DNA of 64,000 nucleotides from Bugula neritina (Eukaryota; Animalia; Bryozoa): NCBI GenBank assembly GCA_964035545.1, contig OZ037767.1, positions 2,305,680 to 2,369,679 on the forward strand, read 5' to 3'. The stretch's first letter is position 1, and each line of letters opens with the position of its first letter. The notes under the pieces are model-generated. The model had not been told where the DNA came from. It saw only the letters and a list, made by a program, of their open reading frames with translations, and ran no database searches. The translations under genes were made by a program, and so were the position numbers. Shown here in pieces: positions 1 to 64,000 of the stretch.

Positions 1-1722
1 CAGTACTTTCCACTTCCAGAGCCCGTCGCGAGTGATGAATGCTGCTTTGTCCTGGGCATCAGGACTGAGGGGTACTTGCCAGTACCCGCTAAGCAGATCC
101 AAAGTACTGAAGTACTTGCTACCCGCGAGGGCATCTAGAGACTCATCTATCCGTGGGAGAGGGTAGGCGTCCTGGATGGTAACGCTGTTGAGTCTGCGGT
201 AGTCCACACAGAATCTCCAGCTACCATCCTTCTTCTTGACCAGGACTACTGGAGAGCTCCACGCACCGTGGGCAGGCTCAATCAGATTCCGGTCGAGAAG
301 ATCCTGTACCTGTCGGCTCACCTCCTTCTCCTTCTCCGGGCCTAGACGCCGGGTAGGCTGCCTAATGGGAGTGGTGCCGGCTGCCAGGGGTATCTCGTGG
401 GAGATGACCTTGGTCAGCCCCATGTCTTCATCGCCACGACTGAAGACATCACTGTACTCTGCAAGTAGTTGAGCCAGTACTTGGCGTTCAGTACTACTGG
501 TACAGTTTCGGCACGCTCCATCGTATAGGTCAGCCACATGCTCCGGGACTGCTCCTCGTCTGGTGTGAGGGGGTTTACCCTGGGTGTCGGCCACTGTCTC
601 CAGTGCCGGACCCACATCCGCTTCCTGGATGGAGTGGTACTTCCCCACCAGCGCTCCGGCCGATAATCGGATAGGTTCCGTGAAGGGGTTGATGCACTGC
701 ACGAGGAGCTCCTGCCGACAATCTAGCCGATTCAGGCTGTTTGCTAGTCGGATCGCTCCGTGCGTTCCCTCAACCACCCCCAGGCCGGCGATCCCTTTGC
801 AGTTGACTCTGCAGCGAAGAGTCGCCTGGGATCTCCCCGGAACCGTGCAGTCCCGCACTACCTGGACTCCGCCCACCAAGGGCCTTCCGAACTTGTCGAC
901 GCAGACAAGCTCCTTCCCAGCCATCACCACCACTGACTTCTGGAAATCCATGTAACACTGGTGTTCCTCCAGAAACGGCATTCCCAGGATGGCGTCCTCC
1001 TTCAGCTGGCTGACTATGAACGTCTCGTGAATTGCTTGATCACGGACGCGTCCAGGTAGTGAAATGACGCCGTAGAAAGGAATGCATGATCCGTCCGCCA
1101 ACGTACCATGCGCACCTTCATACGGCTCGAGGCTCGCCCGCTCTCGTGCACCAAGAGTGTCAAAGAGACGCCTACTCAGCAGGTTGGTAGTGCACCCAGT
1201 ATCCAGTAGGAATGTGGCAGCTTTACCCGAAATCTTTCCGGGCAGGAAGTAGCTGCTTCCATACGGCTGGGTGCTCCTGGAGCGGTCAGTCTCTGGGGGA
1301 GACACAACTTGGGTCCGCACAGCGGGCCTCCTCTTCGTCTTAGAGACAACGGGGGTTTTCTGAGGTCGGGAGGGTAGCTTGGGGTACTCTTGCGAGTAAG
1401 CTGAATCCTCCTCCACAACCTCCTCGGGCAACCCCGCGAACCGGTTACGGAGTGGCCAGGCTGGAGGATCGGGTAGACCTTGCGGTCTCCGAGATCTCCG
1501 AGGTGCCTGCCATCCTGCTTCTTCTAGCTGCATCCGGGTCTCGAGTGACACGGCCGGAGGATCGGGTAGACCTTGCGGTCTCCGAGGTCTCCGTGGCCTC
1601 TGCCACTCGGTATCGGCAGACCCTGTGGAGGTCTCTTCTTCTCCTCTTCGAGTCCTATCCCGGATGGGATTGGCGTGAGGCCCACGGTTGGCGGAAGTTA
1701 CCGTGAGCCTTGGGTGTTTAAA
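1..1722 (-). CDS. pol: Pol polyprotein (aspartic protease + N-terminal half of reverse transcriptase), partial, in -1 frame relative to gag
   Basis: Hand translation is open from ~1722 to the window edge: FLLDTGCTTNLLS (protease), DAILGMPFL, WSSPVVLVKKKDGSWRFCVDYRRLN, DAYPLPRIDESLDALAGSKYFSTLDLLSGYWQVPL (RT). Confidence 0.96.
1658..1722 (-). promoter_or_regulatory. Programmed -1 ribosomal frameshift signal (U UUA AAC slippery heptamer + downstream stem-loop/pseudoknot)
   Basis: Minus strand CCT TTA AAC in gag frame (heptamer 1722-1716); 6-nt spacer; GGCUCACGGU (1709-1700) pairs with ACCGUGGGCC (1688-1679); pol is in the -1 frame. Confidence 0.88.
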
Positions 1723-2603
1723 GGCCCTTGGCCTCTAGGGCAGTGCCTCCTCACGTGCCCATGCGCCCCGCACCCCCAACAGGTTAGCAGAGATGAGCGG
1801 ACAGGGTTGTCCCGTGAATGGGGAGCCCGCCTATCCGCCTGTTCGTTCTGCAACTTCGTCACCGTAGCCTGCAGGCCTTTCATCATGTCCATTAACATGG
1901 TGAGCTGCGTCTGCTCGGGTGATTTAGTTGCAGCTGCTGCTACCTGTGGAGTTGGAAGTGGGGTGGTCTCCTCATGCTCCTCGACCACTTGGCGGGCTGT
2001 ATAGCTCAGTCGCCTAGGCTCTTCCACCTGGAAGTAAGCCTTCCCCATTTCCAGCGCTTCCTCTATACTGTTGACCTTGGCGGCCAGCCAGTATCGCTGC
2101 AGGTCCGGGTGATTCACGCTCCGGAAGAACGCGTTATAAACGAGGCGCTTCCGGTCGTCGCCAGTGGCATGACCGAAAGCAGCCTGAGCCAGGCGCTCTA
2201 CCTCGTTAGCGTGATCTTCCAGAGGAGTCTTCCGGTCTCTCCTCATTATCTGCAAACGATCAGCTGCTTCTTCGGCTGTTAGGCCGAACCGGGCTCTCAG
2301 AGCCCGCATAATGTGCTCTTCATCAGGCCCAAGAGCAAAGCTCTTGGCCCGGCCTGTCAGACAGGCCCGGAGTTGGAGGATGCGCACCCGTACTGGCCAT
2401 TCAGCGATGGTGGCCACATCCTGGAACTCCCTGATGAATTGCTCTACGTCTTCTTCTCCTCCGAAATTCGGGGGCTGGAGGCGATACCTGTCACCAGGTG
2501 ATGCCCGTCCTTGACCCCGCAATCCCTGGAGGGCTGTGACCAGCGCCTCAACCGTGAGGGCTGGTGGTGTTGCTGCCTCAGGGGCTGAGTCCCCTGGGGC
2601 CAT
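1698..2603 (-). CDS. gag: Gypsy Gag (capsid + one CCHC zinc knuckle), 301 aa
   Basis: Intact ORF just downstream of the PBS; PPNFGGEEDVEQFIREF capsid-like start; CWGCGAHGHVRRHC knuckle. Confidence 0.93.
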   Translation of the reverse strand: MAPGDSAPEAATPPALTVEALVTALQGLRGQGRASPGDRYRLQPPNFGGEEDVEQFIREFQDVATIAEWPVRVRILQLRACLTGRAKSFALGPDEEHIMRALRARFGLTAEEAADRLQIMRRDRKTPLEDHANEVERLAQAAFGHATGDDRKRLVYNAFFRSVNHPDLQRYWLAAKVNSIEEALEMGKAYFQVEEPRRLSYTARQVVEEHEETTPLPTPQVAAAATKSPEQTQLTMLMDMMKGLQATVTKLQNEQADRRAPHSRDNPVRSSLLTCWGCGAHGHVRRHCPRGQGPLNTQGSR

Positions 2604-2634
2604 TGCGCGCCGCTCGGCAACTAGTTATTCGAAA

Positions 2635-2652
2635 ATCCCACCGCTGCCACCA
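2635..2652 (-). promoter_or_regulatory. Primer-binding site complementary to tRNA-Leu 3' end
   Basis: TGGTGGCAGCGGTGGGAT 1 nt after the LTR end (...CTACA); complement ATCCCACCGCTGCCA-CCA matches the 3' end of metazoan tRNA-Leu(AAG/UAG). Confidence 0.88.
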
Positions 2653-2653
2653 A

Positions 2654-2984
2654 TGTAGTAAACTGTGGGTTCTGAATGCAACTAGTGCCTACATGCTCTA
2701 GAAAGAATAAGCCAAGTATTTGAGTACAAATGAGGATAACCTTTATTGTATCAGATACAGCTCATGTGGTCCTACTACCAGCGAGCTCCAGTAGTAGTCT
2801 GAATCTACACTGGAAACTCGCCTGCTTTTATACACAAGAATTCACATCTAGAATGTTCCAACAGACAAAAGAAAGTTAAGCTTGACAGTAACAAAAGAAA
2901 AATAGACAAAGGAGAATGAATAATTCAATAGGCCAAGAATTTAGCTATAATAACAACCTATTGAAGGCATTCATAAAAGCTACA
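2654..2984 (-). repeat. 5' LTR (~331 bp)
   Basis: TGTAG...CTACA inverted termini; TATAAAAG at ~2832-2825 and AATAAA at ~2747-2742 on minus strand; abuts PBS. The outer boundary is inferred because the second LTR is not in the window. Confidence 0.72.
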
Positions 2985-3888
2985 CAAATTTCCAGTATCA
3001 GTATTAATGCAAAACGATGAAATAGCAAAAGGGGAAAATAACTCTGGAAATGCGTATTTAATGAAAATTACATTATACTGAAAGCTTAATCACAATAATA
3101 AGGCATTAGAAAGCTAGTGCAACTTAGCTACAATTACAGCATTCAAAATATACGCAACAGTAATTATAATACTGACACACGCAGTTACTTGAAAACAGTA
3201 GAGGATGAGAATCTATCACAATATAATTATATTCATTTGGTTATGATTACACCAATAACTTTTTTAGTTTTAGATTTTTCTTTATGCCAATACGATAGCT
3301 TAAGGTTTTAAATCTTTAAAACAAAGCAGAGCCACTTGTAGCTGAATAGCTTCCTTGTCCACATCTTCAGAATTTAATTATTTAAGGCTTAGCACAATTT
3401 ATGTGTTAACTGTGGGTTACTCCCAGTGATTCACTGGTTTTTATACCACTATTGTGTTACATGTTTCATGCATAAATATACTTTTAGCTGAAATAAAATA
3501 AATACAGGTATGCATGTGTAAACTTTAATAGCACTCATATTTAAATTAGGAGCTGGTTAAAGTATAGTTATGATCAGCCAATACTTCACTAATTTATAAC
3601 ACTAGGTAATACAATTAAGTAAGCTAAAGGAAAATTCTAAATATTAGTTTAAAGCTTAAGATGCAGCACTGCTTACTAATGAGAAGACAACTTTCCTAGA
3701 CTTAAGTTTGCTCTAAATTGGCTTTCTCTTACTTGAATGATAAAATTTAAAAAATGATCGTAGCAACATTTGTTATACTTATGAACATCATTATATTATT
3801 TTTATATCCTATTTAATTACTACAGGCTTTAAGCTTATTCCGCAATGTGTAAAATGTAAAATAGCAGGTTAGTGTTGAAATTTCCCAG

Positions 3889-3960
3889 TAGCCCCATTAG
3901 CATAATGGTTAGTACGCTGGCTTGCAAGTTGGAGGTCTGAGGTTTGATTCTCAGTGAGAA
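3889..3960 (+). mobile_element. Degenerate tRNA-derived SINE-like head (family shared with 42392 and 45843)
   Basis: A-box TAGCATAATGG, core GCTTGCAAG..GGAGGTC, B-box-like GGTTTGATTC; similar to the two other copies. Confidence 0.6.
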
Positions 3961-4007
3961 GTTTATACAGAAACTTCTACAGACATAGAATGTAGGCAGT
4001 TACTTAC

Positions 4008-4487
4008 CCAGGTTTCCCCAACCACCATTAGTTATAAGTACTGTGAGATGATCAGCTGAAGCCCTTCCCTTTGCAAACTCTGCAATAGCTGCATTCAATC
4101 CTAAATCAGAAAATGTTTTAGTCTGCAGTTGTTTGTATACAGAGCAGTTTATAATGAACAACGGATACCGCTAATATGTGGAAACTGAAAAGTAAAAAAT
4201 GTTATAAATCACCTACCAAAGTAGATAGCATCAGCTTTCATACCTGTATTAAAGTATACTCTTTACCTGGGAAATCGCTTGAAGCAGCACAAAGTCTGTG
4301 GTCATTGATGAGTGCAGTGGTTAAGGGTCTTAAGTTTTGAGTTGGGGGTTTGGGGCTTAGACAATGATGGTTATACAAATACTGCACTTAATGACCCCCT
4401 AAACTCTATACTGCATTTATAGTAATTCCCCTTTACCTGAGTATACACTAGCTTTCATACCTGCACTAAAGTATACGCTTTACCTCA

Positions 4488-4555
<68 letters not shown>

Positions 4556-5707
4556 ACCTTCATACCTGTTTAGTGTGCTCTACTATGGCTAAGCTATACC
4601 AACTTGTACAGAATCTACTGTATACAACATATTATAGTCTGAGTATACAACCTATATAGTCTACCTACACAAATACTTGTACTAATATAACCATATACCT
4701 GTGCTGAGATAGGAGCTGCCAGCCAATAAGGTCATGTTCTCTACACTGGAAGGTAAAGTACACATGTCTGCGTCTGACGACAAAGAGACCACAACCTTAG
4801 CTGTGTCAGAGAAAGTTACCACAGCCGCCTGTCAGATAGAAATAATACACTTTATTTGTTTGTTTCTTTGTACTTGTATAAACTCAATATAATTATATAA
4901 AATATGGGCACTTTGTAGAAACTATAATATGTATAAAAATAGAATAGGAGAATTTCCACAGGGCATTATAGTATGGTATGTTGTACACGCACCTTTGTGT
5001 ACTCAGGTGAAATTACAAATAACTGGGTGAATGCCTTTAAAAACTGTTTGGTCCAGTAATGTTGGGGGGCGGTGAGAGCCCCTTCGTCAATTATGAACAC
5101 CACATCAAGGACATCAGCTATCTTAGCCGATTCTTGTATAGATGTGAAGATTTTCACAACATCTTCAGGGCAGGTTACATCAGGATCTTCGAACAAACAA
5201 ATAAAGTAGACTTATTCGGTGAACAGCAGTGGTGTAGTAGCTAAAGCGCTGACTTAGTAAGCACAAGGTCATAGGTTCAAATCCTGATGATGGCATTTGG
5301 TTGCAAAATTGCTCTTTTACCATGCTGGAAACAAGTCATCAGTTTGCTTAAAAGCTCTCGACCATCAGGGGTTCTTACAGTGGTGGAGACATAAAAACAC
5401 AATGTGAGTTTCATCAGGTGCAAATTAAATGGGTCAATTTATTCTCTAACGGTTAAGGCATGCATGACTATGCAATAATTCCACATTCATATTAACATGT
5501 AATTAAAAATATGAAACTATATTTTATCAATCGTCTTCTCTTAGCAGCATGTATCATGGAATACTAGATTTTATGATAATAGAGTTTATACTCAGACTCA
5601 AGGATCTTACCTGTTGCCAAGTTACATAACGCTGCGGCATCAACTGCGGTGAGCAGAGGCAGCAGCAAGTAGCTGAATAGTAGTGCAGGTGGTTGAAAGT
5701 TCTTCAT
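4008..5707 (-). CDS. Secreted von Willebrand factor A (VWA) domain protein, 5' exons (3' end beyond the Gypsy insertion)
   Basis: Exons 5707-5611, 5186-4993, 4828-4699, 4100-4008, all GT-AG with matching phases. Signal peptide MKNFQPPALLFSYLLLPLLTAVDA; VWA strands LDVVFIIDEG, KAAVVTFSD, LSTGLNAA, LTVLITNG. Confidence 0.82.
4490..4552. repeat. (TA)n microsatellite
   Basis: Direct inspection. Confidence 0.95.
5226..5405 (+). mobile_element. tRNA-derived SINE, degenerate (family shared with 50217)
   Basis: tRNA-like head (TGGTGTAGTAG..., TAGTAAGCAC, GGTTCAAATCC) followed by a body sharing AATTGCTC and CCATCA.GGG.T..CT.ACAG motifs with the 50217 copy. Confidence 0.6.
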
Positions 5708-7124
5708 GGTTGTCAACCGGGAAACTTCGTACTCAGTTAATCGCAGTTGTTTCAATACAAAGTATCACCTGTCAGTTCACACTCATGGTGTGTTATATAC
5801 TTTAATATCAAGCTAATCTCAGACATGGTGCCCACCTTCATATTTATATATAAATTATAATTTGCTAGCCTACCTATTATACAGTAGTATTATATATGCG
5901 CAGCGTGTACCAGTACTCACAACTATTCGTTGTCCACCTAACTTTCATATTCTTGATTTACGCGAATCAAATTGATTGCATTTGAATTTGATAGCCAAAC
6001 AAAAAATCCAAAACCAACTTTGAAGTTACTAAAGTTAAAATAAATTGTAGATAAATCTATAAATATGTGAGTCTATGAACATATGGGCGTGTAAATTGTA
6101 TAAATGTATTGGAATATAATATATATGTATGTGCATGTATGCAGTGTGTGTTTGGCAACACAGTAGAATAAGGTGACATAGATAATAATCTAGCAGTGAT
6201 AAAAGTAATGGTGTATATGTTTATATTGTGAATCATATTTATTTGCAGAATAGAAATCTAATACTAATATGTAGTTGTGTACAGTGACCTGCATTATTTA
6301 GGTATATGTAGATAAAATGAATATTATATATTGCTTTGATATGCTTCTAGTATCTAAATATAAATATTTATTTTAAGTTTATGATACCACATCAATTTTG
6401 ATTTTATGTATTGTGTCATTTCATAGTACAAAGTGATTCAAAAATTAAAAGTTGTAGTAGCGTATAAATAGTAAGTATGGGACAAAACTAGAAATGTTTG
6501 ATAGAATAATTATTTAAGGAGGTATTTTCAGAATTAGGTTTGCTATATTTCTAAGAACAACATGCATTCTATAATAAAATTCGAAAATCAGGTAGCGCTG
6601 GCAAACCATTCTATACAATTCCTCAAGTATTGTAGGTATCAGAATATTTGTTAAGTTATACCCATGAGTATAAATCATATCAGTTCTTATTATAGACAAA
6701 GTTGGTAACTCATCATGTGATGTTGACCACATAGATAAAAGATTAACATGTTTTTATAACTTAAAAGCTTAATCATATATGCTCCTTATCAGCTAGCTGT
6801 GGTAAGTTGTGTTTGGTGGGTTGTGGTGATAAAAACAGAACCAGTTTTATCAAAATATAACTTTGAACCTGTCTCTGTCTATCTTATCCAGCAGGTTATG
6901 GTCAGTTATCACATGTTGTGCGGCCATTTTTAGGTAAAGAGTAGAAAAAAGATTTTATTTAGAAAAATTGCAATATATCTTATATTTGCTACAATTATAT
7001 CGTTACAGCACTTTCTAAAAAATCTGTTAAAAACAGCATAGCTAAAGTTTCTTTATTTATAATTGTTTTGTCACATCACACAGTGTAGCATATTTTATTG
7101 GTAAAGTCATTGTTAATGAACATT

Positions 7125-8327
7125 TTAGGCCAAGACATATATTAGGTAGCTGGTTAATGCAGCAAAGAGAACAGTGATCTTATTGGTAGAGGCAGCGCTG
7201 ACTATGATCTCAATCTCCGCAGGTTCGCCATTGCAGTAGTCTGTCTCACACTCACACACCTTTGAGAATGGTGAGAGGGGTTTGCAGAATTCACCATGTG
7301 ACTTCTCACAGTATCTCTCCACTAGGTAGGAATAGACAGAAAAGCTATATAGTGCACATGAATAGATCAAATATATTACTTATTGGAACTATGTACCTAT
7401 AATACACATATTTATTTGCTATAGTTTTCTAAAAGTGCTATAAACAATTTATATTAGAACAGGTTGAAGTAAATTTATTTTTCAAAGACAGCTCACTGCA
7501 TGCATTTTTGAAATAGTACAGTATTATATCTGATGCACTAATATTCCACTCTAAGAGTTTATCTACAGTCTACACTCAGGCATTGTAAGGAAAAACAAGG
7601 CTGTGTGTGTGCGTGGGTGTGTTGTTTGTTGTGTTCGTACCATTAATTCCACCGTCAGCATCTCCGGCTGTGTAGGTAGCACAAGATGAACTTTCACCAC
7701 AATTTGTGGTCTTCATTTTAGAGTCCATCGGCCGAAGACAGCCGGGGTCATTGTTGGAGCTGCAGACGTAGCACTCCAAACTCTGGCTCAGTGCCAAACA
7801 AGCTGTAAGATGCAGCAAAATGAGAAAACTTTACTTAATAAGCAAAGAAGAAGTAAAAATTGGTCCAAACCTTTGTTAGTTGTTTAAAGCTTTTGTAATG
7901 CAAATAGATGTAGGCCAGCAGGTAACTGGAATAGTATGACAAACGTTCGTTTAAAATAATTAAAAATAAAAGCAATTTTCATGCAAATGCTAAATGCATG
8001 CATCTATATTATATGTCATTGTACATCTACTGTTCACACATTATATATAATATATTATAATATAATATAATATAGTATAATATGGTATATAAAATATAGC
8101 ATATATACATTTTAAATACACTAACATCTAATATCATAATTGAGTACTCCATGCAAGTATAATATATGCAGATTGTCAATAAATACCATAAGTGGCAATC
8201 AATGATAGAAATTCAAGTTGCAATTTTTTAAAAACAAAAATTAATTACTTTGAACTAAAAATATTATGTTAATGCTTAAGAACATTGACTCACCAGAAAT
8301 AATTAAAACAGACGACAAAACCTTCAT
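7125..8327 (-). CDS. Ly6/uPAR three-finger protein A (quiver/sleepless-like, predicted GPI-anchored), 130 aa
   Basis: Exons 8327-8294, 7802-7641, 7321-7125 (phase 1 introns). Signal peptide, LECYVC start, 10 Cys, CECETDYCN end motif, hydrophobic C-terminal tail. Confidence 0.9.
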
Positions 8328-10267
8328 TCTGGCAGGTTAATTTCTCGAGACAATCTTATCAACAGAAGAAATCTCAGCAGACTGAATCTAATGTAACCTT
8401 TCTTCTAAGTGACTAGTTTGATAAAGGTGCATTTACTGTAATACTGCAGCTAGTAGCCAATGGAGTAAAGAGATTTTATTTACATTTCTATGTGTAAATT
8501 GAATCTGAGCAAACAGTTTTAACCCACGTACCAGATCAAAGCTCATTGTATACAGATTGGTGGCTCTCATATATAAATTTGACTATATAAACCATTTCTA
8601 CATCAACAAAACATTGCATAAACTTTTTGAAGGGAAAGTTATCTGCCCCTAAGTGAATTTGCCATTAAAATATAGTCGAATAAGAATTATGCAATATTTA
8701 CTTGTTGTGTTTTAGTCCAACATTTTTATCGTTGAACACTTTTTACATCTGTTGCACACAGACTATTAGTAAACTCTTTCGTCAAGCTAACAGAGCAAGC
8801 TTTCTTATGTTTTTCTGGAACTTTTACATTTCTATTAGCTTTTCACTATAATAAAGCAATCGAGTGCTTCATTCATACTACGAAACTACTGCTGAAACCT
8901 GGTATTTTTAAGGAGCTCTAAAAAACAATATACACAGAGCAACATTTTAACGTCTGCTTGTAACAAAAATTGCAGCAAAATGGCTGAGTAACACTACTGG
9001 AACAGCTGCTAATCTTTAGCTGCAAGGCCTGTTTTTTATGGTTATATATTGATTGAACCAGAATGTTGGTGAAGCATTGTCTCGTACTGGAAAGTTTTAT
9101 CTTATTAACATGTATAGGTAACACGCATTGCTTAGTTATAAATGATAATAGACTGTGAGCTGCTTTTTAATGAAACCTCGGGTGTAAACTGCAGCTTTAA
9201 AACTGAAAACCAAAATATTGAATGCAGAAGCGCTTTTATCTCCACTGAGAAATATTTTTTGTAAATCAACATATGGAAGTTATTTAATAAAAAAGCAAAT
9301 TGATTTTATATGGATTAACCATGCTCTTTCAATAAGTAATATGAAGTGCTATAATCTACAATTGAATTTCACACTAGGAGTAATTGAGTTATGTAGTAAT
9401 TAGTAAAACAATAACATGGCTTCGTTAAATCAATATTTATTCATTGATTATCATGTCTTTATAACAGAAAGTGTTTTGTTGCTTGTCGTTATAGATCAGT
9501 GTTAGTCTTTGTGGATACTGTGTTATTGTTCTCGGTTTCTCTTTGTAGACAGTGTCATTGTTATGTAACATAGAAACTACAATAGTTTAGTACATACAGT
9601 GGCTCTGGTAAGTTTATATTCTTGCTAAAAATAATAAATTTATCGCTACACCTTAAAACATATGAGAAATTGTATTTAAATTTACTTAATGCTGTTAATA
9701 ATTCTGTCAAATGTATTTTCTTAACTCAAATAGTTAGTTCTATGAATTATAAACGCATTAAATTTAATTTGAGTTGATTTCAGAAAATAACAGAATTGTG
9801 ATTAAATTCTCAAATTTTTTGTTGATTAGATTAATGGAAATTTATTTAGGTGCCAGTAAATTTGTAGAGTTTCAGTTCTTTAAAATAATTTTACCACCCC
9901 TGGTTTGGAGCATGGAATGATTTTTGCAAGGATTACATTTTTGATTTATGACACATACTTTTTACAAATTCATAATTACTTCATCTGCTTTTAAAGTACA
10001 TAGTTTTTAATCATATGGAAATTGTATGAAAACACATACGTATAGTCTTATTTTAGCTACCGTCTTAAAATACCTATCATGGTTTTTAGCTCAATTTCTG
10101 ACCTTTTAGTTGTCATTATTGAACTATATAAAAATAAAAGATAAATATACTATTAAATGACATGCATACAAAATAACATATGATCACAAAAACTATAAAC
10201 AATTACATGTTGCATGATTCACTCTTAGACTAGGTTACTTCCTGAGATTACTCCATATACTGTCATC

Positions 10268-13097
10268 ATGGCCACGAAAAGGGCAAGAAAGGAAAAGATT
10301 GACTTAAATCCAACGAGAGTTCAAAATCCTTTCGATCATCTCAAGAGAAGCCCTGGAAAGTTTGACCAAAAGGTAAACTGATGTTCTACTAAAAACATGT
10401 TTAGAAGAAAATGTTTTAAAACTAATAGCAATAAAAATTATAACATTAATGTATTTGGTTGTTTGCAGTATTGTGAAATATAGCACAAACTGCTATGCTA
10501 CATAAAGTTTTTTCAACATAGCTACTATAGCAACATAGCTACTATAGCACTATAGCAACATAGCTTCTATAGCAACATGGCTACTATAGCACTATAGCAA
10601 CATAGCTACTATAGCACTATAGCAACATAGCTACTATAGCACTATAGCAATATAGCTACTATAGCACTATAGCAACATAGCTACTATAGCACTATAGCAA
10701 CATAACTACTATAGCACTTGTGGTTTCTATAGCACAGTACAGTGAGTCTACATAGTGTTAAGTGACCAACAGTCACTGAGTTATATAATGATTGTGATTT
10801 AGGCATATATGGAGCAGGAGCTGTTTGGATCTAACAGAGTAAGATTCTATAAAAGACTTTATACAACCCAAGAAAGAGCACAGATGAACAGCTATGATAA
10901 GTATGTTATACTCACCGCCAGCTGTATATATGCGCATGTATGTAGTTTATATAGTTAATTACAAGGCATATATACTATCTTCAAAACTTAATTATTGTAT
11001 ATTTATTACATATATTCTAACAAGGAAATACATAGTTTTAATTGGTATTAAATGCAGAGTGGGAAACTGGAAAGATTTTGGAATACTATGCATACACACT
11101 ATAATTAATTTATATAAAATTTGTGCTTTAGTTATATAAAAGTTTAGACATAGCGAACATGCTGTGTATAATATATTTTTAACTTCATACCGCACTTTTG
11201 ACAATTTAAGTTTAAACATGCTTACAGTTATTAGGAATTCATTATATATGATACTTGTGCAAGTTTGGTCAGTTTAGCAGCTTATTTTATGTGATATTTC
11301 ATTGATGTTACGTTTTCGTTTGACATTCTGTAAACCATGAATTGTTTTTTAAAGCCACTAATGCCTGCTCAGATTGAAAAGTGCTATTAAATAAACCTGA
11401 AGGCTGTGATTAGTTTAAAATCCATAAACCTTATTCTATTATATGAATGCTATAATGAACTTCCTCAACTTCAGTCTCACTAACATGCTTAGCCAACACC
11501 CACCTATAGTAGCAATAATAATATTTATTGGTAATAACAATAATTGGTACGAATCAATAACCCCGATTAGTATTTAAATCAATAACCAATAATCATGATT
11601 GGCATACGTTTCCAAGGTATATCAATGAGATAAGAAGAAAAGCGGCTGATCTCAAGTCTCAGAATGAAGAGTACACATACCTGAGATCCCTGAGGACAGC
11701 ATTAGATAAGGAGAGGGTGAGGCAAGAGACCGCCCCTAAAACAGCTCGACCAGCTACACCAGAAGCTGTCAGGAGACAAATCATGGCTGACATGCAGCTA
11801 ACACTTGCTCAAGTAACCAATTATGAGTCTCTCATAAATTATTTCATTATTATAAATATGGCACACCTTGGGTAATGGCAGGGATATTGCAAAATAGAAC
11901 GATTAGCATTTTGGAGCATGGGGATTATAGTTTGACTTGGATGTAAAGATCTAAGACTTGATGAAGCGCTTCAAGATTATATTGGTAGCTAATAATGTAT
12001 TATAGTCCATGCGCGGTAAATTTTTTGAAAGCTGAACAACATGACGAAAATAAATCAAGTAATTATAAACTCTGTTTATAAGAAGAATGGTATGGTTTGT
12101 AAACTGTAGTTAAATTGATAATTACAATACATCTGTTCATACTGTTTATCAAACCTGATTTAGAAAACAATCTTGCAATGTTTTATTCGGCATCTTACTT
12201 TAAAGCAGTTTAAATCTGCAATGCAATAAAATACCTTGTCAAATTACTAACACAGAAACATAAGCAATGTGTCAATAAATGTCAATAATTTAGTACAAAC
12301 TTAGTTGATTAGATTTGAGATTTTTTTTATTGGTTTTTGTTAGTTTTATTGCACGTTTGATTTTTATAAACTGCAGTTTCTTTGTGTATTGGAGCTTGTT
12401 GATTTTATACGTATTATTCTACAGTTAATAATATTGTATCACATGCATATGTTTGCAGGGGCCTGACTGTGCATCCAATCAACCGGGTGGTCAGGGAGAA
12501 CTCACAGGTCAACAAAACACAGCCGAGCCACCAAAAGACAATGTGAATACTTCATCAGCTGAGGCAGCAAGCTTGACTCAACCTGCTGCAGATGCTGATC
12601 AAAGTGGTATGACTCAGCAAGCACCTGTTCTGGTGACAGAGATGGCAGGTCAAGCCTCAGGTGGTGACACTCGGCTCATGGCTTCTACGGATACAGTAAA
12701 ACGAAGACCTAAAAAACCGGTTATCCCAAGAAAATGCACAGTTTCTCCCCAAAGACTAGCTACACTAGAAAGCCTATCATATGAAATTATGACTAATACT
12801 TTACCTATAAACAAAATGAAGCGAATTCTACCCAATGAACGAGTATCTGTGCACGATCAGTGGCCAATGCTGTCAAACTACAGGAAGCAAACGGTGCTGC
12901 CAGGCGTGAAGGCAGGTAAACAGCAGCTGACAGAAGACATGGGGAAACTGCATACAAAAATAAATGAATATTTCAGCTGCGATAACTTTCCCCTGTGGCA
13001 GTATAAATATATCCCAAAAGAATATCCAAGAAAATACAGACTTTTAAAAGCAATTGAGACTGAAGATGTCAGTTTACCTAATCTACCAAAGCGCTAA
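10268..13097 (+). CDS. Uncharacterised basic protein, ~345 aa, four coding exons
   Basis: Exons 10268-10372, 10803-10900, 11617-11812, 12459-13097 join in frame through GT-AG introns (phases 0,2,0): MATKRARKEKIDLNPTRVQNPF...SLPNLPKR. Possible non-coding exon at 9549-9607; AATAAA at ~13335 and ~13392. Confidence 0.75.
10515..10716. repeat. Minisatellite, 17/25-bp units (AGCAACATAGCTACTATAGCACTAT)
   Basis: About 8 near-identical head-to-tail units in an intron; no spacers. Confidence 0.92.
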
Positions 13098-13419
13098 GGC
13101 ATGGCAGCATAAGTTTTAAAAATGAATTACTATCGTAATTTAAAAGTTTATTGTTTATCAAGTTATGATAGAAATCATTGTTCTGTTGACCTAGTAATTT
13201 TTTCCTGAAATATTGTGTATAGATATGTTTACTCTGGCATAACTTTGCTAGCTCAAGTTGCTAGAGACAACAAAAAATCTTGTCATCACTATCCTTTTTT
13301 CAAAATGAATTTTTTTCACAAGTTTCACTGTTTTAATAAAATTAACATTCATCTGTATCATAATTATTTTATTTGCATGCTATTTACAAAGAATAAATGT
13401 GCTTTATTACAGTGCCAAC

Positions 13420-13632
13420 TGTTAGATTACCACAATGTAATAGTATGTCTTACCAGTGATAAAGCTGCTAGATGAAGGCGACTGTTCACTCTGTTTGTCT
13501 GGGTTTTATGTGTCTTAGCTTGTAGCTATCTCAGCTATACGGTGGCTGGTAGGGCAACTCTTAGTAACACGATAGCTCAAGTATCTGATAGGCTATTGTC
13601 ATTAGCTAAACTCTCAGCGTGCCACTATAACA
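13420..13632 (-). repeat. 3' LTR (213 bp)
   Basis: Direct repeat of 16882-17094; preceded on the minus strand by PPT GGAAGGGGG (13643-13635). Confidence 0.97.
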
Positions 13633-13969
13633 TGCCCCCTTCCAATAAAGGCTGGTGACCACCTACTAAAACTAAGCATTTCAATTACATACTATTTCTA
13701 AAAGCTATAAGCTGATGAGTACCACATGTCTGTGGGTAAACTTACTCACCTCTATATGCCAGAAACTGTTAACACAAGCTTTAACTATTTGTAATTTAGT
13801 AGTTCGCGAGTCAGTGTGTCGTTGAGTGTGTGAGTAAATAAGTAGGTGAGTAAGTTAGGTGAGTAGGTTGTTTAGTGTGTCGGTAAGTGTGTAAGTAAGT
13901 GAGTTGGGATCGGAGGATGTTCCCACCCTCTTCTCCCTCAGTCTCAGTTGCCTGAGACTGACCAGAACC

Positions 13970-15011
13970 TCAATGCAGTGCTTCGGGATTAGAAGATGTT
14001 TCCATCTTCACCTCCCCAGTCTCAGTTGCCTGAGGCTGACTAGGACTGTAGGTCGGTCTCAGACCAAGGTCTGAACCACCATGTACACCGGGGGTCTGGG
14101 GCTCTACGGCCATTGACTCCTCCCAAGTGTCGTCCCGAGGGCGACCTGGGGTCGGCGACTCCTCTACGGCCTTTGACTCCTCCTGGTTACCACTGGGACC
14201 TTCCGCAACTGTGGTTGCAGGGTTTAGTATTGTGCTACCCAACCCTCTGGAATGCACGTTGGCCACGCTGGCCCAGTTTTCGATTGCTACTTTAATAGCC
14301 ATTGAGCACTGATACTCCTTTTCCAAGAGACTCTCTCGCTCACTGATCTCTTCCATTTGCCTGTTGAACTTTCGTTGAAGTTCTTGCTTTTCTCTATTTA
14401 ATTCCTCTTTCCTTAGTGCATAAGCCTCCCTATCCAGGAAGTCACACCCCCGTCAAGCCATTCAGGAACCCTGAAACTTCACTGACAATAACATTTTTAG
14501 GCTTTAATGCATGAACATAGCTTGATGATGTAGCTACACCACCAGAGGCAACACTTGCATAGTTTGATTTCTGACTACCTGAAACCTTGGCTAATTTTGG
14601 TGCTGGATCTTGAGAGTCAACACCATCAACAGCCTTCCGCTTGAAGCTAGAAGGTGCGTGACTGCAGTCTGAGGTTTTGTGTTCGGCTGCGACACAACAC
14701 CAACTGCAATAGACTTCTCTGCAGTCCTCCACCCAATGACCCTTCTGCCCACACCTGTAACACTTATTATTGGGACAGTCTCGGGCAGAGTGATCCCTGA
14801 AGCATCTACAGATGGCACACCTAATTGTGCCCTTGTTGCCACATACCTCATGTGGCTTCTTAAGCTTAGCCTTATCTTCTGTATTCTTGGGCTTACCCTG
14901 GGGGTTAGCTACTTTTACCGTTTCTTTATGTCTTCCTGAGGGTCCGACTTTAGACCAAGATTCCATGTCGGGTTCCCCTATACCTTCCTTCTCTTTCTCA
15001 CTATTGCTCAT
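13970..15011 (-). CDS. Accessory ORF2: triple zinc-knuckle + coiled-coil protein, split by a 1-nt frameshift at a G5 run (189 aa as read; ~346 aa if fused)
   Basis: 14442-15011 encodes CAICRCFRDHSARDC, CYRCGQKGHWVEDC, CSWCCVAAEHKTSDC. Removing one base from the C5 run at 14447-14451 joins it to CDFLDREAYALRKEELNREKQELQRKFNRQMEEISERESLLEKEY... ending at 13970. Confidence 0.75.
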
Positions 15012-15200
15012 TGTTTGTCTCTTTCTCTATCTATATATTGTTTTTCTCAAGTTTTCTAAAACGGTATCTATAAAAACACATTATTATTTATACCTCTGCA
15101 TGTTTAGTCTATTAGGAGGTTTGCTTATTCTCCCCCGTCTAGTATGCGTAATTTCTCCTTGTTCAGGAGGAAATAACTTGCTGTCATTGCCATCATATAG

Positions 15201-16337
15201 TCAGCTTGCAAATCTGACTCTCCTATAACCCTTATTCCTATCACTACTCCCACTACTTGACCTATAAGGTTTGGTCTCCCTTTCGGGGCAATCTTTAGTG
15301 GTGTGCCCTCGACAGTTACATATGAAGCACCTTACATCAGGGCAGTCCCTAATTCTATGATCATGTTTTTTACAATGGTAGCAAAGATTTCCTTCTCTTC
15401 TAGGGGAGCTAAACCTTTTAGACCTAGAATGATAGTAACCCGAATTCAGTCTATCTACGAGAGGTTTTTCATCCCTCCTCCTTCGTTGGCTTGAACAGAA
15501 TTTATCCCTACTATTGTAATGTCGTTTACTATGATCATCAGAGCTATTACTAGATCCACTCGAGCTTCTACTTCTATAGTGGTCACTATTCCTAAGGCTA
15601 CTTCTCAAATAAGGTCTCCACTTTATTCTAGATCTCGAAACCCTATTAACAGAATAACTGTCACAGGTGTCACTGCTACTGTTTCTAGTCTGCTTAAGAG
15701 AGCTTACAGCCCCGACTTCTTGTTTGACGTCCACTATTGTCCTAGCTTCATTTAAAAGTAGGTCTGAGTCTCTAGCTAGCTTTTTTGCTTTAAGCTTGGT
15801 ATTTAAGTCGTCCCAGGATAAATCGGGTTCTTGCAATAATTGTCTCCTAGCATTAGTATCGCGCAAGCCATTTACTGCTAAGGCAACACTAAGTCTCCTT
15901 CTAACATCCTCGGTACCAGCACCTAAACCTAATTCTCTACTAAGTTTTTCTACTCTCAGCAAGTATTCTCTTTCATCCTCATCAATGGCCTGTGACACTG
16001 TCACAAACCTCATTGTTTTAACATAAAAGCTATCTGACCTATCATAGTGGCCCCTAAGTAGACCTAATGCTTGCTCATAGCCTTCATTCCCATTGTTTCT
16101 CAAATCAAAGCCAAGAGATTGTAACGTGGCTCTACCATCATTGCCTATTGCGCTCAACAATGCTAACAACTTAGTCCTACCTCTAAATTTATTTACTTCT
16201 ACACCCTCCACTGTCTCTTTTCCCAGATTCAAAGTAGTTAACTCTACTGTTATCTCAAATTGAGCTAGCCAATCATTCCATGATCCTGTCACATCATTAC
16301 AATTCAATTGAAGTCTTGGAAATGAATTTAAATCCAT
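15201..16337 (-). CDS. gag: Gag, Mag-clade-like, two CCHC knuckles, 378 aa
   Basis: WNDWLAQF, LLSAIG, F....Q...E..REYLLRVEKLS, NGLRD...RQLLQEPDLS capsid motifs; Ser/Arg-rich linker; CYHCKKHDHRIRDC and CFICNCRGHTTKDC. Confidence 0.9.
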   Translation of the reverse strand: MDLNSFPRLQLNCNDVTGSWNDWLAQFEITVELTTLNLGKETVEGVEVNKFRGRTKLLALLSAIGNDGRATLQSLGFDLRNNGNEGYEQALGLLRGHYDRSDSFYVKTMRFVTVSQAIDEDEREYLLRVEKLSRELGLGAGTEDVRRRLSVALAVNGLRDTNARRQLLQEPDLSWDDLNTKLKAKKLARDSDLLLNEARTIVDVKQEVGAVSSLKQTRNSSSDTCDSYSVNRVSRSRIKWRPYLRSSLRNSDHYRSRSSSGSSNSSDDHSKRHYNSRDKFCSSQRRRRDEKPLVDRLNSGYYHSRSKRFSSPRREGNLCYHCKKHDHRIRDCPDVRCFICNCRGHTTKDCPERETKPYRSSSGSSDRNKGYRRVRFAS

Positions 16338-16544
16338 GACTTTGTTGTTACAATTCCCTGTGCTACAAAGGTTACTACTTGTACTAGCTTGGAGCCTTGA
16401 TTTACTCGTGTGTTATGTCAAGATGCCAATCACAAAATATCTTAAACACTGAGTATCACTGTTTCGGTCACTTGTTGTAAATGACTGTAGTATCACAGTT
16501 GCCAGCTGTGAATCACGATATCAAATTACGATTATCACTCATTA

Positions 16545-16746
16545 GACTACACTAATAATAACACTACACTAACAATAACACTACACTAACAGTAACACTG
16601 CACCACCAGTAACACTGCACCAACAGTAGCACTGCACCAACAGTAACACTGCACCAACAGTAACACTGCACTACACTACACTACGCTACACTACACTACA
16701 CTACACTACACTACACTACACTACACTACACTACACTACACTACAC
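16545..16746. repeat. Compound tandem repeat in the element's 5' leader (16-bp CACTGCACCAACAGTAA-like units grading into (ACACT)n)
   Basis: Direct inspection. Confidence 0.9.
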
Positions 16747-16867
16747 TTATATTATTATATTATATTCAAAACACTTGCAACTGATAATGATTAATTGAAG
16801 AAAGTACTTATCTATCATCTATAGTTGTAAGGACAGAAAGAGTTTCTCACTGGCAGGTTCGTTAAAA

Positions 16868-16881
16868 TGCTGACTGCGCCA
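16868..16881 (-). promoter_or_regulatory. Primer-binding site, probably tRNA-Ser
   Basis: TGGCGCAGTCAGCA immediately after the 5' LTR; resembles the complement of invertebrate tRNA-Ser 3' end (...GACTGCG-CCA). Confidence 0.7.
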
Positions 16882-17094
16882 TGTTAGATTACCACAATGT
16901 AATAGTATGTCTTACCAGTGATAAAGCTGCTAGATGAAGGCGACCGTTCACTCTGTTTGTCTGGGTTTTATGTGTCTTAGCTTGTAGCTATCTCAGCTAT
17001 ACGGTGGCTGGTAGGGCAACTCTTAGTAACACGATAGCTCAAGTATCTGATAGGCTATTGTCATTAGCTAAACTCTCAGCGTGCCACTATAACA
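16882..17094 (-). repeat. 5' LTR (213 bp)
   Basis: Direct repeat of 13420-13632 (GCGACcGTTC vs GCGACtGTTC the only difference seen). Confidence 0.97.
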
Positions 17095-18298
17095 CCAACC
17101 ATAATTAAGGGTATTCTGTTACTTCAAAATAAATTACAAAAATACAATTTATTTGTAGTTTGAATTATTTAAGTAGAGAGAGATTCTATAACTCCTGCAA
17201 GCACAAAGAGCCACTATGACTTGCTCTCTAATTCTGATGACTTTAGACTTTGCTTGTTTTCAAGTGATACAAAGTAGAAGTTATTTTCCCTTGAAACTCT
17301 TTTATTACCTGGTTTGTGGCTAATCTTTGGAAAAAAGAAATCATTCACTTTGTTTTTCATTGAATAGTATTTTTTATATTATAGATGCAAAGTTAAAATA
17401 AATTAAAAATATTTTTTGACCCAGTTTTTATCGGAAATTTCCATGACTCAACAATACACATAGTGAGAAGATAACTCCATAATAAAAGTAAAATAAAATG
17501 GGCATATTATTATATTGAAAGTTGCACATATTTATTTTTATTAGAAGTAAAAAGTTATAAAGTAAATTTATGCATAGAAATAATAAAAGTAAAATATAAA
17601 TGTATGAAAAATATAAAATTACATAAAACAGATGCATTGAACAAAATTTGAATAGAAAATAAGTTGCATAAGAGTGAATTCATCAGATCTAACAAGGTAC
17701 ACTTGTAATTTCTTTTGCAGGTAAAAATTTGAATGAAAAATCATAAATCAAGTATTTATATTCTCAATTATCAATCTAACTCATGTGTAACCAAAATTCA
17801 TAAACTGGCTTTTAGGTTTGTCAAGAAAGAAAAATGCGATAGTACAATTGACAAGGGAGATAATACAATGACTCAGAGTCTTGTAGTTATAATGATTAAT
17901 AAGGAATCTGATAAGTTCAAAGGATATATTAGCTATCAGTGGAATACACTATAGCTGAGATAGAAAACTATTTTAATATTGTGTTGAAATTGTGATACTT
18001 ATGAAGCCTTATAAGAAAGGGAACATTACTTTCTCCCTATGGTGCGTATGAAACCAATAGCATTTTATGGAATTTTCACTCAGTAAACAATCTTCTATCT
18101 TAATTGGCAAATCATCAAGTTGTGTAAGCTGCATATAAAATTAGATTGCTTTCATAAAAAAAGCTTTTAAAACCCAGTTATGCAAATTTCATTGGATATG
18201 AATATATTCCTCTTATAGTTTTTCAACATGCAAGTACAACCCAGTCATATCGTATATACTACTCAGTTTAAATGTGCAGAAACTGTGCTCTATAAAGT

Positions 18299-20200
18299 TT
18301 AGAAGAAGGGAAGAAATATGGCACAGGCAGCTGTAAAGAGGGTCAGCAGCATAGGAGCGTGAGCTGTGGCAGCGGAAGCAGTGATAGCACTGTTGTCCAC
18401 ATAGTTACACTCGTCATAGTCACATACACAGGTACTGGTGGCGTATGAAAATGTACATCCATAGGAGAAATCCCCACTCTTACATTGTCTCACCACTGCA
18501 ACAGATAGAAACAGCTTGTTCTATCAATGGCCTACTTAGAGAGAAAAGACTAGCTTGGTTAATGCGACTTACTAGTATTGTTTGTCACGTATGCTTGCGC
18601 ATTTAATGCATTGCTATTTATTGTGAAACACACTAACAAAAGATGCTGTGAATGCCTTGTTGAATATAAAGTAAACTAGATTAATATGAATCAGCTTTCC
18701 ACCAGGATGTGAGATACAGTTCTATTTTATAGAAAAGCGAATTTGAAAGGAGTTTTTTCTAATGTCGGCATAAACAAACTAAAATACTTCTTTACAAAGC
18801 ATGTTTCAAATTATTGAGGTTAGCAAATAGCCCAAAGGTCAAAATACATGGAAAGCCTTGTTCTGGTCTAGTATTATGCGGAAAAATAAATTTATAGGAA
18901 TAAAAAGCCACGCCTACAAGCTTTGGATACAAAAACGCTCATTAGGTAACAACAAGTAACTTGTTGTTTGCTACAAAATAAATCTCTGGACATATAATTT
19001 GCATCGATTCAATGCAGTAATTAATAGTTTCAAATGGGTTGTGCCTATTAGCTTATGGATGTGGGGAAACAGTTTATTGCAATGCCTTATGATCAAAATT
19101 TTAGAAATAACAAAATTCAGCAAGTAATATTTCTACTCATCGAACTGATTACAATGTTATATATTAAACTTAGTTCTGTATATCATCTATAGGGTTTACT
19201 TTTTTTACAGCCAATTAGAATGAGCCACATGATTTTTGCTGTGAAACTCCTCTATCACCAACTCGATTTACTAACTTGTTGCAAAATTAAAACCAAACTT
19301 TGCTAACTGGAAAAGGTAACAATCGAAACTTGGAAAAAGATTTTTGAAACAGCTGACACATAATTTACATCAATTTGATGTTGGGTTTTTGGTGGTTTCA
19401 TCCTCACAACTTCTACTCAACAGATTTGTTCTGTTACAAGATCTAATTGTTGCAAAATAGAAGCTACGATCTTTCCCTAGAAACAAAACTGCTGACAATA
19501 CTGCTAACATACTTTTGATAAAGGTGGCATGTAACTTACTCCTGCAACTTACCATTGGGAAAGTCATCATAGAGATTGACCGTGTAAGTTGAACAGTGAG
19601 TGGCTGTGTGGGGGCAGAGTGTTGATGACATGCCATTCTGCTCGGGGTTACTGCAACCAGAGTTTGTGTCTGTACTGCATTCGTAGCAGTATAGAGCCTG
19701 GCTACTTGCAGAACAGACTGAAACAAGCAACACACATCTCATGTCTCTATGAAGTTTCATTAAAGAATGCAATGATTGCATTCACATTAAAACTAAACAT
19801 GATAAGAGAATAAAATATGCCAATTTTATGTTGCAATTATTATAATTTTGATATGAAAACAGGATGAAAAAATGGCATGAAATCTACACAAAAATATGTT
19901 ATCATGGCGATAGACTTGGACTTTCTACCAATGATTCACAAAAGTGTATGGTTATTGTAAAATACTGATCTTGAGAATGTAGTTATTCTAGAAGCAGGGA
20001 ACCCATAGTGGGGGCCTAGAGAAACTAGTAAAAATAAAAAATATGTAGCAATCAAAGTCAATAAGGTTTTTATGCACCTACACATAATGATAATTGTTTA
20101 TTGTATCTATTTTTCAGCCAATTTGAATAATGATAGTACAAGATCAAGTGCACTACTTACCAGCTAACAGCAGAGCCGTGATGAAGATTGTTTTATTCAT
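18299..20200 (-). CDS. Ly6/uPAR three-finger protein B (quiver-like, predicted GPI-anchored), 133 aa
   Basis: Exons 20200-20161, 19717-19553, 18495-18299; MNKTIFITALLLAVCSASSQA signal, LYCYEC, CVCDYDECN, hydrophobic tail. Confidence 0.9.
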
Positions 20201-22385
20201 AACTAATTGTCAACAGTTTCAACTCCACAAGTTAATCGTAGCTCGACTAAAGCAGGACTTTGCATGAAAGTAAAGTTTGACGTTTTACTTGACTGAGTAC
20301 AATAGCAGCGTCTTACAAACCCATTAATACGTACAGTAGCCAATCACGGCGAGGCAAAGACACTTGTTTTAAAATAACGCAGTGACCTGCAAGCTATTGC
20401 CCTAACCACAGGTTCTGCTTACAATAAGTTCAATTACTATAAGAATAATATTATGAGCGTACTGCTAAACAATAGTCACTAGTTACTACAAAGTTTTACT
20501 ATAGTTACTTTAAAGTCGTGCTAGTTACTAGCTACCACTGAGTTGCATTAGTTATCAACTACTATATGAAGTTCTACTAGGTACTCTAAAGTTCTAATAG
20601 TTACTACCTACATTGTTATACACTAGTTACTATATAAGTGTGCTAGTCACTATAAGGTTGTAGTATAAATTGATACTAATAAATATTTTGTTAAAATGTA
20701 CTGGAATTTCAAAGGATGCAAAAACTCCCCAGATTTTTACTGAAAGCACTGGGGACTTTGCATTATAGTTTCACATGTAGAATTATGAGGTTGCTTTTTT
20801 TCTTATATTGGAGAGTTGTCTGTTAGTTTGAAACACGGCTTAAACTTTCAGACTTTTAAACTGTATTAAAATGAGAGATATTAGGCACCCTGAAAATATG
20901 CCCAATCATTACTAGACTCCAGTTGGATAAGTTATAGAACTGAATCTGGAAAACTCATCAATAGTATAATTTATTAAAAGCAGCTGCTAGTATATTCACT
21001 GAGCATACATTATATATATGATTCTATCCCGTTGTATTCACACTGTGTCAAGTAAGACTATGCAGACCTAACTTTAGCAGCAAAATTAAATTTTTCATCA
21101 AAGTATCCGATCTTTTGCAAATTTATAGCATAGACCGTTTTCTTTCTTATATGTAGCAGTTAATTTAGCACCCAAACTTCAAACTAGTGATGAAGAACCT
21201 ATGCTAAGCCAGAAGGGCTGGCCACCAGGAAACATGAATCACCAGTTCCTTGTGTTGTAATATACTTCTTGTTAATTTGATACGTGGTGTGAAGGGGAGG
21301 GGGTGAAAACAATTTATAAAATGAAATGAAATGAAATTGTGATCTGTTTAACTTTATAGGCTGTAAGGAGGGGGGGTTCAAAGTACAAGAACTTAATAAA
21401 CGTTAGGGTTTCATCACTGTCTTTAATTTGATTTAAGTAGAAGTAAGGTAATTGAAACCAAATGTTAACATTTCAGGCTTATATTATTTATTGTTTATGC
21501 AAACAACATACCCTACATCCTATTCTATATCCTATTCTTTACTCTATATGCTATACTATAAGTCTATTCTATATCCTATACTCTATACTATACTATATGC
21601 TATCCTATAGTCTACCTTCTATCTTATATCTTATACTGTGTTCTATATACTTATTTATAAAACGACTGCATCACTTTGTACTAATCTGCAGAAAGTGTGG
21701 CTCAAAAATAACTAATTAAAACAGGCCAACAGAGTTGTTATGATTCGAACCTAAACCCTGTACAAGTTGCTGCCGTAGGTGCTGCCAGACCAGTTCAACA
21801 GCTCTAAACATCCAGGGTTTACCTTTAATAACTTAAATCATCATAATTAACTGAAAACATGTAACTACTTAAAGTGTAAGTGCTTTTAGTATTGTTCGAA
21901 ATAATAGCAATAGCAGTGTTGTTGCATTGTAGGACAATCTTCCCTTGCATTTTCTAGATAAACTGATAGTTTAGTCAAGTATGAAGAGTATGTATAAATA
22001 GACTGATTAGCAATGTCTATACAGTAGAGTGCAGTTTGTTGTTTTCACCTGCTTTACATTTTTGTACTATGGAGAACTACCTTCAACTATACACAATAGA
22101 TGCAGTGGAGTTAAAGCATGCAAGGAATAAAAACCAACTGAAAGTGTTATATTACTGTGTACAGAGCAATCACTTTGAATAATAGACAGCTCAAGCATGA
22201 CATTTACACTGCCCTGCGGTTAGGTTACAGAAGTTAGATGTAGGCTGGAACGTAAGGCACCCATCCCTCCTAGCAACTTGTATCTTTCAGACTCGTACTA
22301 ATTTCCCTGAAGGAGACATTTCAGTGCTGCTGCTTGTATTGTGCAGTTGAATCACCAGCATTACAATCTACTTGATAACTTGAAC

Positions 22386-24381
22386 ATGAAAGGAGCCATT
22401 TTTTTCACTGTGTTAGCAGGTAAGTTAAGAATAAAATAGTTGTATAATAATTGTTTACTATATACACATAGCAGCATGAACATACTTTATATATTAGAAT
22501 AGTTTACAGTCACTGTGTTTCTATGCATATAATATTGTAAAAAGTCAGATATAAATAAATTACTTTTTTCAACTGAAAAATATAAAACTGGATTTTGCTT
22601 TCAAGCTCAATAAATTTGAATTGAAATGAAATGCTAGGAATAGAACATATACAATAGTATTATTGAAACATAAATCATTTAGATTAGAGTCACAAATTAA
22701 TAAAAAAACTCATTTTCATATTAGATAGAATGTAACAATTGTCATGGTGTACTAATTAGAAATATTTTATGTTAGAGTTGGACCTTTTCTAAAAGAGTGA
22801 ATTCCATAATGTAATGATGTATCTTAAGGTGTGCATTTCTAGTCATTGAATCAACAGTTGTTGTACCTCTAAGTCGGAGCAATCATTTCTCAAACTCATA
22901 TTGTTATGTAATATTCAGGTGTGTAAAACTTCTGTAGCCCTTCACTAAGTAATAGTTGAAAAATCTTTTAGAAAAAAGACGCTCTTAAGTTTAAAATCAC
23001 CATTATTCATTTAGGTGTAAAAATGTTGAAATAATCTCACCAAGCCCAAGGAACTACATGGCTGTAATAAATATTAGAGTAGTTGCTTTCACTGCCTTGC
23101 TATGACGATAAAGATCTTACCTCCAGTAATTCTAGTATTACTGATATTTATTTCTCTCTCCAATAGGTCTAGTGTCCACTGGGCTGGCTATTCAGTGCTA
23201 CGTCTGTACTAGTGTAGACGATATGGCTTGTAATGACCCATTTGAATCCTTCACCATGACTAAACAGACCTGCTATGGATCTAACAACTGCATAAAAGCT
23301 GCTGCTTTGGGTCAAAGTAAGATGTTCTTATATTTACAGACATCCTGCGAAATTTGTTAATGTTGGTTAAAGATGTGCTTGTTTGATATAGGACATGTTC
23401 TGAATACAGAATACATTCATCAGTATACTTTGACATAGTGTAATTCCAATACAGCCTAAAAGTGACTACATTTTGAATATGGCTTTTTAATGCGGATTGA
23501 TTTTACCTATCTGCATATTGCTAACTTTACAAAATTTAAAAATTTGTATTTTTGATGTTATATATTTATTAATTCAATTAAAAAATCTTTTTTATGATCA
23601 TTTGACTCAGTACAACAATATTTTGTTTGTTGTGCTGTTATTGATAACTTAAACTTATGACAATGTGACAGATTAAATAAAATTATTCCTTTAAAAAACT
23701 TGGTTTATGTTACAATTTTGGTGATGAAATTCATAGTTAAAAAGTGTTTGAAAGTTAGTAAAAAGTGGAGCATTCACTATAGCCTAGATCACTAGATTAA
23801 TATCGCACATGTGCATTATTTTCCCATCCTCGCTCAAACTATCAAATGAAAATTATCGCCAGTTACAAGAAATCAAAATCAGCTGAAAGCTACTAGTTCA
23901 ACTAAGGTCAACCAGAGCCCTGGGGGAGTTGATCACATGACTGTAATCCTCGTAGCCATATACGATGAAGGTTATGCAATGTCAATCATTGTACGTGCCA
24001 ATAAAGTTATATATTTAGCCTTTATTTTCTTAGGAAACTTTCTGTCATATCACCAATAGATTGAAGGCCAAGTCTATTACCTACATAAAAACCCTTGCAG
24101 AAACTGTGGCTATAACTAAACACACAAGTTTTGATACATGGTTTTTCATAAAATTATGTTCATCTGATGAGTTCTTTGTTTCAGTCAGCAGAGCTTGTGG
24201 TTATGATAACTCCACAGTATCTGTTGGTTCCTCTGATGGAGAATGCACTACGAGTAAGGTCCTGAGTATTAAAGCTACTATCTGTACTTGTTACTCTGAC
24301 GGCTGCAATTCAGCAAATCTTCCTAAACTCTCCTCTTTTGCTGCCGTGATCTTAGTAACAGCATTTAAAACTCTGCTTTAG
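22386..24381 (+). CDS. Ly6/uPAR three-finger protein C (predicted GPI-anchored), 126 aa
   Basis: Exons 22386-22419, 23167-23316, 24185-24381; IQCYVC, CNDPF, CTCYSDGCNSA, 10 Cys, hydrophobic tail. Confidence 0.92.
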
Positions 24382-26409
24382 ATATGTGAACCCATATGGA
24401 TTGGTGATGCTACACTAAATGCTGTTTATATATTATATTACTACAATATTTTTTATAAGTGTTTTTTATAAAAAGTTTACAATAATTTAGTCACCAAATA
24501 GTCTTTGAAAATTTGTTCAAGATAAATATACTGTATATATTTTATCTAGTTTTATTTCTAATAGCCAATTGTGTTTATTGATTCAAATAAAATTATGAAT
24601 ACATTTATCTAATATTTCAATTTTACTAAAAAAAAATTTCTCAGTTTATTGTATTTTCAACACAATAAATCGAGAAAACTAATCATTTACATGCAATTTA
24701 CAAACATGTATAATTCTATAGGAGCTTTAACTGATGGATGAACTCGGAAATGTTATCAGTTTGCAAAACTATTAGTTTTAAAAACAGTTCTGTTGAAGGT
24801 TGACTTTCAATTCGAATGCAAGTCCAAAACCGAAAGCATGTTATCTCAAAAGCTATACCTAATAGTCTAAAGGATAGCGGCAACTTTTGTTTTAAAACAC
24901 GTTTTAATAAATGTATGTAATAATTATAATACTCATTTCGGAACATGCAAAGTACAAAAATTTTAGCAGGATTGACAGGTTTATGTTGCAGTGGTATTGA
25001 TTCAATGTGAAGTAATAACCAAAATTTGAAATAGAATACTAATATATCTTTATAGCAGACTGAAGATACAGCAAATGGAGATGTTAACACACACTAGATT
25101 CAATCAGCTAACAGTCTAATAACATGAAAGCTAACAAGAAAATATGGTGAATATGTAGTAGTTAGTAGAAGTAGTTTGATACATGCATATGCAGATGGCT
25201 GAAAACAGTCTATGAAAAGAGTATTACTGTGAAACCAGCCGGGTGCTCTGTTTAACTTGATTAGATCGAGCAGGTGATGGTGGTAAGGTTAGCTTCAAAG
25301 TACAAAACTTGGGAGTTGGAGTTTCAAAACTGTTTTTAATTTAATAAGTAGAAATAAGTTGATTGAAACCAATTCTTGATTCCAGGCATAAGTCAACCTG
25401 AATTATGCACTATTTATACATACAACCTGTAATATTATGACTATGGATGCAGTAGATTATATTTCGTTAAACAATGAACACGAGCAAGTATAGTATTTAA
25501 GATGGCAATAACTTTATTGAACTGAAAGTAACTTTGACCTAATAAAAGCGTAACATTGCAGCGAGTGCATTATTTAATACAACACAACCTTATAATCCTA
25601 TATCCTATCCTATATTCCACCCTACATCTTTTATCTTATACTGCGTTGTATATATTTATCTATAAAATGATTTTATCAGTTTATACTAATCTGCAGAAAC
25701 TTGTGGTCAACATTTGCTAATTAATTATAACTGAAACAGGTCAATATATGTTTTATGATTCAAACATAGAACCCACTAGTGACTAGTAGTTGCTGCCATT
25801 GATGCTGTAACACCAGTTCAACAGCTCCAAACATCCAGGGTTTACCTTCAATAACTTAAATTATCATAATTAAATAGAAATATGTAACTACTTAAAAATG
25901 TAAGTGTTTTTAGTAAAGCTCAAAATAATAGCAATAGCAATGTTGTTGCATTGTTGGGCAACCTTCCCTTGCATTTTCTAGATAAACTGATAGTTTAGTC
26001 AAGTATAAAGAGTATGTATAAATAGACTGATTAGCAATGTCTATACAGTAGAGTGCAGTTTGTTGTTTTCACCTGCTTTACATTTTTGTACTATGGAAAA
26101 CTGCTTTCAACTATACACAATAGATGCAGTGGAGTTAAAGAATGCAAGGAATAAAAACCAACTGAAAGTTTTATATTACTGTGTACAGAGCAATCACTTT
26201 GAATAATAGACAGCTCAAGCATGACATTTACACTGCTCTGAGGCTAGGTTACAGAAGTTAGATGTAGGCTGGAATGTAAGGCACCCATCCCTCCTAGCAA
26301 CTTGTATCTTTCAGACTCGTACTAATTTCACTGAAGGAAACATTTCACTGTTGCTGCTTGTATTGTACAGTCGAGTCACTAGCATTACATTCTACTTGAT
26401 AACTTGAAC

Positions 26410-28353
26410 ATGAAAGGAGCCATTTTGTTCACGGTGTTAGCAGGTGAGTTGGGAATAATATAGTTGTCTAATAATTGTTTACTATACACATAGCAGCATG
26501 AACATACTTTATATATTAGAATAATTTGCAGTCACTGTGTTCCTATGCATATATTGTAAAATGTCAAATATAAATAAATTAGTTTTTTCAACTAAAAATA
26601 TAAAACTGGAGTTTGTTTCCAAGCTCAATAAATTTGAATTGAAATTAAATGCTAGGAATAGAACATATACAATAGTATTAATAAAACATAAATCATTTAG
26701 ATTAGAGTCACAAATTAATAAAAAAAAACTCATTTTCATATTAGATAGAATGTAACAATTGTCATGGTGTACTAATTAGAAATGTTTTATGGTAGAATTG
26801 AACCATTTCTATAAGAGTAAACTCTATTATGTAATGATGTATCTTAAGGTGTGCATTTCTAGTCATTGAATCAACAGTTGTTGTACCTCTAAGTCGGAGC
26901 AATCATTTCTTAAACTCCTATTGTTATGTAATATTCAGTTGTGTAAAGCTTCTGTAGCCCTTCACTGAGTAATAGTTGAAAAATCTTTTAGAAAAAAGAC
27001 GCTCTTAAGTTTAAAATCACCATTATTCATCCAGTTGTAAAAATGTTGAAATAATCACACTAAGGAACTACATAGCTGTAATAAATATTCAAGTAGTTGC
27101 TTTCACTGCGTTGCTATGACGATAAAGATCTTACCTGCAGTAATTCTAGTATTACTGATATTTATTTCTCTCTCCAATAGGTCTAGTGTCCACTGGGCTA
27201 GCTATTCAGTGCTACGTCTGCACTAGTGCAGAAGATATGGCTTGTAATGACCCATTTGAATCCTTAACCATGACTAAACAGACCTGCTATGGATCTAACA
27301 ACTGCATAAAAGCTGCTGCTCTGGGTCAAGGTCAGATATTCTTATACCTACAGACATCCTGTGAAATTTATTAATGTTGGTTAGAAATGCATGTGCTTGT
27401 TTGATAGGACATGTTCTGAATACAGAATGCATTCATCAGTATAATTTGACAAAATATATTTCAAATACAACCTAAAAGTGACTGCATTTTGAATATAGTT
27501 TTTTAATGTAGATTTGCTTTGCCTATTTGTGCATGTTGCTAGCTTTAATTTAAAAATTTGTATTTTCAATGCGTTTTGTATTTATTGATTTAATTAAAAC
27601 ATCTTTTTATAATCATATGACTCAGTACAACAATATTCCATTGATTATACTACTATTGATAACTTAAACTTATGAGGATGTGACAGATTAAATAAAATTA
27701 GTCCTTCAAGAAAACTTGGTGTATGACACATTTTTGGTGATGAAATTCATAATTAAAACATGTTTGGAAGATAGTAAAAAGTGGAGCATTCATTATAGCC
27801 TAGATTACTAAATCACCTTTGCACATGTGCTGTATTTCCCCTCCTCGCTCAAACTATTCATAGCCAAGTCAACCAGAGCCCTGGGAGAGTTAATCACGTG
27901 ACTGTAATCCTCGTAGAAGTTCAATGAAGGTTATTTGATGTCAATCGTTGTGCACCTGAGCAAGCCACTAAAATTATATATTTAGCCTCTATTTCCTTTC
28001 TTCAGAAACTCTGTCATTCTACCAGCTGATTAAAGGCCAAGTCTATTACCCACATAAAGATCCTTGCAGAAACTGTGGCTATAACTAAACACATAAGTTT
28101 AGATACATGGTTTTTCATAAAAGTATGTTCATCTGTTGAGTTCTTTGTTTCAGTCACCAGGTCTTGCGGTTACGATAACTCCACAGTATCTGTTGGTTCC
28201 TCTGATGGAGAATGCACGTCAGTTAAAATCTTTGGAACTGAAGCTACTAGCTGTACTTGTTACTCTGACGGCTGCAACTCCGCAAATCTTCCTATAAAAC
28301 TTTCAGCTTTTGCTACCGTGACCTTAGTTACAGCGTTTAAAACTCTGTTTTAG
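26410..28353 (+). CDS. Ly6/uPAR three-finger protein D (paralog of C), 127 aa
   Basis: Exons 26410-26443, 27181-27330, 28154-28353; same structure as C; intron 2 donor G|GTCAGA. Confidence 0.9.
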
Positions 28354-30771
28354 CCTTCTGAACCCATAAGACTTCGGAGATGCTACACTAAACATTGTCT
28401 ATACCTCATATTACAACAATATTTTTATAAGAATTTTTTAAAAAAAAGTTTACAATAATTTTGTTATCAAATAGTCTTTGAAAATTTATTCAAGATAAGG
28501 ATGCTGTATATATTTTATCGAGTTTTATTTCTCATAACAGCTAATTGTGTTTATTGTGAATACATGTTTTATTAAAATAAAAATATGAATCTAGCTATTT
28601 AATATTTCTACGATTTTATCTTTCCAAATTTATTGCCTTTCCAATAAAATCAGCTAGAAAACTTATCATTTGTGTACGTGCAAGGAATCTTAAAAACTTG
28701 AGCTAATGAGTGAACTGAACTTTTATCAGTTAAAAAAGTATTTATGGTAAAAATAGGTTTATTGAAAGTTGAATTTCAATTCAAATGCCAGTTCAAAACT
28801 GAAACATCTTGCCCAAAAAAGTCTAAAAACATACAGAAGCTTTTGTTGTGAAATATATTCTAATAAATGATATAACAATAATAATATTCATTTCAGAACA
28901 TGTGAGGTATAGGAACTTTAGCAGTGGTAACAGCCAACAGGTTTATATTGTAGTGGTATTGGCTGTTCATGCAGTGTAAGAATAGAATAGAATAGCTACT
29001 ATTATATCTTCATAGAAAGCTTTCAGCAGACTTAATGAAGATACAGAAGATGAAGTTGTACACAAACATCAATTAAAATCCATTCAGTTAATAGTAACGG
29101 GTGACAGCAAACAAAAAATATATATGGAGTAATATGTGGGATATAATATGGTTTATAGAAGATTAGCTACTATAGCTAATTTGTTGTCACATGACAAATG
29201 CCAAGCACTGCCCTGCAAGTATTCGGACAATCTATTGGCTATCAGGAGGAGCTACAAAAAGTTAGACTGTCTAGTAAGTTGCTCTATTAAATGCTATTGC
29301 AATCTTAATAGTTTCATCCCAAGTTAGTTTCCATCATTATTTGGCACACCCTAGTTTTATCTTTGTCAGCAGTAATGATTTGACTTTGCAGAGATATAAA
29401 CCTATTAAAATATTATTATAATCATAATACTTCTTGATGTCTGCTGCCTTAGGGTCAATGTGCTCTGTGACCTTCTTGAAATGCAATACTCTGTTATCAG
29501 CTATTAAACTGTTTGACATGCCTTTCAACTTCTAGCAAAAATCATATTGCTTCATGCCACATGGAGGCAATTGAAGTTTAAGTCACGTGACTGAATCAAA
29601 GCCTATGAAGATGTCAATAAGCAAGATCACCTTTGACCCTCTGTAAGCAAGTACCCAGGCAAATGTTAATGTTTCTGTTTCATTTTCAAACAGAGTAGGT
29701 AGCTCTACTACTGCTTTATTTTTATCTTGTTTTGACTTACTGGGCTAATTTCTAAAACTACAGGCAGTTAAGAACCTAAAACATTTTAGAGCATCTCCTG
29801 GGACAGCCTGGAATTAAAACAGGCAAATATGTTTCTTATTATCATGTTTGCTCAGATTTTAGACCAATAGCGTGTTGCTTTAAATCTTGCTTGAAAGAAA
29901 ACAAGGAAAGACAAATCTTGTGCGCTAAAAATGTTTTACTTATTTCACTCAGATACATCTGCAACTCGAAAACACAGTTATATGTTGTGATTGCAATCAG
30001 GTTGCATAACAGAAGAGCAGCTGCTATATGCACAACAAGGTTATATATTTATATATTTTTATTTGTTCTTTTAAATTTAACTTTTAGTTTAGCAGTTGAA
30101 TTTTAGCAGTTATCAAACTTTGTACAGATTATGCAGGCATAGCTTTGTCAAAGATTGGAAAAAATCTGGACACTGTCAAAAATGTTGTACAGTTATGGAA
30201 GTTGTCTACTTTTCAAATCTATAAAAATAAATAAGTACAATGGAAAATGAAAAATAACAACACTTCAGCAAGAACTAAAAAGAAAGAAATATTAAATTAA
30301 AAAAAGCTTCAATTCAAAATCATACCGATATCAAATATATATAAACTGTTGTTGAGTATAGGCAAGCAGAAATGATATCAAGTTTGACACAAACTGTAAC
30401 TTCAACTGTGACTCATTCTCACCAAAAATTACAAACTTGAACATTGAGTAAAAACTCTGTGATGACAACTTCAAAATTACATCAATTTGAGTTATAGTTT
30501 GAATAACATTGATTCCTAGTTATATGGGCGCATATAAGTGTGTGTGTGCGCGTGAGGTTGTGTGTGTATGTTTTCATAAGATTTTTTTATCAAAACATAA
30601 AGTCACTCTGCATAACTTTATGTATAATAACTATTTACGAACTTCCTGTGTGTTTAAAAGTTTAATAGTGAAGTTGTTTTATTTTGCTGCGAGGAATGCG
30701 TTAGAGAGAACATAACTCTCACGGACTAGACAACTTGATTAAAGAGTGGACAATTGCTAAGTGAGCACGAG

Positions 30772-33670
30772 TCACAAAGATGAATAAGCCAGGGAACTGA
30801 GCATAAACAGGGTTGTGTAATGAGATATGTTCTCTGTAGAGGCTGTTGAGTTGAGTCCAGAGTTATTATCCTTGACCTCTAGAGCTGAAATATAAATACC
30901 CAAGTATATAGCTAAATATTTTTTTTCTAATAGCAGTAGTGTCAGCCAATTGCAAATTAAAAAAAGTGAATCAATATTTTACAATGCTATTGGTTTATCA
31001 AAAAATTAAATAAAAAACCTTTATTTAGCAGTTAAGTAGCATATTTTTCATCTCATCTTAATCTTGTGTTACTGCACTTTATTATACAATAAGGATGAAT
31101 TGACTTTGATGGAAAATGCATCTTTAAACACAAAGCTAAAAATATTATAGTCACTTTAGCTAATTATAATAGTATATATCAGAAACAACACACATAAAAA
31201 ACGAATATTCATTTTTTTCTTTTCATGTTTAATGAAACATCATTTTACATGTATATGTTTGGTCAAGTTGCTATAAAAACAGGTTTGAAGTATTTTTGTT
31301 AATAATTTTTTTTCCAAATATCTACAAATTAATACTCCCTTTTTATTAATTACTAAAGTTGAAGAAGTGGTAGCACTACTATACAAGTGATGGGCTAAAA
31401 AGTCTTATACACTCACCTACAGTAACACAGCTCTCGATACTGGTATGAACCTGGCCATCCTGTGACACCCAGCTCCCATCTCCACCACACTTTAAGGAGA
31501 TGTAGTCTGCCGTCTGCTGGGACGGGAATATGGAGTTTCCCTCACATGTGAAATTCCTGACAGAGCCAACGCTGGTGCTTGTGGGTGTTACTTCCTTTAC
31601 ATTCTCTCCAATGGTGAGGTGAGAGCATGAGGGCACTATAAAAGGTTGGTAATGAATTTAGTTTAGTAGGCTATAAGTCATAGTTCATAGGTCATAGTTC
31701 ATAGTTCAAAGGTTATACGCCATTCTATTTACTAGCAGTGGATAAACCCCATTTTATAGCAATTAACTAAACTGCATAATACTTGTATCTAAAATCATAA
31801 TAACCTCATATATCTTATATGATATTTTTGCATCTATTATATTAAGCAAAATTATAAAAATAACATAATGCAATAATATAAGAAACTATAGAATATATAA
31901 TAAACTAATATATAATAAATTATCTTAGAAATTATTTGTAGACAAAGCTCGCTTTGCCAGAAATAAAGCTTAACTAGACTAAAAGATTATAGTGACCAAG
32001 AACAGAATGAAAAAATCTGCTCAATAGTTTAATTAAATATTATAGGAGCTATATCCTATGTCTTTGCTTTCAGTTTCAAACTAGCTCATAATATATTCTA
32101 AGTACATCAGATACATAAGATAAATGCTATGACCCTACCCACACATGTTGCCAGATCTTGAGGAGGTTTACTCCACGCCCCACTCTTTTTGCAATATGTT
32201 TTCTTATGGCCTCGTGTTGATTGCACATACCCTGGTTCACATGTCACGTAATGGTATGTTCCCACAGGTACTTGTGTGACATTTGCCATCTCCATACCTT
32301 CTAGGGGTGGGCAACTCTTACTAATGCTCTTAGCAGTTTCTATACAAACACAAGGTGTAAATTAATAACTGCAATGTATAATACACCACAGCTAGGAAAT
32401 AAATTTTGTATTCTTATTACAGGTTTGAAGTAATGTGCTACATGCATCATATACACACACTTATATCATCACTGCATTAAGCCTAAGTGTATAACATATT
32501 GTAGGTACTAAAAGTTGTTAATTCCAGTTGCTAAAGAAATTATTAGTTTTTTGCTAATCGAATGCTAACCGTACTAGTAAGCTTAGCTGCTATAGCATTG
32601 TATATAAAATTAATGGTTCTTATATCATTGAATAGCATTAAAAATACTTGCTGCTTTATATTATAGCCAACAGCGAGGGTTTTATTTCAGTTCAAGTGCA
32701 TTTAGTTGGATGTATTAATCACTAATTACATCTATCTGGTGAGTCCCTTATGAATGTTGATAGTTGAACTGTGCTAATTGTTCCATTAGCTTCCAATTCT
32801 CAACTAAATTAAGCATATGCTAAAGTTTCAGCCATCTTTAGTGCATTGTACGAAAGTAGCATGCAACTACGGAGAAAGTATTGATCCAGTATCTCTATAG
32901 CTAATATCTATTATTTATAACTATGATTTTGGATAAAAGGAATAATTGTTCTAGTCATGCTATTTTCTGTGATCAAATAAACATCTTCAACAGCTAATAG
33001 CTCAGGGAATATATCTTTATAGCGTTAGCTGTAATCAAGGATCTTATTTGTCAAGAATTAGCAGCTAAAAGAGAATTTTGCAGGCACACTAACCAAATAC
33101 ATGATAATGCATTTAAGTGCTGTTTGTAAAAACATTTTCAATTCAAGGAAACTGTATAAACTTCTGCTAATTTTCTTTTTAAAGATGCATTTTATTTCAA
33201 ACCTACTCGTGTAAATATAAGGACCTTTTAAATTAAGTTGTCACGGTTCATTGTAGATCAATCTTGTTTCAAATAATCAAAGCACATGATCTAGCATATT
33301 TTTGCATTCTTTTTTATATATAGATTGTTTAAGTAAATGAAAAATAAACTTCATTTGAATTTATTGACATAAAATATTGTAGGAATTTTCATGGAATCAA
33401 TTTAGTGCTGATTAAACTTTTCTTCTTTATAAGCTTTTTAATAATAGCACAAAACCTTTCAAAATAGTATATACAAACTAAGACTTGAGTAATATCTAAT
33501 TATATTATATATTATATATTATATTATATTTTATGGCTACGGTAACAATATTAAGTGAGTATATAATATAATATATTGTACTATAGGCTACTATACATTA
33601 CACTTTCTTTTGATAATTATTGTTGTTTCTTTTTTCATCTATTTTATAATCAGTGTAAATTTTCTATTTT

Positions 33671-33701
<31 letters not shown>

Positions 33702-36700
33702 ATCATGTTTTATATTATTTTATAATATATTACAATATAATATGATATAATTTATTTGAGATTATGCCATAAATTGATATATCATATTACTATCATATGT
33801 ATAATTTACATTGTTATATGTATTATATCATGGTATATATTGCATTAGACAACGTATTGTATTGCATTATATATGAAATAATACACAATATATATTACAA
33901 TGTTTATACTGAGATTTAATGAGAGAACAGATTATAGACGTGTCTGGCCCCAGGTTTGCCTCCCATGGGGTATAAAATATTATTCCTAAAACAAATTGAT
34001 ATTATGTTAAGCTTGTCTGGCTAGAATACGTGCCAACTAGCAACCACAGAACACAGGCCAAACAGTGTTGGCACCAAGGCTACATAATCTTAGCAGCACA
34101 ACCCTATATAACATTATTACGTTTGCTTCTTATGACCCAAAGGTATTGCAGTTTGTTTTTGACGTGATATTCCCTGTCAACCACTGCATGTGTTTGTTTT
34201 TTTGAAAGTTGTGGTGACACGAGACAATACAATGAATTGGAATCAATTCTTGTCTGAAGCAATTATATTATAGAAGAATATAAGTTATAAAATTAATCAA
34301 TACACATGACTATCTACGTAATGTAAATGCTGAGTGTTTTACAATAACGCGTATGTGTTGTGTTTATGACTCTGCTATGTTTTATCTACTTTTTCAAAAC
34401 TTGTTTGTATGACTGTAAAATGTTATAAAATTTTATTCATTTGCTATTCAGTAACTTTGAGGGAAATCTATCCTCTTACAGAGTCAATGATGTTAAAACT
34501 ACATACATTAAATGTCAAAGTTATTTCAACCAGACATGTGGTGATACTTAGTTGTTCTTTGTATGACAGACTAACTGTCAGAATGTGTCAGCATGTCTTA
34601 TTGTGTCATCACATGTCAGTATGTGTCAGTATGTGTTATTATGTGTCAACAAATGTCAGTATGTGTCAACATGTGTTAGTATGTGTCAGTATGTGTTATT
34701 ATGTGTCATCACATGTCAGTATGTGTCAACACGTGTCAGTATGTGTCATTGTGCGTTAGCATATTTACAAGGCATGAAAACTTACCCTTTTCAGCTCTAC
34801 ACACAAAAGATGCCTTTAGAGAGCATTGTCTGTTTTTCACTGCACTTTCACTGTAGAGTAACACCCCACACTGCCCTTCTCCTTCCGGATAGCCTATATA
34901 CCTACAAGATATGATACATAATTATATAACAACTAATATACCTGCAGTTGTCATGGCAACAAGACATTATATCTCACATGTCACTTTATACTAATTAATA
35001 ATTAAAATACATTAATAATATGGTCTCAATATTTATTATTGCTGTAACTATTTTTAAATTATTTTATGGGTTCTATTTATATACTTAGTTTTTAAAAGAC
35101 TAGAATTTTGATTCTGCTTGTTCAATATTTTGTGTTACCAGTTTAGTTTGTCCATCAGCTGAGTATTATTTGAGGAGAGCCATTGGCCGTCTGCTACTTC
35201 TACCATGTCAAGCCAGACGTTACCCTGATTGACCTCGGCAACCTCAGTTTGTCTGCAATGAAGTGAGTATTACTCAATTATTCCACTACATCACTACTCG
35301 GACAGAATCAAATGCAATAAAGATTATGACACAAGTTACACAACCATTTTAGTAATGAACGGGATGAGTTATTAGTATTGAACTACACTACAATCTTCTA
35401 TGTGTTCTCAACTCTAACAGCTACAGTAGATGACAGCTATATGTTATTATGTACACAAAATTCTAATAAAAGTAGTTATAATAATGAGATTGTCAAATTT
35501 TACAAATTTATTACTGTAAAAGAAAACACAATGAAACATTATTTTATTTTACTGTAAAAAATGCTAATAAATTGTTTAAAAAGCTGTATACAGAGACACA
35601 CTTCTTGTTTAATATAACTGTATTTTTATCCTCAAAAACGAATTTGGTGATAAAAGACAAATCCGTAGTGTACTCTTTTTATACTACATGTACATATTAC
35701 CATTGCGCATTCAATACCACAGGTGTACAACAGAAGATGCAGTGACAATTGATAAAACCTCAATAATGCAGGCATATCTATGGCAGAGAATTGTTTTGTT
35801 TGTTTTATTTATTTTGATTTGTACAAGTTGTTGGCACATGAGCTGAAGTGCTAGAAGAGGTGATGAAAGTGCCAAGTGTGGTCAATTTCTAGTAATCAAC
35901 ATCAATTAATGGTTAAAATAACAGAATCGCTTTAACACAAAGAAAAGGCGGCACATCATTGAATGACATCCAATTGTCATCCTAATTACAAGTAAACTCC
36001 TTAATGTAAGCCTCCTAAGAAATATGTTAAACGGTATTATTGTAGAGCCTCTTTCTAAGTCTATTTTTGTACATGATGTGTGTTTATAGAGCTTTGAAAA
36101 TATAAACTATATGTTACTTAAATTGTTGGAGTTAAGTAAGCAAAAATTTTAATTTTAGCTTGAAGTTGTCATGGCTGCTAGACAAAAAAAAATTAAAATT
36201 TTTTAAAAGTTTTTGCCTCGGCCAAAAATTTTCAACTTTCAACTGCAATTCCATGCCTTCTATTCGGAGTAGAGGTTTTTGTTAATTTCGCCATATAATA
36301 TGTCAATCATCAGTTCTAACAATATGAATGATAAAAACCTGAAAATTGGTAGCAGGTTTTAATTATAATAAACTTAAAAATTGCATGTATTTCGTTATAC
36401 ATGAAAGTGTGAAGCATCATATATTATAATATGTAGGTGGCAGCATAGAAATAATTAAATGTGAACAATTAATATGAGTTTCATAGTATTATAATATTAA
36501 GGTATATTAAGCAATTACAGCTACTTTCATTAAATTTTTGATTTGTTGCAAATGTAAGTAAAAGCATAATTGTGGTTAACCATTTAGGTTTACTAGTGAT
36601 AAATTTATTATGTGTCTCAGAACAAGGTAGAAGTACTGAAGGGAGGTTATATGTAAGAAGTGGGAGAGTAAGAGCATATAGAGAGTGCAAAAAGAGTAAA

Positions 36701-39475
36701 AAAGTTAAGGTTTGAAAACAGAAAATAACTGCAGTTTCACAGTTTATGCTTTATTTCAGGTAATTTTTTGAGAAGTTAATAAATAACCAAGGCTGGTTTT
36801 GACTTCTATTTCAGTGTGTATTAGGTTTGAATTTCGCTAAGTTTTGAATCATGGAAAGCTAATTATATCGATGTTTTCAGTTACCATAGTTTTGCGTCTC
36901 ACTTTCCACACTGTTCTTCATACTTACATGTAGTAGGACACACCGGGTATATCAAGTTGGCTAGTCGGGGCGACTAGCCCACCGCCGATGTGTCGACAAG
37001 ATGTTTGGGCATCATCAAATGTAGCCTGAGTTGGAATGTAATAGAGGCATTTCATGGTGAGATCATCTTGGTACCAGCTAGCTGGACATTTACTAAGTGT
37101 TGTGGCTAGAACTTGTAGCAAAACTAAAAAGAAAAATAATAATTGTTTTTTAAAATGGTTTGTAGGAAATTTTCACATTTGCTAAGCTGACAAGTTCAGT
37201 CACATGATGTATTTCTTTTCTACAACTACTCATAATTATGACAGGATTTATATAGTTATAACATAATTTTATGAAATATCCTAAATGTATTGCTAAAACT
37301 AGTATATTGTGGCGTTTAATAGATTAAATTCTTTAAGCCAAAAGAATTATTTAATTCTATTCTTTTACATTACCAGGTTAGCAAGGCTCAAGTCACACAC
37401 AATGCAAGTTAGTTACGACACTTCTTTGATTGAAAGAGTGTTTTCTGTGTTTAAAAGCTAGCTATGATAAATATATTTTAATTCTCAGAAGCTCTGCTCT
37501 TTATCAGCTTAAGCAAGTTATATTTGAAAAGCCGTAAACTGCTTTTACTATCTTAGAAATAAAATATAAAACAAGTATAGGGAGGGGTGAGAGATTCCCT
37601 GTGTAGTGTCGAGGGAGCTTTATAACATCACGTACTACTATAAAATTCCTTTTTTGTAATTAGTCTGGAATGTTCCATTGTATATTTATAGTGATTATCA
37701 TTTAATAATTTGCAGTCTTTTTATTATCAATTTATATAGCAATGTGCTTTCCTATACCAAGAATACACTCAAATATACAACAAGACTAATGTAATTTATG
37801 TATAATTATCAAACTCCTTTTAGCGAAACCTGAGAATCATACTTTTAGGGTGGGGGTTGGGTAGGTGTCCCTCACTAAATGATTATTCCTAAAGGCTTAA
37901 TTGTTTAGAGTAACGCTAGTCATTGTTGTGTAATGTGAGATGGAGAAATTAATTTGACACATAGCATTGTCATAGGAGATGTTACAGCAGGTGCTTTATG
38001 GTAGCAGCCGAGATGAGCAATATACGACTAGTAATAAGGTTGTCTACAAACAGAAACCCCCTTATAATAATATACTTACATGTTTCCATAAAGATAAAAA
38101 CATAACTAGTATTTTCTTAGTTATAAAATGCTTTTAGCATTGTAGCAATTTTAAACTTGCATAATAATGCTCTACTAGTTAGGCATAACTATTTTATAAG
38201 CTTTCTAAGTGCTTGTAGATATCTACAATTGCAGATTCTACCATAATTTAAAAGTAAGTATCCATATTATATAATAATTATTTGAAGCCTGCATACTGCA
38301 TACAAACTAGTTAGGAGTTGCACCGCTTTTAGTATTAAAGGCTATAAGAATAAGAATTAAAAATAATAGAAAAGCAAGTAGTTTTATGTGACAAAGCATT
38401 TTAGTTGGTATTGCTAATATTTACTCATACTTTAATAAAGAGATAGATATTATTACTGATAAAAGATGTAAACTGAAATACCTAATTTCAGTTTTTGCTA
38501 TATTTAAAATGCTGTAAAATTTAAAAAAACTATTTCGGATATCATCCACCATGTTCTTAAAAAGCATTGATTATGTGCAAAGTGGATATATTCATATCCC
38601 ATGATTGTAATCACGTGATCATAGTCACAACTCTACAAAAACCCTGCAGTATCAAAGTGTGCTAGCGCTATGGGCTTGTCTCACCCTAAACCTGCAACAT
38701 ACCTCAAGGGCCTCAAAGCAGTATAGATGCAAATTACTAATGAAAACTTCTCCTAATGTTACTAACAACTTATTTAGGAGTTGAACCACTAGCCTAGCAG
38801 GGTGTGTGTCATGTTAGACCAGCATTATTACTCTTTAGGCCTTGGCTGCTCTCAACATTAAAAATAAACAAACACTGCATATCTTAGAATTATACAAATT
38901 ATGATGCAAAATATTCTCACACAGTCAAAACGGAATACAATTTCTCCATGAACAGATTGCTATGATAAGCTATGGCTAACCAAGAGTCACATATTAGAAT
39001 TAGATCTGTGTTACTTTCAGTGCAATACAACTGTTTGGAGGTAGACAAGTGAAGATTAAAGAGAACTGCCTGTGAATGTCACAGCAACAGCTGCAGTCAG
39101 CTGTCACTACCAATCTGTGCATATTAAGAGCAGTTGACAGCGAAAGGGTGTGAAAATCTTGCATTTGAAAAGCAAATAATTAACATTCCTTGATTATTAT
39201 ATACATATTTTAATGTAGAGCAACTACATTTAGATAGAGGTGAATTATTATATAACTGTATTTTTAAATATGTACTAAATTATCTATATTCTATAAGAGC
39301 AATTTTGGTGGTTTTGTTTAAAGCAGCCAAATAGTCTTACAGGTTTTTTAAACATTTAAGAGATTGTTTTTAAAAAAAATTCAATAATACGCTTAAATTC
39401 CTACACGTAGATTCTGATCGGTAAGGAAGAAAAAGAAATGATTTACTTACCAAATAAAATAGGTAGATGTTCCAT
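30772..39475 (-). CDS. C-type lectin domain + two Sushi/CCP domains, extracellular (possibly GPI-anchored), ~323 aa
   Basis: Exons 39475-39451, 37111-36928, 35252-35139, 34901-34786, 32339-32139, 31635-31417, 30884-30772 are phase-compatible. CPASW..KCLYY..ATFDDAQTSC..GGGLV..VWLD..FVC (CTLD); CPPL..CEPGY..CKKSGAWS..C and C..FTCEG..CGGDGSW..C (CCPs). First exon less certain. Confidence 0.85.
34570..34750. repeat. 10-bp minisatellite (ATGTGTCAGT-like)
   Basis: About 18 degenerate units next to a lectin exon donor; a related reverse-complement array lies at ~53195-53280. Confidence 0.85.
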
Positions 39476-40186
39476 TTTTGCTTATTTCAAATCTGTAGGT
39501 ACACTAGTATATATTTTATATAATCCTAAATCTTTGCACTAGACTCTGGGTTGCTGTTTTGCATACATATAAAAGAGATTGTAGGAATCTGTATGCAGTT
39601 GTAAGATTCACTCCTCAAATAGCTTTGTGCAAAGTGTAACTCTAACAGCAGACACTCAAATGCACCCGGTGACTATTATTATCAATACTAATGATTGTAT
39701 TACATGTGCTGCTGAGCCGCATGTTTTTTATAAAGGCATTGTTTCATTGGCTATAGTTATCAGAATCAACCAATCATCATCGTATATCCATAGAAATGTT
39801 TAATTAAGTAATGCTACAACTCCAGAAAAGAGATAATAAAACAACTATAGAGCAATATAACAAATATTATACTACCAGTCGATCATTACATAAGTGATTG
39901 TATTAGAACTGAAACACCGGCCAAGCACTATTATCATCATAACAATAAACTAAATACATTCCACATTTTATAGCGTTTAAAAAAACTTTATAATTTACAA
40001 AATACTTTTAATACCATCAGTAATGCGTTCACTATGTTTTCAAAAAGTAGTAGAACTTGGATTTTAAAATTTTCTAATCTAGATAGAAAGAAATGCTATA
40101 CAGAAGTGTTATGAGATCACCAGTGAAAAGGAAGTGATACAGCAGTAGAAGTTCATGCAGATGAAATAAAATATTCTTTCAAGTTC

Positions 40187-46283
<6,097 letters not shown>

Positions 46284-47192
46284 TTTCTTCTTTTTCTAAA
46301 ATATATTATAAATAGGAATAATTGATAACTGCTTACAGTTTGCATTTTAACGCCATTCTAGTTTTGAAAACTTTTTTATTGTTTAAATTTATATTAATTA
46401 ACACAAGCGCAGTTGAACACTAGTATACATTATTTGATTGGGATAATATACACCAGTACTTACTTCACATTAGCATAATAATCCAGTCCTCTTCAACACC
46501 TTGTCATGTCAAAGTATGTGTAAATGTCCTAAGAAATAATTTAGGAATTCTAATTTTCAATAACCTCCCAAAGTTTTGGCATAATGGTACCAGTGTGCTC
46601 ACGCTACAGCATAAGTCTGGTGAATAGCTCATTAGCATTGACCATGCTGCATAAGTTTATTACGTAAATGTGTCGCGTGTATTAATTATTGATTTTTGTG
46701 ATGAATATCAGTACAAAGACAATAACCTGCAGCCTGTCAAAAATATAGAGCCATTAATTATTGAAAAACTGCAAGACTTTCTATGCTGGACTTTCTATGC
46801 TGACTACGGCAGGGTAATTACATCACATATTGCAAGCAACTAAGCAGAGATCTTAAAATGGGGAACTGCATGGTGAAACTAATAAGCAATTTTAACAAGT
46901 CTTACAGAGTCTCATAATTACTATACATTATATAAAATGCTTTATGTTGTATAATTTATAATTGTAAGTTGTAACAATTTTTTATATTTGAAAGTCAATT
47001 AATCTATTTTTGCTCACAAACTACTTTTTGTTCTTGTATCACTACTTGGTCACACTTGATAAAAGCTAGTAACTGTTTGCATGCTCAAACAACTTTGTTT
47101 TTTAAAGAAATTTTGTGCAAACATGTTTTGAATAAAATTGGGGTTTGTGCTCACTTGCTGATGAAGTTTCCAGTTGGCTCTAAAGCCTGTAG

Positions 47193-48438
<1,246 letters not shown>

Positions 48439-49678
48439 CTTAATCACAGTTTAATCACTAAGCTGGCTTTAAAGTTTAATAGCATGCAGGGTTTGGGCTT
48501 TACTCCGTTACACTGAAGTAATTATTAACTTCCTTTACATGTATTTTTTCAATATTTTTCATAGGCGAACCAACCAATCATCTTGTTTGTCTTCCTCAAA
48601 GTAATTAATTTTTCAGCTTGTCTTGGAATATTAATTTCCTTAATGATCATCTATAGGACTGAATTCACTAGAGACTTTAAATAATTCAGTCTCCAAGTCA
48701 GCAATGAACAAATGTGTCAGCTTGCAGTCCATGCAAATTATTTTATTCATTAGACGGACAAAAAAAATCATGTTACAGAATTCACATTCTAAAATATATT
48801 AATAATAAATTCTGGTAACATTAGATATTGTATTCATTGACAAAATGACATTGTAAGATAAATAAACATGGTACGTAGGCATAAGGTTATGTTTGTGCTA
48901 TAAAAGGAAAATGTCTCAAGTATATACAACTCTAAAATATTTCAATATTATAATTAAAAACTGTAAAATGTTACGTGCAAAGCATGTAGTTCCACTGATG
49001 TAGCAATGTTTACAATGTGATAGGTTAGATATGTTCAGTTTTACACAAGTTCTAGTTATCCATTGCTGGGAAAAGCCAGGCATTTCAAGCTCTGTAAATG
49101 TTTATATAACACTTGAGACAAAATTCTCACACAACAAAAATGTGCTGGAAGTGGTTAGCTGCTATGCAAGAAATTAGCATAACCCAAAAACTGTATGCTT
49201 AAATTGAACTGTGAACTACAAATATTTTGACAATATTCAGCCAATCATATAACCATATTTGCCGCATGTTATTTAGAATTAAATGATATCACTACAGCAC
49301 AAAGTGTAGTCAAGCCTGATTTCTATACACAGCATTTTTTAGAAGAAAAAGCGAATTTCTGTGAAACCATGATTTTAAAACAACTTCAAAAACAGCAGAA
49401 TACATTTTTATTATAACTATTTAGTTATTATCATAACCATAAAAAATGTATCAATGTGAAAAGAAAACACAAGCTGTTTACAATTATTTATAAAAGTTTA
49501 TGCCTACATGAAATCCTGTCGTTTGACACAAACATATTGATAAAAATCTATAAAAAATGGCGTCTAAATTAATTTTCATCAGATACAACAAATAGACATC
49601 TCCGCTGCATAGAATTAGTTAAAGGAGACACAAGTGACGGTAAGTTAGTTACAGTCACCACTTGTTGTCTCGTACAGT

Positions 49679-53710
<4,032 letters not shown>

Positions 53711-54194
53711 GTTTATATACTCCTGTGAAACAGTAAATATGTGAACTTTGTGAACTTTTCTGTCTGACCGGAGCAAACTAGTCGCCTTGTTTAAAAAACT
53801 TGATCAATAAAATGAGACAAGCTTTACTTCTACAGAGTGAGTAAAGACACTCCATTTTGTAAGAATCTAGGCATTAACAGAGCAAAATTATTATTTCTAG
53901 TTATTTTTCTTATTATACATTTGATGATGCATTCACCATAATCTTATACCTGTTGTAACCTAATACTGTGATCTTGTGTTGACATGTAGGAAGATGAAAA
54001 TTTTCATAAAAATGCACCAATAAACTCAGTTATAAAATGTTGTCGTCTTCCCACGTTATATGATGTATTTAATCGATACGCAAGTCTCCAAAGCAAGTAA
54101 GTATTTAGTGATATATAAATTGTTGAATAGCATTGTTTTGCTTTCTCCTAATTATTAATATATTATGCAAATGAACTTGGTTATATTGGATAAA

Positions 54195-54372
54195 TACTAC
54201 TACCTCTTTTTTAGAGTTTTCTATTGTATTCTATAGACCAAATTCTTATAGTGCACACAACTCCATGCTAATAAATTGAAAAAGCTTTAAATTATCTAAT
54301 AACAAAGATAAGTGTTGGCTTGGCATAACTTGACACTGATTCTAGTGATGGAATGAGGCTAATTTTACTACA
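54195..54372 (+). repeat. Dispersed repeat, second copy at ~56834-56995
   Basis: Shared TACTACTACCTCTTTTT...TAGTGCACACAACTCCA.GCTAATAAATTGAAAAAGCTTTAAATTAT...AGGCTAAT; class unknown. Confidence 0.8.
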
Positions 54373-55277
54373 AAAATTATTCTTCAACATTAACACATTA
54401 CGTCTAAATGATTACAAATGTTGCAACATTGCATAGCACATGATGATTGAGTTACATTTAGTTTTACAGCAATGTTCAATATGAATATGTAAATAATATT
54501 ACTAGCTTAAAATGGACAATAATCACAGGAGTTATTTTAAACTGGTTGATTAAAAATAATGATTTTTAATATACACTAAAATAATAAAATCTACAAATTT
54601 TAAAGTCTAGACCTAAATCTAGCAGCACTAACTTTAACTGTATGTATTAACTCAAACTGTAAACTGTTAAGTGCAATCATATGGATATTGATTATGATAA
54701 TCATAATGATATTGATAATGTGTAGTTGCTTATGCCTATCAGGTTGGGTTACACAATAACAATTTTACATTTGACACTCAGAAAATAAAATTGAGTGCCA
54801 ATCTTAGTTTAAAAATGGAGCCCTTTGCGCAGCTATAGCTACAAAATTCACTCTGGTAAAACGAAATTCAAAATAGAAAATTTGAATTAAAAAAATTAAT
54901 TGATGGAAAGGGAAACGGAAACAGTCCAGAGATTTACACTTACGCGCGCTATTAACTACCATTGATTGGTTCATAAAAAGTCTGTAATTAAACCAATAAT
55001 TTAATTCGATGAGATAAGTGAAATAGCCGACAAAAGAAAATTGTGTTTTCACCACTAACAATTATTCAGTGCGAGCTTGCGTCTCTATGGATGACAAAAT
55101 TTACAGGCACATGTCAACATGAACATGTCACAGTCAGTTATTCATATTGCTGTGATTTATTTGACATTGCTTTAAGTCAGATGTCTTCTTTACTATTATT
55201 ATTGCTATCTAATTTTTTATCACTATATTTCTAAGTAGGTCTATTATTTTGTTGCATAATAATCCTTTTATTGCTAG

Positions 55278-55328
55278 AACTACTAGTAGTACTAGTACTA
55301 GTAGTACTAGTAGTACTACTTCTACTAG

Positions 55329-55402
<74 letters not shown>

Positions 55403-55452
55403 GTATTACTACTAGTACTAGTATTACTACTCTACTAGTACTAGTAGTACTA
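55278..55452. repeat. (ACT)n / (AGT)n trinucleotide repeat
   Basis: Direct inspection. Confidence 0.95.
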
Positions 55453-55819
55453 GAAGCAGAGGTATATTTTATTTTATTTTTAGGTTATTACATTCACTGA
55501 TTAGGATAGTTATAGTCATGCTCATATTGATACATTCACATTGAGATTGTGTTTTAGAATGTAGGTTAAAATTTATAATTTCTAATTCATCACAACAATT
55601 CACTAACAAGTTACTCTGAGAGATGATAAAGATTGATCATTGTTATTGTAATAGCCTTTAATGTCTTTTTTCAACATTGAGTTTTAATCATGCATATGTG
55701 GTTATATAAAACTAAAAATTATAATTGTTCTTCGTAGATGTGAAAGAAAACTTTGGTTACTGCCACCGCTTTTCCCACATCAGTGAGATTAAGATCAGGC
55801 TAGAACTTTCGACTTCAGA

Positions 55820-58800
55820 ATGAATCGAAATTTGAGGACTCCAGCTGCTGAAAGTGATGTAACTGAACAGCAAGAAATTTCCGAGGTGTGGTGCAGGCAT
55901 TTTCTTATAACAGTTAACCAACAATTTAAATTATAAATGGTTTGATTTTGTTTTTTACTTTACTCATAAAAGGCAGACGTCATCTTCAACTTTGCATGTC
56001 TTTCTGCTAAACCTGTAGCTTCAATTATTATATGTTTTAAAGTTTAATTTTGTTGTATTCTCTCATAACAGTCATAGGTGCACATGTTTAGTTCAGTTAT
56101 AAATATAATATTTAGATTTGCTTTTTATCATGACCCACCTATGCTATTTTTATATGTACACTTTTGCCTATGTTTATTATGAATGTGCTGTAAATGTATT
56201 TATTCAATATTTTCATTTTTACTCTCACAAATATTACATAGTAATTGAAATACTTTATGACAATTAGTATAAATTGTTTTTAAAAAGCAATCTCACACTC
56301 ACCTATCTTATGAATATAACTCGGTGAAGCTACTGAATACTCTTACAGATTTATAACTTGCTCTTACTGGCTAATGACAAAATTGAAAGTGGAAAACTAA
56401 AAGACGCTAAAGCCTTAGGCGTGGAAGCTCTAGAGATTGATGAAACAAGCTTGGAGGTTCTCAGTCTACTCGTAGATGTCAACATCAAACTGAGGAAATA
56501 TGAAGAGGCGTTTGTTTACGCTGAGTCTATGATAGACATACACCCTAATGATCCCCTAGTATGCTTGCTTACTACTTCTTGAAGTTTTTAACTCTGCAAA
56601 ATTATTGTCTAATTGTATTCATCTACTTCTTGTTTAGACAAAGGCTTTTAGGTTTGCCTAACTTTTCAGTCTAGTAACTAGTTGATGATTAAATCTTCAT
56701 TAAATAGTCAGTCATTTTTAGTAGTAGAGTTTCGAAAATAATAGGGTTGTGTAAAATGGAATGAAATATATTACGTAAGTAGGCTCGGTGATATTTGATA
56801 AATCAGTTAGTGGACTAATGAAGTATGTAACTGTACTACTACCTCTTTTTATAGTTTTCTATTCTATTGGCCATGTTCTTATAGTGCACACAACTCCACG
56901 CTAATAAATTGAAAAAGCTTTAAATTATATAAAAACAGCCATAAGTGTTATCTTGGCATGACTTGGCACTAATTTTAGTAAAGACATAAGGCTAATGACA
57001 ATATAGTAATTATATGTAGTGTAGTATTGTTAGATGAGTTTACAAATACTTACAGTTTAGTATGTTTGACTGTTGAGATGTTTTGTGCAGGGTCCCCTGT
57101 GCAAGGCCAGAGTTCAGTGTGAGATGAAACATTACCGAGACTGTATAACCAGTAGCCTTCAGAGTTTATCTATGGGCTATGGAAAGCATAAGGAACCTTC
57201 CACACTCATTGTAAGAGCAGTACAGGAGATCCTAGGCTTTTCTCAAGACTTTACTGAAAGTTTAAAAGGTAGGCAACAGTGATGCTACAGTAGAAGTTTA
57301 CTTGAAGCTATTTACTGTGTGCTGGGTGGTTAGCTATGCATTGTAAACCTAAATTAGATCCTATTCGTTTAAAAATAATTGCTTGTTTGAATCTATAATT
57401 AAAAATTATAAGTATGTTAATGATTTTACAAATGACTGTGTTGTCACTACTATGGGTATCGCTAATTGCAGCACAAATTTTGCAGTCACTGAGTGCAGAG
57501 TTTGTCTACACATCATTCCAAACTCAAAACCCCTGAACCACTACACTCCGTGGCCCCAAACTTTGTGCTGCCTCATGCCACAACCATAGCCTCAGTACCA
57601 TCACCGCCCTAGCCAGGGCAGAGTTTAAATTTCAAAGGAGACGTGCTTTATTTTATGAACTCATTGTCAATTAGATCTGTTAGTTTTGTGATACATGCAT
57701 AGACTGGTAAACCCGTCCCTTTGTGTAGGCTGGTACAGTACATTCTATTTATAGACATGGACTACTACAGTCAGTTGGGGGAAGTTGGGATAGAGCTCTT
57801 AGCTGCTAAACAGAACATCCTTGTCATTCAGATCTTGGAGGTGGCCTTGAAGCTTCAGACTATGCAGGTAAATAGAGCTTCAGACTATGCAGGTAAATAG
57901 AGCTTCAGACTATGCAGGTAAATTGAGCTTCAGACTATGCAGGTAAAAAGGCTTCAGGAAATAATGGCTGCAGACCATTTGCTGTACTTACAAATTAAAC
58001 AGTTCATTTTTGGAAAATTCATTCATTTATAGAAAGCAAATTTCTAATAACAGCCTTCGGGCATGAAATAGAAAGAACAGTTCAATGACTAATAGAGATC
58101 CATGAGTATATTATGAAATTAGTCAATTGAAAACTCAAATTGAAACTATTACTAAAGCTACACAGTTATTGAACTTGCTATTCACTAGAATATATTGCAT
58201 ATGTTGAAAGTCAATAAATTTGTAAACCAAGATTTATTGAAGTTCCTTTCAAGTCTAGAACTCATTGCTACAAGTGTAGATGTTGTTGTTACAAGTGTAG
58301 ACCTCGCTGTTGCAAACCTAGAACTCGTTGTTTACATCCTTTCAGTATGGAGTCAGTATGAGAATATATCTAACACAAGGTCACGCCTTCTGCGCTGTCC
58401 AGAAGTATGAGGCAGCGTTGAAGGCGTATGAGAAGTGCTATCAAATGGCTGTCTCCACTCATGATGTCGCCCATCAGACCAAAGCCTTAGTGAACACTGC
58501 AGCTCTCCATGTCAGTTTGGGTGGGTACATCAGTCTTACCTAAACTTGCAAATTATATTTGATTATAGAATTCATGTCATTTTATGAGATTTATTCGATG
58601 ATTGTTTCTTATAACTTTCCAATATATTATGATAAACAAATTTTGATTAAATCCTTTTTGCCAATTCTTAAATTTATTTTTTCGGGTGAGATAAATTTAG
58701 TTATAATTTAATTTTTTCATATTAGTGAAGTATGGCTCTTGGCAAAAATTATTTTTTGTGGTTGTATAATTTATTTCTCGCAACTATTTTAACCTATTAA

Positions 58801-61800
58801 ATTTAATTTCTTTTTATACTTATTAGCGGTTATGGTTGGTTACATAACTTATCTAAACATTTGTGCCTCGTGCTTCACATTTTTTAATATATTATGTGTG
58901 CATTTTTTGTGTAATAGCAAAATTAATTTATTCGTAGCAGAAATAACAAAATGTTTACAAAACTTATTCTTTGCAAGTATTGAAGTTATGATGTATTAAA
59001 TTAGACTATTTGCTCATTATTCCAGGTGAGACGTACAAAGCGCTGGTGGTATACGAGAGACTGCTAGACATGCATTCCCGTCTGCTCTCTGACCAGGAAG
59101 TCTGCGAAGATGTGTGGACTGAGGAGTTCATATCGGTACTCCATATGAATACTAGCATAGCCTACAAGACTGTAGGTAACATCGACATGGCCCTCCATTA
59201 TGCACAGAAATACCTGCGCAATCTGGAACAGACTGAAGATTTCTCTGGTTGGTGTCTTCACTTTCCTATTTGACTGAATTATTTTGTAAGAAAGGCAGGC
59301 TACTGTAACAGAAGATTCTAGCAATTATTTAGTTTAGTAGAGCTAGTGGAGTCAATAAGAACTATTAAATTATTTACAGCTATAAAGTTTTTTTTGAAAA
59401 AGTCTGAATTTTAGAACTTTATATTTTATTGACTGATAACATAAATAAAATAAAATAGTTTTAGTCAAAATGGTGCTCACAATATTTCCAATAATTCTTA
59501 CACACTAATCTTTTCGAGGCATTTGTCAATCTAAAGTAACTTTTCAAGTGAAGACAACTTTCTACTAAACCTACACACACTATAGAGTTGCGTCTTTTAA
59601 TATTCCAACTGACCATTTCAATTACTAGTACTTAAGATAATGATCGCCAATATATGCTTTTATGTAACTATTTTCCTGTAAGAAATGTTCAGTTGATAAC
59701 TTAAAGATAGTGGACCACTCTCTTATAGTGTTGCTATCACCGTGGGACTTTAATTACTGCAGGTCTTAGCCTAATTCACAAGCATATGGGCACATTGTAC
59801 GAGACTGTCTGCCAGTACTCCCACGCTATCTCTCACTACAACAGTTTCTTGGCTATGGCGAAATGCTCTGGTGATTCTATACAAATAGCATTGGCTTACG
59901 GCCATCTTGGATCAGTTTATGGACAGATAGGTATGACTTGCTCTACAGTCTTCCGGATATTTCCATTAATAGAGTTGTCAATACTTTGCAAGACTTTGGT
60001 CAAGGAGTTGTTTTCCTTTTTAAATTCTGTTCAACAATTAGAATTAAACAGTCAGCCCTTTAAGTTGATAAATTTTTGCTTGTTAAACTTATTGGTTTTG
60101 AAATTGTCTTCCCTTATTACATGACGTCTACTTGGAGTGCACATAACATTGAGGTGACAGAATATAAACTATTATGATAAAACATTTTCTACAGGAGAAA
60201 GCAACTTACAAGTTTTCTGACCTACATGATATGCTTTAAATAACTGACTGATACGTTCTTTTTTCTCAATTGTGTTTTTTCAGTATCCCAGATTATAAGA
60301 AATGTAAAAATTCATGTTGCTGTTACTAAACATGTTTGATTTTCTGATAACAGAACTAACTAGTAGAAATCATTATCAACCTAAAAATGCCATACTCTAA
60401 TATTTGAGTAAATAGTTACCCCATAATTAATTGTCTTGACATGTTATGGAGATATTGCCTGTAATCTACTTACCATGTCTAGTAGGTTTAGGGCCGTGGC
60501 AGTTGGTATAACCTCTGTTCACAACATCATTGTAGGGTTGTGGCCAATCAGTCTGGTATACCATGACAGACATGTGTGTGGAGTATTCAATGTCTTAAAC
60601 TCTCTGACGGATGCAGACAACTTAGCCAAAGATCTAGCGAGAATTAATGAAGTGAAAAAGGGGGTGGTGCAGGCGTACGACATGTATGGAGATACAATGA
60701 TGAGGAGAAAAGACTACGAGGAAGCTAACAACCTCTATCAGTTGATGTACAAATACTGTGAAAGGTACCAGATAGTGAATACGTTGAATTGCTTATCATA
60801 AAATGATATTCTATAAATTTATGTTTTGAAGTTGTGTTCTCTCCTCTTTGTTGCACGAGGTCGTGTAATTTAAATGACCTTCAAGACCAAGTTAGTTTCA
60901 TTACATCATTAATTTGCTTTATATTTAGAAGATTTTGTATTAAATTCTCTAGTGTTTTGATATGCTGAATATAGGTAGCCTTATTTTTCAGCATAAAAAG
61001 TGAAAACTTTATACACACACCACACACCTGTACATAATTTCCATTTTCAAAAGCATAGCTTTGTATGATTGACAGTTTTGAAATAATATTACATAATTCA
61101 TTATTGTTGTATAACGCAGTATTGTTTAGCAGGTTTGCAGTAAAGTTTCACTTTTATATATGAGTTTCTGTTTTACTTCTGTAGAGGGCCTCTAAACAAA
61201 TCCCGAGCTCTGTACAAAACAGGAAATAGTCATGTTGCCATGGGCAACAGCCAACACGCTCTACACTACTATGAACAAGCTCTTGCACTCTGTGATGATG
61301 AGTTTGTGCATCTCATGGAAGACATCAAGGTGAGAAGATGAAGTATTTACCAGGAAGTCTAACTATAGTAGCACAATAAACATGATTAGGAGTAATCTCC
61401 TCATGTTGAATAGCCATAGACTGAGTTCCTCATTATAATTATTACAATATATATTATATTATATTATATTACAGTATATATTATATTACAGTATATATTA
61501 GTTTACAGTATATATTATATTACAGTACATATTATATTACAGTATGGTATAGCCCTCTCAGTGCAGAACTCACCCTCATCTATGGACCTGGAGAAAGGGA
61601 GGAAGTATTTCCAGCAGTCTATTGACTCACTCAAGACACGAATACAGGAGTGTCTTCAGCATCACAAGTTTTTGCCTCATGAGTTGCTGCAGAAACTCGA
61701 CAAATCTTTTCAAGGTAGATGTAGCTCTATTTGATAGTGAGGAGGGTAGTTTTGTTTTATGATATCACTAATGTAATGTCTGTGGTTTTTATGGCTAGTG

Positions 61801-64000
61801 TGTGCACCATAAACTGCTACGCAACTTTTCAAAATAACACAATGTGTGTTTGTGTAACACAAGAGGATAAATTAGAGAAAAGTAGGCATAAGAACTTACC
61901 AGGAAAAATACAAAACAAAAGTGCATAAACAAAAATATGTATTGAGCAAGTAAGGGCTGATAAATAACACAACACATATCAGTTTTTCACAAGCACGTTG
62001 GTGGTTAATTAGCCCAATGTGTGTTATATTAGAATCATTCAGTAGCCCATAGCTATAATTTTACATATACTAGTAGTTGTCCCCTCTGTGTAATTAGACT
62101 ATATTATTCCAAGTGAGTCACCGCATAATGTATCACCTAATAAGGTTTATATTCATACTAATGTCTGCCTGTCTCTAGGAATTCAAACGGTGCTGGCAAA
62201 GCTGGGCTGTGATGCCGACTGTTTGGAATACACAGAAGATTCTAGAATATTTGCCACTAGACTGACCAGCAAAGCTGCTGTTTTCTCTAGATTACCACTG
62301 AGGTCAGTGTTAACTGCAGTAAATGTTCTAGTTGACAGGGTTTAACTTCTATACAATTAAAATCTAATTGGTGAAGCTCTTATGTGTGTGAGAGAATAAA
62401 AAGAGAGAACCAGCTACAGTGATGGTTTTTAAAGTAGAGCTATTTTAGTAAACTATATACTACTCTAGACATGACATGGGCCTGTAGATATTAAGAAGTG
62501 TATTTATAGGACATTTTCAACCTGCCTACCATTTTGTTACCCATGCTGTCTCCATTCAGTTATAATTTTGTTAAATTTTGGTTATAATAATAATAATAGT
62601 GTCACATAGTCACTGGAGTATTGTTGTTGTGTCAGAAAAAAAATTTCTATTGTATTTTTCTATAAAAATAACTAAAACTATTTGGTAAAAATAATATATA
62701 TATTTAATATGTTTATACTGTTTACACTTTATATTCGTTGTCAGACTAGACTTCAATGCATTGAGCTCTATAGTGAAGAGTCAGGGTGCCACAATCCTCT
62801 ACTACAGTTTTCTTCCCAACTCACTCTTGATTTGGCTGCTTAGTCCTGAAAAAGGTCTTCACAGGTAAAATATTTATACTATATGATCTATATAAGCAGC
62901 AGGGTGTGAGAGTATGTGAATTATTTGTAATAGACTGAGTACCATACAATATTATGTGGTTGTTTCTAGGTTTTATGTTAAAAAGCCACAAAAGCTGACA
63001 GGCAGTGTAGAGGCAGAACTGAAGGCTTTACTAGATCCATGGCTGTGCAGTCTGGAGAAAGAGTACAGTAAGAGTGTGTACCGGTGTGAGCAGAGGTTTG
63101 TCCAGGTGTGTCATCACTTTTATTACCTGTATTTCTGCAGCAAGAGAGCATTTGTTAGATTATAATAAAGGTTGCTTTGTTGATATAGGTCAATAGTTCA
63201 CAGTTCTGTTCCTTAGCCTCAGCACCTGCGTTTGCAACTGCTTGTACATTATATTCTTCAGAGGAAATTGGAAGAGCAGGAGTCGTCTGCTCTCCTAGAG
63301 AAACGTCTCAAGTCAAGTATTCTAAAACGAGGCTCCAGTTGGTCCACAGCTGAAAGGAAAAATCTGGTGAATTCACAGACACTGGACGGAGAGAGCGATG
63401 AGTCATCAGCTGCTCTCAATACGTGAGATTTGCTTCCTTTTGTTTCAAGTTGCACTAGTGTTTGTCAAATAGATGTTAAATGTTGCCCCAGTTTTCATTA
63501 ATTGTAGCCTCAGTTTTGCAAACAAGTTAGAAAATCTACAACAAATAACCAATCATTGAATTCGCAGAATCGAAACTGTCATGTACAGAATTGGTTGAAA
63601 AGCTGCTCTAACTGTAATTTATCATGTTAAATATGTAATTATGAAGTACAAGTTTTTTGTATCAATTATCACTAAGAAACAACTTTTTCAAGGTACACTA
63701 AAATAAGTTTAGATTTGTTTGGAGCTGAGTATATTTGCTATTAGATTTCCTTGTTTTCCTGTACATGGCTACGTGTGGAACTTTTCAACAGCCGGGTTTG
63801 TAATAGGAAACAGTGTAGCTTGTAAGTTGCTCCGTAATCTGGAAAAGGTAGCAGACATTTGAGATGATCCTCTAAAGTCTAATATAATAAACTATTGTAG
63901 AGAAGACGATTCCCAGAGTCAGATAGAAAGGAAGTTATACAAGTTTCTAGTGAGTCCAGTTGATGACATTCTCTCAAAGGTCGTAAAGAAGGGTAACCTT
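55820..64000 (+). CDS. TTC28-like tetratricopeptide-repeat protein, partial (probably continuing into a CHAT domain beyond the window)
   Basis: Phase-compatible exons 55820-55885, 56349-56558, 57091-57268, 57755-57867, 58346-58520, 59026-59247, 59763-59930, 60536-60764, 61185-61329, 61543-61714, 62179-62302, 62745-62863, 62970-63105, 63262-63422, 63901-end. Many TPR helices (ALAYGHLGSVYGQIG, ALHYYEQALAL) then ILYYSF...LLIWLLSP and KLYKFLVSPV, typical of the pre-CHAT region of TTC28-type proteins. Confidence 0.8.
57851..57957 (+). repeat. 25-bp tandem repeat x4 spanning a splice donor
   Basis: AGCTTCAGACTATGCAG|GTAAATAG repeated at 57851, 57876, 57901, 57926. Confidence 0.95.
61460..61545 (+). 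repeat. 17-bp tandem repeat x5 spanning a splice acceptor
   Basis: TATATTATATTACAG|TA units with AG ending at 61474, 61491, 61508, 61525, 61542. Confidence 0.9.

What the first reader, a model, noticed from the sequence alone, without database searches (positions are those of the whole stretch)
13420..17094. Very young pol-less LTR retroelement carrying two different zinc-knuckle genes
Seen: 213-bp LTRs differing at one site, a perfect 5-bp TSD (CCAAC), PBS, PPT, an intact 378-aa Mag-type gag and a second CCHC ORF, but no protease, RT, RNaseH or integrase core in 3.7 kb. Known: LTRs are identical at insertion; gag-only non-autonomous elements are described (e.g. plant TR-GAG). Inference: this may be an active satellite element that builds its own capsid, borrows Pol from a helper and keeps an extra RNA-binding gene. 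A two-gene, pol-less architecture of this kind is not one I recognise.
Basis: partly seen in the sequence, partly recalled or inferred. Interest (0 to 1): 0.85.

Follow-up and report, generated by a model that had tools for sequence, protein, structure and literature searches.

The report
Pol-deleted copy of three-gene bryozoan retrotransposon
This is a very recently inserted retrotransposon copy in a Bugula-type bryozoan genome that has lost its whole enzyme gene (pol) by an internal deletion. Its "extra" zinc-knuckle gene is the normal, apparently undescribed, third gene of the full-length parent family, and it is frame-broken in this copy.

Summary
Window 13420-17094 is a minus-strand LTR element with 213-bp LTRs (one mismatch), a CCAAC target duplication, a PBS, a PPT, an intact 378-aa gag and no PR/RT/RNaseH/INT.

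- Bugula neritina relatives show the element is an internal-deletion derivative of a ~7-kb Ty3/gypsy family. L001 carries gag, degraded pol and the same 3' "tail" downstream of integrase. L002/L005 carry a different pol deletion.
- The second CCHC ORF is not a satellite's add-on. It is the N-terminal part of the family's own third ORF (ORFx). ORFx has three knuckles, a long helix and an acidic tail, and sits 60-110 nt after pol.
- Five divergent intact gag-pol-ORFx elements from marine metagenomes and sequencing-run assemblies show this architecture.
- In the window ORFx is split by a frame break (ORF2 189 aa + ORF3 128 aa).
- The deletion is in frame. It leaves gag, its conserved TGA-CTA readthrough stop and 38 pol codons.
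- dN/dS is about 0.2-0.35 for gag and for both ORFx halves.

No second copy with the same junction could be searched for, because the source genome is not in any collection. Propagation as a satellite is therefore untested.

Verdict: an ordinary kind of element (a pol-deleted non-autonomous derivative). The parent clade's zinc-knuckle/coiled-coil ORF3 is unnamed in every source queried and absent from the literature searched.

The parts
13415..13419 (.). Target-site duplication CCAAC (left in window; 3' side of the element)
13420..13632 (-). 3' LTR (element sense), 213 bp, TG..CA; the one LTR mismatch is at 13483
13633..13643 (-). Polypurine tract (GGAAGGGGGCA in element sense) abutting the 3' LTR
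13970..14422 (-). C-terminal half of the family's third gene ORFx: coiled-coil helix region plus tail. The listed ORF3 (128 aa) is 13970-14356. It reads in a different frame from ORF2 in this copy. In L002/L005 it is continuous with ORF2.
   Evidence: dN/dS 0.27-0.35
14441..14446 (-). Site of the frame break that splits ORFx. It lies in a short G run. Three other Bugula copies agree with each other and differ from the window here. An assembly error at a homopolymer is not excluded.
14442..15011 (-). ORF2, 189 aa: N-terminal part of ORFx with three CCHC-type knuckles (one canonical, two with a 5-residue spacer) and a KRK motif
   Evidence: dN/dS 0.22-0.29
15012..15083 (-). 72-nt spacer between the pol stop and the ORFx ATG. 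It holds a T-rich tract followed by YAG|AT, an acceptor-like motif also seen in the spacers of L006-L009. This is weak evidence.
15084..15178 (-). Remnant of the last ~30 codons of pol (integrase C-terminal tail ...KPPNRLNMQRYK) plus the pol stop
   Evidence: compare the L006 pol end
15178..15179 (-). Deletion junction. About 3.3 kb (PR-RT-RNaseH-INT; L001 2545-5856) is missing. The deletion is in frame, with no GT..AG and at most 1 nt of microhomology.
15179..15200 (-). First 7 codons of pol (LYDGNDS) after the gag stop
15201..16337 (-). gag, 378 aa, intact: capsid-like helical domain (residues 1-202), disordered basic linker, two CCHC knuckles. It ends in TGA followed by CTA, a readthrough context conserved across the clade.
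   Evidence: dN/dS 0.17-0.31
16338..16868 (-). 5' leader. It contains a 17-nt minisatellite and an (ACACT)n array (16529-16757) that differ from relatives.
16869..16881 (-). Primer-binding site TGGCGCAGTCAGC directly after the 5' LTR
16882..17094 (-). 5' LTR (element sense), 213 bp
17095..17099 (.). Target-site duplication CCAAC (right in window)

Best explanation
The element is an internally deleted, non-autonomous copy of a three-ORF Ty3/gypsy-type LTR retrotransposon family of Bugula.

Full-length family members read: LTR - PBS - gag - UGA readthrough - pol (PR-RT-RNaseH-INT, in the gag frame) - short spacer - ORFx - PPT - LTR. ORFx has three zinc knuckles, a long coiled-coil-like helix and an acidic tail.

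In this copy an in-frame deletion of ~3.3 kb removed essentially all of pol. What remains is gag, its readthrough stop, 38 residual pol codons and ORFx. ORFx is additionally split by a frame break.

The copy integrated very recently: LTRs differ at 1 of 213 sites and the TSD is perfect.

Inferred, not shown:
- The deletion arose before or during the reverse transcription that made this copy, either by RT template switching or by copying an already deleted RNA. In that case RT and integrase came from a pol-competent family member.
- ORFx is an RNA-binding, oligomerising accessory protein for the element's genomic RNA (chaperone, export or packaging). It is probably translated from a subgenomic spliced mRNA.

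The copy retains what is needed to be mobilised in trans: LTRs, PBS, PPT, leader and intact Gag. It cannot move by itself.
For: Deletion derivative:
- Element (sense) positions 507-1916 align to L001 1190-2544, and 1917-3672 align to L001 5857-7619.
- L001 2545-5856 encodes RT, RNaseH and rve. It is ~55% identical to an intact pol.
- L002/L005 has a different deletion, lacking L001 2835-5148.
- The junction has no intron ends.

ORFx is native to the family:
- It lies downstream of pol in L001 and L004.
- It lies downstream of pol in intact L006, L007, L008, L009 and a Logan contig, always 60-110 nt after pol.
- About 25 stand-alone proteins of 360-440 aa share the knuckle array plus the region just downstream of it. 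The 13 aligned ones share the full layout of knuckles, KVxSFL motif, helix and acidic tail.
- ORF2 and ORF3 form one frame in L002.

Selection: dN/dS is 0.17-0.35 for gag and for both ORFx halves between Bugula copies.

Readthrough: TGA-CTA is conserved at the gag end in 7 of 7 elements, with pol in the same frame.

Gag: open. The predicted fold's best PDB matches are PNMA/MOAP1, Copia, HIV and HERV-K capsids.

ORFx structure: knuckles at pLDDT 80-86, a helix at residues 198-263 at pLDDT 96-98, and the remainder disordered. The knuckles match Air2, Lin28 and HIV NC.

Youth: 1 of 213 LTR sites differ and the TSD is perfect.
Against: - Only one copy with this junction is known. The source genome could not be searched, so a post-integration genomic deletion cannot be excluded.
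- No intact helper was found in Bugula. L001 is old and degraded, with LTRs 78% alike and many stops.
- ORFx function and splicing are inferences from domain make-up and a weak acceptor-like motif. No RNA data were available.
- All four Bugula ORFx copies seen are damaged.
- The fold matches for Gag have weak E-values (>= 0.03).
Confidence: 0.78

Rival explanations
1. One reading: a self-maintaining satellite lineage. The 3.7-kb gag+ORFx form is a master that amplifies as a unit, building its own capsid and borrowing Pol from a helper.
For: The insertion is very young, with intact cis signals and an intact gag under purifying selection. The deletion is in frame and spares the gag stop context. 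Deleted forms recur in the family. Such lineages exist elsewhere, for example mouse IAP I-delta-1 and ETn/MusD (PMC6466679), and plant TR-GAG (own knowledge).
Against: No second copy with the junction was found. The junction scan gave 0 hits, and none of the 42 gag relatives in the 5.8-billion-cluster protein database that were followed up carries it. These collections do not hold the source genome, so this is weak. ORFx is frame-broken here, so the 'kept' second gene is not intact. dN/dS between copies reflects selection on the whole family's history, not on the deleted lineage.
Confidence: 0.2
2. One-off genomic deletion after integration: a full-length element inserted here and pol was later lost by illegitimate recombination or NHEJ.
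For: The junction has at most 1 nt of microhomology and no special signature. This copy also carries another small lesion, the frame break. Old relatives show many indels.
Against: Very little time has passed since insertion (1 LTR difference in 213 bp). A 3.3-kb loss would have to fall inside that window, stay within the internal region and happen to be in frame. Reverse-transcription template switching is a well-established, frequent source of deleted proviruses (established knowledge).
Confidence: 0.3
3. ORF2 is a host zinc-knuckle gene fragment captured (transduced) by this particular element.
For: Its only matches in solved structures are to cellular and viral CCHC knuckle arrays such as Air2 and Lin28. 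One B. neritina gene model ('nape-2', P0044) contains an ORF2-like stretch.
Against: The same ORF sits after pol in every full-length relative, including elements whose gag is only 33-46% identical. The 'nape-2' match lies inside a fragment of this same retroelement in L004, so that gene model is chimeric.
Confidence: 0.03

Closest known systems
Mouse IAP I-delta-1 elements (and ETn/MusD pairs)
   Same: Internally deleted LTR retroelements. They keep LTRs, PBS, PPT and part of the coding region, and rely on full-length relatives for enzymes (PMC6466679).
   Different: The IAP I-delta-1 deletion fuses gag to pol, and the form is proven multi-copy and active. Here the whole of pol is gone, gag is untouched, and only one copy is known.
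Plant TR-GAG / BARE2-type non-autonomous LTR retrotransposons
   Different: Those are established multi-copy plant families. This is a single animal copy that also carries the remains of a third gene.
LTR retrotransposons with a non-env ORF3: Cer1 CERV in C. elegans (PMC10309623); rotifer Vesta/Juno-type ORF3s (PMC5408684); plant additional ORFs
   Same: [quoted passage not shown] CERV is nuclear, has a KRKK NLS and a helical zipper, and is made from a spliced mRNA to export genomic RNA. The layout and the suspected role are comparable.
   Different: CERV is described as having no homologues outside nematodes and no CCHC knuckle array. The rotifer ORF3s are env, GDSL lipase or DEDDy exonuclease. 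None is a triple CCHC knuckle plus coiled coil.
Non-LTR retrotransposon ORF1 proteins (LINE-1 ORF1p coiled coil; I-factor/Jockey-type CCHC ORF1)
   Same: They combine an oligomerising coiled coil and/or CCHC knuckles to form an RNA chaperone that coats the element's RNA (own knowledge).
   Different: A different element class, with the gene at the 5' end. No sequence relationship was shown here.

Membership tests
LTR retrotransposon, Ty3/gypsy (Metaviridae) type | Direct LTRs ending TG...CA, flanked by a 4-6 bp target-site duplication | tested here: met
   213-bp LTRs, TG..CA, TSD CCAAC
LTR retrotransposon, Ty3/gypsy (Metaviridae) type | PBS next to the 5' LTR and PPT next to the 3' LTR | tested here: met
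   TGG-initiated 13-nt PBS and an 11-nt purine tract at the expected positions. The priming tRNA was not identified, because no tRNA gene occurs in the window or the loci.
LTR retrotransposon, Ty3/gypsy (Metaviridae) type | pol with domain order PR-RT-RNaseH-INT | tested here: not met
   Absent from the window copy. Present in that order in relatives L006, L008, the Logan contig and, degraded, L001. The family qualifies; this copy is a defective member.
LTR retrotransposon, Ty3/gypsy (Metaviridae) type | Gag with a capsid-like domain and CCHC nucleocapsid | tested here: met
   Two CCHC knuckles. The best PDB matches of the AF2 model are retroelement capsids: MOAP1 CA-CTD TM 0.77, then Copia, HIV and PNMA2 (weak E-values).
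   No reference Mag, SURL or GyDB sequences are available. Relatives' gag gives only weak PNMA_C Pfam hits.
Propagating non-autonomous deletion family (IAP I-delta-1 / TR-GAG type) | Several copies share the same internal junction but have different insertion sites and TSDs | tested here: inconclusive
   The junction pattern gave 0 hits in JGI metagenome contigs. gag scans of the metagenome, genome and viral collections gave 0. The window's proteins are not in the 15-billion-protein collection. The source genome is not searchable here.
TRIM / LARD non-autonomous elements | No protein-coding capacity in the internal region | tested here: not met
   Intact 378-aa gag plus ORFx remains
Env-carrying errantivirus-like elements | ORF3 is a membrane fusion glycoprotein (signal peptide, TM helix, F- or gB-type fold) | tested here: not met
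   ORFx has only zf-CCHC Pfam hits. The AF2 model shows knuckles, one long amphipathic helix and disordered Gly-rich and acidic ends. Fold matches are to knuckles only.
Cer1 CERV-like accessory gene | [quoted passage not shown] | not testable with these tools
   The position is met. Splicing and function need RNA data and experiments. Only an acceptor-like motif in 5 of 5 spacers was seen. No CERV sequence was compared.

The most novel reading that the evidence does not exclude
The triple-knuckle/coiled-coil ORFx is an undescribed, clade-defining third gene of a widespread marine-invertebrate Ty3/gypsy lineage. It would be a Rev/CERV-like or ORF1p-like RNA handler made from a subgenomic mRNA. 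The gag+ORFx, pol-less form seen here would be a propagating satellite that parasitises full-length elements for Pol.
Probability: 0.12. Interest if true: 0.7.

Novelty: new variant of a known kind. Interest (0 to 1): 0.4.

Why it matters
The pol-less copy itself is an ordinary product of retroelement replication. Its main value is as a marker of very recent retrotransposition in a bryozoan genome.

The more useful result is what it pointed to. A family of Ty3/gypsy elements, found in Bugula and in at least five divergent intact elements from marine metagenomes and sequencing-run assemblies, carries a conserved third gene. That gene encodes a zinc-knuckle array, a long helix and an acidic tail. 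It has no name in any source queried and no match in the literature searched.

Accessory genes of LTR retrotransposons other than env are few and mostly uncharacterised; Cer1 CERV is the only one with a demonstrated role. A second, widely distributed non-env ORF3 with clear nucleic-acid-binding features would therefore be a tractable case for asking how such elements handle their genomic RNA.

The conserved UGA-CUA gag/pol boundary is also a clean natural example of programmed stop-codon readthrough.

Tried and rejected
1. Deletion as a retro-copied splice product: rejected. The missing segment has no GT..AG ends.
2. Junction-specific scan of JGI metagenome contigs: 0 hits.
3. gag-based search for related loci in the metagenome, genome and viral collections: no relatives. 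Even the JGI-derived loci fetched by another route (L001, L002) were not returned, so these zeros say little.
4. ORFx profile (A4) in the search for homologous proteins: the candidate list was swamped by low-complexity words. It returned only two query members.
P0051 in viral contigs: nothing.
6. Names or organisms for 20 ORFx-family proteins: none carry any name.
7. Fold search of the ORFx model: only the knuckles match.
8. Search for the priming tRNA: no tRNA genes in the window or in 8 loci. The PBS resembles a tRNA-Ser 3' end from memory only, which is not tested.
9. P0045 (96% identical to the ORF2 N-terminus) turned out to be the L002/L005 locus again.
10. Host-gene capture of ORF2: rejected (see rivals).
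11. Pfam on neighbouring window ORFs, to identify the host gene context: no hits.
12. ORF2 and ORF3 were searched as separate pieces.
Full report
**1. Observation**

Window 13420-17094 is bounded by two 213-bp direct repeats, 13420-13632 and 16882-17094. They differ at one position, 13483 T versus 16945 C. They begin TG and end CA, and are flanked by CCAAC on both sides. A 28-nt LTR probe occurs only at these two places in the 64-kb window, against 0 expected by chance.

The coding strand is the minus strand. In element sense:
- The 5' LTR (17094..16882) is followed directly by TGGCGCAGTCAGC, a TGG-initiated primer-binding site (reverse complement of 16869-16881).
- The 3' LTR is preceded by GGAAGGGGGCA, a polypurine tract (reverse complement of 13633-13643).

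The open reading frames are gag (16337..15201, 378 aa), ORF2 (15011..14442, 189 aa) and ORF3 (14356..13970, 128 aa). Pfam finds zf-CCHC in gag and in ORF2, and nothing in ORF3. An intact relative's pol gives no tblastn hit inside the element.

**2. Host and relatives**

- A gag search found 42 relatives. The closest were 81-90% identical.
- Their contigs come from JGI samples whose contig prefix is AY690838. That is the accession of the Bugula neritina mitochondrial genome (PMC2678162). One more comes from a Logan run.
- An ORF2 search hit a B. neritina gene model ('nape-2') on GCA_010799875.2.
- The family is therefore a Bugula retroelement, and the window most likely comes from B. neritina or a close relative.
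- The window's own three proteins are not in the 15-billion-protein collection. The source assembly is therefore not searchable here.

**3. A deletion derivative**

Coordinates below are element sense, where position = 17095 minus the window coordinate.
- Positions 507-1916 align to L001 1190-2544, and positions 1917-3672 align to L001 5857-7619.
- The 3.3 kb of L001 in between carries RVT_1, RT_RNaseH and rve hits. It is ~55% identical at protein level to an intact pol.
- L001 is thus an old, degraded full-length relative of ~7 kb. Its LTRs are only 78% alike. The window's 3' 'tail' lies downstream of L001's integrase.
- L002/L005 are the same locus in two samples, 99.9% identical. They are 92-93% identical to the window element and lack a different segment, L001 2835-5148, while keeping the protease.
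- Two independent pol deletions among the few copies sampled show that the family readily throws off deleted forms.
- The window junction (window 15179/15178) has no GT..AG and at most 1 nt of microhomology. It is a plain deletion, not a retro-copied splice.
- The deletion is in frame. After the gag stop come seven pol N-terminal codons (LYDGNDS), one hybrid codon and 30 pol C-terminal codons ending ...KPPNRLNMQRYK. This matches the end of intact pol in L006...VKPPDRSGYVYYK.

**4. The second zinc-knuckle gene**

- In L002/L005 the regions homologous to ORF2 and ORF3 form one continuous frame of about 330 aa, interrupted there by two stop codons.
- In the window they are in different frames. 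The break lies in a short G run at 14441-14446, where the three other Bugula copies agree with each other. An assembly error at a homopolymer is possible.
- An exhaustive phmmer search of 1.84 billion representatives with ORF2 found about 25 stand-alone proteins of 360-440 aa at 31-46% identity. These match through the knuckle array and beyond it. The remaining hits were generic CCHC proteins.
- The alignment shows a shared layout:
 - a Gly-rich N-terminus;
 - three knuckles, the middle one canonical CX2CX4HX4C;
 - a KRK motif;
 - a conserved KVxSFL motif;
 - a heptad-rich helix;
 - an acidic tail.
- The Bugula ORF2 and ORF3 together cover this whole layout.
- AlphaFold2 on an intact member with 15 sequences gives confident knuckles (pLDDT 80-86) and a 66-residue helix (pLDDT 96-98). 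Everything else is disordered.
- PDB sequence and fold searches match only the knuckles: Air2, Lin28 and HIV NC.

**5. Genomic context of the ORFx family**

Contigs encoding these proteins were fetched.
- L006 is a Tara Oceans scaffold. It carries gag (380 aa), pol (1083 aa, PR-RT-RNaseH-INT) and ORFx (393 aa), all open.
- L007, L008 and L009 show pol-ORFx-(LTR)-gag-pol, because the assemblies collapsed the LTRs into a circle.
- A Logan contig has gag 377, pol 1058 and ORFx 470.
- The spacer between the pol stop and the ORFx ATG is 60-110 nt in all of them. It is 72 nt in the window.
- Their gag proteins are 33-49% identical to each other and to the window's gag. Their ORFx proteins are 30-40% identical over the longer alignments.
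- ORFx is therefore the native third gene of an autonomous clade. It is neither an addition peculiar to a satellite nor a captured host gene.
- The 'nape-2' match lies inside a 3' fragment of this retroelement in L004. That gene model is chimeric.

**6. Expression signals**

- In all seven elements where the gag end can be read, gag stops at TGA followed by CTA, and pol continues in the same frame. The seven are the window, L002, L003 and L006-L009.
- UGA-CUA(G) is a known readthrough-prone context (own knowledge). Gag-Pol is therefore most likely made by stop-codon readthrough.
- Each pol-ORFx spacer has a T-rich tract followed by YAG|AT. The window leader has a GTGAGA about 20 nt after the PBS. 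This is compatible with a spliced subgenomic ORFx mRNA, as for retroviral env or Cer1 cerv (PMC10309623).
- Such motifs are common by chance. I rate this as a lead only.

**7. Selection**

Nei-Gojobori dN/dS was computed between the window copy and other Bugula copies, skipping gapped and stop codons:
- gag: 0.17-0.31;
- ORF2 part: 0.22-0.29;
- ORF3 part: 0.27-0.35.

Both halves of ORFx have thus diverged mostly under purifying selection, as gag has. This fits a functional gene in the active lineages. It says nothing specific about the deleted lineage. All four Bugula ORFx copies seen carry lesions.

**8. Gag**

The AF2 model, built from 22 sequences, has a helical domain over residues 1-202 at pLDDT ~70-89. 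This is followed by a disordered Ser/Arg-rich linker and then two knuckles. Its best PDB fold matches are all retroelement capsids: MOAP1/PNMA CA-CTD (TM 0.77 on the target), Copia, HIV-1, HERV-K and PNMA2. Their E-values are weak. The copy can plausibly still make a capsid protein.

**9. How it most likely arose and works**

Shown:
- a pol-deleted copy of a three-ORF family;
- complete cis signals;
- an intact gag;
- a broken ORFx;
- a very recent insertion.

Inferred: the LTRs have had time for only one substitution. A 3.3-kb genomic deletion confined to the interior within that time is less likely than a deletion made during reverse transcription, or inheritance from an already deleted RNA. 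Either way, Pol came from a competent family member. My estimates are:
- about 0.3 for a post-integration deletion;
- about 0.2 for a true propagating satellite lineage;
- the rest for a copy born deleted and not further amplified.

The data here cannot separate these, because no collection available holds the source genome.

ORFx function, as an RNA-binding and oligomerising accessory factor, is inferred from its domains only.

**10. Comparison with what is known**

- Deleted non-autonomous LTR elements that keep part of their coding capacity are well known: IAP I-delta-1 and ETn/MusD (PMC6466679), and TR-GAG in plants.
- Extra ORFs after pol are also known. Examples are env in errantiviruses (PMC13524379); env, GDSL or DEDDy ORF3s in rotifers (PMC5408684); CERV in Cer1 (PMC10309623); and additional ORFs in plants.
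- None of the papers found describes a triple-CCHC plus coiled-coil ORF3.
- None of 20 ORFx-family proteins carries a name in any source.
- Repbase, Dfam and GyDB could not be consulted. 'Undescribed' therefore remains provisional, and 'Mag-type' is untested.

**11. Constraints observed**

- ORF2 and ORF3 were searched as separate pieces.
- The direction of the frame lesion is not given.
- A bench step that would require restoring an active element is referred.

Noticed in passing
window 15198-15206 and L002, L003, L006-L009 gag ends: The gag stop codon is TGA followed by CTA in all seven elements, with pol in the same frame. This is a conserved stop-codon readthrough context for Gag-Pol.
   Followed up: partly
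window 16529-16757: The element's 5' leader holds a 17-nt minisatellite (about 7 copies) that grades into an (ACACT)n array. Relatives align on both sides of it but not across it, so the leader carries a variable tandem array.
   Followed up: no
window 7-393 (-), and the GC-rich first 2 kb (59% GC versus ~32% elsewhere): A reverse-transcriptase fragment, 33% identical to L006 pol residues 132-263, from a different retroelement. The adjacent 301-aa ORF 1698-2603(-) has no Pfam hit.
   Followed up: no
L004 9585-11440 (B. neritina VXIV02002190.1): The annotated B. neritina protein 'nape-2' (P0044, Lactamase_B_2 domain) includes a stretch 78% identical to ORF2. That stretch lies inside a 3' fragment of this retroelement, so the gene model looks chimeric with transposon sequence.
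   Followed up: partly
L002 5179-6823 (-) / L005 4398-5952 (-): Immediately downstream of the L002 element lies an RT/RNaseH fragment of another, distant Ty3/gypsy family on the opposite strand, about 33% identical to L006 pol. This looks like a nest of retroelement debris.
   Followed up: no
window 47197-48437: A perfect 1.24-kb (AC)n microsatellite, about 620 repeats. It produces the long spurious ORFs listed there.
   Followed up: no
L006 5370-5446, L007 1824-1888, L008 4287-4401, L009 836-923, window 15012-15086: Every pol-ORFx spacer has a T-rich tract ending in YAG followed by AT, a few to some 70 nt after the pol stop. This is a possible conserved splice acceptor for a subgenomic ORFx mRNA.
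   Followed up: partly
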